Assembly (NCBI GenBank): GCA_016180235.1
Contig: JACPBQ010000002.1
Location: 2,206 to 66,205 of the forward strand
DNA: 64,000 nt
Source: Candidatus Woesearchaeota archaeon
GTDB lineage: Archaea; Nanobdellota; Nanobdellia; Woesearchaeales; GW2011-AR4
Reading direction: 5' to 3'
Of the stretch, positions 1 through 64,000 are shown piece by piece. The first letter of the stretch is position 1, and each line of letters begins with the position of its first letter. Under the pieces are notes generated by a model, which was not told where the DNA came from, searched no databases, and saw nothing but the letters and a program-made list of their open reading frames with translations. The translations under genes were made by a program, and so were the position numbers.

Positions 1-2185
1 CTTTCTCGGCTTCCTCATCAACCATATCAAAAGAAGGCCATTTTGAAAGATGTATGCTTTTTGCTTTTTCATATTTTTTGAAATACTGCTGGTATAATTC
101 CTCGGTTATGAAAGGAGTGATAGGCGCCATTAATTTCATTATTGAAAGCAGAGTATGGTATAAAGTATATTGCCCACTTAATTTCCCGTTTTTGCCCCTT
201 TTCTCAACATTGTACACCCTGTCCTTTACAATCTCAAGGTAATTGTCGCAGAACATGTGCCAGAAGAACTTGTCTGCTTCCAGTTTTGTATGGGAGTATT
301 CATAATTCATGAAATTTTCAGTCGATTCTTTGATTAATTTGCTTAATTTTGATAAAATCCAAATATCAATTATCTCAAGTTTTTTCGGCTTTTCAGATTT
401 GTAGTCGGAAAGATGCATAAATGTGAACTTGGAGGCATTCCATATTTTTGTTGCAAACTTAGTCCCTGTAATCAGGTCCTTTTCCTGGAACGGCAGATCA
501 TCCCCTAATCTGCTTCCTGCTGCCCAGAATCTCAAAGCGTCGGCAGAATATTTTTTTATCATCTCCCTGGGATCAACGACATTCCCCTTTGACTTTGACA
601 TTTTCTTGCCGTGAGGATCCAAAGCCCATCCGGAAATCATCGTGCTTTTCCATGGAATGCTTTGATGGTGGAAATAGCTCTTGACAACGGTATTAAAGAG
701 CCAGAAAGTGATAATGTCATGTGCCTGCGGCCTTAAGTCCATCGGCAATAATTTTTTATAAACAGCTTTATCCTTGAATAATTCAATTGCGATATCCGGT
801 GTTAATGAAGAAGTTGCCCATGTGTCCAAGACATCTTTTTCTCCTATAAATTCATTTGAGCCGCATTTGCAGCTTTTTAGCGGCTTATCAGCCAGCGGAT
901 CGACAGGTAATTGTTTCTCTTCCGCAACAATAATCTCATTGCATTTCCTGCAGTACCAAACAGGTATGGGAACTCCAAAATGCCTTTGCCTTGATATATT
1001 CCAGTCCCATTTAAGGCCTTCAATCCAGTTCTCATACCTTGCCCTCATATGGTCCGGGTACCATTTTATCTTCCTGCCATATTTTATGAAATCCGCTTTC
1101 AAATCCAAATATTTTATGAACCACTGGTCTGTATTCAATATCTCAATATCCGTTTCGCACCTTTCATGCACATTGACAACATGGTGTATAGGCTCTATCT
1201 TCTCTATCCTGTTTTCCTCTTCCAAAGCCTTTATTACAGCTTCCCTTGCCTTTTTGACATGCAGGCCTTTGAATTTTCCGGCTTTCTCATTCAAAATTCC
1301 GTCTTTGTTTAAAATCTCTATCGGCTCTATCTTGAGTTCTTCCAGCCATTTTACATCATCCATGTCCCCATAGGTGCAGTGGTAAACAATACCTGAGCCG
1401 AATTCCATGTCAACATCCTTGTTTGCTGTAATTTTGACTTCCCTGTCAGAGAAAGGTATTTTTGCTTTTTTTCCAATTAATTTATTGAACCTTTTGTCAT
1501 CAGGATGTATGTGTATCGCGACGCATGCTGGCAATAGTTCAGGCCTTGTTGTTGCTATCGTTATTTGTTTGCCCACATCTGTGTCAAATTTCATGTAAAC
1601 CAATCTTGAATCTCTCTCACTGTCTTTCATCTCTACCTGGGCTATAGCCGTCTGGCATTCAGGGCACCATACAAAAGGCGCTCTTTTCCTGTAAATCCTG
1701 TCTTTCTTATACAAATCAATAAAGCTTCTTTGGGATATTCTTTGGGAATGCTCGTTGATTGTCGTATAGAATATGCTGTAATCGGCGCTTACTCCGATCC
1801 TTTTCCAGTCATAAACAAAATCCGGCCTTATCTCTTCAAGAGTCTTTAAGCATAGATTTACAAAATCCTTCCTCTCCATTTTCTGTCCCTTGACATTCTT
1901 CATCTTCTCTATCATCCTTTCCGTTGCCAGGCCATTATCATCAGTGCCAAAAGGATAGAATACGTTCTTGCCAATCATTCTCTGGAATCTTGCAACAAAG
2001 TCCTGCTGGGAATAAGAAAAACTATGTCCGAGATGCATCTTCCCGCTTACAGTTGGCGGGGGAGTGTCTATGGAATAAGCCTCCTCTTTGCTGTCAGGAT
2101 TAAATAGATATACTTTCTCCTTCTCCCAGTATTTGAGCCATTTCTCCTCGGATTCATTAGCATTGTAGCGCTTTGGCAGTTCCAT
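1..2185 (-). CDS. valS: valyl-tRNA synthetase (C-terminus cut by window edge)
   Basis: Absent from the ORF track because it runs off the window. Reverse translation from the ATG (complement of 2183-2185) reads MELPKRYNANESEEKWLKYWEKEKVY..DTPPPTVSGKMHLGH (HIGH-type)..WNISRQRHFGVPIPVWYC..KMSKSKGN (KMSKS)..FCDNYLEIVKDR, typical of archaeal ValRS. The + strand ORFs at 423-1598 are its antisense shadows. Confidence 0.9.
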   Translation of the reverse strand, partial: MELPKRYNANESEEKWLKYWEKEKVYLFNPDSKEEAYSIDTPPPTVSGKMHLGHSFSYSQQDFVARFQRMIGKNVFYPFGTDDNGLATERMIEKMKNVKGQKMERKDFVNLCLKTLEEIRPDFVYDWKRIGVSADYSIFYTTINEHSQRISQRSFIDLYKKDRIYRKRAPFVWCPECQTAIAQVEMKDSERDSRLVYMKFDTDVGKQITIATTRPELLPACVAIHIHPDDKRFNKLIGKKAKIPFSDREVKITANKDVDMEFGSGIVYHCTYGDMDDVKWLEELKIEPIEILNKDGILNEKAGKFKGLHVKKAREAVIKALEEENRIEKIEPIHHVVNVHERCETDIEILNTDQWFIKYLDLKADFIKYGRKIKWYPDHMRARYENWIEGLKWDWNISRQRHFGVPIPVWYCRKCNEIIVAEEKQLPVDPLADKPLKSCKCGSNEFIGEKDVLDTWATSSLTPDIAIELFKDKAVYKKLLPMDLRPQAHDIITFWLFNTVVKSYFHHQSIPWKSTMISGWALDPHGKKMSKSKGNVVDPREMIKKYSADALRFWAAGSRLGDDLPFQEKDLITGTKFATKIWNASKFTFMHLSDYKSEKPKKLEIIDIWILSKLSKLIKESTENFMNYEYSHTKLEADKFFWHMFCDNYLEIVKDRVYNVEKRGKNGKLSGQYTLYHTLLSIMKLMAPITPFITEELYQQYFKKYEKAKSIHLSKWPSFDMVDEEAEK

Positions 2186-2311
2186 ACCCAAAAAGAAAAG
2201 AAACTTGTTTTTAAATGTTGTGGGGAGCAAAGTTTAAATAGGAGCTTTTTCTTAGGGTATATTAAATGAGGTGTGAAATTTACTCTGTCGATTTAATGTG
2301 GGGTTAAGTTA

Positions 2312-3016
2312 ATGAACTATGCTCAGTCAATAAGAGCAGAAACCAGAGTTCTAGCAAGACAGGATTATGACCCTTTAGATTTGCATGGAAGGATAGAATT
2401 AGTTAATTTGAATCATCTCGCCAGGGGGCCAAATAGTGCCGTTGGTGAAGTGTTAAGGAATAGCCAAAGAGTATTAGTGACAAATGGTCAGCATTTTATA
2501 GGCCAGGTTTGCCTGGTTAGGTTTGATTTAGAGCATAGAATAAGGCACAATCCTGATGTGGAGATACTGCATGGGGAAGATGAAGCAATATTTTTTGGAC
2601 AGGGGCATTCAGATGATTATTTGTATCCCTTAAAAGCAAACTTCATTTCTACTGAAATGCCCTGGGGATTTGAAGAAAGGATTAAAGGAGGCTTAAGTCC
2701 AGAGGAATTTATTTTATATGGCCGTATGAAACCTGGACCCATTCCATCTTTTGAGGCAATTAATCGTCACTATGATCCGGGTAAAATTGGGGTATTCGTC
2801 TATATTCGTGGAAATGGTGAAAATCGACAAATATATATTGTAAGCATAGACGAAGTTATACCAGTTGCCACTTACGTTGCTATATCCGATCTATTACCAA
2901 GACCTCACAGAAGATCGAGGTTGGTGGTAGTAGACTCAAAGAAGGGTATAAAAGCCCTGCGAGAAGAAATTATAGATAAAGATATAGTTCCTGTTCGAAT
3001 GGAGCCACTCTTATAA
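2312..3016 (+). CDS. hypothetical protein (234 aa), no recognisable motif
   Basis: Long uninterrupted ORF in an otherwise tightly packed region. Divergent from valS with TATA-like boxes in the 2190-2311 spacer. I recognise no family. Confidence 0.5.
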   Translation: MNYAQSIRAETRVLARQDYDPLDLHGRIELVNLNHLARGPNSAVGEVLRNSQRVLVTNGQHFIGQVCLVRFDLEHRIRHNPDVEILHGEDEAIFFGQGHSDDYLYPLKANFISTEMPWGFEERIKGGLSPEEFILYGRMKPGPIPSFEAINRHYDPGKIGVFVYIRGNGENRQIYIVSIDEVIPVATYVAISDLLPRPHRRSRLVVVDSKKGIKALREEIIDKDIVPVRMEPLL

Positions 3017-3064
3017 ATTCTCCAACCCAAAACACATAAATACTCAAAAAATATTCTTTCTTTT

Positions 3065-4273
3065 ATGCACCCTTTCACTTTCAAATACCAGCCAAAGACC
3101 TCAAAGGAGATAATAGGCCAGGAATCGGCAATAAAAAAACTAAGGGATTTTGTAATTAATTTCAAGAAGCAGAAAAAGAATGCAGCATTATTATACGGCC
3201 CTTCCGGAACCGGAAAAACAATAAGTGCCTATGCAATTGCTAAGGAACTGAACCTGGAAATTCTTGAAGTCAATGCCAGCGACGTTCGTAATGCCGACCA
3301 GATAAACTCTTTATTGGGCTCAGCAATAGGCCAGATGAGCCTGTTCTCAAAAGGAAAGCTGATTTTAGTGGATGAGATTGACGGCCTGTCAGGCACAAAA
3401 GACAGAGGCGGCTTGCAGGCAATTGCAAAATTAATAGAAAAATCATCATTCCCGATAGTGTTGACAGCAACAAACCCATGGGACTACAAGTTCAATAATT
3501 TAAGGAGAAGGGCTGAGATGATAGAATTTGCCCCATTGGACTACAAGGACATTTCCATTATCCTGAAAAGTATCTGCATCAATGAAAAGATAAAATTTGA
3601 AGAGGAAGTCCTTAAGGGCCTGGCCAGGAGGGCTGGAAATGATGCACGGGCAGCTATAAACGACCTGCAGACACTGGCAATGGAAGCAAAAGAACTGACA
3701 AAAGAAAGCCTTGAGGAATTGGGGGAAAGGAACAAATTGGAAAGCATGCCAAATGCCCTCGCCAAGATATTCAAGAGCACAGACCCGAAAGTTGCAATAG
3801 TTGCATTTGACGCTGTCGAGGAAAACCTTGATCAGCAATTGCTGTGGATTGATGAAAACCTGCCTAAGGAATACACAAATCCTGAAGATTTGGCAAAAGC
3901 ATATGACAAGTTAAGCAAGGCTGATATGTTTAGCAGAAGGATAAGAAGATGGCAGCACTGGCGTTTTCTTGTATACATAAACGCATTAATCACAGCAGGA
4001 ATTGCCGTTTCCAAAAAGGAAAAATATAAACACTATGTGCAGTATAAGCCAACAGGAAAGCTGCTAAAATTATGGTGGGCAAAGCAAAAATCAATGAAGA
4101 AAAAGGCCATTGCCGAAAAAATCGCTGAAAAAACGCACACATCAAAGAAAGAAGCCTTGAAAAGCACATTGCCATACCTGCAGGCTGCATTTAAAAAAAA
4201 CAGGGATTTCAGGGAGCAATTAACATTAGAATTGGATTTGAGCAGGGAAGAGGCTGAATGGCTGAGAAAATAA
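3065..4273 (+). CDS. rfcL: replication factor C large subunit (AAA+ clamp loader)
   Basis: Walker A LLYGPSGTGKT, then EVNASDVRN, LILVDEIDGL..DRGG and PIVLTATNPWD, the pattern of archaeal RFC-L. No SRC motif of the small subunit. Confidence 0.8.
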   Translation: MHPFTFKYQPKTSKEIIGQESAIKKLRDFVINFKKQKKNAALLYGPSGTGKTISAYAIAKELNLEILEVNASDVRNADQINSLLGSAIGQMSLFSKGKLILVDEIDGLSGTKDRGGLQAIAKLIEKSSFPIVLTATNPWDYKFNNLRRRAEMIEFAPLDYKDISIILKSICINEKIKFEEEVLKGLARRAGNDARAAINDLQTLAMEAKELTKESLEELGERNKLESMPNALAKIFKSTDPKVAIVAFDAVEENLDQQLLWIDENLPKEYTNPEDLAKAYDKLSKADMFSRRIRRWQHWRFLVYINALITAGIAVSKKEKYKHYVQYKPTGKLLKLWWAKQKSMKKKAIAEKIAEKTHTSKKEALKSTLPYLQAAFKKNRDFREQLTLELDLSREEAEWLRK

Positions 4274-4341
4274 CTTGCATAAAGTTACTACAAACTGATA
4301 ATTATTTTTCTCATTAAAACAACAATTTTCCATATCTTTGT

Positions 4342-4392
4342 CTCGGGATGCCGCAGGCATCCCAATACGCTAGTGTGCAGGCATGCACAAAA
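4342..4392 (+). promoter_or_regulatory. two-hairpin structured motif, copy 1 of 3
   Basis: GGGATGCC-gca-GGCATCCC, linker AATACGCTAG, TGTGCA-ggca-TGCACA. Differs from the copy at 43401-43449 at 2 linker positions over about 51 nt. Same architecture as 38138-38186. Confidence 0.7.
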
Positions 4393-4400
4393 AACAACAA

Positions 4401-4412
4401 ATTTTATAAAAT
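4401..4412 (+). promoter_or_regulatory. TATA-like box for glyS (leaderless-type spacing)
   Basis: attttataaaat centred about 27 nt upstream of the ATG at 4433. Confidence 0.45.
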
Positions 4413-4432
4413 ACCGATTAATCTATTACCGC

Positions 4433-5923
4433 ATGGAAAAATTAAGCATAGAGGACATGGCTGTTTTCTGCAAGAGGAAAGGTTTTGTCTATCCTTCCAG
4501 CGAGATATACGGCGGTTTTTCAGGATTCTGGGATTTTGGCCATTTGGGTGTTGAATTAAAGAACAACATAAAGGCAGAATGGTGGAGATACCATGTCCAG
4601 CAAAGAGAGGATATTGTCGGCATAGATGGCTCTATAATTACCCATCCGAAAGTGTGGCAGGCCAGCGGCCATGTCGAGAATTTTGAGGATATAATGCTGA
4701 AATGCTCAAAATGCAGGCAGGAAATAAGGGCAGACCATTTTATTGAGGAAAAATTAAAAACAAATGCAGAAGGCTCGAAGGTAAATGAAATAAACGATAT
4801 TATCAAAAAAAACAAATTGAAATGCCCAAGATGCAATTCCGATTTTGAAAAGATAGAGCAGTTCAATTTGATGCTTAAGACAAGCATTGGCCCGAAAGAG
4901 GACAAAAGCTCAGTATCCTACCTGAGGCCGGAGACAGCGCAATTGATATTTGCTGATTTCAAGCTGGTTGCTGATAATGCAAGATTAAAGCTTCCTTTTG
5001 GAATTGCACAAATCGGGAAAGGCTTCAGGAATGAAATAAGCCCAAGGGATTTTCTTTTCCGCTGCAGGGAATTTGAGATGATGGAAATAGAGTATTTTGC
5101 CCATCCGGAAAAAACCGATAAGTGCCCTTTCATAGACGAAATAAATGATGAAGAATTAAATTTCCTCACTGCAGAAATGCAGGAGAAAAAGCAAAATCCT
5201 ATAAGGATGAAAATAAAGGATGCATTGAAGAAAAAAATAATTTCGGAATGGCACGCTTACTGGCTGGCAACAGAGCAGAAATGGTTTGTAAATTTAGGGG
5301 CAAAGCAGGAAAACTTCAGGGTAAGGCAGCATCTGAAAAAAGAAAAAAGCCATTATGCCGTTGACACATGGGATTTAGAGTATAACTTCCCTTTCGGCTG
5401 GAAAGAGCTGCAGGGAATAGCTAACAGGGCTGATTTTGACCTGCAGCAGCACATGAAATTCTCAGGCAGTGATTTAAGCCTGTTTGACGAAGAAACAAAG
5501 AAAAAAATTGTTCCGCATGTTATAGCAGAGCCTTCCCAGGGAGTTGAAAGGGCTTTCCTTGTTTTTATGTTCGATGCCTACAATGATGACAAGAAAAGAG
5601 GGAATGTTGTCTTAAAATTGAACCCAAAACTTGCTCCAATAAAACTGGGGATATTCCCGTTGGTGAATAAATTAGATGATGAGGCAAAAAAAATATATGA
5701 TGCCTTAAAAAAAGATTTTAACTGCATTTTTGACAAATCGGGAAGCATTGGAAGAAGGTATGCAAGGGCCGATGAGACAGGAATTCCTTTTTGTATCACA
5801 ATTGATTTTGATACTCTGAAGGACAAGGCTGTTACAGTAAGGAATCGCGATGATACAAAGCAGGTAAGGGTAAAAATACAGGATTTAAATGAGACCATCT
5901 CCAAATTAATAAATAATCCATAA
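4433..5923 (+). CDS. glyS: glycyl-tRNA synthetase, archaeal/eukaryotic alpha2 type
   Basis: MEKLSIEDMAVFCKRKGFVYPSSEIYGGFSGFWDFGHLG, RPETAQLIF and FRNEISPRDFLFRCREFEMMEIEYF (class II motifs). I prefer the ATG at 4433 over the track GTG at 4373 because of the TATA spacing, and because the extension overlaps a repeat element. Confidence 0.9.
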   Translation: MEKLSIEDMAVFCKRKGFVYPSSEIYGGFSGFWDFGHLGVELKNNIKAEWWRYHVQQREDIVGIDGSIITHPKVWQASGHVENFEDIMLKCSKCRQEIRADHFIEEKLKTNAEGSKVNEINDIIKKNKLKCPRCNSDFEKIEQFNLMLKTSIGPKEDKSSVSYLRPETAQLIFADFKLVADNARLKLPFGIAQIGKGFRNEISPRDFLFRCREFEMMEIEYFAHPEKTDKCPFIDEINDEELNFLTAEMQEKKQNPIRMKIKDALKKKIISEWHAYWLATEQKWFVNLGAKQENFRVRQHLKKEKSHYAVDTWDLEYNFPFGWKELQGIANRADFDLQQHMKFSGSDLSLFDEETKKKIVPHVIAEPSQGVERAFLVFMFDAYNDDKKRGNVVLKLNPKLAPIKLGIFPLVNKLDDEAKKIYDALKKDFNCIFDKSGSIGRRYARADETGIPFCITIDFDTLKDKAVTVRNRDDTKQVRVKIQDLNETISKLINNP

Positions 5924-5934
5924 ATTTTATATAT
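5922..5934 (+). promoter_or_regulatory. TATA-like box for the SSB-like gene
   Basis: aaattttatatat centred about 27 nt upstream of the ATG at 5956. Confidence 0.45.
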
Positions 5935-5955
5935 CCTTCTTACTCTCTTGAAGAT

Positions 5956-6393
5956 ATGCAGGTAAAAGACTTAAAGCCGAGGCAGGGAAAGGTTGACATA
6001 GAGCTCGACATAGTTGATATGGGCGAAGTAAGGGAATTTGAGAAATTCGGAAAAGCAGGAAGGGTGGCAAACGCAATAGCAAAAGACGAGACAGGAGACA
6101 TTAAGCTGACTTTATGGAATGATGATATTGAAAAGATAAAATCAGGGGATAAGATAAAAATCACAAATGGCTATGTTTCCGAGTGGCAAGGGGAAATGCA
6201 GCTTTCAACAGGCAAATTCGGGACTATGGAAGTACTAGGGGAAAGCAAGGAAGCAAAAGAAGAAGCTACAAGCCCTCCAAATGAAAAAGAGGGCAAAAAA
6301 GCCTACCGGGAATCAGAAGAGAACTTTAAGAAAATAGAGGAAAAGCTTGAAGAAGAGCCTGACTTTGATGAGGAAGAAGTCAAGGACGAGTAA
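5956..6393 (+). CDS. OB-fold single-stranded DNA-binding protein with acidic C-terminal tail
   Basis: N-terminal roughly 95 aa looks like a single OB fold (GKVDIELDIVDMGEVREF..GDIKLTLWNDDIEKIKSGDKIKITNGYVSEWQGEMQLS). It is followed by an E/K-rich linker and the acidic tail DFDEEEVKDE, as in SSB proteins. Confidence 0.6.
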   Translation: MQVKDLKPRQGKVDIELDIVDMGEVREFEKFGKAGRVANAIAKDETGDIKLTLWNDDIEKIKSGDKIKITNGYVSEWQGEMQLSTGKFGTMEVLGESKEAKEEATSPPNEKEGKKAYRESEENFKKIEEKLEEEPDFDEEEVKDE

Positions 6394-6448
6394 GCGAAAG
6401 TAATTTAAATCAATTCTTTTTCTGAAATTAATGTCTGAGCAAAATTTA

Positions 6449-6661
6449 GGGATTTGATAAGCGCATGTTTTATCAGACTAAAAACCGTAGCTCAGACTGA
6501 GAAGACTGAGGTCTTCGGCTAAGGAGAGCATTTCAAAAATCTCAAACTACGCTGAAGACGTAGGTGATTGGTACAGGTATACTGGCCAACTTAAATCCTG
6601 GGTTCAAATATCCCAGAGGGCCATTAAAATCCCTCAGGATTTGAAATTCCCAGCGGTCCCA
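6449..6661 (+). tRNA. tRNA-Phe(GAA), interrupted by about five insertions (or a decayed pseudogene)
   Basis: Acceptor GGGA(6449-6452)+CCG(6485-6487) pairs with CGGTCCC(6654-6660), discriminator A. D-stem GCTC/GAGC. Perfect anticodon arm CTACG-CTGAAGA-CGTAG (6547-6563). T-arm CTGGG-TTCAAAT..CCCAG. Exon pieces sum to 74 nt and insertions to 139 nt. A T-run follows. Confidence 0.6.
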
Positions 6662-6668
6662 CTTTTTT

Positions 6669-8840
6669 CTATGCCCCTAAAGAGCTTGTCAGTATCTGCC
6701 CTGCAATTATATTAAATAATAGCATTACAATAAGGCTTATTATGCAGTAAAGCACTGTGCTTCTTATCATGTTATTTCCAAGCGAATATTTTTCATTCAG
6801 CTTGTCAGAGCCGTTCTCAATGCCGTTGACAAGTATTGTCAGGATATAAGTTATCTGCACAACATACAACCCTACAATTATCTGGAAATAATATGTCGGT
6901 ATTCCTTCTCCAAAAATCGCCATCAGGCCTGCTCCCTGGGCTGCAGAAGATCCGGCTGTAACATCCTGCAGCTGTGAGCCGAGCTTTCCAAGGATTGTGG
7001 TTACCATCGAAGTTATCCCTATGACAATTCCGGCTATTGCCGGTGTCAAAAATTTTATCTGGGAATTCATTGAAGAGATTATGTCTGCCAATAAATCCTG
7101 CAGCCTTTCATTCACGCTGTGTATTTCCTTTATGTACCTTGAGACGTTTGTCAGGGCCTGGGCTGCGATTACTGGCCCTTTTTTTACCGATTGGACAAGG
7201 ACCTTCATCGAGCTTTCTATGAGGTTTGACGGAAAACTTATCAAAGCCCCGTGCGCAGGGTCAAATATTGCCTGCTTTATCCCCATCCCGAGTTTTTTTA
7301 TGTTAGCGCTCACAAGGCTGAAAAAATTTCCCGAGACCGTGCCTTCCATCATGTTTGCGACCTTGTCGAATGCTATCTCTGCAGGAAGCCCGTCTCCCAG
7401 CCTGTTTCCGAGCTGGAACAATGCGGATGCAAATTCCATCTCCAGTTTTTTCGCCCTCTCCCTTATCTTTATGATGTTCTTTGACCTTAGCCTGTAGAAT
7501 ATGCCTATTCCCAGTCCTAAAGATAATGTCACCAGCAGGCTTAATATAGCCGCGCCAAGGCCGTAAGGCCCCTCTGTCTCTCCTGTTGTAGCGCTTTCCC
7601 TGTATTCAAGCAGGCAGAATTTCTTGAGGCATGGGCTTAATGCGTCTTCAGCGCCAAAGCCGATGTCTGTAAAATTGATGCTGTGCAGCAGTACAGGGCT
7701 TAATCCTATTATGAGCAGCAAAGCGCCTATAAATATGCTGAACACAAGGGGATTTATCAGGAATTCTATTTTTCCAAGTTTTATTATGACGTTCCTGTAT
7801 TTTTTGAGCTCTGGGTTTTCCTCAGAAATATCCGTCTGGCCGTATCCTGTCGGCCTCCTGGATAATACCGCTTTCCCGAGGTAATATACGGCAACAGGCA
7901 AAGCAACATTGTACAGTGCAGCTATATGGTACCATGCCACTCCTTCCATAAAGCTGACAACCAAGGGCAGTATGACCAGGCCAAGAATCGGCAAAATGAT
8001 GCCAAGCATGTGCAGCATCGTTATTGGGCTTTGGAGATTATGGGCATAATGCAGCATCTTCTCGTAAGTCTCGTCCAGTATGACGTCCAATGACTTGTCC
8101 AATGCATTCAGCCTTCTTTCCTCGCTTCCCTCGTACAATGAAGATTCAATAAGGTGGAAAGATTCTATGAACTCGAAATTCCATCTCTTCCATGTTTCCA
8201 GGTATATGTCAAGGCTTTCCTTTATGCTGTCGTATTTTTCTGTCTCGACGTCCCAGAGCACTTTCTTGAGGTCAAGGCTCAGCGGAGGCGCAAGATGGTC
8301 TGCCGCAAACTCAATTGCATTTTCCAGGTTGCTCGTATGCCTCATGTATGTTACCACATAAAATACGCAAAGCACCATCTGGTTGCTTGCCTTTAGCCGC
8401 CAGTTGTTTGCAATATAGTCCGGAAGCTTTGCAAAAGGCTTTATCAGGGAGATTCCTATTATGAAAAAGAAAAGAATGAAAAACACAGACTGCAGCAAAA
8501 GGAAGGAAAGCAGCGATCCAAGTAATATTATGAAGATCGGGGCCAAGATTGAAAAGGAGACCGCTCCTGAAGGGGTTATATCAAGATGGGATATGCTTAT
8601 GTTATCCAGCATATCCTCCTCTTTTTTCTTATCCGGCTTTATCTTCAGTATCTTCTCGCTCAGGCCGCATAGCTTCTCGTATATCGTAAAGTGCTTTGGC
8701 ATGTATTCCTGCCTGAATTCCCGGTATTCCCTGGAGGTGATTTTAGGGGAATAAGTCTTTGCGCCCAGCTCTTTCTCTATCTGCTGCCTGTAGAACTCTG
8801 CCAAGTTCTTCATCCTTTCCTTGTCGCTTTGCGTCGGCAT
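6669..8840 (-). CDS. polytopic membrane platform protein of a type IV filament system (FlaJ/TadC/PilC-like, T2SS-F-type domain)
   Basis: 723 aa with many TM helices. The cytoplasmic segment FASALFQLGNRLGDGLPAEIAFDKVANMM..IKKLGMGIKQAIFD..FPSNLIESSMKVLVQSVKKGPVIAAQALTNVSRYI fits the GspF/T2SS-F domain pattern. Same strand and directly downstream of the FlaI-type ATPase. Confidence 0.6.
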   Translation of the reverse strand: MPTQSDKERMKNLAEFYRQQIEKELGAKTYSPKITSREYREFRQEYMPKHFTIYEKLCGLSEKILKIKPDKKKEEDMLDNISISHLDITPSGAVSFSILAPIFIILLGSLLSFLLLQSVFFILFFFIIGISLIKPFAKLPDYIANNWRLKASNQMVLCVFYVVTYMRHTSNLENAIEFAADHLAPPLSLDLKKVLWDVETEKYDSIKESLDIYLETWKRWNFEFIESFHLIESSLYEGSEERRLNALDKSLDVILDETYEKMLHYAHNLQSPITMLHMLGIILPILGLVILPLVVSFMEGVAWYHIAALYNVALPVAVYYLGKAVLSRRPTGYGQTDISEENPELKKYRNVIIKLGKIEFLINPLVFSIFIGALLLIIGLSPVLLHSINFTDIGFGAEDALSPCLKKFCLLEYRESATTGETEGPYGLGAAILSLLVTLSLGLGIGIFYRLRSKNIIKIRERAKKLEMEFASALFQLGNRLGDGLPAEIAFDKVANMMEGTVSGNFFSLVSANIKKLGMGIKQAIFDPAHGALISFPSNLIESSMKVLVQSVKKGPVIAAQALTNVSRYIKEIHSVNERLQDLLADIISSMNSQIKFLTPAIAGIVIGITSMVTTILGKLGSQLQDVTAGSSAAQGAGLMAIFGEGIPTYYFQIIVGLYVVQITYILTILVNGIENGSDKLNEKYSLGNNMIRSTVLYCIISLIVMLLFNIIAGQILTSSLGA

Positions 8841-8912
8841 CTGTAGAACTGTTCACCTCTTTTTTTAAGTCATATTTATATAATAATAAACCAATAATCA
8901 TTCCTTTATTAT

Positions 8913-9072
8913 CTAGGCGCCGCCAATACCGCGGCGCATCATTGCACTGGACATTTGCGCAATCGCCCCATTACGGGCGATTATTGATGTGTTGCAGTGA
9001 TTGCCGCGCAACAATGGCGCGGCTAGGAAAGTTACGTACCAATGATGCGAGGCCGTAATGCGCCGAGCCTAT
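8913..9072 (+). repeat. GC-rich multi-hairpin element (candidate structured RNA or repeat family member)
   Basis: Hairpins GCGCCGC-caatacc-GCGGCGC, AATCGCCC-catta-GGGCGATT and GCCGCGC-aacaatg-GCGCGGC. Long-range pairings CGCATCATT/AATGATGCG and CACTG/CAGTG. Strongly GC-rich in an AT-rich spacer between the ATPase and platform genes. Confidence 0.6.
9009..9072 (+). repeat. left arm of 64-nt perfect inverted repeat
   Basis: caacaatggcgcggctaggaaagttacgtaccaatgatgcgaggccgtaatgcgccgagcctat is the exact reverse complement of 15772-15835. Confidence 0.9.
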
Positions 9073-9121
9073 TTTTCTGGGAATTATTTTCCGATTAGTC
9101 AAAATTAAATTCATCTTGCTT

Positions 9122-11413
9122 TTATTTCATATTCATCTTCTTTACGCTCCTTTTCAGCCATTCGTTCCAGTCAAAAAATATGCGCTTACTGTCCAAAGAC
9201 CCCGTCTCTTCCTTTATCCTCTCTGATATCATGTGGAACTCGTCATTTGCCATTACAACAAAATCGGCCTCGAGCAAATTGAGCATATTGGATTTTTCGG
9301 CGTAATTCAGCAAGGTTTCTTTCATTTTTGCCCTTAGCAGTATATTGTCCCAGACAGCATCCCAGCTTCCTGCCCATTCCTTGACATTTCCTGCTATTCC
9401 TTTCAGTATCTCGCTCTCCCCGTTAATCAGGTCGTCTGTAGGCTCAAGCTGGTCAGTCCTGCTGTCATATTTCATCAGGTCAACAAACCCATTTTCCAGC
9501 AAAGGGTCATTTTCCCAGTGCTTCCTCACCTCGGTTATCTGCGTGATTCTTCTCCAGCGGTGCAGGCCGTCTGCACTCCTTATGGGATTGGCAACAACGA
9601 TAATGTCAGTTGCCTTGAAGCTTGTCCTCGGCACTCCTAAGTCGTTTACAACCCTGTCAAAGACTCCGTAAGGAGAATCTCCATGGATTGTTCCTGCTAC
9701 GACATTGGCAAGTGCTCCTATCCTCATCGCCTCGTATAATGCCAAAGCCTCCTTGCTCCTTATCTCTCCGACGATTAAAGCAGAATCTCCCATCCTTAGA
9801 GTTGTCCTTATGCCTTCATCAGCAGGGACTTCCGCACTTCCCTTTGTCAACGCTGCAGCAACTTTCAGGGGCTGTATGTTATAGCCAAGCTTTCTTAACG
9901 AAGAGGTCGGCAGTTCCAGGGTGTCTTCAATTGTAATGACCCTGTATCTTCTCATCAATTCAACAAGCAAAGACCCCAATAACGATGTTTTTCCCGCGCT
10001 CCTGGTGCCTGCAACAAGCATAGTCCTGCTGCCGTCAATAATAAAGCTCAATAATCCAGCAGCCAATGGGCTTATCATCCGGTTGTGCATGAACAATGGC
10101 AATGTCCATGGCCTGTCCCTGTGCCTTCTGAAAGCGAAAGAAATGCCGAAAGGATTCAAAGGCTCCCCGACTGCAGCAACTCTTGTGTTTGCGCCCTTTA
10201 TGCTAAGCTCGGTGTCCAGGATTGGATTTGCCTCATCAAGCGGCCTTCCCGAAACAAGCCTTAGTTTTGTGGCCCACGAGTCTGCTTCCGCGCTTGTAGG
10301 GATTATGTTCGTCTTGCAGTCTCCGTAAGTCTGGTGCACGATGAAAGCAGGGACATCTCCGATCTGGTTGTTTATTGTGACATCCTGGACTTTCTCGTCC
10401 TGCAGCAAAACCTCTATCAGCCCAAAGCCTACTGTGTATCTGACAAGGATGTTCGTAAGCTGGTCAATTTCCGATGATGTAAGCTTCATGTCCCTGTATT
10501 CTGTAAGCTCCTCGATCAGGTCCTGGCCCACATTGAAGAAAACCTGCCTCATCCTTTCCGGATCCACAAACTCGCTTCTTTCCGGCTTGTGCTCTGCCAT
10601 TATCTTCCTAGCAGTGTCAAGTATCTCATATTTCTCCTCGGTAAGCTTGAATTCAGGGGGCATGATGTGGTAAAGGTACTGCACCGTGTCGGGAAGCTCG
10701 AATATTGTAACTTCAGTATCCCCGCCAATTGTGTAAGTCTCGAGCTCTTTTGCATCATGCGGGAAAGTGGACATCAGTTTCGTGAACATGAAATCCGGCC
10801 TTACTACCGGAATGAAAAATCTCCTGTAGATTTCCCTGTCTCCTATTTTGTGGCCTGCAAGATGGGGCTTTGCAAGCGCTATGATCCCTGTTTTCTCAAA
10901 CAATGCAAGGATAAACTCAAGAAGTTCAAGGTATTTCTGGCCGCACTTTGCAAACGTGCCGTCTGCAGACTTGTCGATATTGATCCTCTCGTCCCTTGCG
11001 ATCCTCACCAGCTCCACATAAGCGCCAATTGGATCTGATCTCAACAGATTGGAGATTATGTTCTGTATAGTGGAATACCAGCTGTTGGCCCATTTTGCGC
11101 AGCTTGTGTCTGAAACCAGCTGCGTATAGCTTGAAATCTCCTTTCTCCTGATAAGCTGGGAGTACAGCCTTGCTATTTCCCTCAGCAATATTGTCTGCTC
11201 ATAGTCATACTCATAATTTCTTTTTTGAGTAAATACTATTTTTGTTGCATCCTTGACCTCAATGAGCATGTCGCATGCCTTGGACATCACAACCGGGTCG
11301 TCTTCCAGGGAAGGCGCATGTGTATAATCTTCCATGTTAACTGAAAGCAGTACATCTTCCCCCTCCCTTATCACCTCGTAAGAGAAAGGCTTCTTGTTGT
11401 CGAACAGTGCCAT
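9122..11413 (-). CDS. type II/IV secretion-family ATPase (FlaI/ArlI / VirB11 / PilB-like) with long N-terminal extension
   Basis: Walker A GTRSAGKTS, Asp box VITIEDTLELP, Walker B ALIVGEIRSKEA, His box AGTIHGDSP. 763 aa. Confidence 0.85.
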   Translation of the reverse strand: MALFDNKKPFSYEVIREGEDVLLSVNMEDYTHAPSLEDDPVVMSKACDMLIEVKDATKIVFTQKRNYEYDYEQTILLREIARLYSQLIRRKEISSYTQLVSDTSCAKWANSWYSTIQNIISNLLRSDPIGAYVELVRIARDERINIDKSADGTFAKCGQKYLELLEFILALFEKTGIIALAKPHLAGHKIGDREIYRRFFIPVVRPDFMFTKLMSTFPHDAKELETYTIGGDTEVTIFELPDTVQYLYHIMPPEFKLTEEKYEILDTARKIMAEHKPERSEFVDPERMRQVFFNVGQDLIEELTEYRDMKLTSSEIDQLTNILVRYTVGFGLIEVLLQDEKVQDVTINNQIGDVPAFIVHQTYGDCKTNIIPTSAEADSWATKLRLVSGRPLDEANPILDTELSIKGANTRVAAVGEPLNPFGISFAFRRHRDRPWTLPLFMHNRMISPLAAGLLSFIIDGSRTMLVAGTRSAGKTSLLGSLLVELMRRYRVITIEDTLELPTSSLRKLGYNIQPLKVAAALTKGSAEVPADEGIRTTLRMGDSALIVGEIRSKEALALYEAMRIGALANVVAGTIHGDSPYGVFDRVVNDLGVPRTSFKATDIIVVANPIRSADGLHRWRRITQITEVRKHWENDPLLENGFVDLMKYDSRTDQLEPTDDLINGESEILKGIAGNVKEWAGSWDAVWDNILLRAKMKETLLNYAEKSNMLNLLEADFVVMANDEFHMISERIKEETGSLDSKRIFFDWNEWLKRSVKKMNMK

Positions 11414-11491
11414 TTTTGAATTTGTTGTTTTGTTTATTCGATTTTATTATCGGGATTTGATTTTTAAGTTGTTTTGATGCTTATGCAGGAT

Positions 11492-11644
11492 TTATTTGCC
11501 TTTTTTTGTTTCACTTTGCCTTAAAAGCTCCAGGGCTATCTCAATCAAATGGGACTTGTTCCTGTATTTCTTCCTGTCTTCCAGCTCCTTGTCCACCCAC
11601 TTGATTAGCTCTGCGTCAATTGTGGCGCTGATTGGCTTTTTCAT
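11492..11644 (-). CDS. ribbon-helix-helix (CopG/Arc/MetJ-type) DNA-binding protein, 50 aa
   Basis: Below the ORF-track size cutoff. Manual translation gives MKKPISATIDAELIKWVDKELEDRKKYRNKSHLIEIALELLRQSETKKGK, a beta-strand plus two helices typical of RHH. Sits directly upstream of the ATPase on the same strand. Confidence 0.6.
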   Translation of the reverse strand: MKKPISATIDAELIKWVDKELEDRKKYRNKSHLIEIALELLRQSETKKGK

Positions 11645-11773
11645 ATGACCCATATTATAAAATATATTTTTTATTATTTTTAATTATTTTATATATTTTA
11701 TATTATAAACATATCCTGATATTTAAATGTTATGGAAAGCAAGGCTTAAATAGTTCTGGCATACAGATATCCC

Positions 11774-12364
11774 ATGGATCCCATATTGCAGGCCATAATC
11801 CAGCTGGTAATCCTGTTTTTTGTCATATTTGACCCTTTTGTAAGCCTGGCTGTGTTCGTTATCGCGACAAAGAATATGGGCAATAAGGAGCGCAACTTGG
11901 TTGCTGCTCTCGCTGTCATAGTGGCTGCAATAATATCCCTGGTTGTGTTGGCCTTGGGCAACAGCTTTCTCATGCTCCTAAGCACAAGCCTTGAGGATTT
12001 TAGGGTTGCAGGAGGGATTATTCTTGGGCTCCTGGGCATCAAGATGGTATGGGGACAATCGCTTGTTAATGACGCCACTATTAAGGGCAGCTCCGGGCGT
12101 GCTATTGCAGCAATAATCGCGACTCCATTGCTAACGGGCCCTGCAGCAATAACTGCCATAATAATCAGCGTTAATGATCATGGCCATGCTATAACCGGCG
12201 CTGCTGTTGGATTTGTCCTGGGCATAAGCGCCCTTATGTTCTACCAGGCAACCAACATACAAAAAGCATTGGGAAATACTACCTTGCAGGTTATATCTAC
12301 AATTCTGGGATTAATAACGATAGCATGGGGTGTAAAGTTCATAAGGCTGGGATTGGGCATTTAG
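11774..12364 (+). CDS. MarC family (UPF0056) integral membrane protein
   Basis: Aligns by eye with E. coli MarC: FDPFVSLAVFVIATKNMGNKERN versus [23 protein letters not shown], and FRVAGGIILGLLGIKMV versus LRIAGGLIVAFIGFRML. About 6 TM helices in 196 aa. Confidence 0.8.
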   Translation: MDPILQAIIQLVILFFVIFDPFVSLAVFVIATKNMGNKERNLVAALAVIVAAIISLVVLALGNSFLMLLSTSLEDFRVAGGIILGLLGIKMVWGQSLVNDATIKGSSGRAIAAIIATPLLTGPAAITAIIISVNDHGHAITGAAVGFVLGISALMFYQATNIQKALGNTTLQVISTILGLITIAWGVKFIRLGLGI

Positions 12365-12589
12365 CCCCAGTCAAAAAAACAAAACATATATATAGCGGCG
12401 AAACTAAAATATTAATCAATATTCCGCCGCTATCATGAAAATCAAAGATTTTCAGGACACAAGCGCGAAGCGCTGTGCTGAACTTCGTTCATGCACAAAA
12501 AATCTATGATTTTTGTGTGTGTTCGAAAACACAAACTATTTGTGAATAAATTTTTTGTGTTTTCCGCTATATAAGTTAAAAAGAGGATT

Positions 12590-13033
12590 ATGAAAATGGA
12601 AGAACTTGGAATTCCGCCGGCACCAAAGCAGCATGCAGGCCTTTTCCGGGGCCAAAAGCCTGTGCAGGCTGACATCAGCCCTTTCTCAGAGGACATAGGA
12701 AATCTAAGCAGGAGGTTAAGGGTTCTTGAGGAAAGCTTCACCAACCTAAGAAGGGTTCTTCAGGTCACTGAGCAGAACATGCTGGATAAGAACCGCATTT
12801 TTACTACAGAGATAAGGACTATAGTTTCAGACATAAGCGACATGAAAAAGGAAATCAATGACATAAAGGAAAAAATAATGGAGCTCGTAAAGGAGCTGCA
12901 GACAGCAGCAAAGAGGGACGAGGTAAAAGTTCTTGAGAAATACATAAACCTGTGGAATCCCGTAAAATTTGTCACCCAGAACGAGGTCGAGCAGATAGTG
13001 AAGGAAATGCTCGACAGGGAAAAGGAAAAATAA
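12590..13033 (+). CDS. coiled-coil protein, unknown function
   Basis: 147 aa with heptad-rich sequence (LRVLEESFTNLRRVLQVTEQNM..ISDMKKEINDIKEKIMELVKELQ). AGAGGA-like RBS upstream. Confidence 0.5.
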   Translation: MKMEELGIPPAPKQHAGLFRGQKPVQADISPFSEDIGNLSRRLRVLEESFTNLRRVLQVTEQNMLDKNRIFTTEIRTIVSDISDMKKEINDIKEKIMELVKELQTAAKRDEVKVLEKYINLWNPVKFVTQNEVEQIVKEMLDREKEK

Positions 13034-13080
13034 GGGTTTGATTATTGATAATTAATAGGCGAGTCAGGAGTTTGAGTTTT

Positions 13081-13150
13081 AATAAATAGCGAAGCCGAGC
13101 GTATGCTAGAGAGCGAGGCTTCGCAGTAAATTTGCGGAGCAGATTTAAAA
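13081..13150 (+). repeat. GC-rich hairpin repeat, copy a (partner at 15843-15912)
   Basis: ataaatagCGAAGCC..GGCTTCGcagtaaatttgcggagcagatttaaaaa aligns with ataaataggCGAGGC..GCCTCGcactatagtttcggatcagattaaaaa. The stem carries a compensatory A-T to G-C change. Confidence 0.65.
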
Positions 13151-13231
13151 AATAAAATAAAGATTACTGCATGCTTAAATAGAAATGTTTATATACATTT
13201 TTTCAACTGAATTGTAAAAAAGAGGTATATT

Positions 13232-13876
13232 ATGGCTTTATTCAGCTTCGGCAAGAAAAAGAGCGCGCAACCAGTCCAATCAGCGCCTGGAAGCCCCATA
13301 GAGCAGGCAATGGTGATGAAGCAGAGGGGCATGGACAACAACTCCATAGTCCAGGAGCTTGAAAGGCAGGGCTATAATTCTTCCCAGATTTTTGATGTGA
13401 TGAACCAGATGAACATAAGCGGGGCAAACACGAGTATTGAGCAGCCTCCGGAATATGGCATGCCGCAGCAGGATTTTTCCTATCAGCAGCCGTATCCCCA
13501 GCAGCAATATGAGCAGCCAAGGGAAGAAAAAGAGTCTGTAAGCAGGGAGCAGATAGAAGAGATTGCAGAGTCGATAATAGACGAGAAATGGAAAGAGTTT
13601 GAGGAAGATGTCAGGAAAATAATTGAATGGAAAGACAAGACAGAGTTGAGGATAGGCCAGCTCGACCAGCAGATAAAAGATATTGCGGCTACTTTAAACA
13701 GCCTCCATAAAAACATAATAAACAAGGTTTCCGACTATGACCGGAATTTGACGGATGTCGGCACAGAGATAAAAGCCATGGAAAAGGTCTTCCAGAAAGT
13801 TTTGCCAAGCCTGACGGAGAATGTAAATAAGCTGGAAAGATTGTCTAAAGGCGCTAAGCCGTCAGTAAGAAAATAG
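13232..13876 (+). CDS. hypothetical protein: small helical N-domain, Q/P-rich linker, C-terminal coiled coil
   Basis: 214 aa. N-terminus SPIEQAMVMKQRGMDNNSIVQELERQGYNSSQIFDVMNQ, linker PQQDFSYQQPYPQQQYEQP, C-terminal heptads (LRIGQLDQQIKDIAATLNSLHKNIINKV). AGAGGT RBS upstream. Confidence 0.55.
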   Translation: MALFSFGKKKSAQPVQSAPGSPIEQAMVMKQRGMDNNSIVQELERQGYNSSQIFDVMNQMNISGANTSIEQPPEYGMPQQDFSYQQPYPQQQYEQPREEKESVSREQIEEIAESIIDEKWKEFEEDVRKIIEWKDKTELRIGQLDQQIKDIAATLNSLHKNIINKVSDYDRNLTDVGTEIKAMEKVFQKVLPSLTENVNKLERLSKGAKPSVRK

Positions 13877-13941
13877 GCTTAATCAGTTAATAATTATTGC
13901 TAACAAATAGTGTTGGTTAGAAAATTGAATTCTATTTTATG

Positions 13942-14445
13942 CTAAGTCTGCTTCGCAGCCAGCAATCCGATTGTAAACACTGCTATAAGGAATATAAGTA
14001 TCATACCAAGAAAATTGGGGTGGAATATGATTGTGGATGTCTTGGCAAAATCTTCCCCTCTTTCCGGAACATTGACATTTTCCCTGACGACAGCCAAGGC
14101 CCCTACAATTAATGCAACAACCAGGATGACAAGCACAATATATTTCATTGCGGGCATTTCAAGCGCTGTGGCTGAGCCTCCGAACATCTTGGCTGCTATC
14201 GCCACTATCGCAACTAATACCAGCACAACCGCAAAAACCGGGGCTATCTGCTTCACGACCTCTGTGGCTATCTCCGATATTATGACAAAGAATGATGCCA
14301 GCAGCCCTATCAGGATTATTATTATCTGGTTCTGGCCAAGCACTTTTGTATAGAGAAGCACGGCATAAACGAAAAGCCACACAAAAAGGAATACAAAAAC
14401 AACAGAAAAGCTCTGAAGGGCCGTAACATCAAGAAAAGTTGCCAT
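13942..14445 (-). CDS. polytopic membrane protein, paralog 1 of 3
   Basis: 167 aa with 4-5 TM helices. The N-terminal TM followed by ..YTKVLGQNQ resembles the ..LEKSKILG / ..LERTKVFG motif of the two upstream genes. Confidence 0.55.
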   Translation of the reverse strand: MATFLDVTALQSFSVVFVFLFVWLFVYAVLLYTKVLGQNQIIIILIGLLASFFVIISEIATEVVKQIAPVFAVVLVLVAIVAIAAKMFGGSATALEMPAMKYIVLVILVVALIVGALAVVRENVNVPERGEDFAKTSTIIFHPNFLGMILIFLIAVFTIGLLAAKQT

Positions 14446-14451
14446 TTTCGC

Positions 14452-15054
14452 TTATTTTCCGCCAAACATTCTGCCAAAATCCATTCCAAGCCTCTTGAAG
14501 CCTGCTAATTTCTCCCTTTCGCCTTCCCCGCCGGTAACGAATGATATAATGACGCCAAAGACAACAAGCATTATGAAGATTGCCAGCGCATCAGAGCCGA
14601 ATATTCTTTCCAGCCAGTCATCGAATCCTGCTGCGTACCATCCTGCTGAACTGCCAAATATTATTATTATTGCAACAATGGAAAAGAATCCTATCCATCC
14701 GGGCATGGACATCCCCAAAGTGACCTTGTCATGGGCAAAAACCCCTATCAGGATCATTAGCGAAATGATGCCGACTATAACAAGGCCGACCTGAGGCAGT
14801 GCGGCATTTATGATTAAAACGGGGTCAAATCCTGCAGGCAGGTCTCCTGTTATGTGCGGTATGACAATTATGAGGGCAAAAATAAGCGCTATCGCGCTGT
14901 TCATGTTCCTCTTTTCCTCTCCAAGAATCTTTGATTTTTCCAGAACCGCAAAAACTATTGTAAATATCAGGAGAAAAGGCAGCAAAACGTCCATAAGGCC
15001 CCATCTCTCCAGTGACCTTCCAAATTCCTCAAGCACAAAATTCTCTGAAGCCAA
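14452..15054 (-). CDS. polytopic membrane protein, paralog 2 of 3
   Basis: 200 aa. The N-terminal motif DVLLPFLLIFTIVFAVLEKSKILGEE is shared with paralog 3. Confidence 0.6.
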   Translation of the reverse strand: MASENFVLEEFGRSLERWGLMDVLLPFLLIFTIVFAVLEKSKILGEEKRNMNSAIALIFALIIVIPHITGDLPAGFDPVLIINAALPQVGLVIVGIISLMILIGVFAHDKVTLGMSMPGWIGFFSIVAIIIIFGSSAGWYAAGFDDWLERIFGSDALAIFIMLVVFGVIISFVTGGEGEREKLAGFKRLGMDFGRMFGGK

Positions 15055-15111
15055 TTAACGCACCTTTTTTGATTTAATCTAAATTATTGAAGTTATACTT
15101 TTTAAACTTTG

Positions 15112-15663
15112 CTATGATTTCTTATCATGGTGGCGATGGCTGTCCTGGGTTACATAGACAACAAACATCACTATTATAATCAACAAAAAAATCGATCCTG
15201 TAACTTCTCCCCTGCTGCTGCCGCTTAAAAAGCCGAATGTATCATCCAGAAGGTTAAGGGCGTCCAGGAAAATGAAGATGAGCACAATAAATACTATTAC
15301 CATGAATGCTGTCTTCCAGCCTCCTTCCAGAAAAACCCCTTCCGGCCTTTCCTGGAAAAAAGAGCCTACAAGCAAGAGGAATAATACCACCAAAAACAAT
15401 AAAACAACAAAGTTTGATGAAACAGCTGTTATTATCTCAACAAGCCTCGAGGATGCAATGACAAGGAATGCAATTACGAATGCTGCTACCGAGTTAAGGT
15501 TTTTCTTCGTGTATTTCTTCCCGTCTATCTCCTCAACCCCGAAGACCTTTGTCCTCTCCAATAATGCAAAAACGATTGTGAAGACAAGAAGGAACGGCAG
15601 GACTACGTCAAAGATGCCTATATTATCAAAAAAATTTATTATCTCCCTGAATTGAGTTGCCAT
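15112..15663 (-). CDS. polytopic membrane protein, paralog 3 of 3
   Basis: 183 aa. The N-terminal motif DVVLPFLLVFTIVFALLERTKVFGVEE is nearly identical to paralog 2. Confidence 0.6.
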   Translation of the reverse strand: MATQFREIINFFDNIGIFDVVLPFLLVFTIVFALLERTKVFGVEEIDGKKYTKKNLNSVAAFVIAFLVIASSRLVEIITAVSSNFVVLLFLVVLFLLLVGSFFQERPEGVFLEGGWKTAFMVIVFIVLIFIFLDALNLLDDTFGFLSGSSRGEVTGSIFLLIIIVMFVVYVTQDSHRHHDKKS

Positions 15664-15771
15664 CTTTTTTTAAATGATTTTATTCTTATGTCCATATATA
15701 AACTTTTCGAAAAGATGTATTGGAATTATACCTATAAAATATAAAAATAATACCCATAAATATAGGCTCGG

Positions 15772-15835
15772 CGCATTACGGCCTCGCATCATTGGTACGT
15801 AACTTTCCTAGCCGCGCCATTGTTGGGCGGTAATA
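15772..15835 (-). repeat. right arm of 64-nt perfect inverted repeat
   Basis: Exact reverse complement of 9009-9072. Weaker similarity continues outward (ggacattt..attaccgccc) with a deletion of about 47 nt relative to the left copy. Confidence 0.9.
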
Positions 15836-15842
15836 AATGTCC

Positions 15843-15912
15843 ATAAATAGGCGAGGCGAGTGATGTGGCAAGGCAACGAGCCTCGCACTATAGTTTCGGA
15901 TCAGATTAAAAA
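15843..15912 (+). repeat. GC-rich hairpin repeat, copy b (partner at 13081-13150)
   Basis: Stem GCGAGGC (15851-15857) / GCCTCGC (15880-15886). The flanks align with copy a. Confidence 0.65.
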
Positions 15913-15944
15913 TCATAATAAACAATGTGCTACTAATTAAAAAA

Positions 15945-15954
15945 CTTTATAAAA
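15945..15954 (+). promoter_or_regulatory. TATA-like box for translin-aspS operon
   Basis: ctttataaaa centred about 26 nt upstream of the ATG at 15976. Confidence 0.45.
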
Positions 15955-15975
15955 CCAGCGTAGTTTACGGGTGAA

Positions 15976-16548
15976 ATGCTGAACAAGAGCGAATTTGGGA
16001 AAATAAGGCAGGAGCTGGCCAGGACTGAGGAAAGGAGGGAATATGTCATTCAGCTGTCCAGGGAGATAATAAACCTGTCAAAGAGGATAATTTATGCCCT
16101 GCACAGGGATGATGTCAGGGAAGCAGATTCATTGATAAAAGAGATAGATTCTAAAAAGGGTTCTCTGCTGAAAAACAACATAAAGCTCGACATCAATATA
16201 GACCAGGTTGCTTTGCAGGAGTATGTGGAAGCCTTATGCTATTACCATTTTATTAAAAACAGGAAGATCCCGGACAAAGCTGCCCTGAAAGTGGACAGCG
16301 AAAGCTACCTGCTTGGCTTGTGCGACCTTAGCGGGGAGCTTGTAAGGAAAGCTGTGAATGAAGTTGTAAAAAACAATTTTGATATAGCTTTCGGGATAAA
16401 GGGCCTTGTCGAGGAAATTTATGATGAGTTTTTGAAGTTCAACCTGAGGAACAACGAGCTGAGGAAGAAATCCGACCAGATAAAATACAACCTGATAAAA
16501 TTGCAGGATGTCATTTATGAGCTTAAGATGAAAGGTAAATTAAAATGA
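15976..16548 (+). CDS. translin-family nucleic-acid-binding protein
   Basis: QEYVEALCYYHFI and YLLGLCDLSGELVRKAV match the translin/TRAX signature (Y-L-x-G-x-x-D-L-x-GE-L-x-R). 190 aa, all-helical. Confidence 0.75.
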   Translation: MLNKSEFGKIRQELARTEERREYVIQLSREIINLSKRIIYALHRDDVREADSLIKEIDSKKGSLLKNNIKLDINIDQVALQEYVEALCYYHFIKNRKIPDKAALKVDSESYLLGLCDLSGELVRKAVNEVVKNNFDIAFGIKGLVEEIYDEFLKFNLRNNELRKKSDQIKYNLIKLQDVIYELKMKGKLK

Positions 16549-18302
16549 GGCTTAAAAGGACAAGCACATGCGGGGAGCTTGGAAAGAAGGATATCAGGAA
16601 AGAAGTTTGCCTGGCAGGATGGATTCAGTCATCAAGAGACCATGGAGGCATTATTTTTATTGATTTAAGGGACAGGTATGGGCTTACCCAGGCAGTTTTT
16701 GACCCCAAGCATGACAGGAAAACACATAAGGAAGCTGAATCATTAAGAAGGGAAGATGTAATTTCAGTTAAGGGCAAAGTCAGGGCTCGCGGCAAAGGCC
16801 TTGAAAACCCCAATCTTAAGACAGGAGAGATAGAGGTTCTCGCAGATGAATTGGAAATTCTGAGCAGGGCTGAGACGCCGCCTCTTGAAGTTGAGGACAG
16901 GGTTGATGCCGGAGAGGAACTAAGGTTAAAGTACCGCTTCCTGGACTTGAGAAGGCCTAAGATGCAGAATCATTTATTGATAAGGCATAAGGCTGCGCAG
17001 GCTGCCAGGGAATATCTGAACAAGAATAATTTCCTGGAGATTGAAACTCCGATGCTGGTAAGGGCAACTCCCGAAGGCGCCCGTGATTATATTGTTCCTT
17101 CAAGAGTAAATCCTGGCAAGTTTTACGCACTGCCCCAAAGCCCTCAATTGTACAAGCAGATTCTCATGGTTTCAGGCTGTGACAGGTATTACCAGCTGGC
17201 CAGATGCTTGAGGGATGAGGACTTGAGGGCAGACAGGCAGCCTGAGCACACTCAGATAGATCTGGAAATGAGCTTTGTTGCGCAGGAAGATGTTTTGGAG
17301 ATGGTAGAAGGCCTGTACAAGCACATGATGAAATCTGTTTTAGGCATTGACATCAAACACAAATTCCCGAGGCTGTCGCACAAGGAATCAATGGACAAAT
17401 ACGGGACAGACAAGCCTGACTTGAGATTTGGCCTTGAGCTGATTGATGTAACCGATATTGTAAATAGTTCGGATTTTGAGGTTTTTAAGAAAGCCGAGCA
17501 GGTAAAGTGCATCAATCCGGAAAAGGATTTCAGCAGGAACGAGCTTGACAGCTACATCAGTTTCTGCCAGCAGAACGGCGCCAAGGGAATGGCCTGGATG
17601 AAAGTCACAGATAAAGGCCTGGAAAGCAACATTGTGAAATTTTTTAACAATAATCTGCAAAAGAAGATTCTTGAGAAAACGAAGGCAAAAAAAGGCTCTA
17701 CTTTGATGTTCATTGCAGACAAGCCAAAAATAGCTGCTGCAATTTTGGACAAATTAAGGCTCAAATTGAGGGACGATTTAAAATTGGTCAAAGGCAATGA
17801 TTTCAGGTTCTGCTGGATTGTTGATTTTCCCCTGTTTGAATGGGATGAGGAAAATGGGAAATGGGAAGCATCGCATCATATTTTTACCGCTCCAAAAAAA
17901 GAGCACATTCATCTGTTGGAAAAAGAGCCTGGAAACGTCTATGCTGATTTATATGATTTGGTTCTTAATGGGATAGAGTTAGGATCCGGAAGCATAAGGG
18001 AGACAAATCCTGAAACTCAGCAGAAAGTCATGAAAGTCATCGGCATCAAAAAGGAAGACGCGATAAAAAAATTTGGGTTTTTGATGGAAGCTTTCAAATA
18101 TGGAACTCCGCCGCATGGAGGCATAGGCCTGGGCTTTGACCGCATTGTAGCGTTAATGTGCGGCTATAACGACATAAGGGAAGTGATTGCATTCCCAAAA
18201 AACAAGAACGCAGAATGCCCGATGGACGGCTCTCCAAGCGAAGTTGATGAAACGCAATTGAAAGAGCTGCATATTAAGAGTGATTTGGTGAAGAAAAAAT
18301 AA
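16545..18302 (+). CDS. aspS: aspartyl-tRNA synthetase, bacterial-type (585 aa with insertion domain)
   Basis: GWIQSSRDHGGIIFIDLRDRYG (bacterial AspRS N-terminal OB), CLRDEDLRADRQPEHTQIDLEMSF (motif 2) and HGGIGLGFDRIVALM (motif 3). ATGA overlap with translin. Confidence 0.9.
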   Translation: MRLKRTSTCGELGKKDIRKEVCLAGWIQSSRDHGGIIFIDLRDRYGLTQAVFDPKHDRKTHKEAESLRREDVISVKGKVRARGKGLENPNLKTGEIEVLADELEILSRAETPPLEVEDRVDAGEELRLKYRFLDLRRPKMQNHLLIRHKAAQAAREYLNKNNFLEIETPMLVRATPEGARDYIVPSRVNPGKFYALPQSPQLYKQILMVSGCDRYYQLARCLRDEDLRADRQPEHTQIDLEMSFVAQEDVLEMVEGLYKHMMKSVLGIDIKHKFPRLSHKESMDKYGTDKPDLRFGLELIDVTDIVNSSDFEVFKKAEQVKCINPEKDFSRNELDSYISFCQQNGAKGMAWMKVTDKGLESNIVKFFNNNLQKKILEKTKAKKGSTLMFIADKPKIAAAILDKLRLKLRDDLKLVKGNDFRFCWIVDFPLFEWDEENGKWEASHHIFTAPKKEHIHLLEKEPGNVYADLYDLVLNGIELGSGSIRETNPETQQKVMKVIGIKKEDAIKKFGFLMEAFKYGTPPHGGIGLGFDRIVALMCGYNDIREVIAFPKNKNAECPMDGSPSEVDETQLKELHIKSDLVKKK

Positions 18303-18355
18303 ACATCCCATTTTTATTTAAAATTTTCTTTATATATGATTATTTTCCTGCAAAA

Positions 18356-18925
18356 ATGCCCCAACCAAAATCAATCCATCCAAAAACAAGGAAAAAATGG
18401 AGGCAATGGCTTCAAAAAAACCATAAAAAAGAATCCAAAGTTTTTCTTATAAAATACAAGAAACACACTAAAAAGCCGACCATAACCCATAGGGAAGCGA
18501 TGGATGAAGCTATATGCTTTGGCTGGATTGACACAACTGCAAAAAGGCTGGATGATGAAAGGTATGGCAATCATTTTGTCAAAAGGAATGAGAGCAGCAG
18601 GTGGAGCAGCAACACGCTGAAATACGCAGAAAGGCTCATAAAAGAAGGCAGGATGTCAGAAGAAGGTTTAAAGAGGTATGAGGAAGGCCTAAAAAAACCT
18701 GTCATCGACCATGGTTTGCCAAGAAATCCTGAAGCTCCAAAAGACTTAAAGGAAGCTTTGGAAAAAGACAAAAAAGCGAAAGAAAACTTCAATAATTTAG
18801 CTCCATCTTACAAAAGAGTGTACATTTACTGGGTTGAGAGGGCCAAAAGAAAAGAGACAAGAATTAAAAGAATAAAAGAAACCGTAAAAAGAGCAAAAGA
18901 AAATAAAAAATGGGGAATGCAGTAA
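18356..18925 (+). CDS. YdeI/OmpD-associated family protein
   Basis: WRQWLQKNH..EAMDEAICFGWIDTTAKRLDDERY and a C-terminal YKRVYIYWVERAKRKETRIKRI match the YdeI-like family pattern. Confidence 0.65.
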   Translation: MPQPKSIHPKTRKKWRQWLQKNHKKESKVFLIKYKKHTKKPTITHREAMDEAICFGWIDTTAKRLDDERYGNHFVKRNESSRWSSNTLKYAERLIKEGRMSEEGLKRYEEGLKKPVIDHGLPRNPEAPKDLKEALEKDKKAKENFNNLAPSYKRVYIYWVERAKRKETRIKRIKETVKRAKENKKWGMQ

Positions 18926-18930
18926 ATTAG

Positions 18931-18940
18931 ATTTAAATAC
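18931..18940 (+). promoter_or_regulatory. TATA-like box for HAM1 operon
   Basis: atttaaatac about 30 nt upstream of the ATG at 18965. Confidence 0.4.
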
Positions 18941-18964
18941 TCATTAAAAATCACCTTTCCTATC

Positions 18965-19519
18965 ATGCAAATAAATCTCATAACCTCAAACTTAGGAAAA
19001 GTCAAAGAACTTAAAGCCTACTTAGAGCCGGAAATAAAAATAAACCATATTAAAAAAGAATACAGGGAATTAAGAAGCGACAACCCGGAAGAAATAGCAA
19101 AAGAATCGGCAAAAAGGCTTGCAGAGGAACTAAAAAAACCAGTTGTTGTTGAAGATTCAGGATTGTTCATAAAATCTTTAAATGATTTCCCCGGAACATG
19201 CTCATCTTACATCCATAAAAGGATAGGATTAAAAGGGATCTTGAAATTGATGGAAAATACTGATGGCAGGGAATGCATGTACAAATCAGCAATTGCATAC
19301 TGCGAGCCAAAAAAAGAGCCGATAAGCTTTTTAGGCATAGAAAAAGGCACGATTTCAAAAAAAATAAAAGGAGCCCATGGATTCGGCCATGACCCAATAT
19401 TCATCCCGGAAAAAAGCAATAAAACCTATGGGGAAATGGAAAATTGCGAAAGCCTTAAAAAATTCAGGAGAAAAGCAGCTGAAAAGCTGAAGCATTATTT
19501 ACTGGAGGAGCAACAATGA
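18965..19519 (+). CDS. non-canonical purine NTP pyrophosphatase (HAM1/RdgB/ITPase family)
   Basis: ITSNLGKVKE, VVEDSGLFI..L..FPG, HGFGHDPIFIP. Confidence 0.85.
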   Translation: MQINLITSNLGKVKELKAYLEPEIKINHIKKEYRELRSDNPEEIAKESAKRLAEELKKPVVVEDSGLFIKSLNDFPGTCSSYIHKRIGLKGILKLMENTDGRECMYKSAIAYCEPKKEPISFLGIEKGTISKKIKGAHGFGHDPIFIPEKSNKTYGEMENCESLKKFRRKAAEKLKHYLLEEQQ

Positions 19520-20106
19520 TAGGAAAGATAAAAGACCTTATGAATGCAAAAGAGCAGATTGACATAATAAAGAATAACCTCAACTATGCGACAAGCTCCG
19601 TAGCGGAGCTCAAAGAGGAAGTGAGCTCGCTGAAAGGGCAGCTAAGCAGCACAATAGAAGAGATAAGCCATAAAAACAACGAATTCTTCACGAATTTCAA
19701 CGAGAATATGGAAGCAATAAGGAGCACAAGCAAGGAATTTGAGAAGGAGCTTTTCCAGTTCAAGCTGCTCAAAGCCCAGATGCAGAAAAAAGTCATGGAG
19801 AAGTTTGAGGAAGAGCTCGGCAATGAGCTCAAGCTGCAGACGGAAACTTTAAAAACCGATGCAGAAGCCTATAATGAATTAAAAGAGAACATAACAGGCA
19901 TTTCAAAGCAGGTAAACAGCCTGGGCAATGAAATAAACAAGTTCATAGACATAAGCAAGAACATAAAGAAGGAGGATTTTGAATTGACAAGGTTTGCCCA
20001 TCAGCTTAGGGAGATGGACAAGGAAAAACTGGAGCTGATGAGGAAGATTGACACTCTTGAGAGATTGGTCTCAAAGATAAGAAGGCAGGAATTCATAACA
20101 AGATGA
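19516..20106 (+). CDS. coiled-coil protein, unknown function
   Basis: 196 aa, heptad-rich. ATGA overlaps with both neighbours indicate an operon. Confidence 0.5.
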   Translation: MIGKIKDLMNAKEQIDIIKNNLNYATSSVAELKEEVSSLKGQLSSTIEEISHKNNEFFTNFNENMEAIRSTSKEFEKELFQFKLLKAQMQKKVMEKFEEELGNELKLQTETLKTDAEAYNELKENITGISKQVNSLGNEINKFIDISKNIKKEDFELTRFAHQLREMDKEKLELMRKIDTLERLVSKIRRQEFITR

Positions 20107-20573
20107 AATTCAGGAAAGCAGCCTTAAAGGATGCAAAAGGCATTGCAAATGTTCTCAAAGAAAGCTATAACATCAAAGACCTAAAAGAAGGCCTGGAAAT
20201 CTTTAAGTTCGAGAGGGAAAAGCACAATAATTATATTGTTGCCGTTGATAACGAAAAAATAGTTGGAATTATCACATGGCTTGTCCATGGCCTTCCAAAG
20301 CACCAGCTGGCAGAGCTTGACCGGATTGCAGTGCTGCCGGAATACATGGGAAAAGGTGTTGCAAAAGGGCTTTTTGATGAGCTGATAAGAGAGGCTATGG
20401 AATTCTACAAAAAAAAGAAGTCAAAATTAAGGAAGCTATATCTCCTGACCCATGAGGACAATAAAAGAGCGCATAAATTCTATGAAAAGCTGGGATTTGA
20501 GCATGAAGTGACTCTAAAGGAGCATTATTACAAAGACAGGCATGAGTATGTTTTCTCTATGTTCTTTGATTAA
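20103..20573 (+). CDS. GNAT-family N-acetyltransferase
   Basis: Acetyl-CoA-binding motif RIAVLPEYMGKGVAKGLFDELI, with a C-terminal A..FYEKLGF. Confidence 0.75.
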   Translation: MKFRKAALKDAKGIANVLKESYNIKDLKEGLEIFKFEREKHNNYIVAVDNEKIVGIITWLVHGLPKHQLAELDRIAVLPEYMGKGVAKGLFDELIREAMEFYKKKKSKLRKLYLLTHEDNKRAHKFYEKLGFEHEVTLKEHYYKDRHEYVFSMFFD

Positions 20574-20580
20574 AAAAATA

Positions 20581-20591
20581 GTTTTATAAAG
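20581..20591 (+). promoter_or_regulatory. TATA-like box for ABC transporter operon
   Basis: gttttataaag centred about 28 nt upstream of the ATG at 20614. Confidence 0.45.
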
Positions 20592-20613
20592 CTCTAAGCC
20601 TTGCATTTTCCTT

Positions 20614-21537
20614 ATGTCGGAAATAGCATTGGAGATAAAAAGCCTGAAAAAGACTTATTCCGGAAATGTAGAGGCGCTAAAAGGGATAGACCTGGTGATA
20701 AAAAAAGGCGATTTTTTTGCTTTATTGGGGCCTAACGGCGCGGGAAAAACCACGACAATAAACATAATGATAAGCCTGGTGAACAAGACTTCCGGCACTG
20801 TAAAAGTATTCGGCTTTGACATTGACAAAAATCTGAATGATGCAAAAAGGCATATAGGGATTGTCCCCCAGGAATTCAATTTCTCGATTTTCGAAAAGCC
20901 TTTCGACATTATTGTCCAGCAGGCCGGCTATTATGGAATACCAAAAAAAATAGCGAAAGAGAGGGCAGAAAAATACCTTAAGCAGCTTGACTTGTGGGAA
21001 AAAAGGAATACCATGGCGCAAAGATTGTCAGGGGGCCAGAAAAGAAGGCTGATGATAGCAAGGGCATTGGTCCATGAGCCGCAATTATTGATTTTAGACG
21101 AGCCGACAGCAGGAGTAGATATTGAGATAAGGAGGAGCATGTGGAAATTCATATCAAACTTAAACACACAAGGCCGCACAATAATCCTTACAACCCATTA
21201 TCTGGAGGAAGCGGAAAATCTGTGCAGGAACATTGCAATCATAGACAAAGGAAAAATAATAGAAAACACCTCAATGAAAAATTTTCTCAGAAGCATGGAC
21301 AGGGAAGCCTTTATTTTAGATGTTAAAGAGCCGATAAGGCAAATAACAAAGCTGGATGATTTCAGCATAAAAATGATTGATGATACAACTCTGGAAGTTG
21401 AAATATCAAAAAAGCACAGCTTAAACGCATTATTCAGCCATTTCCAGAAGAATAATATTGAGATAATAAGCATGAGGAGGAAAACGGCAAGATTGGAGGA
21501 ATTATTCATGAGGCTTGTTGAGAACGGGAAAAAATGA
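20614..21537 (+). CDS. ABC transporter ATP-binding protein (ABC-2/DrrA-like)
   Basis: Walker A GPNGAGKTT, signature LSGGQKRRL, Walker B LLILDEPT. Confidence 0.85.
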   Translation: MSEIALEIKSLKKTYSGNVEALKGIDLVIKKGDFFALLGPNGAGKTTTINIMISLVNKTSGTVKVFGFDIDKNLNDAKRHIGIVPQEFNFSIFEKPFDIIVQQAGYYGIPKKIAKERAEKYLKQLDLWEKRNTMAQRLSGGQKRRLMIARALVHEPQLLILDEPTAGVDIEIRRSMWKFISNLNTQGRTIILTTHYLEEAENLCRNIAIIDKGKIIENTSMKNFLRSMDREAFILDVKEPIRQITKLDDFSIKMIDDTTLEVEISKKHSLNALFSHFQKNNIEIISMRRKTARLEELFMRLVENGKK

Positions 21538-22310
21538 ACGCTAAAGAGCAATACTGCGCATTCAGGGCAATTGTAGACAAGGAAGTTACCCGCATTTTGA
21601 GGATTTGGATGCAGACCTTGCTTCCTTCAGCTATAACCATGACCCTCTATTTCATAATATTTGGAAAATTTATCGGCTCTCAGGTTAAGGACATAAACGG
21701 GTTTTCTTACATGCAGTTTATCGTGCCCGGAATCATAATGCTTTCCGTGATAACAAACTCATTTACTAATGTAGTCTCTGCATTCTTCAGCGCCAAGTTC
21801 CAGAAAAGCATAGAAGAGCTGCTTGTAAGCCCCACTCCGAATTACATAATAATCTTAGGATACACGGCAAGCGGGGTTTTCAGGGGACTTTTAGTTGGGA
21901 TTATTGTTTTGCTTGTTTCGTTATTGTTTTTCGCGCAACTGCATATTTACAATATTGCAATAGTCATCGCGTTCATACTGCTGACTTCAATGGTCTTTTC
22001 CCTTGGCGGCCTTCTTAATGCAATTTTTGCGAAAAGGTTTGATGACATATCCATTATCCCCACTTTCGTCCTTATGCCCCTAACCTATCTTGGCGGCGTA
22101 TTTTATTCGATAAAGCTATTGCCGGAATTCTGGCAGACAATCTCCTTATTTAACCCCATACTATACATGGTAAATGGCTTCCGTTACGGCTTTCTGGGAA
22201 TATCAGACATAAACATCTGGATAGGATTAGGGATGCTTATCATGTTTGCAGCGATATTGTTCTCTATCAGCCTCTACCTTATGAGGAAAGGCGTTGGATT
22301 GAGGACATAG
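21534..22310 (+). CDS. ABC-2 type transporter permease
   Basis: 258 aa with 6 TM helices. ATGA overlap with the ATPase gene. Confidence 0.7.
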   Translation: MNAKEQYCAFRAIVDKEVTRILRIWMQTLLPSAITMTLYFIIFGKFIGSQVKDINGFSYMQFIVPGIIMLSVITNSFTNVVSAFFSAKFQKSIEELLVSPTPNYIIILGYTASGVFRGLLVGIIVLLVSLLFFAQLHIYNIAIVIAFILLTSMVFSLGGLLNAIFAKRFDDISIIPTFVLMPLTYLGGVFYSIKLLPEFWQTISLFNPILYMVNGFRYGFLGISDINIWIGLGMLIMFAAILFSISLYLMRKGVGLRT

Positions 22311-22394
22311 TTCAAAAAGTCCCATTCGGCATTTTTGTTACTTATTCTGTTATTATAGCAATGTTTTTATAATTTCGGATGAATTATTGGATTA

Positions 22395-22763
22395 ATGAAA
22401 CCCCTGTTGACAAAAGAAAATTTCAAATGCGACCGCTACTGCGGCGAGTGCTGCAAAAAGATGCTTGTGGCTGTAAGCAATAAAGACATAAAAAACATTG
22501 AAAAGCTCGGATATAAGAAAGAGAGTTTCGTGATGAAAGATGTGTTTAACTCAAAAAGAAAATTCCTGAAAAAGGAGGAGAATGGGTGGTGCGTTTTCCT
22601 GGAAAAAGAAAAAGACGGCAAATACTCCTGCAAAATCCACAAGGACAGGCCGGAAGTATGCCAAAAATACCCTTTCTTTCCCGGAACTCCAAAGGAAATA
22701 AAAAGCTGCCTGCCTGAGGATTTGTATCCGAATGTGTTTTTTAAGATGCCTTCAAGGAAATAA
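22395..22763 (+). CDS. YkgJ-family cysteine-cluster protein (UPF0153)
   Basis: CDRYCGECCKK cluster near the N-terminus plus C..H....C downstream (YSCKIHKDRPEVCQKYP). TATA-like gtttttataattt at 22363-22375. Confidence 0.65.
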   Translation: MKPLLTKENFKCDRYCGECCKKMLVAVSNKDIKNIEKLGYKKESFVMKDVFNSKRKFLKKEENGWCVFLEKEKDGKYSCKIHKDRPEVCQKYPFFPGTPKEIKSCLPEDLYPNVFFKMPSRK

Positions 22764-22838
22764 AGGCAAAGAATTACCAAAAAAGCCATTATAGGGAGAT
22801 GAAACAATATTGTTTTTATTTTTCTTTAATCTAGTAAA

Positions 22839-23897
22839 TTACCTATATCTCTCATAAGTAAATTGGTATCTTTGTTCACACATTTTTACTAAGGCTTGAG
22901 AATCTCTGATAAGTTGTTGATAATGGTCTCTTAAAGGTGTTGAAAAGAAACTACTGGTAACCCCAAATCCATCATACTTTCTTTCATAAGTAGCGCTTGA
23001 GCCATCACCATAATTCTCAAAACTTAAACCTATTACAAGATTTGAACTGCATTGAACAATAATACTCTGTCCATAGTTTATATTGCTAAGCTTTTCGGTG
23101 TAGCCTTTAATTCCAAAATTGGTATTATTTATAGTTACATTATATTTATTAATTTTTATATAATTAATTTCAGCAATGTTTCCAGAAGCGGTTTCAGGAA
23201 AGGTTATATTGTCATAAAACAAAACCGAGGATAACTCTGAATGGCTAACATATTTAGTTTTCTCAGCGGTAGATATCTCTTTCGGATACTTCTTTAAATG
23301 AATTAGTTTTGGCAATTCCCCTTCCTCGAATTCGTTCTCAAATATTTCTTTTGATTTGAGAGCAGTATCTAAAAATATGTCCTTATTTTTGATAACAAAA
23401 TTCTGAAAATCTTTATTGTCATTTAGATAATGTTTGGAGTCGGTTATCTGTATAACCATCTCTGGTTTTTTAATTGTAAACTTAGAATAAGGATTAAACC
23501 CATACTTTCCTAAAAACTTAGAATTTTCAAGTTTATTAGAATATATTTGTGCATAATCTAATTCGGGGTCTTTAGTAAGAACTACTGTTTTTCCTAATAC
23601 GTTTCCAATATCAGCTTGTAAATCCTGAATTGTAAAAGTTTTAGTTTCTTCTGCTGCCTCTTCCGGTGTTATCTGTTTAGTTTCTTCTACCTTTGTTTCT
23701 TCTTTGACTTCATCCTTATCACAAATAGAATTATCATCTTTGTCCAAACAGCAGTCATTTCCTACAAGAATATACGGTTTATTACAAACAGGCTGCTTAG
23801 CTTGAGGAGAGCATGCACTTACCAAAAAAGCAAAAAGTATCAACAATGAGATTGCATATTTTAGCTTCAAACTAACCACCCCTTTTAATCTTAACAA
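22839..23897 (-). CDS. secreted or lipid-anchored hypothetical protein
   Basis: Signal-like N-terminus KLKYAISLLILFAFLVSAC (lipobox-like), then a Cys-rich stretch CNKPYILVGNDCCLDKDDNSICDKD. The true start may be the TTG at 23868-23870, behind GGGGTGG. Confidence 0.55.
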   Translation of the reverse strand: MLRLKGVVSLKLKYAISLLILFAFLVSACSPQAKQPVCNKPYILVGNDCCLDKDDNSICDKDEVKEETKVEETKQITPEEAAEETKTFTIQDLQADIGNVLGKTVVLTKDPELDYAQIYSNKLENSKFLGKYGFNPYSKFTIKKPEMVIQITDSKHYLNDNKDFQNFVIKNKDIFLDTALKSKEIFENEFEEGELPKLIHLKKYPKEISTAEKTKYVSHSELSSVLFYDNITFPETASGNIAEINYIKINKYNVTINNTNFGIKGYTEKLSNINYGQSIIVQCSSNLVIGLSFENYGDGSSATYERKYDGFGVTSSFFSTPLRDHYQQLIRDSQALVKMCEQRYQFTYERYR

Positions 23898-24082
23898 AAC
23901 TCTAACAAATTAAAGATTCTTTTTAAACATTTCTAAAAGAGCCCAAGCCAATCATTGTTTATCAGCTAAAGTAAAGTTTAATCAACTTGTTCTCATAATA
24001 ATCAATAAGCTTTTTAAATAACGCTTTTATCCCTTTTACCATTCTAATTTCATTTAAAAAATTAGATTTGGAGGTAATTATT

Positions 24083-24631
24083 ATGGCAAGCTTTAAGCTT
24101 AATATTGCAACAAAAGAAGGGAAATGCTACAAGACTGAGGTAAAGGAACAGCAGGCAGCTCCTTTGATGGGGCTCAACATTGGGGAAAAAGTGGACGGCA
24201 GCAAGCTTGGCCTGGAAGGCTATGAGCTGCAGGTTACAGGAGGCATGGATTACTGCGGCTTTCCGATGAGAAGCGGGATTCTCGGCCAGAGAAAGAAGAT
24301 TTCCATCTATAAAAGCACCGGCTTCAGGGGAGCATTAAAAGGCATCAAGAGGAGAAAGACCGTATGCGGCCATAAGATCAATGAAAAAATAAGCGCGGTA
24401 AACCTTAAAGTGCTGAAGGAAGGGGCAAAAAAGCTTGCTGACATGTTCGGCAAAAAGCAAGAAGAAGGAAAAGCTGAAGAAAAAACGGCTAAAAAGGAAG
24501 AAGCAAAGGCAGAGGAGAAGCAGAAGGAAGCTAAGAAAGAAGAGGCAAAAAAAGAAGTCCAGGCAGTAAAACAGGAAGAAAAGAAGGAAGCAAAGCCCCA
24601 AGCTGAAGAAAAGAAAGAGGAGAAAAAGTAA
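24083..24631 (+). CDS. rps6e: 30S ribosomal protein S6e with K/E-rich C-terminal extension
   Basis: MASFKLNIA..GYELQVTGGMDYCGFPMRSG..RKKISIYKSTGFRG..RRKTVCG. GGAGGT RBS before the ATG at 24083. Tail of about 60 aa is KKEEAKAEEKQKEAKKEEAKKE-like. Confidence 0.85.
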   Translation: MASFKLNIATKEGKCYKTEVKEQQAAPLMGLNIGEKVDGSKLGLEGYELQVTGGMDYCGFPMRSGILGQRKKISIYKSTGFRGALKGIKRRKTVCGHKINEKISAVNLKVLKEGAKKLADMFGKKQEEGKAEEKTAKKEEAKAEEKQKEAKKEEAKKEVQAVKQEEKKEAKPQAEEKKEEKK

Positions 24632-24635
24632 AAAT

Positions 24636-25892
24636 ATGCCTCGCACCAAGAAAGCAACAGATGAAGCAAACGAAAAAATAATGCAGCCCGAGCTCAATAT
24701 AGGGATGGTGGGCCATGTCGACCATGGAAAAACAACTTTGCTTGAAAGGCTTTCCGGGGTATGGGCTGACACTCATTCTGAGGAGATAAAAAGGGGCATA
24801 ACAATAAGGCTGGGCTATGCAGACACTGTTTTCTACAGGGAAGGTGGCATTTTCACTACAAAGCCGAAAGACAGGTCAAAAGCAGAGCTGCTGAGGAAGG
24901 TAAGCTTTGTCGACGCTCCGGGACATGAAAGCCTGATGGCAACAATGCTTTCAGGAGCAACTATAATGGACGGTGCCCTGCTGCTTATAGCGGCAAACGA
25001 GACATGCCCGCAGCCTCAGACAAGAGAGCACCTCATGGCACTCCAGATTATAGGCATAAAAAATATTGTAATTGTGCAGAACAAGATTGATTTGGTTGAC
25101 GAGAAAGCCGCTTTAAAAAATTATGAGCAGATTAAAAGTTTTGTAAAGGGAACAGCCTATGAGCATTCACCCATAATACCTATATCTGCACAGCATAATG
25201 TCGGCTTGAGCTCTTTGATAAAAGCCATCGAGGAAACAATAGTTACGCCTAAAAGGGACACCGGCAAAGATCCTATTTTTCTGGTAGCAAGAAGTTTTGA
25301 CATAAACAGGCCTGGCACATTGCCAAAAGACCTTACAGGCGGTGTTCTTGGAGGCTCCATGAAGCAGGGCATATTAAAGAAAGGCCAGGATATTGAGATA
25401 AGGCCCGGCAGAAGCCTGATGGAAAAGAACAAGGAAGTATGGAAGCCCATAAGGGCAAAAATTGCTGACTTAAGATATGGCGGCTTGTCTGTTGGCGAGA
25501 TTTCCCCTGGGGGAACAGCAGGAATACTGACTTCTTTGGACCCTTCAATTGTAAAATCAGACCAGCTTCTTGGCTCTATTGTTGGCCTGCCCGGCAAGCT
25601 TCCGCAAGTCCTGTTTGAAATAACATTTGCCCCTCACCTGCTTGAACGTGTGGTGGGAACAGAGCAGGAGCTTAGTGTGGAGCCTATAAAGATGAACGAA
25701 ACGCTGATGCTTAATGTGAACTCGGCAACTACAGTAGGAATAGTGACCGGCACCAGGAAAAAAAATGTTGCTTGCAGGCTGAAAATACCGGTATGCGCGG
25801 AAATAAATTCGAAAGTCACCATATCCAGGAGAATAGGCAACAGGTTCAGGCTAATAGGCTATGGTGACATCATAGAAGGAAAAACCCAATAA
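24636..25892 (+). CDS. eif2g: translation initiation factor 2 subunit gamma (aIF2-gamma)
   Basis: NIGMVGHVDHGKTTL (G1), VDAPGHE (G3), QNKIDL (G4). 418 aa. Confidence 0.9.
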   Translation: MPRTKKATDEANEKIMQPELNIGMVGHVDHGKTTLLERLSGVWADTHSEEIKRGITIRLGYADTVFYREGGIFTTKPKDRSKAELLRKVSFVDAPGHESLMATMLSGATIMDGALLLIAANETCPQPQTREHLMALQIIGIKNIVIVQNKIDLVDEKAALKNYEQIKSFVKGTAYEHSPIIPISAQHNVGLSSLIKAIEETIVTPKRDTGKDPIFLVARSFDINRPGTLPKDLTGGVLGGSMKQGILKKGQDIEIRPGRSLMEKNKEVWKPIRAKIADLRYGGLSVGEISPGGTAGILTSLDPSIVKSDQLLGSIVGLPGKLPQVLFEITFAPHLLERVVGTEQELSVEPIKMNETLMLNVNSATTVGIVTGTRKKNVACRLKIPVCAEINSKVTISRRIGNRFRLIGYGDIIEGKTQ

Positions 25893-25946
25893 GTCTACAA
25901 GTCTAAATAGAAAAACTCAAGCATATATCTATAATCCCCCTCACTT

Positions 25947-26075
25947 TCATTTTTTGCTTATTACTCTTTTTACCTTTTCTTGCCTGTATTTTTCAGGAAA
26001 TGCCATGTATTCCTTCTCTATAGCGTCCCATATCTCATGAATGTCCCTGAAACTGCGCCAGTCTTTGGTATACAT
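25947..26075 (-). CDS. possible small protein (42 aa)
   Basis: Manual ORF MYTKDWRSFRDIHEIWDAIEKEYMAFPEKYRQEKVKRVISKK, preceded by the strong RBS GGAGGTGG. No homology recognised. Confidence 0.3.
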   Translation of the reverse strand: MYTKDWRSFRDIHEIWDAIEKEYMAFPEKYRQEKVKRVISKK

Positions 26076-26340
26076 ACTACCACCTCCGAAACCATCCTAT
26101 ATTCTCAGAACTACCCCTTTTCTGGAAGAGTAAAGATTATCAGTTTTATATAGCTTTTCCTTAAAGTTTATAAAACCTTTAATTTTTATATAAAAAAGAA
26201 AAGTTTATATATGGAATATAATCTACCTTAATGCAATACAAAGACTAAGGGGTGTATTTATATAAGCTTATAATTTGTTTATTTTTTAATATTTTAATTG
26301 CTGCGTTATAATTAATTCCAATTTTAAATGGGTGGTTTAA

Positions 26341-27282
26341 ATGAAAAGACGGGTAATACAGATAGCAAACAGCACGCAGTTGATTTCTCTGCCTAGAAAA
26401 TGGACTCTGCAGTATAATATTAAGAAAGGAGATGAGCTGGAGGTTGAGGAGGATGGGAATAAGATAACAGTAAGTACTGAGAAAGCCCAAGAGTCAAAAA
26501 ATATAGAAGTGGATATTACGGGTCTGGACAGGGATTCTTTTATGTTTTTAATCAGGGTGCTATACATAAGAGGATACGATGAAATAAAGCTGATTTTTAA
26601 TGAGCCTACAGTAGATCATTACAGAATAAATCAAAAAGTAAGAGTAATATCGGAAATACATACAGAAGTTAACAGGCTTACGGGCATTGAGATTATTCAG
26701 CAAAGAGAAAATTTTTGCATACTTAAGGTTCTTTCTGAAAGTTCGATAAAAGAATTTGACTTGATATTCAGGAGGATTTTCCTGTTAGTGATGGATGCGA
26801 GCAATGATTTGATTCAGGGGGCAAAAAAAGGAGATAGATATTTAGTTGAAAGCATGGAAGAAAAGCATAATACCATTACCAAGTTCATGGCTAACGGCTT
26901 GAGATTATTAAATAAATATGGCCATCCAAATCACAAGGATACCTCCGCTTATTATCATGTGATAGAGTGCCTGGACATTATTAACGATACTTTAAAAGAT
27001 TCAGCTAGGAGCATAGTCCAAGAAGATATTAAGATCTCAAAGCTCTGCGATAGCATATTAGTTAAAATTAATGATTCCTTGCAGGATTTTCACAAGTTTT
27101 TTTACAAGTTTGATGCTAAATTAATAGAAAAATTAAGTTCTGACAGATTCAAAATTTTAGATGAAATAGTGAGATTATCAAAAAAGTTGAGCAAAGAAGA
27201 GATTAAGCTTATAATGCACATGAAGCAGATAATAGAATTAATCTACACATTGAAAGTGACAAGAATAGAGTTAGAATATTAA
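26341..27282 (+). CDS. AbrB/SpoVT-domain plus PhoU-like-domain regulator (archaeal phosphate uptake regulator type)
   Basis: The N-terminus RRVIQIANSTQLISLPRKWTLQYNIKKGDELEVEE is a swapped-hairpin AbrB fold. The remainder is helical-repeat, PhoU-like. GGGTGG RBS upstream. Confidence 0.65.
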   Translation: MKRRVIQIANSTQLISLPRKWTLQYNIKKGDELEVEEDGNKITVSTEKAQESKNIEVDITGLDRDSFMFLIRVLYIRGYDEIKLIFNEPTVDHYRINQKVRVISEIHTEVNRLTGIEIIQQRENFCILKVLSESSIKEFDLIFRRIFLLVMDASNDLIQGAKKGDRYLVESMEEKHNTITKFMANGLRLLNKYGHPNHKDTSAYYHVIECLDIINDTLKDSARSIVQEDIKISKLCDSILVKINDSLQDFHKFFYKFDAKLIEKLSSDRFKILDEIVRLSKKLSKEEIKLIMHMKQIIELIYTLKVTRIELEY

Positions 27283-27311
27283 TATGTTAAAAGTATATTG
27301 AAATTATAAAA

Positions 27312-27929
27312 TTATTGAATAGTTATGGGTTCCACCTCTTGTACTGCTTGGTCGCTAATCTCTAAATGCCTTACAAAATTATTTGGCCAATTGGAATAAG
27401 GCCTGGCTATTATGTCTCCGCCCCTTAACAAAGAGTTTATCAAATAAGTATTAAAATATTTATGGCCCATAATGCCTACTATGCCGTCCAGCTCTCTTAG
27501 GTGTTCCTCTTGGAATCTTTTAACTCTTGCCCGTATAGCATCAAGACTTTCTCCATTTCTAATCTGATCTTGCTTGAATAAAGTTTGATACAATTCTTCT
27601 CCATCTTTCGCTACTTGATCATAAACCAATGATTGTAAGTCGCCCCAGTGCCTTTCTCTTAAAAGATCGGTAGAAACAAATTTAATAGGAGTTTCTTGCT
27701 GTTGCCTTAAATAATCGACAATGCTTCTAGCAGGTCTCTCCGCCCGCTGTAAGTCGGAAGAAAAAAAATGATTAAAAGGCTTTCTTCTAGCCAACTCTGC
27801 TGCAAGTTTTTCTATGCCAACTTGGTATCCAGGCGCCAATTCAGGATCCAGCTGTCCTTGAATAATTTTTTGTTTATTAAAAACAGTTTCCGGATGCCTG
27901 ATTAAGTACAGATCTAGCATAGTAATCAA
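27312..27929 (-). CDS. histidine phosphatase family protein (phosphoglycerate-mutase-like)
   Basis: Catalytic RHxxT motif LYLIRHPETVFN, SSDLQRAERPA, and a distal His in GIMGHKYF. Confidence 0.75.
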   Translation of the reverse strand: MITMLDLYLIRHPETVFNKQKIIQGQLDPELAPGYQVGIEKLAAELARRKPFNHFFSSDLQRAERPARSIVDYLRQQQETPIKFVSTDLLRERHWGDLQSLVYDQVAKDGEELYQTLFKQDQIRNGESLDAIRARVKRFQEEHLRELDGIVGIMGHKYFNTYLINSLLRGGDIIARPYSNWPNNFVRHLEISDQAVQEVEPITIQ

Positions 27930-27939
27930 ACAATAAGTT

Positions 27940-29055
27940 TTAAGCCGCTCTTTTTTGCCCTACAGCGTATATAGCCCAACCATATTTCATCCTAAAAGCA
28001 GGATCAACTTCTGTGTGAAATACCTTCCAGCTCGAGATTATGCTTCCTATATCCCTATAAGACCCATGAGGCAGATACGTATTAAAAATTGGAAAATCTT
28101 TTTCTGGAATCGTGCTTTTTTTAACTTCCTGAGAAGGAGGTATAAGCAAACCGTCCTCTTTAATAAAATCCAGTCCAGCATCCTCCATCAATCTCCTAAA
28201 ATCAAAAGTGTGCCGTCTTTCTTCCCATGGCAGCCTAGCAAAGATTTGTTTGAACCGGTCATAAACGGACTTTTCTTTTTCTCGTAAATGCGTATAAAAA
28301 GGGCTATTCACATTAGGTATGGCTATAACCACATAGCCTCCAGGTTTTGTTGTTCTTGTCATTTCACCCAACAATTGTCTTGCCTGGTCATTTTCCAGAT
28401 GCTCAAAAACGCCGGCATTGTAGACCGCATCAAATCTACCAGGTTCAAATGGAGCCTCATAAAAACTTCCTGGGACTAAATCAATCATATTTTCTACACG
28501 GTGATGTTGAGCAAGATATCGTGAAAATTCCAAACCCATTCTTGAGGTATCCAGATTTGTTACAAAAGCTCCTTGCTGCGCCAATAATATTAGTCCTATA
28601 CCGCTTCCGCCGCCAAATTCTGCTATTTTTTTACCTTTAAGATTACCACCATTTCCATCTTTAACAAGAGATGCAATAGAATCTGCCAATAAACCATACA
28701 TAAAATGCCTTCCAGGCAAAAACTGTTGGTAATCAATTCCCCCAATTCCAATTGCCATCTTTGCAGCTGCCATTTCACGAGCCCAGAATATATCCCATTG
28801 AGTGGTATCATCACCTTTTGTTGGATCTATGCCATAATGTTCCAAATAATTGTTAGCTATTTCTATGACTTCCGGAATGCATGTTACAGGCATACCCTCA
28901 TTAAGGTCAGAGACTTCAAAAGATTTTCTAGGCAATTTAGAATTGTTAAGTCTTTCTACCAAGGTTAAAGGCTTTGAACTGCCATTAGATGAACCACACC
29001 CATTATTTTTGGGAGCCACCATTTGTCCTGAATTTTTTCCAATTACGCCATTCAT
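27940..29055 (-). CDS. class I SAM-dependent methyltransferase with N-terminal domain of about 130 aa of unknown function
   Basis: Motif I KIAEFGGGSGIGL, NLDTS, post-I/II FDAVYNAGVFEHL, KPGGYVVIAIPN. 10-nt gap to the phosphatase gene on the same strand. Confidence 0.75.
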   Translation of the reverse strand: MNGVIGKNSGQMVAPKNNGCGSSNGSSKPLTLVERLNNSKLPRKSFEVSDLNEGMPVTCIPEVIEIANNYLEHYGIDPTKGDDTTQWDIFWAREMAAAKMAIGIGGIDYQQFLPGRHFMYGLLADSIASLVKDGNGGNLKGKKIAEFGGGSGIGLILLAQQGAFVTNLDTSRMGLEFSRYLAQHHRVENMIDLVPGSFYEAPFEPGRFDAVYNAGVFEHLENDQARQLLGEMTRTTKPGGYVVIAIPNVNSPFYTHLREKEKSVYDRFKQIFARLPWEERRHTFDFRRLMEDAGLDFIKEDGLLIPPSQEVKKSTIPEKDFPIFNTYLPHGSYRDIGSIISSWKVFHTEVDPAFRMKYGWAIYAVGQKRAA

Positions 29056-29399
29056 TTTTCAATTATAATCTCATTTTTTAAAGATTTTTAATTTTTATAA
29101 ACATCTTTATTGCATTCTTACGATTTGCAACCATCACCCTTTTTTAAAGACAATATCTAAAAAACAATAATGACTAGCATAAACAAGAAAGCCAGATTAC
29201 AACTTAGATAAACAAAATTTCTTTTTTCCATAGCCGCTCTTATTAGGCCATATAATCAAATTCCGTTTTTAAACCTATCGCTTTTATATAAATTATATAT
29301 CTTGTTTTTAACTATAGTTAAGGATTTGCATATTTTTAATTTTATTTATTATTGTTGGCATATTGATTATTCTGAAAAAATTTATAAACTTGCATAAGA

Positions 29400-29564
29400 A
29401 TGGCAGATTGTATGGCAATAAATTCAAAAAAAGCCTTCGTAATAAGGATAGCTTATTTCATTATCTTTGTCTTGGCCATAATACTCCTCATTTTCCTGAT
29501 AAAAAACAAGTGGGATGTAAGCGCGGCTTTTAGCGATATGGCGAAGTTATTGAGGTTAAAGTAA
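29400..29564 (+). CDS. possible small membrane protein (54 aa)
   Basis: Manual ORF MADCMAINSKKAFVIRIAYFIIFVLAIILLIFLIKNKWDVSAAFSDMAKLLRLK with one TM helix. TATA-like tttataaac upstream. No homology. Confidence 0.25.
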   Translation: MADCMAINSKKAFVIRIAYFIIFVLAIILLIFLIKNKWDVSAAFSDMAKLLRLK

Positions 29565-29586
29565 GTTCATAGGTTATTTTCAGCTT

Positions 29587-30117
29587 TTAGCGTCTTTTTT
29601 TATGTTTTGCCTCTTTTTTGCATTTATCATTCCAAAGCCTCTTGATCGGTTTGAGCTCATGCCTGAACTCTTTTTTGAACCAGTCGTCAAGATAAGGGTA
29701 ATATTTGACCTTGATATTGAGCGGAAGCTGGAAGAAGTGCCCGTTGATGACTTTCCTGCAGTTCCTGCTGCCGCATTTGCATCTCATGCTCCATTGATCA
29801 TCAACATCGGAAATAGCATAGTCATAGAAAAGCTCCTCGCCTTTTTTGATGGTTTTCATGGCAAACAGCTCCCTGTTTCTCTCAAAGACATTTGGACTGC
29901 ATGAATGGTTGATGTACTTTTCAGGATACCCAAAAATCATGCACAAATCTTTTCCTATGGCTCCCATGTGATCAAGGTGGTACTTTGAGGCTGCAAGCAT
30001 TTCTTCGGTGCTTATCACTTTTCCTTTTAAGCTCAGGATGAATTCTCCTTTCCTTAGCGCTCTAGCCGCAAAAACCCCTCTGCCCCGGTTGCCCGTTTTT
30101 TTGACTATAATCTTCAT
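29587..30117 (-). CDS. SET-domain protein (lysine methyltransferase fold)
   Basis: GRGVFAARALRKGEFI, INHSCSPNV, ELFYDY, and a post-SET cysteine cluster CKCGSRNCR. Confidence 0.8.
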   Translation of the reverse strand: MKIIVKKTGNRGRGVFAARALRKGEFILSLKGKVISTEEMLAASKYHLDHMGAIGKDLCMIFGYPEKYINHSCSPNVFERNRELFAMKTIKKGEELFYDYAISDVDDQWSMRCKCGSRNCRKVINGHFFQLPLNIKVKYYPYLDDWFKKEFRHELKPIKRLWNDKCKKEAKHKKRR

Positions 30118-30140
30118 TTTGATAGCACACTTGCGCTTAT

Positions 30141-31034
30141 TTATCTATTTTTTGACACAGAAAACAGCACTTCCTCTTCTATTCTTTCGGGGTAGAACTT
30201 CTTCTTGAAGTCCAGCAATGACTTGTCTGACTGGCCGAAATTCACATGCCCATATCCTTTTTTCCTGAGAAGGCTGAATTCCTCCATTACAGCTGCTTCT
30301 CCAATGCCATCAAACTTGTAGTTAAGCAGCCCCAATGCGGAATAATAATCATTGCTTCCGGGTATTTTCCAACCTCCGCTTATCGTGCATGGAATGCCAT
30401 CTACCAAGAGGGATCTTGCATTCTCTATGCCCTCAAAATTACTTTCCAGGATGTTGTCGTAAAACTGCTCCTGCCACAGGCTGTCAGCCGAGTTCCTGTT
30501 TTTTTTCCAGGAGTGCAGAATTTTCCTTAATTCCACCTGATCTGTATCTCCACATGGAACAAATTCAACCTTGTGGCTGGAATAAAGATTATTCCTGAGG
30601 TTCCTGAGTTTTTTCCATTTTTTCCCGGGAATTGCTGCATCCCAATCCTTCAGGTTATAAACTGGAAAGTAAAATGTCCTGCAATGTTCTGGAATTTTGT
30701 ATTTTCTAATATTTTTTATTTTATCCCGGTGCTCCTTGGGAACTGCAACAAATATTTTCCTTGTATTGCTGTCGGCAAAAAGATAATCCAAAAATTTTTC
30801 CAGAACCTCAGGCTTTTTTTCCTCAGGAGCCAGTATTCCTGGCAGCATCTCCCATGTGCCGGCACGATTAAAGCACATTACGCCCATGCCACCATGCTCA
30901 AAAAAGGCGCTTTTAGTCCCTTTTCCATCAAGATGCCTCAGGTTCCAGTAATTATGCTCAACGCCGTGGCCGTATTTTCCTATAGAATCCTCGATAAGCT
31001 TCTTTTTTCCTGCAATGTCAAAAATCAGCTGCAT
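30141..31034 (-). CDS. DUF2156 / MprF C-terminal-like protein (aminoacyl-tRNA-dependent transferase fold, GNAT-like)
   Basis: GKKWKKLRNLRNNLYSS and SLLDFKKKFYPE resemble the conserved K-x-LR-x-x-x-N and L-x-x-FK-x-KF-x-P segments of the phosphatidylglycerol lysyltransferase C-terminal domain family. Recognition is by eye only. Confidence 0.45.
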   Translation of the reverse strand: MQLIFDIAGKKKLIEDSIGKYGHGVEHNYWNLRHLDGKGTKSAFFEHGGMGVMCFNRAGTWEMLPGILAPEEKKPEVLEKFLDYLFADSNTRKIFVAVPKEHRDKIKNIRKYKIPEHCRTFYFPVYNLKDWDAAIPGKKWKKLRNLRNNLYSSHKVEFVPCGDTDQVELRKILHSWKKNRNSADSLWQEQFYDNILESNFEGIENARSLLVDGIPCTISGGWKIPGSNDYYSALGLLNYKFDGIGEAAVMEEFSLLRKKGYGHVNFGQSDKSLLDFKKKFYPERIEEEVLFSVSKNR

Positions 31035-31135
31035 GTTGTATGCCAGAAAAGGAGATAGTATTAAAATCTTCGGAAATTTTCTACCAGCTTGTAAATAGTA
31101 AACAGCTTTTCACATTCGGAAAAAGAGAAAAAAGA

Positions 31136-31537
31136 TTAATGCTTGACATATATATAGTCAGGATGGCTTCTTGGGAAATCCATGCCGCGCTTTATTACTT
31201 TTTTGGTGAATTTTTTTGATGCAAAAACATTGGTCAGCAGTTCTGCTGCATGCTCAACATCAAAATTCTTGCATGAGAATATGTCAATAAATGCATAGTC
31301 CTTTTCCGGAAAAGTGTGTATGCTTACGTGGCTTTCCGCAATCATGACAAATCCTGAAATGCCTGGGATTGTTGCTCCGGGATCCAGCCACTTGACAACA
31401 TGCGGCAGAATCATCTTGGTCATGCCAAGCTTTTTCGGCAACTGGTCCAGAATATCATAAACAAGGCTATGGTCAGTTAGCTTGCTCCTATCACACTGAG
31501 AAGCATCAATCGTCAGATGCTGGCCGAATTCCCTCAT
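31136..31537 (-). CDS. speH: S-adenosylmethionine decarboxylase proenzyme (pyruvoyl-dependent, SpeH type)
   Basis: GFVMIAESHVSIHTFPE contains the E-S self-cleavage site and the H-x-S-I-HT-(F/W)-PE signature. 133 aa. Confidence 0.8.
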   Translation of the reverse strand: MREFGQHLTIDASQCDRSKLTDHSLVYDILDQLPKKLGMTKMILPHVVKWLDPGATIPGISGFVMIAESHVSIHTFPEKDYAFIDIFSCKNFDVEHAAELLTNVFASKKFTKKVIKRGMDFPRSHPDYIYVKH

Positions 31538-31618
31538 TTTTATTTTTAAAAAAAATTCACCTTTTTTGTTAAGAATTTTATTTCAAAAGTAGTATTTAAA
31601 CCTTTCTATTTATTAGGT

Positions 31619-32329
31619 TTATCGTCGGAATTTTCCGGTAAAAATTTCCAAAAAATTTTCCTTCAAAAAACAAAACATAACAGCTAAGCTTGCCAAAAAA
31701 ATTGCAGCCGACGGGAAAATCACCTTCAAAATTATTTTCGCAAAAGCATCAGAAAACAAACTTTCAGGATAAAGTACGACAATTTTCTCGGACTCGGGGT
31801 TGAATGTGTAAGTTCCTGCAGAAAAAAAAGTTTTGTGCAGCAGGCCAAAAGCAAAATCAAAATCAGTTTTTGAGACGGCAAAAAGCAAAAATGCGGCAGA
31901 TAAGGAAAGGGTGCATCCAAAAAGCAGGATTAAAAGAAATCTCTGAAATATAATTTTTGGGGCAAAGCCGAGCAAAAACGCCAATGATGCTGCTAAGATT
32001 AAAAATAGCGCTAAGGAGATAAAATAAATTTTAAGAGTCCTATGTATCAGGATTTTCACATCCAGCAGATGGGCTTTTTCTCTCTTATCAAAAAAATCTG
32101 TCCCCATAAGCTCATTGTTGCCGGGCATCTTCAAGTAATTCAAAACCTCGTTGTTTATGCTGTCAACATCATAATCCTGAAGATCATTGTAAACGCCATA
32201 TTGCAGGAATTCTTTTTTGTAAAACTCCCTGTCAAATGCAGTGGAATTGAGGGCATAGCCGTAAAATATTGCAGGAACAAGCAGTATCATAGCGATAGAA
32301 ACAGCAAGTGAAAGGCTCTTATTACGCAT
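31619..32329 (-). CDS. TIGR01906/DUF1461-family integral membrane protein
   Basis: N-terminal TM, F..EF.K......, and REKAHLLDVK (family motif RE..H..DVK) followed by several TM helices. Confidence 0.6.
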   Translation of the reverse strand: MRNKSLSLAVSIAMILLVPAIFYGYALNSTAFDREFYKKEFLQYGVYNDLQDYDVDSINNEVLNYLKMPGNNELMGTDFFDKREKAHLLDVKILIHRTLKIYFISLALFLILAASLAFLLGFAPKIIFQRFLLILLFGCTLSLSAAFLLFAVSKTDFDFAFGLLHKTFFSAGTYTFNPESEKIVVLYPESLFSDAFAKIILKVIFPSAAIFLASLAVMFCFLKENFLEIFTGKFRR

Positions 32330-32352
32330 AAAACAGTATTGTTCACGGAAGT

Positions 32353-32841
32353 TTAAATATCTTCTTCCTTGTTTTCAAAGAAAATTGTCCTTTTTATCTT
32401 TCTGAGCAGCAGGACATCCTCAAATTCTATTTTCCTGACCTTTCTCCTCGAGGCTTCCCTTTGGGCATTTTTTATTTCCTCAAGCGCTTCCCTGTTTGCC
32501 CTGCCGATGATCCCGTTCCTTAATTTTTCCGGCACAATGGTTTTCTCATCACTCCTTCCTGCTCCATCAGCACCAATAAGTGGGCTTGGTATGTAAAGGT
32601 CCATAGGCATTGTGTTCAAAGACTCCCTGATATCACTAAGGTTGTGGTAGCCTGCCTCAAAATTGCCGTATTTTATCGATGTTATCATCTCATGCTGGCT
32701 CGGGCTGTAGAACATAGCAGCATAATCAGGAAAATCATTTGTTGCCAGATAAGAGGCAGCGCTGCTTAAGCTGTTGTGGTCCAAGCTGTATCCTGACTTG
32801 CTCAAGACCTCATATCCGGGGGTAAATCGGTTTCTGTACAT
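32353..32841 (-). CDS. hypothetical protein (162 aa)
   Basis: ORF in the same-strand run, 1-nt gap to the upstream ORF. No motif recognised. Confidence 0.45.
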   Translation of the reverse strand: MYRNRFTPGYEVLSKSGYSLDHNSLSSAASYLATNDFPDYAAMFYSPSQHEMITSIKYGNFEAGYHNLSDIRESLNTMPMDLYIPSPLIGADGAGRSDEKTIVPEKLRNGIIGRANREALEEIKNAQREASRRKVRKIEFEDVLLLRKIKRTIFFENKEEDI

Positions 32842-32842
32842 A

Positions 32843-33292
32843 TTAATCTATAAAAACAGTTTTCTTTTCTTCTTTTATTGCCTTGTTAATCGCTTCTTCT
32901 ATAGAGCCGTGCTGCTTCCTGCTTTTCTTTTTGACTTCTTCTTTCTGCATAGCTTCAGGCCTGAACTCATTTTTTATGCTTTTGAAAAGCCCTTCTTCCT
33001 CTTCCTGATGCTGCTTTTCTTCCTTTTTTTCCTCTTCCGCTATCCTTTCTGCTATGGTGTCTTTTTCCTTTTCCTTGTCTTTATCTTCTTCTGCATTAGT
33101 TACAGACCTGTAATCATCTTTAAGCTTTTCCCCCGCATTTTTGCTGCCATAAGCATCATTCTTGTGGTAGCCTGATGGGTCATCTTTTGAGCTGTGACCG
33201 GCATAACCGCTGCCAGAGCCTCCGGCATACTTGGATTCCGATTTATGTATGTCCCACTTGTCCTCGTCCCATATATTGTGCCTTTTATACAT
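32843..33292 (-). CDS. hypothetical highly charged (K/E/D-rich) protein (149 aa)
   Basis: Low-complexity charged sequence. Position in the operon-like run supports coding. Confidence 0.4.
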   Translation of the reverse strand: MYKRHNIWDEDKWDIHKSESKYAGGSGSGYAGHSSKDDPSGYHKNDAYGSKNAGEKLKDDYRSVTNAEEDKDKEKEKDTIAERIAEEEKKEEKQHQEEEEGLFKSIKNEFRPEAMQKEEVKKKSRKQHGSIEEAINKAIKEEKKTVFID

Positions 33293-33382
33293 TTTCAGCG
33301 CTTATCATAGATTTGATGGGAGTTTCGGATATTTTTGGATTTATAAATCTTTCTATTTTTAACTACTTAAAAGTAACAATAT

Positions 33383-33889
33383 TTAATACCGAATAAGATA
33401 CTTGCTCTTGTTCAGGTCCATATCTATAAACTCATCCGCTGTTTCCTTCAGCTTTCCGGAGCATGAAGGCCCAAACGCTATAACCTCGACCCTGCACCCC
33501 ATTGCCCTCCTTAGATGCTCAAGCAAAGGCACAAAGTCTCCATCTCCTGAAACCAGAATTATTGTATCCAGCTTGTTTGCCAGCTCTATAGTGTCCATTG
33601 CAATCCCAATATCCCAGTCGCCTTTTTTTGCGCCTCCGGGAAAAGTTTGCAGGTCCTTTGTCTTAACCTCGTAGCCTATAGCCTCAAGCGCGTCATGGAA
33701 GTTTTTTTCCTCCTTTATATCCGCTTTTATTGCATAAGTTATTGCCCTTACGAGCCTCCTTCCCCTTACAGCCATCCTGAGCACCTGCGCAAAGTTGACT
33801 TTAGCGCTATACAGATTCTTTGCAGAATAGTAAAGGTTCTGCACGTCAACAAAAACTCCTACCCTTTGCTCCTTGTTTATCCTCATCAT
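33383..33889 (-). CDS. NYN-domain (LabA/DUF88-like) putative ribonuclease
   Basis: VGVFVDVQNLYYS, DWDIGIAMD, ILVSGDGDFVPL. Confidence 0.8.
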   Translation of the reverse strand: MMRINKEQRVGVFVDVQNLYYSAKNLYSAKVNFAQVLRMAVRGRRLVRAITYAIKADIKEEKNFHDALEAIGYEVKTKDLQTFPGGAKKGDWDIGIAMDTIELANKLDTIILVSGDGDFVPLLEHLRRAMGCRVEVIAFGPSCSGKLKETADEFIDMDLNKSKYLIRY

Positions 33890-33990
33890 TTATGTCTCAC
33901 CCACATTTTCCATCTCCCATCATCAGGGTCCATGGCCATAAAGTTTTGATAATTGTATTTAAATCTATCTGCTGAATGCAAAAAACACTC

Positions 33991-34003
33991 AAATTTTATA
34001 AAC
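33991..34003 (+). promoter_or_regulatory. TATA-like box for polB
   Basis: aaattttataaac centred about 28 nt upstream of the ATG at 34025. This supports the shorter start. Confidence 0.45.
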
Positions 34004-34024
34004 TGGCAAAATACTCCTTTAGTT

Positions 34025-36478
34025 ATGGAAAGGATAAGGTTCTACCCTTTGGATGCGACCTATAAGGTAATCAATGAAAAGCCGGTCATACATCTATTTG
34101 GCAGGACTCAGGATAATAGGCAGATTTGCGTGCTTTATGACAGCTTCGAGCCGTATTTCTATGTGATACCGAAACAAAATGCTGACATAGCGAATGAGAT
34201 GAAGAATTTAAGGCTCATAGCCAATGGCGAGAAGATAGCCATAACAAGAACGGAACCGGTAAAAAAAAGGTATCTTGGGGAAGAGGTAAATGCTGTAAAG
34301 GTTTTTGCAAAGCTTCCAGGCCATGTTCCTGTAATCAGAGACGAGATAAAGAAATGGAACGATGTGAAATCGGTCAATGAGAATGACATCCTTTTTGTAA
34401 GAAGGTTCATGATAGACAGAGGCATTGTTCCTTTGACTCTTTATGAGGCTGAAGGCGATTTTACCGGCATGCAGCTGAAAGTTCCTGCATTCAGGGCAGA
34501 AAAAATAGTTGCTGTGGAAGGCGAGACTTTCGTGAATCCCAGGATGCTTGCTGTTGATATTGAAACTTACACCCCAAGCTACAAGGAGATAGAGCCGGAA
34601 AAAAACCCCATCATAATGGTTGGATTCTATGGGGAAAACTTCAGCAAAGTGGTCGTATGGAAAAGGTTTAAGACTGCTCTTGAGTATGTTGAGCATGTTG
34701 ACAGCGAAGCTGAGCTTATAAAAAAATTTAAAGAGGTGATTGAGGCATATAAGCCCGACATAATAACCGGCTATTTCTCTGATGGGTTTGATTTCCCTTA
34801 CATAAAAACAAGAGCTGACAAATATAAGGTAAAGCTGGACCTTGGCCTTGATTTCTCAGAGCTGAGGATAAAAAAAGGCATGATGGTTGCAGCGCAGATT
34901 ACCGGCATAATCCACCTTGACATATTCAAGTTCATAAGGAAGATAATGGCTGGTACTTTGGATACGGACAGGTACAACCTCAATGCTGTTGCTTCTGAGA
35001 TGCTTGACGAGAAAAAGCACGATGTCAACCTGGACGAGCTATCAAAGGCATGGGACAGTAATGCCGGGAGCATGGATGCTTATTGTAAGTATAATTTAAA
35101 CGATGCTATGCTTTGCTATAAGCTTGCTGACAAGCTCATGCCCACTATCAGCGAGATGGTGAAGATAACGGGGCTTACAATCTATGATGTCAACCGCATG
35201 GGATTTTCGCAGCTTGTAGAATGGTACTTATTAAGGCAGGCTTCCCAGTTTAACCAGATAGCCCCTAACAAGCCAAGCAATGACGAGCTGATGAAAAGAA
35301 GGCTAAGTAGCCTTAAAGGAGCTTTTGTCTTCGAGCCAAAGCCCGGGCTGTACAATAGTATAGTTGTTTTTGACTACCGCAGCCTTTATCCCACGATAAT
35401 AGGCTCCCATAACATAGGAATAGGGACAATGAATTGCGCTTGCTGCAAGGGAGAGGCAAAAAGAGCTCCTTTGGAAAACGAGGATGTGTGGTTCTGTGAG
35501 AAAAGGAAAGGATTCATACCTACGATGATAGAGGAGCTGATAACAAGGAGGATGAGGATAAAGGAGATAATAAAAGACCAGAGCGGGGAAAAGTTTGCGG
35601 TTCTGGATGCGAGGCAGAACAGCCTTAAGCTTCTTGCAAACTCTTTCTACGGCTATCTTGGCTTTTATGCAGCAAGGTGGTATTCATTGGAATGCGCGCA
35701 GGCAACAACCGCCTATGGGAGATACTACATAAAACAGGTGATTGACAAAGCGCAGAAGAATGATTTTAAGGTCATTTACTCCGACACAGACAGCGTCTTT
35801 TTGACTCTTGACGGGAAGAAAGAGCAGGACGCATTAAGGTTTGTCGAGAAGATAAACCAGGAGCTTCCGGGATTGATGGAGCTTGAGTTTGAGGGATACT
35901 ACCCGAGCGGTATTTTTGTGTCTGCAAAGATGGGTGATTTTGGTGCAAAGAAAAGATATGCTTTAATTTCCAGCGACGGGATAGTAAAAATAAAGGGCTT
36001 TGAAAGCGTAAGGAGGAATACTTCCCTTATTGCAAAAGAAACCCAGGAGAAAGTTTTTGAGGTTATACTTAAGGATCATGACAATGACAAGGCTCTGAAA
36101 TACGTAAAGCAGGTTGTTGAGGATCTAAGAGGCAAAAAAGTTCCTCTTGATAAAGTCATAATCCATACGCAATTGCAGAGGGACATTTCCGATTATGATT
36201 CCAAAGGCCCGCATGTGGCGGTTGCCCAGAGGCTCAAGAACAAAGGCATAAATGTCGGTCCGGGATCTGCAATAAGCTTTGTTGTTACCCAGGGCAGCGA
36301 CATAATAAGGAACCGGGCAAAACTTCCAGAGGAAGTAAAGCAAAATGAGTATGACTCAGATTATTATATCCACAACCAGGTGATTCCTGCTGTTGAGAGG
36401 ATATTCAATGTTCTCGGATACAGGAAAGATGAGCTGTTGGAGGCAAAAGAGCAGACTAAGCTGGCTGGTTTCTTTTAA
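34025..36478 (+). CDS. polB: family B DNA polymerase
   Basis: Exo I LAVDIET, motif A DYRSLYPTII, motif B KLLANSFYGYLG, motif C YSDTDSVF. Confidence 0.9.
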   Translation: MERIRFYPLDATYKVINEKPVIHLFGRTQDNRQICVLYDSFEPYFYVIPKQNADIANEMKNLRLIANGEKIAITRTEPVKKRYLGEEVNAVKVFAKLPGHVPVIRDEIKKWNDVKSVNENDILFVRRFMIDRGIVPLTLYEAEGDFTGMQLKVPAFRAEKIVAVEGETFVNPRMLAVDIETYTPSYKEIEPEKNPIIMVGFYGENFSKVVVWKRFKTALEYVEHVDSEAELIKKFKEVIEAYKPDIITGYFSDGFDFPYIKTRADKYKVKLDLGLDFSELRIKKGMMVAAQITGIIHLDIFKFIRKIMAGTLDTDRYNLNAVASEMLDEKKHDVNLDELSKAWDSNAGSMDAYCKYNLNDAMLCYKLADKLMPTISEMVKITGLTIYDVNRMGFSQLVEWYLLRQASQFNQIAPNKPSNDELMKRRLSSLKGAFVFEPKPGLYNSIVVFDYRSLYPTIIGSHNIGIGTMNCACCKGEAKRAPLENEDVWFCEKRKGFIPTMIEELITRRMRIKEIIKDQSGEKFAVLDARQNSLKLLANSFYGYLGFYAARWYSLECAQATTAYGRYYIKQVIDKAQKNDFKVIYSDTDSVFLTLDGKKEQDALRFVEKINQELPGLMELEFEGYYPSGIFVSAKMGDFGAKKRYALISSDGIVKIKGFESVRRNTSLIAKETQEKVFEVILKDHDNDKALKYVKQVVEDLRGKKVPLDKVIIHTQLQRDISDYDSKGPHVAVAQRLKNKGINVGPGSAISFVVTQGSDIIRNRAKLPEEVKQNEYDSDYYIHNQVIPAVERIFNVLGYRKDELLEAKEQTKLAGFF

Positions 36479-36544
36479 TAGTTACTTAATAGTGGTTAAA
36501 CAATAGAAAGATTTAAATATGATAATTTTGCACTTGTGGTTTCT

Positions 36545-37300
36545 ATGCACAAAGGAGCAATTTTGGATTTTGATGGTACTTTATGGGATTCATCTTTCTA
36601 TGAAAAACGAGTAGTTGAAAATGCTGTGAGTGCAATGAGGATGACAGGACTCCCTGCTTTATCGCAAAATGAAGCCGTAAGTAGGTTAATGGAAATAAGA
36701 AGAAAAGACCCCAATGCTCCGGACCATTTTGACCAGTTATGTCATGCATATGCGTTAGGAGAGAAAGAATCAGGAAGAATTGTTAGAACAGGAATTAATA
36801 CTTATCATGCAATAAGAGATGGTTTATTTGTCCCACAGCCAGAAACAGACAGTTTTTTAGACTTTCTTGTAGATGAAGGATTTAAAAGCTGCGTGATTAC
36901 CCGAGGCATAAGACAAAAACAGATAGATAAGCTAAATAGGCTGGGGATTCTTAGATATTTCTCAGCTGATGGAGAGGATGGCAGTTTCGTTTATGTGCTT
37001 GAAAATGCTGCAGACAAAGTAGTAGGCAAAAGAAATCTTGCATTAGAAGCGATAGCTGATTTGGGTCTCGATCCTTCCTTAAGCTTCGTCCTTGATGACA
37101 GGCCTTACGGCATAGTTGCTGCAAAGATGGCTGGGGTAAAATATGGAATAAGAGTCAAACAAGGGAAGTATGCAGATGAAGATTATGGCGAGATTGATGA
37201 GCAGTTTAGGGAAGATGCTGCAGTAAGCAACCTATGGGAAGCTGCCAATGCAGTTAAAAAGTTGATAATTCCTGAAAGAGTTCTTCGGGTTGTTCAATAA
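36545..37300 (+). CDS. HAD-superfamily hydrolase
   Basis: Motif I ILDFDGTLWD, a C-terminal LDDRPYG. TATA-like aagatttaaatatg about 29 nt upstream of the ATG at 36545. Confidence 0.7.
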   Translation: MHKGAILDFDGTLWDSSFYEKRVVENAVSAMRMTGLPALSQNEAVSRLMEIRRKDPNAPDHFDQLCHAYALGEKESGRIVRTGINTYHAIRDGLFVPQPETDSFLDFLVDEGFKSCVITRGIRQKQIDKLNRLGILRYFSADGEDGSFVYVLENAADKVVGKRNLALEAIADLGLDPSLSFVLDDRPYGIVAAKMAGVKYGIRVKQGKYADEDYGEIDEQFREDAAVSNLWEAANAVKKLIIPERVLRVVQ

Positions 37301-37354
37301 AAACATTTAAATACCCTTAATCTTATTTTATAATTCTATATATTATTTTATAAG

Positions 37355-37507
37355 ATGGAAGAGAGATTCCTGAGGATGATAAGGAAGACCGGAACAAGCC
37401 TTGGTATAAACATACCCACGGAAATAATCAAGCTTCTAAGATTAAAGGAGGATGACATGGTAAGGATTACCATAGAAAAAGTAAAAAAAGGTGCTGGGAA
37501 GACTTAG
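37355..37507 (+). CDS. AbrB/MazE/SpoVT-family small DNA-binding protein (50 aa)
   Basis: Below the track cutoff. MEERFLRMIRKTGTSLGINIPTEIIKLLRLKEDDMVRITIEKVKKGAGKT has the swapped-hairpin pattern (G.S..i.iP.ei...l.l..gd.v.i). Confidence 0.6.
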   Translation: MEERFLRMIRKTGTSLGINIPTEIIKLLRLKEDDMVRITIEKVKKGAGKT

Positions 37508-37552
37508 TTCTTCCGGCACCTCTTAAAAATTTATAAAATAAATTTTTAAAAG

Positions 37553-38083
37553 GTGGTAAGGATTAACCTGGATGAGATAAAGGACAGCCTGGAAGAATTG
37601 CATGCCCATAATATCGTATTTGAAGGGCTGGAACACGGGCTGTATGAGGAAAGCCTGATTGATAATTATGACTATGCAAGGCTGGGGTCTGTCATCTCTG
37701 AAATAAAGGGGAAAAAGGGCATTGCAAATAAGCTGAAAAGCATGAGCCATAATGTTGATTTGTTGAATGGCATTGTGCTAGAAAAAAGCCATATCAAGCA
37801 TCAGAGTTTCGTGACGAGAATAATTGAGAATAACCTGAACTGCATGAACTCCGTGATTGAAGACTTGATCCTGTTAAAAGGGAATTTAGACGAGCTTGAA
37901 TATTTGAATGGAAGTTTATTGAGCAGCAGACTGCCATTGGATATAAAAATACTGCTAGAGCAGAACTTTGAAAGAAAACATAAAAAAATGAGTGAGATTT
38001 ATGCAAAGCAAAAGAATTTAATGGTAAATTTAAGCCGCATATTCATCAAGCTTGCCAAAAAATCCGTATTTAGCAGGAGATAA
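37553..38083 (+). CDS. hypothetical helical protein (176 aa, GTG start)
   Basis: ORF starts 46 nt after the AbrB-like gene. No motif recognised. Confidence 0.45.
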   Translation: MVRINLDEIKDSLEELHAHNIVFEGLEHGLYEESLIDNYDYARLGSVISEIKGKKGIANKLKSMSHNVDLLNGIVLEKSHIKHQSFVTRIIENNLNCMNSVIEDLILLKGNLDELEYLNGSLLSSRLPLDIKILLEQNFERKHKKMSEIYAKQKNLMVNLSRIFIKLAKKSVFSRR

Positions 38084-38137
38084 ACATTTAAAAAAGGCCA
38101 ATATTCTCTATCAAAATAAAAAAATCGTAAACTGCGT

Positions 38138-38186
38138 TTCGGGATATCGTAGATATCCCTAGACGCTGTTTTACGGGCACGTAAAA
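38138..38186 (+). promoter_or_regulatory. two-hairpin structured motif, copy 2 of 3 (abuts ileS ATG)
   Basis: GGGATATC-gta-GATATCCC, linker TAGACGCTG, TTTTACG-ggca-CGTAAAA, immediately followed by the ATG at 38187. Confidence 0.7.
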
Positions 38187-41100
38187 ATGGAAAAATATGA
38201 TCCTCTGAATCAGGAACCGGAAATATTGAAGTTCTGGAAAGACAATAAGCTGCATGAAAAAGCCAATCAGAAGAATGCAAAAGGCAAAAAGTTCTATTTC
38301 TGCGACGGGCCCCCATACACTTCCGGCAAGGTGCATCTTGGCACTGCATGGAACAAATCCCTGAAAGATTCCATTATCCGCTATAAGAGAATGCAGGGAT
38401 TTAACGTCCTGGACAGGGCAGGATACGACATGCATGGCCTGCCGACAGAGAATGCAGCAGAAAAAGAGCTCAAGATAAAAAACAAAGATGAAATCATGAA
38501 ATTTGGGGTTGACAAGTTCACAAAAGCCTGCAAGGACTTAAGCATAAGTAACCTTAAGATAATGAACCAGGACTTCATGCGCTTGGGCGTGTGGATGGAT
38601 TTTGAAAATGCATACCAGTCCGTGAGCAAAGAGTACATTGATGGCGAGTGGTGGCTTGTAAGGAAGGCGCACGATGCCAAAAGGCTTTATGAAGGCCTAA
38701 GGAGCATGGCATGGGACTGGAAAGACCAGACAGCCTTGGCAAAGCATGAGCTGGAATATAAGGATGTGAAAGACAAGTCAATTTTTGTAAAGATGCAGGT
38801 AAAAGGCAAAGAAAATGAGTTCCTGATAATCTGGACAACTACGCCATGGACAATAGCATTTAATCTGGGGATTATGGCTCATCCTGATTTTGAGTATGTA
38901 AAATGCAGAGTTGGAAGGGAATTCTGGATTGTCGCAAAGTCCCTTGCCTCTGTTTTCATTTCCGGAGTCGCTGGAAAAAAATTTGAGATAGTGGAGGAAT
39001 TCAGGGGCAGGGAGCTTGAAGGCATTGAATACGTTCATCCTTTTTTTAATGAGCTGAAGGAGCATTATGAAAGATTGAAGTCAAAGCACCCAAAAGTGCA
39101 TGCGGTTGTTTTAAGCGAGGAATATGTTGATACCAGCTCTGGCACAGGCTTGGTGCATATGGCCCCTGGCTGCGGTCCGGAAGATTATGAAGTTGGCCAC
39201 AGGAACAATATCCCGCCCTGGAATCTTGTCGAGGAAGATGGTGTTTATGGAAAAGCTATGGGAAAGTTTGCAGGAAGGCACGCAATAAAGGACAATTATT
39301 CTTTTGTAGAGGATTTGAAGGGAAAAAATGCAGTTGTGGGGGAAACAGAAGTTGAGCACTCCTATCCTCATGGCCAGAGGAGCCACCAGCCCGTCATATT
39401 CAGGACGACAAAGCAGTGGTTCTTTAAGGTCGAAGATATCAAGCAGGATATGATAAGGGAGAATAACGAGATAAAATGGGTTCCGACAGCAGGGTATAAT
39501 GCATTTAATTCCTGGCTGGAAAACTTAAGGGACAATTCAATTTCAAAGCAAAGGTATTGGGGCACTCCTGTTCCCATCTGGAGGAATATTGAGGATGAGG
39601 ATGATTATATTGTTATCGGCTCTATCCAAGAGCTGGAAGAATTATCGGGAAAAAAAGTCGATGAGCCGCATATACCCTGGATAGACAAGATTCTGATAGA
39701 AAAAAAAGGCAGGAAATACAAAAGGGTCCCGGATATCCTGGATGTTTGGGTAGATGCAGGCACAGCCTCATGGAATTCATTGAATTTCCCGCAAAACAAA
39801 GAAAACATGAAAAGGTATTTTCCCGCTGACTTCATTCTTGAGGGCAAGGACCAGATACGCGGATGGTTTAACCTGCTGCACGTCGCTTCAATGATTGCTT
39901 TAGGCAAAAAAAGCTTTGATGCTGCCTACATGCACGGTTTCATCAATGATGCGATGGGCAGGAAGATGTCCAAGAGCCTTGGAAATTATATTCTGCCTGA
40001 AGAAGTCATAGCAAAATACGGCGCTGACACCCTGAGGTATTACATGATTACCGGGGCAAATGCCGGGCTGGACCTGAACTATAATTTTGATGACATGAAG
40101 GTGAAGTACAGGAACCTTACAGTTTTGTGGAATATCCATAATTACATCATTGATTTGGCGAGGAACTCCGGCTTAAACCCAAAGGAAATTAAAATCAAAG
40201 CCGATGATATATCCATCGAGGAAAAATACATATTTTCAAAGCTCAACTCTGCAATAAGGAAAACAACAAAGCTGTATGACGGGTACAAGCTAAATGAGGC
40301 CCCTTTAATTGCTGAAGAATTGTTTTTGGCATTGAGCAGAATATATATCCAGATTACAAGGGAAAAATCAACGGACGAAAAAGCAAGGCAGGCAGTGTTA
40401 TATGCCATATACTATGTTTTTATGGGAATTTTGAAGCTGTTTGCCCCTGCCTCCCCTTTCATAACAGAAGCAATGTACCAGAATCTGAAGAAGGAATTTT
40501 CCCTGGAAGAGGAAAGCGTGCATCTTCTTGGCTGGCCGAAATGCATTGAGAAACTGATTAACAAAGGGTTAGAAGATGAGATGGACTCAATAAGCGAGGT
40601 TACCCAGTCGATATTGTCATTAAGGGAAAAGATAAGCATGGGCCAAAGATGGCCATTGCAGGAAGCCATTGTAGTTACAAAAGATGAGAAGACAATAAAA
40701 GCCGTTGAAAAGCTGAAAAGCATAATAAAAAGGCAGACCAATATAAAAGAGATAGAAATACAGCAGTCATTGCCAGGAATTAAAACAACAATAAAAGCGG
40801 ATTATTCGCAGCTGGGCCCGGATTTCGGAAAGAAGGCCCCGGAGATAATTGCAAAATTGATGGCAGAAAGCCCGGAAACTATCCTTAAGCATATAGAAAA
40901 AGACGGCAAATTCCCGTTAAAGATAGGCAAAGAAACTGTCAATATAGTCAAAGAGCATTTAATCGTGACAAGGAAAGTCCCTGAGCCGTATGTCGAAGGC
41001 TCGTTTAAATCCGGATTTGTTTATTTAAACAAGGACGTTGATGATGAGCTGGAAGCTGAGGGATTTGCCCGCGAACTTATGCGCCGCGTCCAGGCCCTGA

Positions 41101-41321
41101 GGAAGGAAGCCGGGCTGCAAAAGAAAGATAGGATAACACTGTTTGTAAAAACCGATGCCGAGCTTTCAAAGACACTTAATATCTTCCATGAAACAATCAA
41201 GGAGAAAGTTGGCGCAGAGCACATGACCATATCTGATTTAAATCCAAACAAAAAGCACAAATTCACTAGCAAAGAAAAGGTCAGGGACAGGAAGTTTGAA
41301 TTGTTCTTGGAGAAGGTTTAA
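38187..41321 (+). CDS. ileS: isoleucyl-tRNA synthetase
   Basis: PPYTSGKVHLGTAWNK (HIGH region), KMSKSLGN. 1044 aa with archaeal-type architecture. Confidence 0.95.
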   Translation: MEKYDPLNQEPEILKFWKDNKLHEKANQKNAKGKKFYFCDGPPYTSGKVHLGTAWNKSLKDSIIRYKRMQGFNVLDRAGYDMHGLPTENAAEKELKIKNKDEIMKFGVDKFTKACKDLSISNLKIMNQDFMRLGVWMDFENAYQSVSKEYIDGEWWLVRKAHDAKRLYEGLRSMAWDWKDQTALAKHELEYKDVKDKSIFVKMQVKGKENEFLIIWTTTPWTIAFNLGIMAHPDFEYVKCRVGREFWIVAKSLASVFISGVAGKKFEIVEEFRGRELEGIEYVHPFFNELKEHYERLKSKHPKVHAVVLSEEYVDTSSGTGLVHMAPGCGPEDYEVGHRNNIPPWNLVEEDGVYGKAMGKFAGRHAIKDNYSFVEDLKGKNAVVGETEVEHSYPHGQRSHQPVIFRTTKQWFFKVEDIKQDMIRENNEIKWVPTAGYNAFNSWLENLRDNSISKQRYWGTPVPIWRNIEDEDDYIVIGSIQELEELSGKKVDEPHIPWIDKILIEKKGRKYKRVPDILDVWVDAGTASWNSLNFPQNKENMKRYFPADFILEGKDQIRGWFNLLHVASMIALGKKSFDAAYMHGFINDAMGRKMSKSLGNYILPEEVIAKYGADTLRYYMITGANAGLDLNYNFDDMKVKYRNLTVLWNIHNYIIDLARNSGLNPKEIKIKADDISIEEKYIFSKLNSAIRKTTKLYDGYKLNEAPLIAEELFLALSRIYIQITREKSTDEKARQAVLYAIYYVFMGILKLFAPASPFITEAMYQNLKKEFSLEEESVHLLGWPKCIEKLINKGLEDEMDSISEVTQSILSLREKISMGQRWPLQEAIVVTKDEKTIKAVEKLKSIIKRQTNIKEIEIQQSLPGIKTTIKADYSQLGPDFGKKAPEIIAKLMAESPETILKHIEKDGKFPLKIGKETVNIVKEHLIVTRKVPEPYVEGSFKSGFVYLNKDVDDELEAEGFARELMRRVQALRKEAGLQKKDRITLFVKTDAELSKTLNIFHETIKEKVGAEHMTISDLNPNKKHKFTSKEKVRDRKFELFLEKV

Positions 41322-41361
41322 TCAAAACCTATAAATACTACTAAATTCTTAAAATGTTTAG

Positions 41362-41817
41362 ATGCCAAAAACAATCTCAAGAGAAATTCCATTAGCTGAA
41401 ATAACCTTAAGAAGGTATGAGAAGCCCTCTAAAGTTTCTGAAAGGGAACTGGTAAGGAAGCTATGCCTGTCAATTGGCCTTTTGCAGCCTGGAGACAGTA
41501 GAGACATAATTGTTGACATTCTTCATGTTCTAATCAAAGCAAAAAAACAGAAAAAAGAGCTGTCAAGCGATGAAATAGAAAAAGAAGTCATTGAAGCAAG
41601 AAAAAAACAGAAGCTGGCTTTGCACGGCATTGCTTCCTCAAACATAAGAAGGCAGTTAAAGAGATTAAGGGATTTATTCATAGTTGAGAAAGTAAAGAAT
41701 AATTACAGGATTAATGAGTTTGATGAGCTCGGAAATATTTTCAATGAGAAAATAAGCAAATTCTATATCAGCTCTATTGTTGACAGGGTGAAGGATTATT
41801 TTGAGGCTTTTAAGTAA
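41362..41817 (+). CDS. putative winged-helix DNA-binding protein
   Basis: 151 aa. A helical core (RDIIVDILHVLIKA..) followed by IRRQLKRLRDLFIVEKVKNNYRINEF resembles a wHTH wing. TATA-like cctataaatact 28 nt upstream. Confidence 0.4.
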   Translation: MPKTISREIPLAEITLRRYEKPSKVSERELVRKLCLSIGLLQPGDSRDIIVDILHVLIKAKKQKKELSSDEIEKEVIEARKKQKLALHGIASSNIRRQLKRLRDLFIVEKVKNNYRINEFDELGNIFNEKISKFYISSIVDRVKDYFEAFK

Positions 41818-42244
41818 GGCTTATTTTTCTTTCCCCAAGGCTCGCAGGATGAGGAACATAAAATTCAACCCAGGGATAATCCTCTTTAAACCTAAAAAAA
41901 TCTCTCTTTAGGTATATAGAATCCGTTTTTTCCCCGCTGTTGACATCGGGAGACAGCCTAACTATGCCTACAGCATCAGAAAACCAGCCGGCCATATACC
42001 TAAATTTGATATTGGCTTGGTCATATGCAGAAAGTATTATTTCTTTGCCCCTGCTATACCCGTAAGGAAGTGCCTGTTGTCCGAGTTTATATCCTTTTTT
42101 TGCCCTTTTTTTCACTTCACTAAAGACACTATCTGCAATATTAGGATCCGACAAACGTTCCCTAATACCGGGTAAATCTATTCTACCGGCCAATAAATTA
42201 TCTATTGTAGGCTGATTTTCAGCCTCGCTAGCAGTAGGGACCAT
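41810..42244 (-). CDS. hypothetical protein (144 aa)
   Basis: Convergent ORF overlapping the neighbouring gene's 3' end by 8 nt. No motif recognised. Confidence 0.4.
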   Translation of the reverse strand: MVPTASEAENQPTIDNLLAGRIDLPGIRERLSDPNIADSVFSEVKKRAKKGYKLGQQALPYGYSRGKEIILSAYDQANIKFRYMAGWFSDAVGIVRLSPDVNSGEKTDSIYLKRDFFRFKEDYPWVEFYVPHPASLGERKISLT

Positions 42245-42395
42245 TCTTAAAAGTGATTAATCATCTGTATAAAAAATAAGCGAAAATTATAGGCTATAAT
42301 TATAATTCATTAGTAGCGAATATACCGAAAAACTTATAAACCAAAACCTATTCCTTTATATATTAGGCCTTGCCTAGTGCTAAACTATTTTCTAA

Positions 42396-43391
<996 letters not shown>

Positions 43392-43397
43392 CACCTA

Positions 43398-43449
43398 GTT
43401 TCGGGATGCCGCAGGCATCCCCAGACGCTAGTGTGCAGGCATGCACAAA
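43398..43449 (+). promoter_or_regulatory. two-hairpin structured motif, copy 3 of 3 (pyrB-pyrI spacer, abuts pyrI ATG)
   Basis: GGGATGCC-gca-GGCATCCC, linker CAGACGCTAG, TGTGCA-ggca-TGCACA, then aa and the ATG at 43450. Confidence 0.7.
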
Positions 43450-43902
43450 ATGAAAAAGGAAGTAAGCATATCGGCAATAAAGGAAGGGACTGTTATAGAC
43501 CATATTCCAAGCAATGTGACATTAAAGGTAGCTGAAATACTCAATCTTGATGATGTTGCAGGAATAATATCAATAGCCACTAACCTTCCAAGCAAGAAAA
43601 TGGCCAAGAAAGGCATAGTGAAAATAGGAGACAAGCTATTAACGCAGGATGAAGTCAATAAAATAGCAGTCATAGCCCCTGATGCCACGGTTAATATAAT
43701 AGAAAATTATAATGTAAAAAGAAAACTAAAAGTTTTATTGCCAGATATAATAGAAAAAATAGTCAAGTGCTCAAATCCAAACTGCATAACAAACAATGAA
43801 AAGGCAGAAACAAGGTTTTATGTTCTCAATAAGACTCCTTTGAAATTAAAGTGCCATTATTGCGAAAGGGCAATGAATAAGGAAGATATAGTGCTTTTGT
43901 AA
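43450..43902 (+). CDS. pyrI: aspartate carbamoyltransferase regulatory subunit
   Basis: MKKEVSISAIKEGTVIDHIP plus the zinc domain CSNPNCIT..CHYCE. The in-frame ATG at 43441 lies inside hairpin 2 of the motif. Confidence 0.9.
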   Translation: MKKEVSISAIKEGTVIDHIPSNVTLKVAEILNLDDVAGIISIATNLPSKKMAKKGIVKIGDKLLTQDEVNKIAVIAPDATVNIIENYNVKRKLKVLLPDIIEKIVKCSNPNCITNNEKAETRFYVLNKTPLKLKCHYCERAMNKEDIVLL

Positions 43903-43905
43903 AAA

Positions 43906-44808
43906 ATGCTTAATGTCAATTTATGCGGGATAAAGCTACGCAACCCGACTATTTTAGCTTCCGGGATTCTTGGGGTGACAAAAGAGTCTGTCAATAGAAT
44001 AGGAAAAAACGGAGCAGGAGCAGTAACATTAAAATCATTGTGCCACGAGGAAAGAAAAGGAAACGCAAATCCGACAATGTTTGGCTATGATGATGTTTTC
44101 TTCAATGCAGTTGGATTGCCGGGCCAGGGAATTGATAATGCGCTAAAGGACTTCAAGACTCTAAACAATCTAAGCATTCCTGTGATTGGCAGCATCTATG
44201 GCTACAGGATTGAGCATTTCGGCCAGGTAGCTAAAAAAATGGCTTCGTTAAGGCCCGCTATGATTGAGATAGACATTTCATGCCCTCACATGGATTATGG
44301 AAAGCCTTACTATGCTGATCCTGAATTGACTGCAAAAGTAACAAGGGAAGTAAAAAACAATGCAGGAAAAATCCCAGTAAGCGTCAAATTAAGCCCGAAT
44401 GTCTATGATATTAAGGAAATAGCAGTTGCAGCAGAAAAAGCAGGGGCAGATGCAATAACCGCAATCAACACAGCTACAGGCATGGCCATAGACATAGATG
44501 CAAGAAAGCCTGTATTGGCAAATAAAATTGGGGGAATTTCAGGCCCTGCTCTAAAGCCAATTGCTGTAAGATGCGTCTATGAAATCCATGAAGCAGTAAA
44601 AATCCCGATAATAGGCACTGGAGGAGTAACTTACGGCAAAGATGCGATTGAAATGGTAATGGCAGGAGCCACAGCAGTCGGCATTGGGACTGGAATTTAT
44701 TACAGAGGCCTGGATGTTTTCAAAAAAGTATGCGATGAGATGGAAGTATGGATGAAAAAGAACAGAATAAAGAATTTAGAGGAAATAAGGGGGATTGCGC
44801 ATAAATAA
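43906..44808 (+). CDS. pyrD: dihydroorotate dehydrogenase, class 1B catalytic subunit
   Basis: LKNPTILASGILG, VSVKLSPN, GADAITAINT, GTGGV. Followed by pyrK. Confidence 0.85.
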   Translation: MLNVNLCGIKLRNPTILASGILGVTKESVNRIGKNGAGAVTLKSLCHEERKGNANPTMFGYDDVFFNAVGLPGQGIDNALKDFKTLNNLSIPVIGSIYGYRIEHFGQVAKKMASLRPAMIEIDISCPHMDYGKPYYADPELTAKVTREVKNNAGKIPVSVKLSPNVYDIKEIAVAAEKAGADAITAINTATGMAIDIDARKPVLANKIGGISGPALKPIAVRCVYEIHEAVKIPIIGTGGVTYGKDAIEMVMAGATAVGIGTGIYYRGLDVFKKVCDEMEVWMKKNRIKNLEEIRGIAHK

Positions 44809-44809
44809 C

Positions 44810-45622
44810 ATGGAAAAAGACAATTGCTGCAGAACTGAAATCCCAAAAATAATGGAAATATTTAAAGTAGTGAATGAAGGCAAAGGCCAAAAATCTTTCT
44901 TTTTCAAAGGAAAAATCGATTCAAAGCCGGGGCAATTTGTCATGGTATGGCTTCCTGATGTTGATGAAAAGCCGATGGCAATATCATACTGGAATAAAAA
45001 TGAATTTGCCTTTACTTCACAGGTTGTCGGGAAATTTACAACATATTTAGACTCTTTGAAAAAAGGCGATAAAATCGGAATAAGGGGCCCTTACGGCAAT
45101 AATTTCTCGATTAAAGGCAATGCGTGCGTTGTAGCCGGAGGAGTAGGGGTGTCTTCTGTCTCAACTTTGATTGACTCATTGAAAAATCCGTTGATAATTT
45201 ACGGCGCAAGGACAAAACAGCATCTGATTTACTTAAAAAGGTACAAGAATAAAAAAATGCTCATAGCGACAGATGACGGCAGTCATGGAAGAAAAGGCTA
45301 TACAACGGATTTATTGAATGAAGTTCTAAGCAAAAATAGTAAAATAAAAATGGTCTATACCTGCGGCCCGGAAATAATGATGAAAAAAGTGTTAGATATA
45401 TGTAATAGTTATAAGATTGAATGCGAGGCTTCTGTTGAAAGAATGATGAAATGCGCGTATGGCGTTTGCGGAGCTTGCATGATTAACGACAAGATAGTCT
45501 GCATGGACGGCCCTGTTTTTAATTCAAAGCAGCTTAATGCAATGCCAGAATTCGGCAGTTTTGCAAGGGCAAAAACAGGAAAGAGAGTAAGTTTGCATGA
45601 ATACCATTCGATCCATTCATAA
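44810..45622 (+). CDS. pyrK: dihydroorotate dehydrogenase electron-transfer subunit
   Basis: FAD/NAD-binding fold (GGVGVSSV) and a C-terminal 2Fe-2S cluster CAYGVCGACM..C. I prefer the ATG at 44810 (1 nt after the pyrD stop) over the track TTG at 44795. Confidence 0.8.
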   Translation: MEKDNCCRTEIPKIMEIFKVVNEGKGQKSFFFKGKIDSKPGQFVMVWLPDVDEKPMAISYWNKNEFAFTSQVVGKFTTYLDSLKKGDKIGIRGPYGNNFSIKGNACVVAGGVGVSSVSTLIDSLKNPLIIYGARTKQHLIYLKRYKNKKMLIATDDGSHGRKGYTTDLLNEVLSKNSKIKMVYTCGPEIMMKKVLDICNSYKIECEASVERMMKCAYGVCGACMINDKIVCMDGPVFNSKQLNAMPEFGSFARAKTGKRVSLHEYHSIHS

Positions 45623-45624
45623 AA

Positions 45625-46824
45625 ATGTCATTATTAATAAAAAACGGGAAAATCTACCGGAATAGCAGTTTAACTAGAAAAAACATTTTCATAAAGCAAG
45701 GCAAAATAGCAAAAATCACTTCTCAAAATTTAAAGGCAGAAAAAATCATTGATGCCAAAAACAAGATAATAATACCCGGACTGATAGACTCCCACGTCCA
45801 TTTTCGCGAGCCCGGTGCAACGCACAAGGAAGACTTCCTTACCGGAAGCATGGCAGCGGCTGCAGGAGGAATAACAACCATACTGGATATGCCAAACACT
45901 AATCCGCCAACAACTGATTTGCAAAGGCTGGAGGAAAAAAGGCAATTGGCAAAAAAAAGCGTTGTAAATTATGGCTTCCATTTCGGCTCGACAGATGACA
46001 ATATTGCAGACATAGGGAAAGCAAAGAATGTAGCATCGGTAAAAGTCTATATGGACTTTACAACTGGCGACCTAAAGCTTGATGACTACGAAATTTTGAA
46101 AAAAATATTCACAAGCAACAAGACGGTAGCCGTTCACGGGGAAAATGAGAATATAATAAAGGCCCTGGAGCTCATACAGCATTCAAAAAATCATTTGTAT
46201 TTGTGCCATGTAAGCTCAAAGGAGGAATTGCATTATGCAAAGAGGCAAAAGATAAAAAATAAGGTTTTTGTTGAAACATGCCCGCATTATTTATTCCTCA
46301 CAGCCGGGGATATCAATGAGCTTGGAAACTTTGCGGAAATGAAGCCGGGATTAAAGACTAAAGAAGATCAAAAGGCATTATGGGAAGGCATCCATAACGG
46401 AAAAGTTGACACAATAGCCACAGATCATGCCCCACATACTAAAGAGGAGAAAATGCAGGCAAATTATCCTTATGGCGTGCCTGGCTGCGAGACCATGCTT
46501 CCATTGCTGTTAAATGCATTAAATGAAAAAAGAATAGAATTAAAAAAAATTGTGCAATTATGCTGCGAAAATCCCGCTGCTATATTCAAAATAAAAAACA
46601 AGGGCCGCATAAAAGAAGGGTATGATGCTGACTTAACTATTATTGATCTAGATTTAAAGAAAGAAGTAAAAAATGAAAATCTGCTTACAAAATGCAGATG
46701 GAGCCCGTTTGACAGCTGGAATCTGAAAGGCTGGCCTGTTATGACAGTAGTCAACGGCAATGTAATATTCAGCAATGGAAAGATTAATAATATAAAAGCC
46801 AAAGAGGTCCAATACCATGAATAA
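45625..46824 (+). CDS. pyrC: dihydroorotase
   Basis: PGLIDSHVHFREPG (HxH metal site), TDHAPH. Confidence 0.85.
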   Translation: MSLLIKNGKIYRNSSLTRKNIFIKQGKIAKITSQNLKAEKIIDAKNKIIIPGLIDSHVHFREPGATHKEDFLTGSMAAAAGGITTILDMPNTNPPTTDLQRLEEKRQLAKKSVVNYGFHFGSTDDNIADIGKAKNVASVKVYMDFTTGDLKLDDYEILKKIFTSNKTVAVHGENENIIKALELIQHSKNHLYLCHVSSKEELHYAKRQKIKNKVFVETCPHYLFLTAGDINELGNFAEMKPGLKTKEDQKALWEGIHNGKVDTIATDHAPHTKEEKMQANYPYGVPGCETMLPLLLNALNEKRIELKKIVQLCCENPAAIFKIKNKGRIKEGYDADLTIIDLDLKKEVKNENLLTKCRWSPFDSWNLKGWPVMTVVNGNVIFSNGKINNIKAKEVQYHE

Positions 46825-47443
46825 GGAAGAGACAGCAAAAAACTTGCTGAAAATAAAAGCAGTTACTTTAAGGACTAATCCGCCTTACAAGTGGGTATCC
46901 GGCATTTTGGCCCCTGTCTACACGGACAACAGGCTCCTGATGTCTTATCCAAAAGAAAGGGAAGAAGTAGTGGATAGTTTTGTAAAAGCAATAAAGGACA
47001 ACAAAATAAAAGTTGATGTTGTAGCAGGAATTGCAACCTCCGGAATTCCTTGGGCTGCATGGGTTGCTGAAAAACTAAAAATTCCAATGGTCTACATAAG
47101 GAAAAAATCCAAAGACCACGGGAAGGAAAATCTGATTGAAGGCAAGCTTGAAAAGGGAAATAATGTTGCCATAATAGAAGATCTTATCTCCACAGGAGGC
47201 TCATCAATAAATGGTGTGGAAGCTGTCAGGCATGCAGGATGCAAAGTGGGTTATTGCCTCGCTATCTTTACATATGAGCTAGAAAAAGCCAAAAAGTCAT
47301 TTGAAAAAGCCAAAGTCAAGCTGATTACGCTGACAAATTTTTCAACCCTTGTTAATGTTGCAGTAAAGCAAGATTATTTGAATGAAAGTGACAGGGAAAA
47401 TGTCCTTGAATGGGCAAAAAATCCTGAAAAATGGGGAAGATAA
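46817..47443 (+). CDS. pyrE: orotate phosphoribosyltransferase
   Basis: PRPP-binding loop VAIIEDLISTGGS. Overlaps the pyrC stop. Confidence 0.85.
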   Translation: MNKEETAKNLLKIKAVTLRTNPPYKWVSGILAPVYTDNRLLMSYPKEREEVVDSFVKAIKDNKIKVDVVAGIATSGIPWAAWVAEKLKIPMVYIRKKSKDHGKENLIEGKLEKGNNVAIIEDLISTGGSSINGVEAVRHAGCKVGYCLAIFTYELEKAKKSFEKAKVKLITLTNFSTLVNVAVKQDYLNESDRENVLEWAKNPEKWGR

Positions 47444-47519
47444 GATGTCCATTACGAAAAAGCCAATAATAAAAATAACAATAAAAAATAATCAAAAATA
47501 AATAAAACAATAATAAAAA

Positions 47520-48221
47520 ATGACCATAATAAAAACCAATAAAAGCATAATCCCAAGCTGTGATGTCCCTGATTTGGAAAGGTTAAAAGTTCTTGTCAAG
47601 GAAACCTGTTCTGTAAAGGGTATAGGAGCCTATAAGATAGGATTGGAACTAGGCCTAAAATATGGCATTCCAACAACAGTAAAAACAATCAGGAGATATA
47701 CTAAATTACCTATCATCTACGACCATCAAAAAGCCGGCAATGATATTCCGGAATTAGGAGAAAAATTTGCAAAATCTGTTAAAGGGGTCAATGCAGTGAT
47801 ATTATTCCCTTTCACAGGCCCAGAAACAGAAAAAGCATGGATAAAAGCATGCAGAAACGCAAAGCTCGGAGTTATAGTTGGCGGCGAGATGACCCACAAG
47901 GGATTTTCCGAAGAGGAAGGAGGCTTTATCAGCAACAAGGAATCATTGAAAATCTATGAGATTGCTGCAAAAGAAGGCATTAAGGATTTCGTAGTTCCTG
48001 GCAACAAGCCGGAGAAAATAAGGCTGTACAGGGCATTTTTGGAGGCCCGCGGCATTAAGCCTGTATTCTATTCCCCGGGATTGATTACTCAAGGAGGCAA
48101 CATAACAGAAAGCGCAAAAGCCGCAGGAAAAAGCTGGCATGCAATAGTGGGAAGAGCATTATACGAAGCTAAAAATATGAATAAGGCTGCTAAAGAGATG
48201 GTAAGGATTTTAATGCAATAA
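47520..48221 (+). CDS. pyrF: orotidine 5'-phosphate decarboxylase
   Basis: Aligns by eye with M. thermautotrophicus ODCase: IIYDHQKAGNDIPELGEKF versus IIADFKVADIPETNEKI, VVPGNKPEKI versus VGPSTRPERL, SPGLITQGG versus SPGVGAQGG, AIVGRALY versus IIVGRSIY. Confidence 0.7.
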   Translation: MTIIKTNKSIIPSCDVPDLERLKVLVKETCSVKGIGAYKIGLELGLKYGIPTTVKTIRRYTKLPIIYDHQKAGNDIPELGEKFAKSVKGVNAVILFPFTGPETEKAWIKACRNAKLGVIVGGEMTHKGFSEEEGGFISNKESLKIYEIAAKEGIKDFVVPGNKPEKIRLYRAFLEARGIKPVFYSPGLITQGGNITESAKAAGKSWHAIVGRALYEAKNMNKAAKEMVRILMQ

Positions 48222-48257
48222 TAAAAGTTTAAATAATGATTGATAACTCTTTCTTCC

Positions 48258-48797
48258 ATGAAAATCTCAGTATGCGGCGCAAGCGATGGCGCGAATAACG
48301 ATGAAATAAGGAAAAAAGCCTTTGAAATCGGCAAAGCCCTCGCAGAGAGCAATGTTTTAGTCCTGACAGGCGCAACTTACGGCTATCCTCATGCAGCCGC
48401 AAAAGGCGCTTTTTCCAATAACGGAAAGGTCATGGGAATAAGCCCTGCCAAGGATGAAAAAGAGCATATTAACAAATATAAATTCCCGACTGATAGCCAT
48501 ACTCAAATAGAATTTACAGGCCTGGGCATACCGGGAAGAAATTACCCGCTAGTCAAAGAAGGGGGTGCTGTAATCATAATTTCAGGCCAAATCGGCACTT
48601 TAAATGAGTTTACCATGGCCTTCCATGCAAATAAGCCAATAGGCATACTAAAAGACTCTGGCGGCATAACGGATATTATAGAAAAAATAGCCGAAATCTG
48701 CAACAAGAGCGATGAAAAGGAAAACATTGTTTATTCTGATGATCCAAAAGAGCTGGTGCAGCTGGTTATAGATAAATTAAAAAACAGCGCAAAATAA
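48258..48797 (+). CDS. TIGR00725 / LOG-like (SLOG) Rossmann-fold protein
   Basis: KISVCGAS.., VLTGATYGYPHAAAKGA, GGAVIIISGQIGTLNEF. TATA-like aagtttaaataatg 27 nt upstream of the ATG at 48258. Confidence 0.6.
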   Translation: MKISVCGASDGANNDEIRKKAFEIGKALAESNVLVLTGATYGYPHAAAKGAFSNNGKVMGISPAKDEKEHINKYKFPTDSHTQIEFTGLGIPGRNYPLVKEGGAVIIISGQIGTLNEFTMAFHANKPIGILKDSGGITDIIEKIAEICNKSDEKENIVYSDDPKELVQLVIDKLKNSAK

Positions 48798-48809
48798 CGT
48801 TTTCTTTAT

Positions 48810-48953
48810 GGGCCCGTGGTCTAATCCGGCATGACGTTTCCTTCGCAGGGAAAAGACTCCGGGATGCTCGAAATTAGTTTTTCGGCACGGAAATTCAAAT
48901 ATCCCAGAGGGAGACTGCAAATCCATTGGGTTTTGAGAGTCCCGGCGGGTCCA
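48810..48953 (+). tRNA. tRNA-Ala(CGC) with two insertions flanking the T-loop
   Basis: GGGCCCG/CGGGTCC acceptor with G3:U70 (alanine identity pair). D-arm GTC-TAATCCGGCAT-GAC. Anticodon arm TTTCC-TTCGCAG-GGAAA. T-stem CCGGG(48859-63)/CCCGG(48941-45). TTCAAAT at 48894-48900. Insertions of 30 and 40 nt, and 74+70=144 nt. Confidence 0.75.
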
Positions 48954-48967
48954 TTTCAATTTCAAAA

Positions 48968-50164
48968 ATGCCAGCCTGCAAATCAGTTTATGAGCCAAGG
49001 GAAGACAGCACTATGCTGGAAAAGCATGTCAGAAAGCATGCTAACGGCCAGGTTTTGGACATGGGCACCGGCTCTGGGATACAGGCAATAACAGCCACTT
49101 ACAACAATAACGTAAAATCAGTAATAGCATTGGATATACAAGAAGAGGTTATTGAGCATTGCAAAAAAAACATTGTTAACGATAAAATAAGTTTTTTGAT
49201 TTCCGACTTGTTTGAAATATTTAAAAAAAACAAATCATTGAAAAATAAAAGGTTTGACACAATAATTTTCAACCCCCCTTACCTACCGGAAGACATCAAG
49301 CTGAAAGACCTGACATTGGACGGGGGAAAAAAAGGCTATGAGGTCATTGAAAGATTCATAAACAATGCAGGCAATTATCTAAAAAAAGACGGGATAATCC
49401 TTATTGTTTTCTCTTCCCTGACAAAAAAGGATAAAGTTGAGGAATTCATAAGAAACAACTTGTTTGAATTTGAATTATTGGAAAAAAAGGTTTATTTCTT
49501 CGAGCAATTGTACGTTTACAAGCTAAAAAAATCAGACATATCAAAAAAATTAGACAGCAATGGCATAAAAAATATAAGGTATTTCTCAAAAGGAAAACGA
49601 GGATTCATATTCACAGGCACTTTAAAAAACAAAAAAATTGCAGTTAAGATAAAAAACCCAAAAAGCGATGCAGTTTTAAGGATAGAAAACGAGATAAAAT
49701 TCCTGAAATTGCTGAATAAAAAGAAAATCGGGCCTAAATTATTGTTTTCTGGCAATGATTTTCTTGCTTATGAATTTGCTGATGGCGTTGCATTTATAGA
49801 TTTCTTGGAAAACAAAAAAAATGATAAAAAAATAGCATTAAGGATAATAAAAAGCATTTTTGGGCAATTATTTGAGATGGATAAGCTAAAAATCAACAAA
49901 GAGGAGATGTCGCATCCGCAAAAGCATATTATCATAAGCAATAAAAACAGGCCCGTATTACTGGACTTCGAGAGAGCCCATCATGTTAAGAATCCCGGCA
50001 ATGTCACCCAGTTTTGCGATTTTTTGATATCGAAAAAAATAGCGAATATGCTGAAAAAGGGCAATATTGGGATAAATAGGGTGAAAATGATAAAAGCTGC
50101 TAAAAAATACAAGAAAAATCAGAATAAAGTAAACTTTATGAATATTATTAAGGAGCTAAGATGA
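48968..50164 (+). CDS. fusion protein: Mtq2/HemK-like glutamine-N5 methyltransferase plus Bud32/RIO-like atypical kinase domain
   Basis: N-half: VYEPREDSTML, VLDMGTGSGI, IIFNPPYLP (NPPY). C-half: GKRGFIFTG..KIAVKIK (P-loop plus Lys), AYEFADGV, HPQKHIII..PVLLDFERA (catalytic or DFG-like). ATG at 48968, 15 nt after the tRNA-Ala 3' end. Confidence 0.7.
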   Translation: MPACKSVYEPREDSTMLEKHVRKHANGQVLDMGTGSGIQAITATYNNNVKSVIALDIQEEVIEHCKKNIVNDKISFLISDLFEIFKKNKSLKNKRFDTIIFNPPYLPEDIKLKDLTLDGGKKGYEVIERFINNAGNYLKKDGIILIVFSSLTKKDKVEEFIRNNLFEFELLEKKVYFFEQLYVYKLKKSDISKKLDSNGIKNIRYFSKGKRGFIFTGTLKNKKIAVKIKNPKSDAVLRIENEIKFLKLLNKKKIGPKLLFSGNDFLAYEFADGVAFIDFLENKKNDKKIALRIIKSIFGQLFEMDKLKINKEEMSHPQKHIIISNKNRPVLLDFERAHHVKNPGNVTQFCDFLISKKIANMLKKGNIGINRVKMIKAAKKYKKNQNKVNFMNIIKELR

Positions 50165-50583
50165 TTAAAAAAGCTGTTTTAGTGGGGATTGTTGCCATAA
50201 CTTTCGCTGCGCTTGCTTCAGATACCGCAATAAGCCTAAACAACTGTGCTGAATATCGCTATCAGGATGGAAATGAGCAGCAAGCCCAAAAATTTGTTGG
50301 AGGCAAATGCTTTTACTATTATGCAAATGATTCTAAACAAGAATTATTGATTTATGAGCCTCAACAAAAGCAGCAGAACATAGGAACTCTAACCGAAATT
50401 GTGCTGGATAACCTGACTGGGCAGATTGATATTAGCAGGCATGCTGTCAAAGACCTTAGAAACGGGCCGCATCCAGATGACGCCAATTATGAGTTTATTC
50501 ATGAAATTCCAATTGGTGCAAATGAAAAAAGTCTTTTTATCCAGTTGTTCCAAATGTATTTAAAGAAACTCAGCCTCATCTAA
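50161..50583 (+). CDS. hypothetical secreted or membrane-anchored protein (140 aa)
   Basis: N-terminal hydrophobic segment AVLVGIVAITFAALA. ATGA overlap and AAGGAG RBS couple it to the upstream fusion gene. Confidence 0.5.
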   Translation: MIKKAVLVGIVAITFAALASDTAISLNNCAEYRYQDGNEQQAQKFVGGKCFYYYANDSKQELLIYEPQQKQQNIGTLTEIVLDNLTGQIDISRHAVKDLRNGPHPDDANYEFIHEIPIGANEKSLFIQLFQMYLKKLSLI

Positions 50584-50599
50584 AGAGCAGAAGCATAAA

Positions 50600-50905
50600 A
50601 TGCCGACAAAATTCCAAAACAAGGTTTATGAACTGTGCAAAAAAGTGCCAAAAGGAAAGGTTACAACCTATAAGGCGATAGCACAAGCAATGAACTCGAA
50701 GGCATACAGGGCAGTAGGGCAGGCATTAAATAAAAACCCCTATGCTCCCAAAGTCCCATGTCATCGTGTAGTCAATTCTCAGGGCCATTTGCATGGTTTT
50801 GCCCATGGATTAAAAAAGAAAGCCGAGATGTTGAGGAAGGAAGGGATTAAAATCAAAAATAATAAAATTATTGATAAAAAAACAATAATAAGAAAAATAA
50901 AATAA
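50600..50905 (+). CDS. MGMT-family protein (methylated-DNA-protein-cysteine methyltransferase DNA-binding/active-site domain only)
   Basis: VPKGKVTTYKAIA..., active-site PCHRVV. Only 101 aa, so the N-terminal domain is missing. Confidence 0.8.
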   Translation: MPTKFQNKVYELCKKVPKGKVTTYKAIAQAMNSKAYRAVGQALNKNPYAPKVPCHRVVNSQGHLHGFAHGLKKKAEMLRKEGIKIKNNKIIDKKTIIRKIK

Positions 50906-50910
50906 AGAGA

Positions 50911-51840
50911 TTACTTCCTCTTCTTCCCTTTCTTCTTTTTCTTGATTTCCTTGTCCAGATCAAGCTCGTCAAGAAGTTCCTTATAGCGGTTCCTGATTGT
51001 GACTTCTGTAACTCCGGCTACATCAGCAACTTCCCTTTGGGTTCTTTTCTCCCCGTGCAATAAGGCAGATACATACAAAGCGGCAGCCGCAATACCGGTA
51101 GGGCCTCTTCCTGAAGTCAACTCAGCTTTTTGGGCCTTTTCAAGAATTTCAATTGCATTGCTTTGTGACTCTGCACTCAATTTCAGGCTTGAAGCGAACC
51201 TTGCTATGTAATCAGCCGGGTTTGAAGGCAAAATTGTAATTCCTAGCTCTCTTGTGACAAACCTGTAAGTCCTTCCGATTTCTTTCTTCTCAATCCCGGA
51301 AGCCTCTGAAAGCTCATCTAAAGTACGAGGAACATCATGCCTTCTGCAGGCAGCATATAAAGCCCCCGCAACTACAGATTCCATGCTCCTTCCCCTCACC
51401 AAGCCTCTTTGAACAGCTAAAGTGTAAATTCTTGCTGATTCCTCTTCAACAGATTTAGGCAATTTAAGGTAAGAGCTTACCCTCTTAAGCTCAGCTAAAG
51501 CCAGTTTCAGGTTTCTTTCTATTGCTGTAGAAATCCTGTACTGCCATTTCCTTAATCTGAAGAATTTGTTCCTCTCTTTCCCGCCTAATTTAAACAAATC
51601 AGCTTTCTGGCCAACTTCTGTGCCTAAGCCATGATCATACTGGGTGTAAGTCATAGGGGCTCCTGCCCTTCTCCTTGCTTCTCCGCCTTCAGAATCAAAC
51701 TCGCGCCATTCCTGCGTGAAGTCAACCATCTTCTCTTCTATGACTAGGCCGCAATCTTTGCAGATTATCTCCCCGCGCTCCTTGTTCCAGTTAAGGTTTA
51801 TTCCGCCGCATTCAGGGCATTTCTTGACTAATTCTGGCAT
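50911..51840 (-). CDS. tfb: transcription initiation factor IIB (TFB)
   Basis: Zn ribbon CPECGG..CKDCG, two cyclin-like repeats, HTH TQREVADVAGVTEVTIRNRYKEL, lysine-rich C-terminal tail KKKKKGKKRK. GGAGGT RBS. Confidence 0.9.
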   Translation of the reverse strand: MPELVKKCPECGGINLNWNKERGEIICKDCGLVIEEKMVDFTQEWREFDSEGGEARRRAGAPMTYTQYDHGLGTEVGQKADLFKLGGKERNKFFRLRKWQYRISTAIERNLKLALAELKRVSSYLKLPKSVEEESARIYTLAVQRGLVRGRSMESVVAGALYAACRRHDVPRTLDELSEASGIEKKEIGRTYRFVTRELGITILPSNPADYIARFASSLKLSAESQSNAIEILEKAQKAELTSGRGPTGIAAAALYVSALLHGEKRTQREVADVAGVTEVTIRNRYKELLDELDLDKEIKKKKKGKKRK

Positions 51841-52019
51841 TTTAACCTCCGATAACTATGCTTATTTTTATCATAAATTTAATATACATCCACCCCTTTA
51901 GACAAATTAATTATGTAATATAGTAATCAAAGCATAACAATATTTATAAAGAGTAAACGCCATTACTATATAAACCTTTCGATTACTATATAAAAATCGC
52001 CAAAAAACAAAGCCTTATC

Positions 52020-52202
52020 ATGATGAAAGACTCAATTCCAAAGGATTTGTTCGATATTCTGGCCTGTCCGCTCTGCAGAGCTGATTTAAGGTATTCCAAA
52101 GACAAAAAACAGCTTATCTGTGTCAAATGCAGCCAGAAATACCCAATAAAGGAAGGAATACCCCTCTTATTGCCCCCTAAACAGGCAAAAGGGAATAAAT
52201 AG
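52020..52202 (+). CDS. Trm112-family zinc-ribbon protein
   Basis: DILACPLCRADL..LICVKCSQKYPIKEGIPLLL matches the Trm112/UPF0434 pattern. Confidence 0.7.
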   Translation: MMKDSIPKDLFDILACPLCRADLRYSKDKKQLICVKCSQKYPIKEGIPLLLPPKQAKGNK

Positions 52203-52293
52203 GGATTTAATTCTGGGATTTTATATTCTTGAAGTTGATTTGGTATATTATGCGAAAACTATTTAATCGGCCGTAATTTTATACTCTTTTTAT

Positions 52294-52513
52294 GCCGACG
52301 TCGCATAACCTGGCATTGCGGTGGCCTTGAGAGCCACTTCCCGTAAGGGTATCTCGGTCAGCTTTTTTGCTTGCGCAAAAAACCTGGGAAAAACAGGGAA
52401 TTCCTCGTTTTTGCCCGGAATTCAAATTGCAGAGTAAGCAAATAGCTGGAGAAATTCAAATATCCCAGAGGGCAGCTAAAATCCCTCGGGATTTGGGAGT
52501 CCGGGCGTCGGCG
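52294..52513 (+). tRNA. tRNA-Ser(UGA), class II, with two insertions around the T-loop
   Basis: Acceptor GCCGACG/CGTCGGC, discriminator G. D-arm GCA-TAACCTGGCAT-TGC. Anticodon arm GTGGC-CTTGAGA-GCCAC. Long variable arm (CCC-gtaa-GGG). T-stem 3' CCGGG (52501-05). TTCAAAT at 52455-61. Insertions of about 97 and 39 nt. Confidence 0.7.
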
Positions 52514-52581
52514 TCATTACTTTTAGTAGTTATAAATCTTAAATAATTTTAATTGCCATATCTTTAGAATTAAAGGTATAA

Positions 52582-52734
52582 TCAAATTTCGACAACTAAC
52601 TTCTCATTCTTATGCTTGCTTCTAAAATGAGCTTCCAATGACTTAACATACTTTCTGCAATAAGGGCATTTGCCTTCTGTAGAGGGATCATTCAGCTTAG
52701 CAGGATTATGCCACCCTCTTTTTGCTCTTATCAT
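52582..52734 (-). CDS. small C2H2-type zinc-finger protein (50 aa)
   Basis: Below the track cutoff. In MIRAKRGWHNPAKLNDPSTEGKCPYCRKYVKSLEAHFRSKHKNEKLVVEI, the segment CPYC-x12-H-x4-H is a classical C2H2 spacing. The start is 1 nt after the stop of the upstream surface-protein gene. Confidence 0.45.
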   Translation of the reverse strand: MIRAKRGWHNPAKLNDPSTEGKCPYCRKYVKSLEAHFRSKHKNEKLVVEI

Positions 52735-52735
52735 C

Positions 52736-53812
52736 TTAATTCTGCTTCCTCTTGAATAAAAATACTGAAAGCAGTATTATAATTATCACAAGCAGAATCT
52801 CTCCAGCGATCAATGCAATAACAAACTCGTCAGTCTCAAAAAATGATGGTTCTTTGGTTTGAGTTAAAATTGGAGTGGTTACAGGCTGGGTTGTTCCTGG
52901 TGTAGTTTGTTGAGTTGGCTGCACTACAACAACCTCATCTTTTGGCTCTGCTTCTTCATGTTCCTCTTCCTCTTTCAGTTGACAAGTCCCCACAACCAGA
53001 TCAACGGTATCTGTCTTCACACTCCTTCCGTTTTCGTAGGTAACGCGTGATTGTATTGAGTAAACTTCCGGAGGAACATCAGTTGGTACTGCATATGTAA
53101 ACGTTTTGCTGAACTTGCTGTCAGAATCAAACGGGTCATTGCTTAAATCAAATGTTTCCCTGAAATTTATTCCCAGTTCTGCATTAGTCACTTCAAGCAC
53201 AGCCTCATCTTCATCATCCCTGCCGGTGTTAATAACAGCAGTTGATAATTGCACTGTTCTGCTACATTGGATTTCTGAGGGAGTTACTGCATTTCTTGTA
53301 AACCTGATTTCATGCTTTTCCTTTTCTACTTCAAGCTCCAATTCGTAAATAACCTTATGTATGGTCCTGTTTTCATCTCTTCCCTCAACTTCAATTAAAA
53401 CATCAAAAGTATCATCTTCAACTTCAAGCGGTATTTTAAATTCTAAATTTACTTTCTTATCTTTTCCAGCTTTTAAATCGAACTCTTTTGCCTCTTCATC
53501 CAGCTCATCCCCATCGTCTATGTCATCTATAGTTACAACAACTTCAATGTCCTCTATTTCCAAACCTTTGTCATCAGTAAAATTATTTTTTACTTCTATT
53601 CTAAATTCAACAGTAGAGCCAGGTTTTGCCTCTCGTTTTATTCTGTCTCCAAAATCAATGTTATTATGGCTGCTTCCATCTACCTTTACATCAACATCGG
53701 TTATCAGCAATTTTCCGCCGCTGATTATCTCGCCATCTTCATTAACAGCCATTGCTAAAGGCATCATTAGAAAAAATATGCAAATTCGAAGTATAGAGTT
53801 TAATTTTTTCAT
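52736..53812 (-). CDS. cell-surface protein: signal peptide, beta-rich repeats, T/P-rich stalk, C-terminal TM anchor
   Basis: N-terminus KLNSILRICIFFLMMPLAMA, stalk PTQQTTPGTTQPVTTPILTQT, anchor LIAGEILLVIIIILLSVFLFKRKQN. Confidence 0.55.
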   Translation of the reverse strand: MKKLNSILRICIFFLMMPLAMAVNEDGEIISGGKLLITDVDVKVDGSSHNNIDFGDRIKREAKPGSTVEFRIEVKNNFTDDKGLEIEDIEVVVTIDDIDDGDELDEEAKEFDLKAGKDKKVNLEFKIPLEVEDDTFDVLIEVEGRDENRTIHKVIYELELEVEKEKHEIRFTRNAVTPSEIQCSRTVQLSTAVINTGRDDEDEAVLEVTNAELGINFRETFDLSNDPFDSDSKFSKTFTYAVPTDVPPEVYSIQSRVTYENGRSVKTDTVDLVVGTCQLKEEEEHEEAEPKDEVVVVQPTQQTTPGTTQPVTTPILTQTKEPSFFETDEFVIALIAGEILLVIIIILLSVFLFKRKQN

Positions 53813-54172
53813 TGCCCCATTATTTTTCCTTGAATTCCATCATGTTATCATTGAGATCGCAAATCAAAAACCTCTCAAAAAAATCACTATAGTCTGTCTC
53901 TTCTGAAGGTTTTTTTGGCTTGACCATTTGCACCACTATTTTTTTCAGCAGTCTTTTTGATGATTATCTTTCCATCCTTGTCAAAACCCCAGTATTTTAT
54001 GTCTGGAATTGACGGCCTGTTATAATCGGCATCTTTCTCTTTCATTGAGTTATTAGCCCCATTATTCCTTTTTTAATCTTTCAATAAGCTCCCAATATTC
54101 CGGGCCAAAGGCTTGCTTTATCAGCTCGTTTTCAATATCCTGAGCAGTTACCATGCAAACCACCACGAATGA

Positions 54173-56707
54173 TTATTTTTCTGTTGCCCCTATGCCTGCT
54201 TTCAGCATTGATTCTGCGACAATTAATGTACTATCTGTTTGCTTGACTTCTGCTGCATTACCTTTCAAGTCATCCTTATAGTGAAGATGATTGGCAATTA
54301 CCTGTGCTACGTTTCTTGTGTCCTCTTTTGTGTAGCCAGCTACCAGCATAGCTACATTGCCGTCATTCTCATACAGCTCAATCCTTCCAACTCCTGGCTC
54401 AAACCCTAAAGTGCAGTCTTCAGGATTTCCCAATAGCTCTGCAGTTGCAACATTAGCGCATGGTCCTCCAACAAGTATTGCATTTATTTCCCTAATGTTT
54501 TTGACTTCGGATGCCAGTTTAGTTGCGCCAACATCGATTCTTTGTATTTTTACTGCTCCACCTACTGCTTTTTCAGTTTCAGTAAAAGTCGCTTTAGACT
54601 CTGTTATGTAAACTAAAGGGACTCTCTGGCTTTGAGGATATTCTATAGACACTTCTTGAGGAGCGTTGCTTGGAGTGCTTCTTTTCGCATAAGCTCCGTA
54701 GCTGCTGTATGCATATTCATTCCTATCATCATCGTCAGGCGTGATGAAGTTATGGTTCTGGCTTGGGTCTAAAGACAATCTTGCCTCTCCTCCAGTTGCA
54801 TTCAAATTAAAAATAAACGAGGTTGGCGCCAAATCATCATAGTGGTTGCTGTTCGGGGTTCCAATTAAAACTGTAACACCCTGAGATGAAGAATTTTCTA
54901 TAGAGATATTTGTGCCGTACTGCGTGTTTAAGGAAACCACGTTAGAGCCTATTGTGTTGTCACCATTTATATCAACAAGTATATCAAAATCATTGGACCC
55001 TATTGAAGATGCATTGTATACCTTAAATGTCCTTCCACCCAGCTTAATCTGTGATATCTCAAACAAATCCTGCCCATCAGGGCCAACTACTCCGCTTAGC
55101 ACAGAGCCAACAGAAATTGGCCTTTCAATCCTATCCCCGCTTCCAAGCTCATCAAACTTGATTATAGGGCTGTCTGATGTTATTTTATCCGCTCCCCTAT
55201 AGCGCAAAGCAAAGCTTGACCTTTCCCCATTCTTGTCAGTTTCATCAGTTAAAATAAAATAGTCGTCTTTTGTTATTGTTTTGTTTTCCTGGACAATAAG
55301 ATCATCGTCATTGTCGCCAAATCTTATAGTGCTGCCTGAGACAGCATGCATAATTGGCAATTTTGCCCTGTTCCCGTTCTTATCTACAAATTCCAATATG
55401 TAATCATCTGAGCCAGAGGCTTTTATCGCAATCTCCTGGGTTTTAGGGCTGCTTAATCCCTGATATGATACATCCCAGTTAGAAGTAAAAAGCAGATCTT
55501 TTTGGTCAATAACATTGCTTAGATTTCCCCCTTTTGGGACATAGTAATTGTCATCAGCCGTCATATTTATTCCTATTCTGTCAATTTTAAATATTGAATT
55601 GTCATCGCTGCCTTCTATCGTTACATGAGCGCCATCTATAGTCTTTTCATTGACTTTTAGCTCATGGCTGCTTGAGCTGTCAGTTATGTCTGTATCTTTT
55701 AATTCAAGCTTTTGCGCTCCCAGGAAAAATGAGGCCATGTGCACGCCTCCGGCATAATCCTGGTAAAGGATTTCAGTAACTCCGATTATTGTTCCATCTG
55801 AAAGCTTGCCTGTTTCGCCATCTCTAAGCAGCCTTGTTGATTCGCCATTTACCAAAAATTTTGCATTTGTAGAATCTACAAATTCAAGCGTTACCTCAAA
55901 ATCTTGGCCATTGAATGTGTATGTTTTTGTATCGCCCTCTACCAAAGAATCCTTTATTGGCCCTGTCATCAGGCCCAGCAATATCTGGCCTTGGTTTGCG
56001 CCATTCCTTGTAGCTTGCACTATTGTGTATTTCTTTCCTAATATTGTTATGTCTACATCTTCAAAATCAGAAAGGAAATTTCCCGTAGTTGAGGATCTTC
56101 CATTTATGTCATCCACATCGCTCTCTAAAGCAGAAGTAAATTCCAGCTCGTATCTTACAATCTGCTTTCCAGATTGAAAGTATAGAAAATCAGCAGTTAC
56201 GTCGGTGTCATCTTCCAATAGCTGCACAAATCCTGTTGTAGCATCCTCAAAATATAATCTTTGGTCATAGGCTGCGCTGCCCTTGGTGTTCCTGGTTTTT
56301 CCCTTTTCCAATAATACTTCCAGTTCAGCGTCATCAATAAAAGAGTTGCTGGTTATAGTAGCAATAGATTCCTTGTTTGTGCCGGATTTTAAGTTCTCAG
56401 CCAATTCCAAAATTTTTGTTGAGGTGCCAACTTTCCAAGCATCGCCTTCTAAAACGGTCTCTGTTTCTGTTGCAACAGGTGTTGTTGCGGCAAACTGCAA
56501 GCTTGCAGCTATGTCACTTGCGCCTATAACATCCTCTGCCGCAGCCCTGTCTCCTACAACCAGAACGCCATTAAATTTTCCATCCTTTATGAATGGAGCC
56601 GGGTAATTGACCAAATCAGTTGCTACCGCTCCAGTGATTGTAGCGCCTACCATGCTGGCTCCAATTCCCAGAGCCATTATCTTATTCACAATTTTTCTGA
56701 TTTTCAT
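54173..56707 (-). CDS. S-layer protein (Methanococcales-type N- and C-terminal domains)
   Basis: N-terminus ALGIGASMVGATITGAVATDLVNYPAPFIKDGKFNGVLVVGDRAAAEDVIGASDIAASL and C-terminus INAILVGGPCANVATAELLG match the S-layer N/C domain patterns of methanococcal S-layer proteins. Confidence 0.75.
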   Translation of the reverse strand: MKIRKIVNKIMALGIGASMVGATITGAVATDLVNYPAPFIKDGKFNGVLVVGDRAAAEDVIGASDIAASLQFAATTPVATETETVLEGDAWKVGTSTKILELAENLKSGTNKESIATITSNSFIDDAELEVLLEKGKTRNTKGSAAYDQRLYFEDATTGFVQLLEDDTDVTADFLYFQSGKQIVRYELEFTSALESDVDDINGRSSTTGNFLSDFEDVDITILGKKYTIVQATRNGANQGQILLGLMTGPIKDSLVEGDTKTYTFNGQDFEVTLEFVDSTNAKFLVNGESTRLLRDGETGKLSDGTIIGVTEILYQDYAGGVHMASFFLGAQKLELKDTDITDSSSSHELKVNEKTIDGAHVTIEGSDDNSIFKIDRIGINMTADDNYYVPKGGNLSNVIDQKDLLFTSNWDVSYQGLSSPKTQEIAIKASGSDDYILEFVDKNGNRAKLPIMHAVSGSTIRFGDNDDDLIVQENKTITKDDYFILTDETDKNGERSSFALRYRGADKITSDSPIIKFDELGSGDRIERPISVGSVLSGVVGPDGQDLFEISQIKLGGRTFKVYNASSIGSNDFDILVDINGDNTIGSNVVSLNTQYGTNISIENSSSQGVTVLIGTPNSNHYDDLAPTSFIFNLNATGGEARLSLDPSQNHNFITPDDDDRNEYAYSSYGAYAKRSTPSNAPQEVSIEYPQSQRVPLVYITESKATFTETEKAVGGAVKIQRIDVGATKLASEVKNIREINAILVGGPCANVATAELLGNPEDCTLGFEPGVGRIELYENDGNVAMLVAGYTKEDTRNVAQVIANHLHYKDDLKGNAAEVKQTDSTLIVAESMLKAGIGATEK

Positions 56708-56854
56708 CTTATGTCACCTCGTGTTCGTTTTGTTCGATATTTCTCCGAAATTTGTTAGAATCAGTATAGTAAAGGTCTTATAAATCCATTATTAAGGGTA
56801 GATATATAGGTACCCTTAATAAAGCTTAAAAAGGGGAAATCACTCTAATAAAGG

Positions 56855-57556
56855 ATGTTCAACCCTATAAAAGAGCCAAATTTTTTTTTCGGCTTAGATA
56901 CAGCTACAGTCCCTGCATGGTTCAAAGGGCTGGATGGAGCAATTCAGTTAACAGTAGCAATAATTGCACTAGTATTGGCAATATACACTTTTAAGATATA
57001 CAAAATATCCGGGAAAAAAAAACCATTCTATTTCGGCACAGGATTTATTTTTGTTTCTCTGTCCTATTTCGTGTGGGCAGTCCTCAACATGGCCATTATT
57101 ATCAACATAAGCAGGTACCTTTGCAGAGAAACCCATATATGCATTGTCGACATTCTGACTGATATATCCATCTATATTCATATGGCTTTACTTATGGTTG
57201 GATTGCTTCTAATAAGCTTCTCCACTTTTAAAAAAAGAAACAAGGAAACGTACATTCTTGCTTTTTTCATAATAGCTTTGGTCTTGGCACTCAGCAAGCA
57301 GACCCTTATGTTTTTTTATTCGTTTTCCTCCCTGCTTCTGCTCTATTTAGTTATACATTATGTCCGCAACTATTTCAAGCATAAGAATACCAAGACTTTA
57401 GTTGTTGGTTCGGCATTTTTATTGCTGTCAATAGCAAACCTGGAATTGGTCTTTGGTCTTACTGACGGGTTTGATTATACCATCGGCAATATCCTCACCC
57501 TTTTGGCTTTTCTTCTGATAATACTGAATTTTGTCTATATACTGATGAAAAAATAA
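56855..57556 (+). CDS. polytopic membrane protein, unknown function
   Basis: 233 aa with about 6 TM helices. Confidence 0.5.
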   Translation: MFNPIKEPNFFFGLDTATVPAWFKGLDGAIQLTVAIIALVLAIYTFKIYKISGKKKPFYFGTGFIFVSLSYFVWAVLNMAIIINISRYLCRETHICIVDILTDISIYIHMALLMVGLLLISFSTFKKRNKETYILAFFIIALVLALSKQTLMFFYSFSSLLLLYLVIHYVRNYFKHKNTKTLVVGSAFLLLSIANLELVFGLTDGFDYTIGNILTLLAFLLIILNFVYILMKK

Positions 57557-57610
57557 GTTCTAGACTGAAAATAACAAACAATAAATAACTCAAAAGCCCC
57601 TAATGCGAAA

Positions 57611-57886
57611 ATGAGCAAAAAAAGAGATCGTATACAAGTCATTTATGACATTTTAAACGCAGTAAAGGAAAAGGATGGCAAGATTAAGCCTACAAACATA
57701 CTTTATAAGGCAAACTTATCACCACAGATGCTTAACGAGTATCTAAAGGAACTAATAGGAAAAGGGTTAATAAAGGAAAACAATGCAAAAGATGGTAAAA
57801 CCTATTCCCTGGAAAACAAGGGGTTTGAGTTTTTGTCTAAATACAAGACTATAGTGGATTTTCTGGAAACGTTCGGGCTGAACTAA
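57611..57886 (+). CDS. small winged-helix DNA-binding protein
   Basis: RIQVIYDILNAVKE..PTNILYKANLSPQMLNEYLKELIGKGLIKE..YSLENKGFEFL is a typical archaeal wHTH (HTH_45-like) pattern. Confidence 0.6.
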   Translation: MSKKRDRIQVIYDILNAVKEKDGKIKPTNILYKANLSPQMLNEYLKELIGKGLIKENNAKDGKTYSLENKGFEFLSKYKTIVDFLETFGLN

Positions 57887-57962
57887 AAAGAAAATTAAGA
57901 AACATCAATAAAATCCATTTTCAGAAATTATCGCAAAAGCGTATGATGCTGGGCGTCGGCGT

Positions 57963-59621
57963 TTATATTTTCCCAGTTATGTCTTCAGGCTTCTCAACAG
58001 GCTCTATTTTCTCCTCCGAATCCTCTTTCTTTCTTTTCAAGACTCTCAGGAATACAAAGCCAACAATTAGAGAAAGAATGACCGCAACTATGGCATAAGC
58101 CATTATCGGCTTCTTTTTCTCGTCTTGCAGAATTGTTACCGGAATTTCCCGGGTTTTTTGCTCCTGTTCTTTTTCTTCTTCCTTCGGTGTGCCAGCAGTT
58201 TCTCCTGAGGTCAACGACACGTTTTCCGCTTTTTTCTCCTCAGTTAGGCTCTTTTTTTCTTCTGTTTCATCCGCACCAGCTACCTTAATGGGTATGCTTT
58301 CTTTTTGGGTAAAAACCTCCTGATATGATGATTGATAATTAGCGGTTATGTTAAAATAATATGCCCCAAAATCAGGCGCAATTACAGAAGAGCTAAAAAC
58401 TCTTATCCTTTCCCCAGGCCTGATGCTGCTGTACGTAGAAGAATGCGGCTCTATTCCCGGGACATCAGCAGCGTAGCTTATTCTGACATTCCTGAATTCA
58501 TTTGGCCCTGGATTAACAAGGTCTGCTATAAGAACTGCCCTTTGCCCCGCAACCACTATATTCTGCGAAAAATCATGCTCAATATGCAGGCAGGTGCAAT
58601 TGACATTTATTGTTTGGCTTTTATGGACTTCCCTCAAAAACTTGCTTATCTTATAGCTGCCGTCTGCATAAAGCTCATATTTCCCCGTGATTAATCCCTT
58701 CAGCTCAAAATCAAGGCTCTTTTTTTCTTTTGGGGTTAATGTCCCGCTCCAGCTCAGCAGCCTGCTGTTCCCTGCAGCTTCTTTTGGCTTTTTAATGACC
58801 AGTATTTTTTCCGGCACTTTTATGCTCAATGCAGTCACGCTAAGCTCATGCTCGTCATTTATATTTTCCAGTATTATGCTCATGTTGAAATTCTCCCCGA
58901 TATCAAATCTGCTTTTGTTTGTGCTATAGCTTATTGCCAGGGAATAATTGTAGACTTTTCCTTCAATGGCGCCTGAAACCGCGGTTTTTGTCTCGACTCC
59001 GTCAAAATAGCTCACATTCGCCACAAGCTCATAATTCCCGGGAGAAATACTTTTGGCTTTGTATGTGCACGTCCTTGTCTGCCTTGGAGAAACATCATGG
59101 TCGAACAAAATGACTCCTCCAATCTGCTTGCATCCTTCTATTTCTGTAAAGAGCAGATTTGGGGGTATAGGCATGGTTGCCGTGACATTCTGCACGGGAA
59201 CGTCCGCAGTATTCTCAAAAGACAGCACTCCTGTAACTTCTTCGTCTATCAGGATATTTTCCTTTTCTATGGTATGCGCTATATCCAGCTTTGATTTTAT
59301 CTGGTAAACTTCGACCTCAGCCTTGTAGACATCATACCAGGGGTCATAATTCCTGTAGGAAAAAGATACATTATTGACGCATATGTCAAATCTGTCCTTT
59401 ATCTTGCATTCCCCGCTTTCCACTATAACTCCTGAAATGTCAATCTCTATGTATACCTTGCTGCTCTGGGGATCTATCTTGAACGCAAACTCTTTTCCGG
59501 ATATGTTTACAGCGTCTCCATCTTCAACAGTATCAGAAAACAGGATCTCTTCATAGATTGAAAATGCATTCGGTGCTATAATAAGCATGCTGAATAAAAA
59601 AATTATCCCTCTTTTTCCCAT
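57963..59621 (-). CDS. cell-surface protein with signal peptide, beta-rich domains and C-terminal TM anchor
   Basis: N-terminus GIIFLFSMLIIAPNAFS, E/K-rich stalk, anchor IMAYAIVAVILSLIVGFVFLRVLKRKK. Confidence 0.55.
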   Translation of the reverse strand: MGKRGIIFLFSMLIIAPNAFSIYEEILFSDTVEDGDAVNISGKEFAFKIDPQSSKVYIEIDISGVIVESGECKIKDRFDICVNNVSFSYRNYDPWYDVYKAEVEVYQIKSKLDIAHTIEKENILIDEEVTGVLSFENTADVPVQNVTATMPIPPNLLFTEIEGCKQIGGVILFDHDVSPRQTRTCTYKAKSISPGNYELVANVSYFDGVETKTAVSGAIEGKVYNYSLAISYSTNKSRFDIGENFNMSIILENINDEHELSVTALSIKVPEKILVIKKPKEAAGNSRLLSWSGTLTPKEKKSLDFELKGLITGKYELYADGSYKISKFLREVHKSQTINVNCTCLHIEHDFSQNIVVAGQRAVLIADLVNPGPNEFRNVRISYAADVPGIEPHSSTYSSIRPGERIRVFSSSVIAPDFGAYYFNITANYQSSYQEVFTQKESIPIKVAGADETEEKKSLTEEKKAENVSLTSGETAGTPKEEEKEQEQKTREIPVTILQDEKKKPIMAYAIVAVILSLIVGFVFLRVLKRKKEDSEEKIEPVEKPEDITGKI

Positions 59622-59654
59622 TGGAATGAAAATTGTGCTTTAATTATAAAAAAG

Positions 59655-61142
59655 TTACTTTATTACGACAACGCCTGGGGATTTTTCCAGCTCTTCTCTG
59701 GCAAATTTTAGTTTGAGCTTATTTTCTGAATAGATTGTAAAGATTTTTTCTCCTTTTGTTGTTTTATCGTTGATATGCTTATGCAGATATATGCCCGCAC
59801 CATTGTCGGCTGGGGCTCCTGCGACCCTTGCTAATCTTGCTATAATTTTGTTGTCTATTTTTTTGACAATTCCTTTCTTTGCTGACTTGACATCAAACTT
59901 GAATCTTCCTATTTTTATATCCTCAGGGTCAAAAATTTTGCCATCCTGGGCTTTTATTATCTCTTTCATTTTTTTATAGGCCTTCCCTGAATCTAAAATT
60001 TCCTCTGCCTTGCCTTTGCTGTCTTTGATTCCAGCCATTTTAAAGAGTTCGCCAGCCATTGCTATGCATTTTTTTTCCAGGTCAGGGGGCCTTCTCTTGT
60101 CTCTCCTCAAAATCCACAGGACATCCCTTGCCTCCAATGCAGGCCCTATGCCGTTTCCTATAGGCTGCTTTCCGTCAGTGATAATGACGCTGACATGCTT
60201 CCTCAGCCTTTTCCCCACTTCATCAAACAATTTTTTTAGCTTTAAAGCCTCCTGTCTGTTTTTGACTTTGCTGCCATTGCCTATCGGTATGTCTATCAGA
60301 ATGTGAGTGCTTGACACGGAATATTTCTTGGCCATTATCGAAGCAAGCAGCTGGCTTTCCGCGTCAATCCCCAGAGTTTTCTCAACGCCTATTATCTTGT
60401 CATCTGCAGGAGCAAGGTTCAAAGAGCCGCCCCAGACAATGCATGCATTTGTTTTTGCGATGATTTCTTTCATCCTGCTGATAGGGAAGGAGACTTTTGC
60501 AAGAACCTCCATGGCATCGGCAGTTCCTGCAGGGCTTGTTATGGACCTGCTTGATGTCTTTGGCATTGTAAGGCCTGCTGCCGCAATTATAGGCACTAAA
60601 ACCATCGTGGTCCTGTTACCGGGAATTCCGCCAATGGAATGCTTGTCAATCACCGGATATTTGTCGAGCTTCAGTTTGTCCCCGTGGTTGACCATAGCTT
60701 TTGTAAGCATTATTGTCTCGTTTATTGACATGAGGTTTGTATAGCACGCAGCAACAAAGAAAGTAAGCTCTGAGTCGCTGAGCTTGTTATGCACAATATC
60801 CCACACAATCTGGTCTATCTCCTTCCTGTTCAATGTTTTGCCATCGAGCTTTTTTCTTATAAAATCTATTGAAAGGGGCTTTCTGGCAAGCGCTATGCTG
60901 ACTTTATCATTCTTTTTTAAGTTTAAAGAATCTATGACTTCCTCATATACCCCTATTCTTCCTTCCGGGACTACTTTGCTGCTTTCGGCTATATTCGCGA
61001 CTACGGTCTCAACTCTTTTTCCCTTGTTTATCTTTATCCTGTCAAGATGGTGTATATCGAACTTGATAGCGTCTTTAATGTTAAGCACAGCTACTAAAGG
61101 CCCGCCGGTTGCAATGTCCATGTCTTTTATTTTCAATTTCAT
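59655..61142 (-). CDS. AMP phosphorylase (thymidine phosphorylase family with archaeal N-terminal extension)
   Basis: MKLKIKDMDIATGGPLVAVLN N-domain. IDKHSIGGIPGNRTT (TP-family phosphate loop). 495 aa. GGTGA RBS. Confidence 0.8.
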   Translation of the reverse strand: MKLKIKDMDIATGGPLVAVLNIKDAIKFDIHHLDRIKINKGKRVETVVANIAESSKVVPEGRIGVYEEVIDSLNLKKNDKVSIALARKPLSIDFIRKKLDGKTLNRKEIDQIVWDIVHNKLSDSELTFFVAACYTNLMSINETIMLTKAMVNHGDKLKLDKYPVIDKHSIGGIPGNRTTMVLVPIIAAAGLTMPKTSSRSITSPAGTADAMEVLAKVSFPISRMKEIIAKTNACIVWGGSLNLAPADDKIIGVEKTLGIDAESQLLASIMAKKYSVSSTHILIDIPIGNGSKVKNRQEALKLKKLFDEVGKRLRKHVSVIITDGKQPIGNGIGPALEARDVLWILRRDKRRPPDLEKKCIAMAGELFKMAGIKDSKGKAEEILDSGKAYKKMKEIIKAQDGKIFDPEDIKIGRFKFDVKSAKKGIVKKIDNKIIARLARVAGAPADNGAGIYLHKHINDKTTKGEKIFTIYSENKLKLKFAREELEKSPGVVVIK

Positions 61143-61147
61143 TTACT

Positions 61148-61210
61148 TCACCTGAAAATAAAAGGCTTGAAAAATTTCAATTTTTCATTGTCTTTGATTT
61201 TGAGTTTCAT
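61148..61210 (-). CDS. mini-ORF u1 (20 aa) re-encoding the AMP phosphorylase N-terminus
   Basis: ATGAAACTCAAAATCAAAGAC.. encodes MKLKIKDNEKLKFFKPFIFR. Its TGA stop lies inside the AGGTGA RBS of the AMP phosphorylase gene. Confidence 0.35.
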   Translation of the reverse strand: MKLKIKDNEKLKFFKPFIFR

Positions 61211-61232
61211 TTTTTAAATAAAATTTCAAAAT

Positions 61233-61283
61233 TTAAGGCTTGAAAAACCTTTGTTTTTCACTGTCTTTGACTTTTAATTTCAT
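61233..61283 (-). CDS. mini-ORF u2 (16 aa), paralog of u1
   Basis: ATGAAATTAAAAGTCAAAGAC.. encodes MKLKVKDSEKQRFFKP. Confidence 0.35.
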   Translation of the reverse strand: MKLKVKDSEKQRFFKP

Positions 61284-61297
61284 TTTCCTGCAGAACT

Positions 61298-62383
61298 CTA
61301 TTCTTTTTCCTCTTCATATATGTTCACGAACGCCACAAGCAAGGCCAGCAATATAGGCCCTATCATCACTCCTATAAATCCAAGCAGTTGCAATCCGCCA
61401 ACAACTCCCAGCAGGACAAGGACAGGGTGCAAGCCTGACTTGTCACCTATTATCTTTGGCTTCAGGATATTGTCTATTGTGCCGACAACAAAAATCCCGT
61501 AAATTATGAGAAGAACTCCCTTTATAATGAAAGTTGGGTCATCAGCGGTATAGCCATTTAATATTAGGGATAATGCTGCAGGAAGCCATATTATAGTCGA
61601 GCCCACATAAGGTATAAAAGAGGCAAATATCATGACCAGGCCCCACAGCAAAGGCGTGGGCAATCCAAATATGAAAAATCCTATGCCTCCCAAAGTTCCT
61701 TGTATTATTGCTATGATTATGCTTCCGTAAATCACCGCATATGTCATGTCGCCGAGCTTATTAATCACCCTCTTCCTGTATTTCTCCTTCAAAGGCAAAA
61801 GCCTTTCAACTTTGTTTATCAGAAGATGGCCATCCCTGAAAAGGAAAAACATAATGAATAATGTGATAAACATATGCAATACAAAGACAGGTATGGATAC
61901 CAGTATATCGGATATTTTTCCTGTAATCCTTGTAGTGGCTTCTTTTATAGTGGTATCAAGATAATATTTTAGCTGGGGATCACTTGCTTTTTCAGCAAAA
62001 TAATGCATCAATTTGCATGCTGATTTATCTGCAGGCTGGCATTCTGATGAAAGAAGCTGCACATTTGATGATTTCTGCTTTGAAAGGATGTATGTGGCAT
62101 ATGCCTCTTTTGATACTGTGTTCAGGACAAAAAACAAAGGTATGGTTATCACCAAGATGACAAGAAGTGACGCGATAAAGGCAGATGCATTTTTATTCGG
62201 GATTCTTTTGAGGATTTTTCCATATATCGGGTAGAATATATACGAAAAGACTATCCCCGTAAGCAAAGCAGTAAGGAACGGCTTTATTATAAGGAAGGAT
62301 ATGGCAATCAGGGTAAGAAAAATAATGGCAAAAAACGCTTTTTGGTAAAGTTTTGATTCCATTTTGTTGTTATTGTTGCTCAT
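61298..62383 (-). CDS. AI-2E family transporter (PerM/UPF0118)
   Basis: 361 aa with 8 TM helices. WGLVMIFASFIPYVGSTIIWLPAAL matches the family's conserved IP-x-(V/I)G segment. Confidence 0.7.
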   Translation of the reverse strand: MSNNNNKMESKLYQKAFFAIIFLTLIAISFLIIKPFLTALLTGIVFSYIFYPIYGKILKRIPNKNASAFIASLLVILVITIPLFFVLNTVSKEAYATYILSKQKSSNVQLLSSECQPADKSACKLMHYFAEKASDPQLKYYLDTTIKEATTRITGKISDILVSIPVFVLHMFITLFIMFFLFRDGHLLINKVERLLPLKEKYRKRVINKLGDMTYAVIYGSIIIAIIQGTLGGIGFFIFGLPTPLLWGLVMIFASFIPYVGSTIIWLPAALSLILNGYTADDPTFIIKGVLLIIYGIFVVGTIDNILKPKIIGDKSGLHPVLVLLGVVGGLQLLGFIGVMIGPILLALLVAFVNIYEEEKE

Positions 62384-62468
62384 AGAGATGATTACATGCT
62401 ATTTTTTATAGTTATATAAATATTATGGTTTTGTGATTAAAGAAAAATTTAGGATGGAAAAAATTAAA

Positions 62469-62664
62469 TGGGCCCGAAGGGACTTTCACCAACTGCGAAC
62501 ATAGAGGGGCTGAGCGAGCGTTGCGAGCAGCGAAATGGTGAGCGAGTTTCTTGCGAACCTCGCATCTCACTGCCGCTCGAACGTGCCAGCTGAGTTCTCA
62601 GCTGTGTTGAACCCTTGACCTCCGCCGTGTCGAGGCGACGTCATAGCCACTAGACCACGGGCCC
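62469..62664 (-). tRNA. tRNA-Val(GAC) with a 123-nt GC-rich insertion in the T-loop
   Basis: Minus strand: GGGCCCG..CGGGCCC-A acceptor. D-arm GTC-TAGTGGCTAT-GAC. Anticodon arm TCGCC-TCGACAC-GGCGG (anticodon complement of 62629-62631, C rather than U at position 33). T-stem AAGGG/CCCTT separated by 130 nt that begin with TTCAA. Confidence 0.65.
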
Positions 62665-62712
62665 TTAGAAAAAGAAAAATAAGGCGGTTTATATAAAAAT
62701 ATTGTTATCTGG

Positions 62713-63192
62713 CTAAGCCAAAGATCTCCTTAACGACTGGCCCAGGGGGCTGAAAAAGAAGAGGAAAAATGCTGTGACAAGGCCGAATACGGTCAAAATC
62801 ACTTCCTGCATCACCTGATGGAACCTGGTAAGGTCTCTTGTCGCATCCACGATGTCGGTTTCTGTTATTATCCCAAAAAGCTTGCCGTTTTCAATAACAG
62901 GGAACAGCTTTATTTTCTCTTCCCTGAGTTTTTTTATTATAAAAGCGTAACTTGTGTCTGGATTTATGATGAAAAAATTCTTGCTCATAACATCCTTCAC
63001 TTTGCCTGCTTTTTTGCCGGCAAAGCCCTTGATTATGCTATTTTCGGTTAATATGGCTACTGGCTTGCTGTCCCTTGTCACCATTAGCGTGCTTACATGC
63101 CTGTTCAGCATCAATTTTGCGGCTTCATTGAGGCTTGCAGTTTCTTTGACTGTTACAACGTTTTCCGTCATTATTGTTTTTGCTCTTATCAT
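62713..63192 (-). CDS. CBS-pair domain protein with C-terminal TM helix
   Basis: Two CBS motifs (IMTENVVTV.., VMSKNFFII..GIITETDIV), then VILTVFGLVTAFFLFFF. Confidence 0.75.
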   Translation of the reverse strand: MIRAKTIMTENVVTVKETASLNEAAKLMLNRHVSTLMVTRDSKPVAILTENSIIKGFAGKKAGKVKDVMSKNFFIINPDTSYAFIIKKLREEKIKLFPVIENGKLFGIITETDIVDATRDLTRFHQVMQEVILTVFGLVTAFFLFFFSPLGQSLRRSLA

Positions 63193-63196
63193 TCTT

Positions 63197-63685
63197 TTAC
63201 CTCAAAAACGGGAAGTAATCTATCAGATATCTGTATAATATGAAAACAAAGAACTCGAACAATACAAACAGGACAAGCACAGCATTCTGCAGGTTCCTGT
63301 GGAATCTTATGTTGTCATTCATAGCCTGGACGACCTCATTCTCGCTGATTAAACCGGCAAGATTGCCTTCATTATCCACAACTGGATACCTCCTGAAACC
63401 TTTCGTATCAATTATCTTGTTTGCATTCTCCAGCTTTGAATCCTTGGGTATTGATATTACAGAAGAGCTCATAACTTTTGTAACTTTGGTGTTTGCGCTT
63501 ATTTTTTTTGATGCCATGCTTCTGACCAGGTCTGACTCTGTTATTATGCCTATGGGCTTTTTGTTCTCTGTCACTATGACGCAGCCGTGCGGCTTGTTTG
63601 CCATCAGCTTGGCAGCTTCAGAAATCGTTGCCTCTTTTTTTACTGTAAGCAGATTGGCATTCATTATTTTGCTTATCCTTGCCAT
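63197..63685 (-). CDS. CBS-pair domain protein with C-terminal TM helix (tandem paralog)
   Basis: MARISKIMNANLLTVKK..GIITESDLV..GLISENEVV, then AVLVLFVLFEFFVFILY. I prefer the start at 63685, because the track's longer version would overlap the upstream gene's 3' end. Confidence 0.7.
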   Translation of the reverse strand: MARISKIMNANLLTVKKEATISEAAKLMANKPHGCVIVTENKKPIGIITESDLVRSMASKKISANTKVTKVMSSSVISIPKDSKLENANKIIDTKGFRRYPVVDNEGNLAGLISENEVVQAMNDNIRFHRNLQNAVLVLFVLFEFFVFILYRYLIDYFPFLR

Positions 63686-63767
63686 GCTGGAATTACTGGA
63701 ATGACTGTTTAAAAAGTTTTCTATCGGCTGCAAAATCAGCCGGCACTTTGTGAGACATTCGCTTCGC

Positions 63768-64000
63768 TCAGTCTCCCTGATCAAAACTGCAATAAGCGAT
63801 GGTCGAAGGCGCTCTTCTTCCAACACTGGGGCCGTCAGTAACTCTGAATCCGGCATCAGTCAGGTTTTTCCTTACAATGCTAGCGCAGGAATAAGTTGAG
63901 AGTATCGAATCCTTTTTCATAAGTTTCCTAATGTCAGAAAAAAATTCCTTTGTCCACAATTCCCGGCATTTCTTAGGGGAAAAAGGGTCAAGGAAAACAG
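63768..64000 (-). CDS. MnmC-like (DUF752) SAM-dependent tRNA methyltransferase, N-terminus outside window
   Basis: The reading frame continues to the window edge. DPFSPKKCPELWTKEFFSDIRKLMKKDSILSTYSCASIVRKNLTDAGFRV matches the D-x-F-(A/S)-P-x-K-N-P-E-L-W..TYS signature. Confidence 0.6.
   Translation of the reverse strand, partial: VFLDPFSPKKCRELWTKEFFSDIRKLMKKDSILSTYSCASIVRKNLTDAGFRVTDGPSVGRRAPSTIAYCSFDQGD

What the first reader, a model, noticed from the sequence alone, without database searches (positions are those of the whole stretch)
6449..6661. tRNA-Phe(GAA) gene that only assembles after removal of five separate insertions
Each part of the cloverleaf is present but interrupted:
- Acceptor: the 3' end CGGTCCC-A needs a 5' GGGACCG. 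That is present only as GGGA (6449-6452) plus CCG (6485-6487), with 32 nt between.
- D-arm: the stem GCTC/GAGC encloses 32 nt. These reduce to the canonical AGACTGGGA loop if about 23 nt, containing the hairpin GAAGAC-tgag-GTCTTC, are removed.
- Anticodon arm: a perfect CTACG-CUGAAGA-CGTAG (6547-6563) is separated from the D-arm by 16 extra nt.
- T-arm: the anticodon arm is separated from the T-arm CTGGG-TTCAAAT by about 29 extra nt.
- T-stem: the 3' strand CCCAG (6649-6653) is 39 nt away from the T-loop.

Exons sum to 74 nt and insertions to 139 nt, which matches the 213-nt locus exactly. To my knowledge up to three introns per archaeal tRNA gene have been described (Thermoproteales), so five would be exceptional. 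The alternative is a decaying pseudogene.
Basis: partly seen in the sequence, partly recalled or inferred. Interest (0 to 1): 0.75.

Follow-up and report, generated by a model that had tools for sequence, protein, structure and literature searches.

The report
Five-intron tRNA-Phe gene in Woesearchaeota
This is a real phenylalanine tRNA gene of a tiny uncultured archaeon that is broken into six pieces by five short introns, two more than the three reported as the maximum for any tRNA gene in the papers I could search, and standard tRNA finders do not see it.

Summary
Removing five segments from window 6449-6661 (+) leaves a 74-nt sequence that ARAGORN calls a perfect tRNA-Phe(GAA). The segments are 6452-6483, 6500-6522, 6530-6545, 6567-6595 and 6609-6647, at tRNA positions 3/4, 18/19, 25/26, 46/47 and 59/60.

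At the boundaries fixed by the cloverleaf, every junction fits the archaeal bulge-helix-bulge (BHB) rule. The central 4-bp helix is 4/4 paired in four introns and 3/4 in one; random position pairs reach 4/4 in 2% of cases.

The host is a Woesearchaeota (DPANN) archaeon. The gene lies in conserved synteny (GlyRS, OB-fold protein, tRNA-Phe, 723-aa protein). Relatives carry the same tRNA at this spot with 0, 1, 2, 3 or 4 introns, drawn from at least seven insertion sites. The mature sequence is 74/74 identical to the closest relative's, while shared introns have diverged and show compensatory changes. This is a functional gene, not a pseudogene.

The window holds three more hidden disrupted tRNA genes (Ala, Ser, Val), giving 10 non-canonical introns in four genes. 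The literature I could search gives three introns as the maximum. Splicing itself was not tested, and no EndA gene lies in the window.

The parts
6394..6410 (+). Conserved promoter box GCGAAAGTAATTTAAAT (BRE/TATA-like). It ends 38 nt upstream of the mature 5' end.
   Evidence: The same motif (cGAAAGTAATTTAAAt) precedes the syntenic tRNA-Phe in L001, L002, L005, L087, L093 and L094; L088 has AAAGTAATTTAAAC. Promoter function is inferred from known archaeal promoter architecture.
6434..6448 (+). Inferred 5' leader of the precursor. Its last three bases (6446-6448, TTA) plus G1 form the central BHB helix of intron 1.
   Evidence: The spacing between the TATA box and the mature 5' end is about 12 nt longer than in relatives that lack the 3/4 intron (24-26 nt there, 38 nt here). 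The transcription start is inferred.
6449..6451 (+). Exon 1 (GGG, tRNA positions 1-3)
6452..6483 (+). Intron 1, 32 nt, position 3/4. HBh' type: central helix TTAG(6446-49)/CTAA(6478-81) 4/4, bulges GG|A and AA|A, inner helix 9 bp.
   Evidence: The local minimum-free-energy fold reproduces the 5' bulge and both helices. Introns at 4/5 with the same leader-using geometry occur in L010 and L024.
6484..6499 (+). Exon 2 (ACCGTAGCTCAGACTG, positions 4-18)
6500..6522 (+). Intron 2, 23 nt, D-loop position 18/19. Central helix AGAC/GGCT 3/4 (one A.G mismatch), inner helix GAAGAC/GTCTTC 6 bp, outer helix 3 bp.
   Evidence: Homologous introns in L002 and L094 (AGAC/GTCT) and in L010 (AGCC/GGCT) are 4/4, so the window looks like the intermediate of a compensatory change.
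6523..6529 (+). Exon 3 (GGAGAGC, positions 19-25), a 7-nt micro-exon between two introns
6530..6545 (+). Intron 3, 16 nt, position 25/26. Central helix GAGA/TCTC 4/4, bulges GC|A and AA|A, minimal 3-bp A-U inner helix.
6546..6566 (+). Exon 4 (A26, anticodon arm with GAA anticodon, G44-G46)
6567..6595 (+). Intron 4, 29 nt, variable-loop position 46/47. Central helix TAGG/CTTA 4/4 (one G.U), inner helix 5 bp plus 3 bp.
   Evidence: In the nine-sequence family alignment A2, 91% of cells are paired and 5 pairs show compensatory change.
6596..6608 (+). Exon 5 (TC, T-stem 5' strand CTGGG, T-loop TTCAAA; positions 47-59)
6609..6647 (+). Intron 5, 39 nt, T-loop position 59/60. Outer helix is the T-stem (5 bp); central helix TTCA/TGAA 4/4; 3' bulge AT|T. 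The 5' bulge AA|T competes with three extra A-U pairs, so this is a relaxed hBH-like motif.
   Evidence: The BHB-constrained local fold is -19.1 against an MFE of -19.9 kcal/mol. Homologous introns occur in tRNA-Ala and tRNA-Ser of this window and in L001 and L005.
6648..6661 (+). Exon 6 (T60, T-stem 3' strand CCCAG, acceptor 3' strand CGGTCCC, discriminator A73). No CCA is encoded.
6663..6668 (+). T-run (TTTTTT) two bases after A73, a likely archaeal transcription terminator
   Evidence: T-rich tracts follow the gene in relatives as well. Terminator function is inferred.

Best explanation
Window 6449-6661 (+) is the functional tRNA-Phe(GAA) gene of a Woesearchaeota (DPANN) archaeon. Five archaeal-type BHB introns interrupt it, at positions 3/4, 18/19, 25/26, 46/47 and 59/60.

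Shown at sequence level:
- Six colinear exons of 3, 16, 7, 21, 13 and 14 nt join into a canonical 74-nt tRNA.
- Each junction places the two cut sites after the second base of 3-nt bulges that flank a 4-bp helix, as full or relaxed BHB motifs.
- The exons are under purifying selection, while the introns turn over and covary.

Inferred:
- The gene is transcribed from the conserved TATA-like box into a precursor of about 230 nt.
- The tRNA splicing endonuclease (EndA) cuts at ten sites, and an RtcB-type ligase joins the six exons.
- Intron 1 must be removed before RNase P trims the leader, because its central helix uses three leader bases.
- RNase Z or another 3' trimming activity, followed by CCA addition, completes the tRNA.

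The introns were probably gained by spread of mobile or recombining BHB-intron families within this lineage. The 59/60 intron is shared by at least three tRNA genes in the window.
For: - The spliced product is a perfect tRNA-Phe(GAA) by ARAGORN. Its MFE fold is the cloverleaf. It carries U8, A14, G18G19, G20, A21, U33, G37, G53, T54-T55-C56, A58, C61 and A73, read directly from the sequence.
- BHB rule at the cloverleaf-fixed boundaries: central helix paired 4/4, 3/4, 4/4, 4/4, 4/4; inner helices of 9, 6, 3, 5 and 1 bp; outer helices of 0, 3, 2, 1 and 5 bp. The background rate is P(4/4)=0.02 and P(4/4 with inner helix >=3)=0.001.
- BHB-constrained local folds lie within 0.5-0.8 kcal/mol of the MFE for introns 1, 3 and 5.
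- The host is archaeal: RFC, family B DNA polymerase, S-layer protein, TFIIB, eIF2-gamma and S6e. The closest GlyRS homologues are labelled Woesearchaeota or Nanoarchaeota.
- The syntenic locus in relatives holds the same tRNA with 0-4 introns. All 22 spliced models are called tRNA, and 39 of 45 valid introns have a 4/4 central helix.
- The window's mature sequence is 74/74 identical to that of L001, whose GlyRS is 89% identical, while the shared 46/47 and 59/60 introns are strongly diverged.
- The 46/47 intron family covaries: 91% of cells are paired against 13-56% in slid controls, and 5 pairs show double changes.
- T-stem compensatory change across intron 5: CTGGG/CCCAG in the window versus GTGGA/TCCAC in L005.
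- Exon GC is 59.5% against 36% for the introns.
- Three further BHB-disrupted tRNA genes in the same window show that the organism handles such introns routinely.
Against: - There is no RNA evidence: the spliced tRNA and the excised introns were not observed.
- No EndA or RtcB gene lies in the window (Pfam scans), so the enzyme type is unknown here.
- Intron 2 has an A.G mismatch in its central helix.
- The 5' bulge of intron 5 can be absorbed into a 7-bp helix in the MFE fold.
- For introns 2 and 4 the BHB conformer is 4-5 kcal/mol above the local MFE.
- Only 64 kb of the genome is visible, so a second, intact tRNA-Phe gene elsewhere cannot be excluded.
- The exact five-intron allele was not found in any other assembly.
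Confidence: 0.86

Rival explanations
1. Decaying tRNA-Phe pseudogene: a former tRNA gene that accumulated five random insertions and no longer functions.
For: ARAGORN and Rfam do not recognise the locus. One central helix carries a mismatch. Another tRNA-Phe gene could lie outside the 64-kb window.
Against: - Random insertions would not place each boundary in BHB geometry (joint chance about 1e-12 from the frequencies).
- They would not leave all 74 exon bases identical to the nearest relative's while shared introns diverge.
- The promoter box and terminator are retained.
- Relatives use the same insertion sites with covarying helices.
Confidence: 0.04
2. A real intron-containing gene that is redundant or poorly spliced: the five-intron allele is a nearly neutral, recently overloaded copy, and translation relies on a second tRNA-Phe gene elsewhere in the genome.
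For: Only 64 kb of the genome was examined. The relaxed motifs at introns 2 and 5 might be cleaved inefficiently. The exact allele was not seen in any other assembly.
Against: The syntenic locus is where tRNA-Phe was found in every relative in which I detected one, including intron-free versions. DPANN genomes usually carry few tRNA genes: a median of 35 per genome is reported in bioRxiv 10.64898/2026.05.13.725050. Exon conservation argues for continuing selection.
Confidence: 0.08
3. Assembly artefact: some of the insertions come from mis-assembly of a metagenome, so the true gene has fewer introns.
For: The source is probably a metagenome-assembled contig. The 18-mer at the start of intron 5 occurs three times in the window, and such repeats could in principle mislead an assembler.
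Against: Each insertion is a distinct sequence with its own BHB pairing to the adjacent exon. Homologous introns sit at the same sites in independently assembled relatives from NCBI, ENA and JGI. The flanking genes are colinear with relatives.
Confidence: 0.02

Closest known systems
Multiple-intron tRNA genes of Thermoproteales (Crenarchaeota), for example Pyrobaculum islandicum tRNA-Pro(UGG) with introns at 25/26, 37/38 and 56/57, and P. calidifontis with 71 introns in 46 tRNA genes
   Same: BHB, HBh' and hBH introns at non-canonical positions, including 3/4, 25/26, 53/54 and 59/60 (PMC4090602). Several introns can sit in one gene. Related intron sequences are shared among different tRNA genes, which has been read as intron transposition (Fujishima et al. 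2010, as cited in PMC4090602). Standard tRNA finders miss these genes.
   Different: - The published maximum is three introns per gene (PMC8450103); here there are five.
- In this window, four tRNA genes carry 10 introns and none is at 37/38.
- The host is a mesophile-type DPANN archaeon (Woesearchaeota), not a hyperthermophilic crenarchaeon.
- The endonuclease is probably of a different type: alpha4 with the L3 loop is reported across diverse DPANN lineages (PMC5829648), against the (alpha-beta)2 enzyme with the crenarchaeal loop.
Highly disrupted nuclear tRNA genes of the red alga Cyanidioschyzon merolae and of the Guillardia theta nucleomorph
   Same: Up to three BHB-type introns per gene, in the D-arm, at 37/38 and in the T-loop. 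Stepwise removal has been demonstrated and correlates with BHB stability (PMC3728597; PMC4090602).
   Different: These are eukaryotic hosts and some of the genes are also permuted. The maximum is three introns. There is no sequence relationship to the introns described here.
Non-canonical tRNA introns and broad-specificity EndA in DPANN archaea (ARMAN-2 epsilon2; alpha4 enzymes carrying the L3 loop)
   Same: The same superphylum. Kaneta et al. 2018 report increased tRNA gene disruption in DPANN lineages, and incomplete predicted tRNA sets that they attribute to unidentified disrupted genes (PMC5829648).
   Different: That work used tRNAscan-SE predictions. In the text I read it did not describe genes with more than three introns. 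The five-intron gene and the 59/60 intron family found here are concrete examples of the 'unidentified' class.
Split and tri-split tRNAs (Nanoarchaeum equitans, Caldivirga maquilingensis)
   Same: The tRNA is assembled from several pieces, through BHB-like structures and EndA.
   Different: There the pieces are transcribed from separate loci and joined in trans. Here all six exons are colinear within 213 nt, behind one promoter box.

Membership tests
Archaeal BHB (EndA-spliced) tRNA intron | Removal of the insert restores a canonical cloverleaf tRNA | tested here: met
   The 74-nt product is called tRNA-Phe(GAA) with all stems perfect. Its MFE fold is the cloverleaf.
Archaeal BHB (EndA-spliced) tRNA intron | Both splice sites lie in 3-nt bulges separated by a 4-bp helix (hBHBh'), or in the accepted relaxed forms HBh' and hBH | tested here: met
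   Central helix paired 4/4, 3/4, 4/4, 4/4, 4/4 at boundaries fixed by the cloverleaf. Intron 1 is HBh'; introns 2-4 are hBHBh' with short outer helices; intron 5 is hBH-like. Caveats: one A.G mismatch in intron 2, and a competing 7-bp helix at intron 5.
Archaeal BHB (EndA-spliced) tRNA intron | The host is an archaeon (or eukaryote) that encodes EndA and an RtcB-type ligase | tested here: inconclusive
   The host is clearly archaeal and Woesearchaeota-like. No EndA or RtcB domain was found among the 60 window ORFs scanned with Pfam. The rest of the genome is not available.
Archaeal BHB (EndA-spliced) tRNA intron | Exons conserved, and introns variable or lost in homologues, with helix-preserving changes | tested here: met
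   The syntenic tRNA-Phe in relatives has 0-4 introns. Exons are 74/74 identical to L001. The 46/47 family covaries.
Archaeal BHB (EndA-spliced) tRNA intron | Spliced RNA and excised (often circular) introns are observed | not testable with these tools
   No transcriptome data are available.
tRNA-Phe | GAA anticodon in a 7-nt loop with U33 and G37; invariant and semi-invariant bases; G20 and A73, which I recall as Phe identity elements | tested here: met
   Read directly from the spliced sequence: U8, A14, G18, G19, G20, A21, U33, G34-A35-A36, G37, G53, T54, T55, C56, A58, C61 and A73.
Multiple-intron tRNA genes as described so far (Thermoproteales, C. merolae) | Two or three BHB introns in one colinear gene | tested here: not met
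   Five introns exceed the stated maximum of three (PMC8450103). No paper in the held library reports four or more. It works in the same way but lies outside the described range.
tRNA pseudogene | Broken stems or lost invariant bases after any reasonable reconstruction; no selection on the exons; loss of expression signals | tested here: not met
   The reconstruction is perfect, the exons are conserved, and the promoter box and T-run are retained.
Split or permuted tRNA gene | Pieces encoded at separate loci, or in permuted order | tested here: not met
   All six exons are colinear within 213 nt.

The most novel reading that the evidence does not exclude
This Woesearchaeal lineage may have the most intron-dense tRNA genes known.
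- One gene has five introns and six exons, including exons of 3 and 7 nt.
- The four tRNA genes visible in the window carry 10 non-canonical introns, about 2.5 per gene.
- These introns are driven by actively spreading BHB-intron families. The 59/60 family is shared by the Phe, Ala and Ser genes.
- Their origin may be linked to elements that carry a homing endonuclease: in the closest relative, a LAGLIDADG gene sits in an insertion flanked by a duplicated tRNA-Phe 3' exon.

If this is general, many tRNAs reported as missing in DPANN genomes would be multi-intron genes that current tools cannot see, rather than lost or split genes.
Probability: 0.5. Interest if true: 0.75.

Novelty: new variant of a known kind. 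Interest (0 to 1): 0.66.

Why it matters
It raises the known upper limit of intron load in a tRNA gene from three to five. It shows that exons as short as 3, 6 and 7 nt can apparently be tolerated by the archaeal endonuclease and ligase system. That sets new demands on how exon pieces are held together for ligation, and on the order of splicing relative to RNase P.

It gives a concrete explanation for the incomplete tRNA sets reported for DPANN genomes (PMC5829648; bioRxiv 10.64898/2026.05.13.725050). ARAGORN and the Rfam tRNA model missed all four tRNA genes in this 64-kb window.

The presence/absence pattern across close relatives offers unusually fine-grained material for studying how BHB introns are gained and lost. 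At least seven insertion sites are used, with 0-5 occupied per genome. Intron families are shared between different tRNAs, and a LAGLIDADG element sits at the same gene in a relative.

Tried and rejected
- ARAGORN on the raw window, on the locus with its intron option, and on relatives found nothing.
- Rfam found no tRNA hit, either at gathering thresholds over the whole window or at E<=10 on 6350-6750. It returned only chance snoRNA-like matches.
- An exhaustive search for hidden tRNAs with three to six introns in all intergenic gaps produced too many combinations and crashed. Further tRNA genes with three or more introns may therefore remain undetected in the window. The search at depth one and two worked.
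- Using the four mature tRNAs as spliced-alignment queries had no power across isotypes, but it showed that the window holds no second tRNA-Phe.
- Exact-sequence look-ups of two window proteins, meant to find the source contig or independent assemblies of the five-intron allele, returned nothing.
- The genome and metagenome scans did not recover the same allele.
- I looked for EndA and RtcB among 60 window ORFs with Pfam and found none.
- I considered a C/D-box guide RNA inside intron 5 and rejected it by eye, because it has no RUGAUGA or CUGA boxes.
- I considered alternative splice registers for intron 5 that use the bulge predicted in the MFE fold (cut after 6611). I rejected them because they give T-loops of 10 or 13 nt.
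- A full-length fold with all five BHBs enforced is far above the global MFE (-38.1 against -65.9 kcal/mol). I do not count this as evidence either way, because splicing is presumably local and sequential.

Full report
**1. The observation**

ARAGORN finds no tRNA in the whole 64-kb window. Rfam finds nothing at gathering thresholds. A permissive Rfam scan of 6350-6750 at E<=10 gives only chance snoRNA-like matches and no tRNA.

Removing 6452-6483, 6500-6522, 6530-6545, 6567-6595 and 6609-6647 (32+23+16+29+39 = 139 nt) leaves this 74-nt sequence:

GGGACCGTAGCTCAGACTGGGAGAGCACTACGCTGAAGACGTAGGTGTCCTGGGTTCAAATCCCAGCGGTCCCA

ARAGORN calls it tRNA-Phe(GAA) with all four stems perfect. Its minimum-free-energy fold is the cloverleaf at -30.3 kcal/mol. 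It carries U8, A14, G18, G19, G20, A21, U33, G37, G53, T54, T55, C56, A58, C61 and A73. Exon GC is 59.5% against 36% for the insertions, and the window as a whole is 39.9%.

**2. Is it more than chance?**

I ran two independent controls.

- *Spliced alignment.* I wrote a spliced aligner: the query is the mature tRNA, and long target gaps are allowed at a fixed cost. It scores the locus 118.8. The best score among about 65 loci without a tRNA-Phe, each a few kb and read on both strands, was 64.5.
- *BHB geometry.* I applied the archaeal bulge-helix-bulge rule. The four exon bases at -6 to -3 pair with the four intron bases at n-5 to n-2. Each strand of that helix is followed by a 3-nt bulge, and the cut falls after the second bulge base. 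I recalled this cut-site register from memory; it fitted the junctions tested here. At the boundaries dictated solely by the cloverleaf, with one or two equivalent slides at most, the results were as follows:

| Intron | Central helix | Paired | Inner helix (bp) | Outer helix (bp) |
|---|---|---|---|---|
| 1 | TTAG/CTAA | 4/4 | 9 | 0 |
| 2 | AGAC/GGCT | 3/4 | 6 | 3 |
| 3 | GAGA/TCTC | 4/4 | 3 | 2 |
| 4 | TAGG/CTTA | 4/4 | 5 | 1 |
| 5 | TTCA/TGAA | 4/4 | 1 | 5 |

Among 400,000 random position pairs in the window, 4/4 occurs in 2.0%. 4/4 with an inner helix of at least 3 bp occurs in 0.1%. My multiplication of these frequencies gives a joint probability for the five junctions of about 1e-12.

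Local folding agrees. The MFE fold of intron 1 reproduces the 5' bulge GGA between both helices. BHB-constrained folds lie within 0.5-0.8 kcal/mol of the local MFE for introns 1, 3 and 5, and 4-5 kcal/mol above it for introns 2 and 4.

Intron 5 is the least canonical. In the MFE fold its 5' bulge (AA|T) is absorbed into a 7-bp helix. A conformer with the T-stem, the 4-bp helix, both 3-nt bulges and a 4-bp inner helix costs only 0.8 kcal/mol more.

**3. Organism and context**

The window is archaeal. It encodes:
- an RFC-like AAA+ protein, a family B DNA polymerase, an S-layer protein and a type IV secretion ATPase;
- TFIIB, the pyrimidine biosynthesis genes, eIF2-gamma and ribosomal protein S6e.

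The GlyRS encoded at 4373-5923 has its closest homologues (up to 89% identity) in MAGs labelled Candidatus Woesearchaeota or Nanoarchaeota.

The gene order GlyRS, OB-fold/Ssb-like protein, [tRNA-Phe], 723-aa protein (-) is conserved in relatives, and the type IV ATPase (-) follows it in L001, L002 and L005. A box GCGAAAGTAATTTAAAT (6394-6410) precedes the gene and is conserved upstream of the syntenic tRNA in relatives. A T6 run follows A73. No CCA is encoded.

**4. Comparative evidence**

The syntenic position in relatives holds the same tRNA with a variable set of introns:

| Introns | Loci (positions) |
|---|---|
| 0 | L009, L027, L028, L031, L046 |
| 1 | L005 (59/60), L011 and L093 (37/38), L020 (59/60), L026/L029/L032 (D-loop), L091 (46/47) |
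| 2 | L017, L022, L025, L040, L088, L094 |
| 3 | L001/L087 (37/38, 46/47, 59/60), L002 (18/19, 27/28, 46/47), L010 (4/5, 18/19, 27/28), L092 (27/28, 37/38, 46/47) |
| 4 | L024 (4/5, 20/21, 37/38, 59/60; worked out by hand) |

- At least seven insertion sites are in use in the clade. The window occupies five of them, the most seen.
- All 22 spliced gene models are called tRNA by ARAGORN, and 39 of 45 valid introns have a fully paired central helix.
- The window's mature sequence is identical at all 74 positions to that of L001 (GlyRS 89% identical). The two introns they share (46/47 and 59/60) are strongly diverged. This is the signature of selection on the exons only.
- The nine-member 46/47 family keeps 91% of cells paired, against 13-56% when the partners are slid. 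Five pairs show compensatory double changes, and the central helix is 100% paired.
- In the 18/19 family the central helix reads AGCC/GGCT (L010) or AGAC/GTCT (L002, L094). The window (AGAC/GGCT) looks like the intermediate.
- The T-stem covaries across intron 5: CTGGG/CCCAG here against GTGGA/TCCAC in L005.

Together these observations exclude a decaying pseudogene as a reasonable reading.

**5. Mechanism**

*Shown:* the anatomy and conservation described above.

*Inferred from the established archaeal pathway* (EndA cleavage in BHB bulges, then RtcB-type ligation):
- A precursor of about 230 nt is cut at ten sites, and six exons of 3, 16, 7, 21, 13 and 14 nt are joined.
- The central helix of intron 1 is formed by leader bases 6446-6448 plus G1. 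Relatives lacking this intron have a spacing about 12 nt shorter between the TATA box and the mature 5' end. Intron 1 should therefore be spliced before RNase P removes the leader.
- Exon 3 (7 nt) supplies the whole exon strand of intron 3's central helix and abuts the 3' bulge of intron 2. Both motifs can form together.

EndA and RtcB are not encoded in the window (Pfam on 60 ORFs). Kaneta et al. 2018 report alpha4-type EndA with an extra L3 loop in multiple DPANN lineages, associated with increased tRNA gene disruption. They also report incomplete predicted tRNA sets, which they attribute to undiscovered disrupted genes (PMC5829648).

**6. Comparison with what is known**

Non-canonical BHB introns at 3/4, 25/26, 53/54 and 59/60, and genes with up to three introns, are known from Thermoproteales. 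Three-intron genes also occur in C. merolae and in the G. theta nucleomorph (PMC4090602; PMC3728597). The tRNAscan-SE 2.0 paper states that archaeal tRNA genes contain up to three introns (PMC8450103). My full-text searches found no report of four or more BHB introns in one tRNA gene, and none describing multi-intron tRNAs in Woesearchaeota. Subscription-only papers are not covered.

The locus therefore works like the known multi-intron tRNA genes, but it lies outside their described range in intron number and exon size, and it is in a different archaeal lineage.

**7. Other things found**

The same window hides three more disrupted tRNA genes, found by removing BHB candidates and re-running ARAGORN:
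- tRNA-Ala(CGC), 48810-48953, with introns at 53/54 and 59/60 that leave a 6-nt exon TTCAAA;
- tRNA-Ser(UGA), 52294-52513, with introns of 97 nt (53/54) and 39 nt (59/60);
- tRNA-Val(GAC), 62469-62664 (-), with a 123-nt intron at 59/60.

That makes 10 introns in four genes, none of them at 37/38. The 18-mer TTCAAATATCCCAGAGGG occurs exactly three times in the window, at the 59/60 junctions of the Phe, Ala and Ser genes. The introns align as one family, which recalls the intron transposition described for Thermoproteales.

In the closest relative (L001), a roughly 700-nt insertion directly 3' of tRNA-Phe is flanked by a duplicate of the 3' exon. It encodes a LAGLIDADG-domain protein. This hints at a link between these genes and homing-type mobile elements.

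**8. Verdict**

- I class it as a new variant of a known kind: the same BHB/EndA system with an unprecedented intron load.
- It also has practical consequences for tRNA annotation in DPANN genomes.
- Direct RNA evidence, the EndA type and the tRNA-Phe copy number in the full genome remain to be determined.

Noticed in passing
window 48810-48953 (+): Hidden tRNA-Ala(CGC), with the G3.U70 pair, carrying two introns: 48864-48893 (53/54, 30 nt, central helix TCCG/CGGA) and 48900-48939 (59/60, 40 nt). A 6-nt exon TTCAAA lies between them. ARAGORN and Rfam both missed it.
   Followed up: yes
window 52294-52513 (+): Hidden tRNA-Ser(UGA) with two introns: 52358-52454 (53/54, 97 nt, central helix TCTC/GAGA) and 52461-52499 (59/60, 39 nt). 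The 97-nt intron contains a second AATTCAAAT copy (52420-52428) preceded by CCCGG. This looks like a duplicated remnant of the T-arm and intron junction.
   Followed up: partly
window 62469-62664 (-): Hidden tRNA-Val(GAC) with one 123-nt intron at 59/60 (62483-62605, central helix TTCA/TGAA). Its anticodon loop reads TCGACAC, which puts C rather than U at position 33.
   Followed up: partly
window 6603-6620, 48894-48911, 52455-52472: The 18-mer TTCAAATATCCCAGAGGG (T-loop plus intron start) occurs exactly three times, where 0.1 is expected. The 59/60 introns of the Phe, Ala and Ser genes form one paralogous family. The Ala copy resembles the Phe intron of relative L001 more than the window's own Phe intron. 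This suggests intron transfer or homogenisation between tRNA genes.
   Followed up: partly
L001 6158-6881 (GCA_016184145.1, JACPDF010000028.1): In the closest relative, a roughly 700-nt insertion directly 3' of tRNA-Phe is flanked by a second copy of the 3' exon (TCCCAGCGGTCCCA). On the opposite strand it encodes a 233-aa LAGLIDADG_3-domain protein (6109-6810, Pfam E=2e-9). It is probably a homing-endonuclease element that targets this tRNA gene.
   Followed up: partly
window 8893-9072 (+): A GC-rich intergenic element of about 160 nt between two minus-strand genes. It folds into a long multi-hairpin structure (-69.7 kcal/mol), has an upstream TATA-like box and a downstream T-run, and has no Rfam match even at E<=1. 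It is 88% conserved in L001, but there it lies in the opposite orientation relative to the flanking genes. It may be an unknown ncRNA or a small invertible or mobile element.
   Followed up: partly
window 16545-18302 (+): The AspRS carries a GAD domain, which I recall as typical of the bacterial-type enzyme, in an otherwise archaeal gene set.
   Followed up: no
L010, L023, L045 and other loci: Several contigs that carry Woesearchaeota-like GlyRS, and in L010 a multi-intron archaeal tRNA-Phe, are deposited under bacterial or Methanosarcinales labels (for example 'Deltaproteobacteria bacterium YD0425bin51'). These are probably mis-binned or mislabelled.
   Followed up: no

Follow-up and report, generated by a model that had tools for sequence, protein, structure and literature searches.

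A family of putative bulge-helix-bulge introns at position 59/60 in tRNA genes of DPANN archaea

Three tRNA genes in a 64,000-nucleotide stretch of DNA (the window) are interrupted in the T-loop by related inserts of 39 or 40 nucleotides. These are very likely bulge-helix-bulge (BHB) introns located between tRNA nucleotides 59 and 60, and they belong to one old family present in archaea of the Woesearchaeota/Nanoarchaeota type (DPANN). The inserts form a sequence family, occupy a strict position and show BHB geometry; perfect mature tRNAs result when the genes are spliced in silico, and intron-less orthologues exist. The window is archaeal by content, with genes for TFB, a family B DNA polymerase, an S-layer protein, ribosomal protein S6e, RFC and several aminoacyl-tRNA synthetases, and its GC content is about 40%.

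An earlier note on this DNA had described related insertions of about 40 nucleotides in three tRNAs, and motif counts, alignment and a covariance model all bear this out. The same 18-mer, TTCAAATATCCCAGAGGG, stands without variation at 6603, 48894 and 52455, each time with a related 3′ half after it. The core sequence ATCCCAGAGGG has exactly three matches on the + strand (6610, 48901 and 52462), and with one mismatch allowed there are four matches versus 0.91 expected, a number reached by 0 of 100 shuffles. When 240 nucleotides around each site are aligned, a single block is common to all three (TTCAAATATCCCAGAGGG...AAATCC...GG.TTTG..A.TCC), extending from TTCAAAT to the 3′ strand of the T-stem, and the flanks are otherwise unrelated. 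Searching the window with a covariance model of the element recovers these three copies and no others, at 70, 52 and 48 bits. The model's next match there, at 20.6 bits, lies inside coding sequence, and matches at 967-1009 and 22681-22731, both on the − strand, were dismissed as false positives in coding or non-tRNA sequence. The point of insertion is ambiguous by one T. The location originally given for each insert is right, but its exact borders are shifted by the best placing, 59/60, which puts the introns at 6609-6647, 48900-48939 and 52461-52499. One of the T-stems also had to be corrected, as the 5′ strand in tRNA-Ser is CTCGG (52353-52357) and not CCCGG.

No gene with a family intron is recognised by ARAGORN or by the Rfam tRNA model, even where that intron is the only one. 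ARAGORN reports zero tRNAs on the raw 64-kb window, and Rfam returns nothing at gathering score, with no match at the three sites to any family, self-splicing introns and ribozymes included, even at an E-value of 10. Because both programs are blind to the raw window, the identities of the host tRNAs can be demonstrated only after in-silico splicing, and the genes were parsed by hand with the BHB rule. The hosts initially read as tRNA-Phe, tRNA-Ala and tRNA-Ser then prove to be Phe(GAA), Ala(CGC) and Ser(UGA). In ARAGORN, the joined tRNA-Phe exons give a perfect cloverleaf of 74 nt. Splicing of tRNA-Ala likewise yields 74 nt in cloverleaf form, bearing the alanine identity pair G3:U70, and the tRNA-Ser product is a class II cloverleaf of 84 nt that has G73 and a long variable arm. 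As a separate observation on intron types, forty nucleotides is too short for a group I or group II intron.

A BHB motif consists of a 4-bp helix between two 3-nt bulges. Canonical introns have anticodon bases one and two inside that helix (Yoshihisa 2014), which implies cleavage after the second nucleotide of the bulge. Applied to the 59/60 introns, this rule gives the elements listed here, in which signed numbers are intron positions and a caret marks the splice site.

h: the T-stem, 49-53 with 61-65
H: U54 U55 C56 R57 with U(-6) G(-5) R(-4) R(-3)
Bulge 1: A58 A59 ^ U(+1)
Bulge 2: A(-2) G(-1) ^ U60, with AT^T in tRNA-Phe
h′: AUCC/GGAU, internal loop CA/A, GAGGGA/UCCCUC and a loop of 7-9 nt, with U(-7) unpaired

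With zero free parameters, the two cuts predicted by the rule leave a T-loop of exactly 7 nt. All three family copies have the complete BHB arrangement, with H paired 4/4, two 3-nt bulges, the T-stem as h and the hairpin as h′. The proposal that the T-loop insertions have BHB geometry was therefore sound, although the motif had been called relaxed, with a 2-3-nt bulge 4-5 bp away, and the helix is in fact the canonical 4 bp (54-57 with -6 to -3). Pairing TTCAAAT with ATTTGAR over 7 bp, as had also been suggested, would leave the second bulge 7 bp away and bury the 5′ splice site. A slight relaxation is found elsewhere: h′ in the family is offset by one unpaired U (two in tRNA-Ala), making the 5′ site a 3x1 internal loop and not a pure bulge.

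The same rule accounts for all interruptions in the three window genes, which are as follows.

6391..6410, + strand: box TAAGCGAAAGTAATTTAAAT upstream of tRNA-Phe, containing the TATA-like TTTAAAT
6449..6661, + strand: tRNA-Phe(GAA) gene, six exons at 6449-6451, 6484-6499, 6523-6529, 6546-6566, 6596-6608 and 6648-6661
6452..6483, + strand: tRNA-Phe 3/4 intron, 32 nt; H 4/4, leader TTA plus G1 with CTAA; bulges GG^A and AA^A; h′ 9 bp
6500..6522, + strand: tRNA-Phe D-loop intron between G18 and G19, 23 nt; H 3/4; bulges TG^A and AA^G; h′ GAAGAC/GTCTTC, 6 bp
6530..6545, + strand: tRNA-Phe 25/26 intron, 16 nt; H 4/4 (GAGA/TCTC); bulges GC^A and AA^A; h′ 3 bp
6567..6595, + strand: tRNA-Phe 46/47 intron, 29 nt; H 4/4; bulges TG^A and AA^T; h′ 5 bp
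6609..6647, + strand: family intron copy 1, tRNA-Phe 59/60, 39 nt, TATCCCAGAGGGCCATTAAAATCCCTCAGGATTTGAAAT; H 4/4 (TTCA/TGAA); bulges AA^T and AT^T; h is the 5-bp T-stem
48810..48953, + strand: tRNA-Ala(CGC) gene, exons at 48810-48863, 48894-48899 and 48940-48953
48864..48893, + strand: tRNA-Ala 53/54 intron, 30 nt; H 4/4, T48 C49 C50 G51 with CGGA; bulges GG^A and AA^T; h′ 4 bp
48900..48939, + strand: family intron copy 2, tRNA-Ala 59/60, 40 nt; H 4/4; bulges AA^T and AG^T; 52 bits
52294..52513, + strand: tRNA-Ser(UGA) gene, exons at 52294-52357, 52455-52460 and 52500-52513
52358..52454, + strand: tRNA-Ser 53/54 intron, 97 nt; H 4/4 (TCTC/GAGA); bulges GG^T and AA^T; h′ CAGCT/AGCTG, 5 bp
52461..52499, + strand: family intron copy 3, tRNA-Ser 59/60, 39 nt; H 4/4; bulges AA^T and AG^T; 48 bits

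The nine window introns comprise the three family copies and six further BHB introns, with five in tRNA-Phe alone; in tRNA-Ala and tRNA-Ser, the second intron at 53/54 parts the 5′ strand of the T-stem from TTCAAA. Scoring BHB motifs had been proposed in the earlier note as a check, and we scored each intron by pairing the four exon bases that end 2 nt before the 5′ splice site with intron positions -6 to -3, together with an intron hairpin of at least 3 bp. All nine introns fit (H 4/4 in eight and 3/4 in one, every h′ at least 3 bp), versus 1.9% of random site pairs in the window, and their 3′ bulges are AA^N, AG^T or AT^T. The tRNA-Ser 53/54 intron was also removed by the automated BHB search.

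The 4-bp register is confirmed by introns outside the family. Using the element covariance model, we found eight more 59/60 introns in the loci fetched from genomes that carry the family, of 25-43 nt and with unrelated interiors. They share the frame of the family (T-stem 5/5, H 4/4, bulges AA^N and AG^T), and in 7 of the 8 A58 cannot pair with -7 and the helix is exactly 4 bp. In family members a competing pairing is open to A58, A59 and U(+1), with U(-7), U(-8) and A(-9) as partners, and minimum free energy (MFE) folds and the RNAalifold consensus often favour the 7-bp TTCAAAT/ATTTGAR helix or a shifted register. The 7-bp helix conceals the 5′ splice site and is impossible in seven of the eight non-family introns, and for these reasons we do not accept it as the conformation that is spliced. 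The BHB-constrained fold has a mean of -19.3 kcal/mol versus -21.2 for the MFE, an average gap of 1.9 kcal/mol.

In an alignment of 47 introns, which was fitted to the model and so leans towards the structure, H is paired in 98.9% of cells, and the variation at -3 and -4, which face U54 and U55, is nearly all from one purine to another. The exon side is invariant and H contains no two-sided covariation; four pairs of the inner stem are changed on both sides. In essentially all of 40 distinct copies the interior folds best as the long hairpin according to RNAfold, and compensatory changes are seen in this structure. This hairpin (ATCC/GGAT plus GAGGGA/TCCCTC) beats one formed by AAATCC/GGATTT in 40 of 40 sequences, by a mean of 11.7 kcal/mol. 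The shorter hairpin, drawn in the earlier note as AAAATCC/GGATTT, is compatible with the sequence but on these energies is rejected as the main fold. It is possibly an alternative conformer, judging from a C:G to U:A switch in five copies from metagenomes.

Comparison with related genomes supplies the empty sites. Loci L001/L050, L023, L034/L039, L015 and L038 are syntenic with 4.3-11.4 kb of the window, and their proteins share 56-80% amino-acid identity with window ORFs by BLASTP. The tRNA-Phe genes of this group carry the following introns.

Window: 3/4, 18/19, 25/26, 46/47 and 59/60
L034/L039 and L023: the 59/60 family intron only, with the other window junctions contiguous (AGACTG^GGA, GAGC^A, GTG^TC)
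L001: 37/38, plus a 46/47 intron homologous to that of the window, and no 59/60 intron

The 3/4 intron is missing from L034, L023 and L001, the D-loop site is the uninterrupted AGACTGGGA in the orthologues, and the 25/26 intron is likewise missing from them. At 46/47, L001 has a homologous intron of the same 29 nt at the same site, and L034 and L023 have none. Family intron copy 1 is kept in L023 and L034/L039 and is absent from L001, where the T-arm reads uninterrupted as ATGGGTTCAAATCCCAT. An empty-site orthologue thus exists for each of the five window tRNA-Phe introns (5/5), with the exons joined exactly at the predicted junctions. Given that the orthologues differ in their tRNA-Phe introns, intron content turns over among close relatives, a pattern of presence and absence that gives no direction.

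An alternative is that the insert is retained in the mature tRNA as a structural expansion, tolerated because residues 59 and 60 face away from the folded T-loop. On general knowledge of T-loop structure, insertions within the loop are best tolerated at 59/60. We nevertheless judge this reading very unlikely. The flanks form a canonical BHB motif whose cuts restore the exact 7-nt T-loop, the same genes have inserts in the acceptor stem, D-loop and T-stem that a working tRNA could not tolerate, inserts at 59/60 range from 25 to 43 nt with unrelated sequence, and one orthologue has no insert.

Likewise, the failure of ARAGORN and Rfam to accept the loci, and the heavy interruption of the window genes, might suggest decaying tRNA pseudogenes or a dispersed tRNA-derived repeat of a MITE- or SINE-like kind. 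This we regard as extremely unlikely given the state of the exons, which are nearly identical to those of orthologues: mature tRNA-Phe differs from that of the syntenic L034/L039 locus solely at one compensated pair, 6:67. Identity elements are intact, namely G3:U70 in tRNA-Ala and both G73 and the long variable arm in tRNA-Ser. The box at 6391..6410 is also found before the orthologous tRNA-Phe in L023, L034/L039 and L001, its conservation marking it as the probable promoter of tRNA-Phe, and T-rich trailers accompany the window tRNA loci. Copies scattered as a repeat would be were not found either. Three core-motif searches of 311 kb, comprising the fetched loci and the window, gave no family copy outside T-loops and only a lone 9-mer, and neither ARAGORN nor the covariance model detected tRNA genes in the window beyond Phe, Ala and Ser. 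The interval at 11.4-11.8 kb of the window was considered as a further site, as L001 carries two tRNAs there; none is present in the window.

The distribution of the family was assessed with two patterns. In a genome collection, AATATCCCAGAGGGN{3,10}AAATCC matched 31 loci, of which 23 are archaeal and fall in 18 species-level assemblies labelled mostly as Woesearchaeota, Nanoarchaeia or Nanoarchaeota. Every one of the archaeal loci (23/23) sits between TTCRAA and the 3′ strand of the T-stem plus acceptor. The eight bacterial matches have no T-loop context, and their number is near a rough estimate of about nine chance matches. In metagenomes, a pattern that fixed only the frame, GGTTCAAATATN{28,36}TTTGAGAGTCC, returned 19 contigs, and all 19 contain the same family with the core GGGAGAC..CAAATC, several with compensatory changes in the stems. 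The question raised at the outset of whether the element also occurs outside tRNAs is thus answered by T-loop context in 23 of 23 archaeal and 19 of 19 metagenome matches. A dispersed repeat or MITE would be expected in varied contexts, and we discarded this class on finding all copies in the T-loop. A scan of viral contigs gave zero matches, and a viral origin of the family was rejected on that basis.

After intron removal, ARAGORN identifies host tRNAs for Gly (CCC, UCC and GCC), Met, Leu(GAG), Arg(UCU) and Phe, to which the window adds Ala and Ser. The family therefore has hosts of at least seven amino-acid identities in 18 genomes, which agrees with the original suggestion of one intron lineage spread across non-homologous tRNAs. 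Automated BHB calls suggest more identities and are less reliable: the beam search resolved about half of the loci with some doubtful calls, and we relied on hand-checked cases and those with zero extra introns. The loci also contain tRNAs for which the pattern had not selected: eight of these have a non-family 59/60 intron and about six have none at all. Family copies share a mean pairwise identity of about 84% (0.85 within genomes versus 0.84 between them), a level of conservation that is partly ascertained because each collection pattern had some of the family sequence built in. Sharing a genome does not make two copies more similar, and this comparison shows no recent movement or homogenisation within genomes. 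The spread among genes accordingly looks old rather than recent.

How the introns would leave the transcript, by which enzyme they would be cut, and how they passed between genes we infer from the sequences. In the precursor, the T-stem would serve as h, while U54 U55 C56 R57 would pair with intron positions -6 to -3 (U G R R) as the 4-bp H, and the remainder of the intron would fold as the long hairpin h′ with one unpaired U at -7. The splicing endonuclease EndA is predicted to cleave each bulge between its second and third nucleotides, at A59^U and G^U60, and an RNA ligase of the RtcB type would then join A59 to U60, restoring the 7-nt T-loop UUCAAAU. For tRNA-Phe, the expected spliced junction is ...GGGTTCAAA^TCCCAG.... 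The released intron of 39-40 nt would probably be circular, with an expected circle junction of ...TTTGAGAG^TATCCCAG.... Neither EndA nor RtcB is among the 40 window ORFs of at least 150 aa that were scanned with Pfam, with some 18 listed ORFs lying outside that scan; an alpha4 EndA with an L3 loop has been reported in DPANN archaea. For tRNA-Ala and tRNA-Ser the scheme has an additional demand. The 53/54 motif takes T-stem bases 49-51 into its own H and so is incompatible with the T-stem pairing required as h by the 59/60 motif, which implies ordered or alternating folding; the T-stem could form only once the 53/54 intron is out.

The site itself may explain the range of hosts. The exon half of the motif, UUCR-AA plus the T-stem of the tRNA concerned, is nearly identical in all elongator tRNAs, and an intron bringing only YGRR-AG and a hairpin would be spliceable from any tRNA gene without co-adaptation. 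Since this exon half is universal, one lineage could occupy many non-homologous tRNAs, and the restriction to such a site offers a concrete explanation for intron spread among unrelated tRNAs.

The frame does not, however, explain the interior. Given that eight unrelated 59/60 introns share the frame and have other interiors, splicing does not account for the conserved GGGAGACCACAAATCCC and stems of the family. A modest explanation is slow drift under a pairing constraint combined with search bias. A further reading, which we consider unlikely, is that the family is a portable and still mobile BHB cassette on the invariant T-loop, with an interior hairpin that serves mobility or a trans-acting (circular) RNA and not splicing. 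If that were true, a defined universal target site would be a first for a BHB intron, and the mechanism of intron gain in archaea would become testable.

The excised RNA could also have a job of its own, with BHB splicing still releasing it as a probably circular 39-40-nt RNA or a hairpin. Possible jobs are protein binding, action in trans, or holding the T-loop helical so that other introns splice first. This would account for a GGGAGACCACAAATCCC that splicing alone does not require, as the eight unrelated introns are apparently spliceable too, and for the return of family members only (19/19) by a metagenome pattern that fixes the frame and leaves the interior free. Identity of about 84% both within and between genomes is the pattern expected under constraint, and the loop retains the consensus GAC...CAAA. 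We nonetheless rate such a job as distinctly unlikely, in view of several opposing observations. No known RNA family matches; a C box (RUGAUGA) and a D box (CUGA) are absent from the three window copies and from the consensus, and no Rfam snoRNA match was obtained. The stems accept compensatory changes, the loops of the window copies vary (CCATTAAAA, GAGACTGCAAA and CAGCTAAAA), the tRNA-Phe of L001 lost the intron or never had it, and both search patterns bias the sample to conserved copies. On balance, a function for the excised RNA is possible, being neither supported nor excluded by these data.

Returning to the BHB introns as such, one close precedent is the 'large-scale intron transposition' proposed for tRNA introns of the Thermoproteales (Fujishima et al. 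2010, as summarised in PMC4090602 and PMC4033280). According to these summaries, both cases involve non-canonical BHB introns, multi-intron genes are common in both, and in both the spread between genes is deduced from sequence alone. Similar introns occur in tRNAs of different identity there, as they do here (Gly with three anticodons, Met, Leu, Arg, Phe, Ala and Ser). However, the host here is a mesophilic DPANN archaeon of the Woesearchaeota type with roughly 40% GC. As far as the summarised accounts extend, the present case also differs in that a single family is limited to 59/60, with the universal T-loop as its exon motif, and is found in at least 18 species-level genomes rather than in seven related species.

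Non-canonical BHB intron sites, 59/60 and 3/4 included, were already known. A BHB junction at 59/60 in the T-loop is also present in the permuted tRNAs of Thermofilum pendens and Cyanidioschyzon merolae (Chan et al. 2011, PMC3218864), but those genes are circularly permuted, have short linkers and concern few tRNAs, whereas the genes described here are collinear and a conserved 40-nt intron recurs in many tRNAs. That 59/60 serves as a BHB junction in those organisms as well agrees with the explanation offered above for the choice of site. The tRNA-Trp intron of Euryarchaeota, which carries a box C/D guide RNA (cited in PMC4090602), resembles the family in being an archaeal intron conserved beyond the needs of splicing. 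As that citation presents it, the tRNA-Trp intron lies at 37/38 of one tRNA and has the C and D boxes of a methylation guide, while the family has neither these boxes nor an Rfam match.

Intron-rich tRNA sets have been reported in the Asgard Atabeyarchaeia and Freyarchaeia (PMC11291895), and disrupted tRNAs have been noted in DPANN archaea, where 'unidentified disrupted tRNA genes' were suspected (Kaneta et al. 2018, PMC5829648). In the available text of these two papers, as in our loci, most tRNA genes are interrupted, often non-canonically and by several introns, and predicted DPANN tRNA sets are incomplete; the same text describes neither a conserved intron family nor a favoured 59/60 site. 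We found no description of this family, or of a favoured 59/60 site in DPANN archaea, in the literature outside subscription journals.

Nanoarchaeota and Woesearchaeota genomes have been reported with 26-54 tRNAs (median 35) and with Trp or Val 'missing'. These incomplete sets, and the disrupted genes suspected by Kaneta, may partly reflect genes like those described above; the reports used tRNAscan-SE 2.0 in its archaeal mode. A covariance model of the 59/60 frame would recover hidden tRNA genes of this kind. The tRNA-Phe loci of close relatives constitute a natural series for intron gain and loss, and the loci as a whole offer defined substrates for DPANN splicing endonucleases, including the mutually exclusive 53/54 and 59/60 motifs. 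The window tRNA-Phe, with its five BHB introns, exceeds the maximum of three stated for archaeal tRNA genes in the available parts of the published accounts.

The tRNA-Phe gene in the window is divided to an unusual extent, and two further tRNA genes carry a second intron within the T arm:

6449-6661, tRNA-Phe(GAA), with six exons and five bulge-helix-bulge (BHB) introns (3/4, D-loop, 25/26, 46/47 and 59/60)
48864-48893, 53/54 intron of tRNA-Ala
52358-52454, 53/54 intron of tRNA-Ser

For archaeal tRNA genes, the maximum stated in reviews and in the tRNAscan-SE 2.0 paper is three introns. Among loci retrieved from genome and metagenome collections by pattern scans for the 59/60 intron, the syntenic orthologue of this tRNA-Phe gene (L001 39-154, also L050 11251-11366) has a canonical 37/38 intron and a 46/47 intron in common with the window but is without the 59/60 intron, and the tRNA-Phe genes of L034, L039 and L023 carry the 59/60 intron only. 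On these sequence comparisons, the intron content of tRNA-Phe evidently turns over among relatives whose flanking proteins are 76-80% identical.

The central helix of both 53/54 introns takes nucleotides 48-51, and thus positions 49-51 of the T-stem 5' strand. In the predicted structures, the 53/54 and 59/60 motifs of tRNA-Ala and tRNA-Ser are mutually exclusive and could not form simultaneously, which would imply that the two precursors are spliced in a set order. Within the 97-nt tRNA-Ser intron, GCCCGGAATTCAAAT (52413-52427) resembles another T-stem 5' strand with a T-loop, perhaps the remnant of a duplication or of an earlier exon.

For the 59/60 intron itself, the small 3' hairpin (AAATCC/GGATTT) proposed in the earlier note is still possible as an alternative conformer, because wherever a C in AAATCC has become U (L032, L035, L037, L044 and L046), a G in GGATTT has become A as well. 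However, the long hairpin (ATCC/GGAT plus GAGGGA/TCCCTC) is much more stable.

Genes with this intron can be found only in part, which can lead to wrongly bounded annotations, as with a 72-74-nt tRNA-Arg called by both ARAGORN and Rfam (L022 5537-5610, minus strand) whose 3' end falls within the intron. The listed TTG start of a methyltransferase ORF (48926-50164) overlaps the tRNA-Ala 3' end (48953); the true start of this ORF is probably further downstream. A weak covariance-model match to the 59/60 element at 967-1009 (minus strand), which scores 20.6 bits and whose 'bulges' read AAT and AGT, was rejected as a chance match to what is apparently coding sequence, judged by eye from its translation.

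For L023, L015, L018 and six more loci under a Methanosarcinales label, the record titles read 'uncultured Methanosarcinales archaeon' and 'Candidatus Aminicenantes bacterium'. Nevertheless, both L023 and L015 share synteny, at 56-79% amino-acid identity, with the window as well as with loci of Woesearchaeota type, and we consider the labels or binning doubtful. In the window, the aspartyl-tRNA synthetase (16545-18302) contains a GAD domain, a feature associated with the bacterial-type enzyme; the rest of the gene set is archaeal.

Follow-up and report, generated by a model that had tools for sequence, protein, structure and literature searches.

A palindromic intergenic repeat at two spacers of a Woesearchaeota ATPase cluster, with an apparent gene-conversion tract between its inverted copies

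The inverted repeat and its gene context

The arms of a 64-nt perfect inverted repeat, bracketing a 6.7-kb gene block of a Woesearchaeote (DPANN), form the core common to two copies, in opposite orientation, of an element of about 200 nt. The reading favoured here, with a probability of about 0.65, is that this element is a MITE-like or ERIC-like non-coding intergenic repeat of one Woesearchaeota lineage, that the identity of the arms arose by gene conversion, and that the block is not a programmed cassette. The element is most likely selfish or neutral and structural, presumably mobile and probably without a dedicated function. The analysis covered the window, i.e. the whole stretch of 64 kb, and the corresponding loci of relatives, which are designated by number (L001 etc.). 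The following genes are relevant:

6669-8840, minus strand: gene for a 723-aa protein, adjoining the ATPase gene in every relative
9122-11413, minus strand: T2SSE/FlaI-TadA-type ATPase, 763 aa (PF00437, E=5e-15)
11774-12364, plus strand: MarC
13942-15663, minus strand: three paralogous membrane-protein genes (167, 200 and 183 aa; protein alignment), their order conserved in relatives
15976-16548, plus strand: translin-family gene (PF01997, E=7e-27), right neighbour of the right element

An earlier description made from the DNA alone (the sequence-only reading) had listed the contents of the block, and most of that list was borne out. The ATPase is of the T2SSE/FlaI type, as proposed, with NCBIfam TadA and FlaI matches under the cut-off. 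The MarC protein and two coiled-coil-like proteins were recovered, as were the three membrane proteins, which are weakly paralogous (21-24% identical) and have an N-terminal motif in common. The 53-aa protein that had been called RHH is present, but its RHH match is sub-threshold (E=0.03). The FlaJ-like label of the 723-aa protein was not confirmed: no T2SSF/FlaJ match was obtained in Pfam, NCBIfam or PDB sequences, and the sole basis of the label is the conserved position beside the ATPase gene. About 60 ORFs from across the 64 kb were scanned against Pfam without a match to a recombinase, integrase or transposase domain, which extends to the whole window the earlier remark that the block holds no recombinase or transposase gene. 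It was also correctly stated that the block does not resemble a classical transposon. A composite transposon was rejected, since the flanking repeats are non-coding elements of about 200 nt without transposase.

The arms were located as follows:

9009-9072: left perfect arm, 64 nt, exact reverse complement of 15762-15825, GC 55%
15762-15825: right perfect arm, 64 nt, exact reverse complement of 9009-9072 (corrected coordinates)

The existence of the perfect repeat was thereby established, but its right arm had been placed at 15772-15835, which is 10 nt off. The corrected arms bracket an interior of 9073-15761. No perfect 64-nt match occurred in 100 dinucleotide-preserving shuffles. Both arms are intergenic, and the GC content of the left arm is 55%, compared with 40% for the window. 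The ungapped similarity of the arms covers 96 nt at 93% (8995-9090 versus 15744-15839); it extends outwards, as had been noticed, but also into the block. When gaps are allowed it becomes longer, with TGGACATTT common to both copies past a 43-nt indel. The outer end modules are diverged between the left and right copies.

Anatomy of the element

Each arm sits within a GC-rich, non-coding, imperfectly palindromic element of about 190-220 nt, and both elements form GC-rich islands within AT-rich spacers. The left element occupies the spacer that separates the stop of the ATPase gene (9122) from the start of the 723-aa gene (8840); the right one is flanked by the divergently oriented promoters of membrane gene 1 and the translin gene. 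Across loci, the copies measure 190-270 nt, are without ORF and lie in spacers. The parts of the two copies in the window are:

8884-9102, plus strand (A-end to B-end): left full-length element, nhmmer envelope E=2e-61, no ORF
8893-8944, plus strand: A-type end module of the left element, AATAATCATTCC..TAGGC, hairpin GCGCCGC/GCGGCGC, ATCATTG
8961-8982, plus strand: hairpin 2, left copy, AATCGCCCC-ATTAC-GGGCGATT
9003-9023, plus strand: hairpin 1, left copy, GCCGCGC-AACAATG-GCGCGGC
9040-9096, plus strand: B-type end module of the left element, CAATGATGCG..GTAAT..GAGCCTA..GGGAATTATTTTCCGATT
15730-15921, minus strand (A-end to B-end): right full-length element, nhmmer E=7e-50
15811-15831, minus strand: hairpin 1, right copy, a chimera with 5' ACCGCCC of right-site type and 3' GCGCGGC of left-site type

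The termini are imperfect inverted end modules of about 50 nt, about 72% alike by manual count, and the hairpins are internal. In the left element, the A-type module is an imperfect inverted copy of the B-type module. The B-type end is the most conserved module, as judged from the copies of the window, L008, L010, L011, L013 and L018. Hairpin 2 lies inside the 43-nt segment that is missing from the right copy, and the left edge of the perfect tract (9009) coincides with the top of the 5' strand of hairpin 1. RNA folding of 8915-9064 gave -64 kcal/mol, with z-scores of -3.1 and -3.4 on the two strands.

Changes on both sides of a stem were found in more than one place. The A-end hairpin of L008 carries the compensatory changes GCGCCAAC/GTTGGCGC, and in hairpin 1 two pairs are changed on both sides across copies. 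In the covariation analysis three pairs change on both sides, a weak signal whose score was reached by 17 of 500 shuffles (n=7). The compensatory changes in two hairpins weakly suggest selection on structure.

Mosaic structure of the right copy

The right copy combines sequence of two types into a mosaic. Its flanks are 77-85% identical to the right-site orthologues over 59-98% of their length, and match the left copy over only 13-17%. The 64-nt tract within it agrees with the left copy at 100% of positions and is of left-site type; orthologous right-site and left-site copies are only about 83-86% alike in this tract. The middle of the tract, GGCTAGGAAAGTTACGTACC, agrees with the left-site copy of L001 at 18/20 positions and with the right-site copy of L010 at 12/20, as counted by eye. 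The edge of the tract falls in the loop of hairpin 1, and a mismatched stem is present only in the right copy of the window, where two pairs of hairpin 1 are broken: alignment columns 143/165 and 148/160 are non-pairs in this copy alone. Hairpin 1 of L010 has an intact ACCGCCC/GGGCGGT stem.

The 64-nt identity is best read as a recent gene-conversion tract, with the left copy as donor and the right copy as recipient; we infer both the conversion and its direction from a single mosaic sequence of a metagenome assembly. Non-crossover homologous recombination between inverted repeats would have transferred a short stretch of the left copy to the right one. Known examples of gene conversion between dispersed inverted repeats are rRNA operons, IS copies and tuf genes. 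The present case shares with these the short tract of perfect identity amid diverged paralogous copies and the mosaic phylogenetic signal. It differs in that the tract covers only 64-96 nt of a non-coding repeat and was recognized by comparing orthologues, not by direct observation. It is a clear example, on a small scale, of what appears to be gene conversion between inverted copies.

Occurrence in related genomes

At the left site (ATPase/723-aa spacer) the element was found in the window, in L001 (ATPase 92% identical) and in L008 (94%). It is absent from L007 and L009 (ATPase 94-95%), L002 (87%) and L003-5 (84%), and the left copy is confined to a narrow subclade. Three configurations were observed at this spacer. 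Relative to the window, the whole left element of L001 is inverted with respect to the flanking genes (88% over 164 nt, opposite strand), and the inverted segment takes in the outermost end sequences (AATCGG moves along); the 26 nt beside the 723-aa start align collinearly with the window. In the third configuration, that of L008, the ends of the two types have changed places, as in L001, around an interior that is collinear with that of the window, and there are extra nested hairpins.

At the right site (membrane gene 1/translin spacer), orthologous copies at the same position and in the same orientation occur in L010, L011, L013, L014 and L018. The copies of L010, L013 and L014 are full, that of L011 is a half copy, and L015 retains only the outer hairpin. 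The element is absent from L003, L004 and L017. The first membrane proteins of L017 and L018 are identical, but the element occurs in L018 only, and the L001 contig ends at the exact point where L017 and L018 diverge. Of the two copies, the one upstream of the membrane-protein genes, i.e. the right copy, is the older; it is common to relatives that are only about 80% identical at the DNA level.

To judge from these comparisons, the element has been gained and lost quickly at both sites in groundwater Woesearchaeota. The spacers of the conserved ATPase cluster are hotspots of structural turnover in DPANN genomes.

Nature of the element

An nhmmer profile detected exactly two copies in the 64 kb, and no further copies beyond the two sites were found with blastn and the profile in the window and the loci of relatives. 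Exact core-pattern scans, which detect near-identical cores only and miss diverged copies, returned one contig of a GTDB representative genome (the L001 contig) and one JGI metagenome contig (L010), and gave no match in viral contigs. Every copy found occupies one of the same two spacers in the same gene cluster. The 64-mer could have been a common dispersed repeat with no positional association, an outcome that the sequence-only reading had considered; the element, found at these two sites only, does not fit that description.

The assignment as a MITE-like repeat is based on small size (below about 500 bp), non-coding intergenic location, terminal inverted repeats and insertion polymorphism among close relatives. 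The polymorphism concerns both sites and separates strains with 84-95% identical ATPases or an identical first membrane protein. Prokaryotic and archaeal MITEs likewise are non-coding intergenic elements of about 200 nt with inverted ends, are present or absent among close strains, occur in either orientation and receive nested insertions. In contrast to them, the element has no visible target-site duplication, partner transposase or large number of dispersed copies, and its known copies occupy two spacers of one cluster. By manual inspection, no convincing direct repeat was found beside the copies of the window or that of L001, the ends of which are not defined to the base, and neither an autonomous element nor a transposase with ends that match was detected. 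A MITE that disperses freely would not be expected at two spacers only, so that a role specific to the cluster is conceivable. In a published MITE census, a Woesearchaeal genome is among the archaea of highest MITE density (PMC11602168).

The likeness to ERIC or REP elements consists in the imperfect palindrome, the long hairpin, the variable orientation and the variants with internal insertions (L001, L008). ERIC/IRU, Correia (NEMIS) and REP/BIME repeats are bacterial and usually present in tens to hundreds of copies per genome. They are imperfect palindromes of about 100-200 nt inside or between transcription units, and share with the present element a variable orientation at orthologous sites, length variants due to internal insertions, a mosaic of hairpin modules and a long RNA hairpin that could affect mRNA fate. 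They differ in that there is no sequence relationship and no RAYT or IS200-type transposase was seen here. If the element is a repeat of this kind, it would influence expression only incidentally, for instance by way of a long RNA hairpin in the transcript running from the ATPase to the 723-aa gene. The data document a lineage-specific palindromic repeat family in Woesearchaeota.

Regulatory readings

Searches for known RNAs gave nothing relevant in Rfam, either at gathering thresholds over the window or at E values up to 10 over both spacers, and no tRNA or tmRNA was found at the arms. By visual inspection, neither a tRNA-half nor a C/D-box or H/ACA architecture was recognized; the motif AUGAUGC is similar to a C box, but is not accompanied by fitting D boxes or a fitting spacing. 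A scan of the left spacer for bacterial-type promoters and terminators, which does not cover archaeal signals, returned nothing. A structured ncRNA family was rejected because of the missing Rfam match, the weak covariation and the non-conserved orientation.

Nevertheless, the element could encode a structured sRNA or, as DNA, bind a protein such as the adjacent RHH-like one, and the two copies at the borders of the cluster would then serve co-regulation. This is unlikely. The GC-rich islands in AT-rich spacers, the retention of hairpins through changes on both sides, the location of all known copies at these two spacers and the T-rich runs after the B-end in the copies of the window would agree with it. 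However, the T-run is not conserved (L008 is A-rich there), the orientation relative to the flanking genes is variable, and the position of the right copy, ahead of the two conserved divergent TATA-like promoters, places it outside both mRNAs. The element is also dispensable in close relatives, covariation is weak, no Rfam match was obtained at E values up to 10, and the 96-nt arms, folded by themselves, have inconspicuous z-scores (-0.4 to -1.0).

It is quite improbable that the element of about 200 nt is itself a small invertible or orientation-dependent cis-regulator of the ATPase-to-723-aa spacer, the flip of which alters transcript processing, stability or read-through. Comparable effects are reported for Yersinia ERIC repeats and fimS-type switches. 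The three configurations at one spacer in close relatives point in this direction, as do the long hairpin on either strand (z about -3) and the position between two co-directional genes of a surface-apparatus cluster. However, the differences separate MAGs of different sites, not members of one population, and the inclusion of the outermost ends in the segment inverted between the window and L001 fits reinsertion or independent insertion at least equally well. Moreover, the element is missing in strains with 94-95% identical ATPase, right-site copies are all in one orientation, no invertase was found, and the interior is without an obvious archaeal TATA box.

Orientation of the gene block

The sequence-only reading had proposed that recombination between the arms would invert the block, and had named the gene order of relatives as a means to check this. 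At the junction of the ATPase and 723-aa genes, 7/7 contigs of relatives show the order and orientation of the window, and at the junction of the translin and first membrane genes 8/8 do; none of these 15 junction-bearing contigs has an inversion-type junction. The fixed order is the outcome that had been given as counting against inversion. In addition, each site shows its own pattern of presence, absence or truncation, and the idea of an invertible unit delimited by the arms is not supported. The repeat is dispensable for the cluster, since relatives without one or both copies retain the same genes. The orientation of the block appears to be fixed in the lineage, and the repeat is not a demonstrated invertible switch.

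Hin/H, Gin/G, fimS and the Bacteroides invertons have short conserved recombination sites, an invertase nearby and both orientations within populations. The block has in common with them the inverted repeats at both boundaries of a segment beside surface-structure genes. It differs in that no recombinase was found in the 64-kb window and the sites are not conserved; its arms are dispensable and recently homogenised, and relatives show a single orientation. If the element is an ordinary small repeat, it serves as a caveat: a long perfect inverted repeat can enclose a functional gene block of a MAG without being the sign of a switch or of a mobile cassette, and a comparison of relatives can tell recent homogenisation of a repeat from conservation of a recombination site.

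Since the arms have recombined, 64 nt of identity are a plausible substrate for inversion, and a rare inversion of the block by homologous recombination is possible. That the element is an active recombination substrate is very improbable; it would flip in situ between its own ends, and occasionally flip the block with its partner 6.7 kb away, giving phase variation of a pilus-like apparatus independently of a recombinase or by an unrecognised one. Highly improbable is a programmed or frequent flip of the whole 6.7-kb block, a phase-variation switch that would reverse the ATPase gene and its accessory genes with respect to the 723-aa gene. The length of the perfect inverted identity is sufficient for homologous recombination, and the inferred gene conversion indicates an interaction of the arms. 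Inversion switches of bacteria have surface and pilus loci among their typical targets. On the other hand, the 64-kb window is without a recombinase domain, all junction contigs of relatives are in a single orientation, and the arms are independently present or absent in close relatives with the same cluster. Both copies with the long identical tract are known only from the window, and the tract looks recent, unlike a conserved recombination site. The locus would be notable only if flipping were true at the read level, as archaeal phase variation of a surface apparatus.

An assembly artefact, in which the identical tract or the block orientation stems from chimeric joining of strain variants or from repeat collapse, is highly improbable and was rejected. 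In its favour, the source is a metagenome-assembled contig, and relatives are heterogeneous at strain level exactly at both spacers, where the L001 contig breaks, but right-site and left-site orthologous copies share no long k-mers for a template jump, the 64-nt repeat is shorter than a typical read, and the assembled gene order is that of every relative.

The inverted repeat and the element that contains it

The 64-nt perfect inverted repeat noticed in the sequence-only reading is real. Positions 9009-9072 are the exact reverse complement of 15762-15825, the right arm having been placed 10 nt off at 15772-15835, and 100 dinucleotide-preserving shuffles yielded 0 matches. Ungapped similarity between the arms covers 96 nt at 93% (8995-9090 versus 15744-15839); the weaker similarity described as extending outward therefore reaches into the enclosed block (9073-15761) as well. 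Both arms are intergenic, with a G+C content of 55%, compared to 40% for the window and 16-35% for typical spacers in it. According to the nhmmer envelopes, the arms are the best-conserved portions of two larger elements, each about 190-220 nt long.

Features of the two repeat-bearing spacers
Left spacer, 281 nt: between the stop of the ATPase gene (9122-11413, minus) and the start of the 723-aa protein gene (6669-8840, minus)
Right spacer: between the divergent starts of the 183-aa membrane-protein gene (15112-15663, minus) and the translin-family gene (15976-16548, plus)
8884-9102: left element, nhmmer envelope
8893-8944: A-type end module of the left element, with AT-rich outer part, TAGGC, GCGCCGC/GCGGCGC hairpin and ATCATTG
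8961-8982: hairpin 2 of the left element
9003-9023: hairpin 1 of the left element
9040-9096: B-type end module of the left element, with CAATGATGCG, small GTAAT-loop hairpin, GAGCCTA and AT-rich outer part
Interior of the left element: between the CATCATTG and CAATGATG motifs
15730-15921: right element, nhmmer envelope

The A-type and B-type end modules are imperfect inverted copies of one another. On either strand, positions 8915-9064 fold as a single long hairpin (about -64 kcal/mol; z = -3.1 and -3.4). The right element follows the same plan but lacks a 43-nt segment bearing hairpin 2, shows more divergence at its A-side end and has a less striking fold (z about -1.8). No ORF, Rfam match or tRNA was found in either element.

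Distribution among relatives

The ATPase homologues place the host as a Woesearchaeote (DPANN), the closest contigs coming from groundwater and aquifer metagenomes. Contigs of relatives (labelled L001, L002 and so on) were taken from the surroundings of genes homologous to those for the ATPase and the 183-aa membrane protein, and one more was obtained by a DNA-pattern scan. At the left site, where percentages give the amino-acid identity of the ATPase to that of the window, L001 (92%) and L008 (94%) carry the element. It was missing in L007 and L009 (94-95%), where unrelated sequence with other small hairpins was found, in L002 (87%), with a spacer of 79 nt, and in L003-L005 (84%), with a 363-nt spacer of almost pure A+T. 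In L001 the entire element is inverted relative to the flanking genes (88% over 164 nt, opposite strand), while the 26 nt adjoining the start codon of the 723-aa gene are collinear with the window; its B-end carries a nested hairpin insert of about 45 nt. The L008 copy is collinear with the window in its interior but has its A-type and B-type ends on the opposite sides, and it contains two additional inserted hairpins; one of these is also found elsewhere, for instance at window 12433-12462.

At the right site, full copies in the same place and orientation were found in L010 (DNA about 80% identical to that of the window across 4.5 kb), L013 and L014. A half copy is present in L011, only the outer hairpin in L015, and L018 begins within the B-end; the element is missing in L003, L004 and L017. 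Although their first membrane proteins are identical, L017 and L018 differ in the presence of the element, and the exact base at which they diverge is the end of GenBank contig L001. The differences in presence, truncation and orientation at the two sites indicate that the element is an insertion rapidly gained, lost, truncated and re-oriented at both, not a conserved part of the cluster.

Other insertions were observed in these spacers. In L009, a 50-nt insert with a hairpin lies between the two copies of a perfect 21-nt direct duplication (3692-3712 and 3763-3783) that takes in the ribosome-binding region of the 723-aa gene; this is a further small insertion in the left spacer. The first membrane protein of L017 is also identical to that of L001; in place of the palindromic element, its right spacer (937 nt, 1268-2204) has two CACTGGACATT motifs, a 76-aa ORF and a tRNA-like sequence. 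Short palindromic repeats of a second, unrelated family, in which GTCAAAAAC...GTTTTTGAC borders enclose hairpins of the CCACC/GGTGG type, are arranged as several tandem copies in these spacers in relatives (L003 6032-6434; L017 and L018, just upstream of membrane gene 1; L007 946-1263).

Nature of the element

The element, non-coding and modular, with inverted ends, polymorphic insertion and variable orientation, is probably (about 0.65) a MITE-like or ERIC-like palindromic intergenic repeat. This reading fits the finding that further families of small hairpin repeats occupy the same spacers in these genomes, and a published census in which a Woesearchaeal genome is among the archaea of highest MITE density (PMC11602168). 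In contrast to a textbook MITE, neither a target-site duplication nor a cognate transposase was found for the element, its observed copy number is low, and all known copies are confined to two spacers of one cluster. That confinement, together with compensatory changes in the element, would also suit a cis-regulatory or RNA role. Such a role is improbable. Very close relatives do without the element, and both conserved TATA-like promoters have the right copy upstream of them; these two findings argue against any essential function. In bacteria, transcribed hairpins of ERIC and Correia elements are described as affecting processing or read-through; by analogy, the long hairpin of the left copy could have such an effect in either orientation, if it is transcribed in an mRNA running from the ATPase to the 723-aa gene. 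The element is a real, non-random feature of an ordinary class: among small intergenic elements of the palindromic or inverted-repeat kind it is a new one, specific to its lineage, and it bears a neat gene-conversion signature.

The perfect arms as a probable conversion tract

The right copy of the window is a mosaic. Its translin-side part resembles right-site orthologues (L013, 78% over 78% of the length; L015, 77% over 59%), as does its membrane-gene-side part (76-83% over 90-98%), and both align to the left copy over just 13-17% of their length. The 64-nt tract between them is 100% identical to the left copy and 83-85% identical to the right-site orthologues. In its middle (GGCTAGGAAAGTTACGTACC) the tract is of left-site type, matching L001 at 18/20 and L010 at 12/20 positions (counted by eye). 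Its left edge coincides with the top of hairpin 1. This stem reads GCCGCGC/GCGCGGC in the left copy versus ACCGCCC/GGGCGGT in L010, with both members of two pairs substituted; in the right copy of the window ACCGCCC faces GCGCGGC and both pairs are broken, the sole non-pairs at these positions among 7 copies. The simplest reading is a recent gene conversion, in which a short tract of the left copy would have been copied into an older right copy, leaving 64 identical nucleotides. An assembly chimera is unlikely because the unconverted types have no long exact words in common and 64 nt is shorter than a read.

Orientation of the block

The cluster runs 723-aa gene, ATPase, small RHH-like gene, two coiled-coil genes, three membrane genes and translin. 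Its order and orientations were the same in every relative examined, the ATPase/723-aa junction being spanned in 7 contigs and the translin/membrane-gene junction in 8; L013 runs from translin through to the ATPase with the element at the right site. Junctions that an inversion would create appeared in 0 contigs. Pfam searches with about 60 ORFs from all parts of the window returned housekeeping and transport functions only and detected no recombinase, integrase or transposase, in line with the earlier remark that the block has no recombinase or transposase gene. Among the assembled contigs, the proposed recombination-invertible block gives no sign of a programmed or recurrent switch, and the arms are not shown to be an inversion switch. 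They could support rare inversion by homologous recombination, and the putative conversion tract shows past interaction between them.

Genes of the cluster

Among the gene labels proposed from sequence, the ATPase was confirmed as T2SSE/FlaI-type, and MarC likewise held. The RHH match is present but sub-threshold, and the three membrane proteins are paralogues, but weak ones (21-24% identical). The "FlaJ-like platform" label is unsupported: profile and PDB sequence searches with the 723-aa protein returned no T2SSF/FlaJ domain or other family match. What remains is conserved adjacency, the gene always adjoining the ATPase in the relatives examined, and the platform component is putative.

The MarC gene and a spacer of about 200 nt packed with small hairpins (12365-12589) form an insertion of about 860 nt (window ~11707-12567) relative to L001, L007, L009 and L013, where the gap from the coiled-coil to the RHH-like gene is about 180-320 nt. 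Some close ATPase homologues (P0073, P0074, P0079 and P0087) of about 1270 aa contain intein and LAGLIDADG domains (PF14890, PF14528), indicating that an intein invades this ATPase in related Woesearchaeota; the window ATPase is intein-free.

Interrupted tRNA and tRNA-like genes

A tRNA-Val(GAC) gene (62470-62665, minus) carries a GC-rich insert of about 122 nt whose site, in or close to the T-loop, is non-canonical, and the gene was missed by ARAGORN unless the insert was removed in silico. Over 62522-62572 this insert resembles, at 76% similarity, the hairpin nested in the L001 copy of the element. Two further tRNA-like genes with long inserts were recognized by eye at ~48810-48960 (plus) and ~52293-52525 (plus). 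ARAGORN missed both, and targeted spliced constructs of the latter gave no call. The former overlaps the predicted TTG start of an ORF at 48926. Their anticodon loops suggest Ala-CGC and Ser-UGA, and a module of about 57 nt (GAAATTCAAATATCCCAGAGGG...GAGTCC) is common to both.
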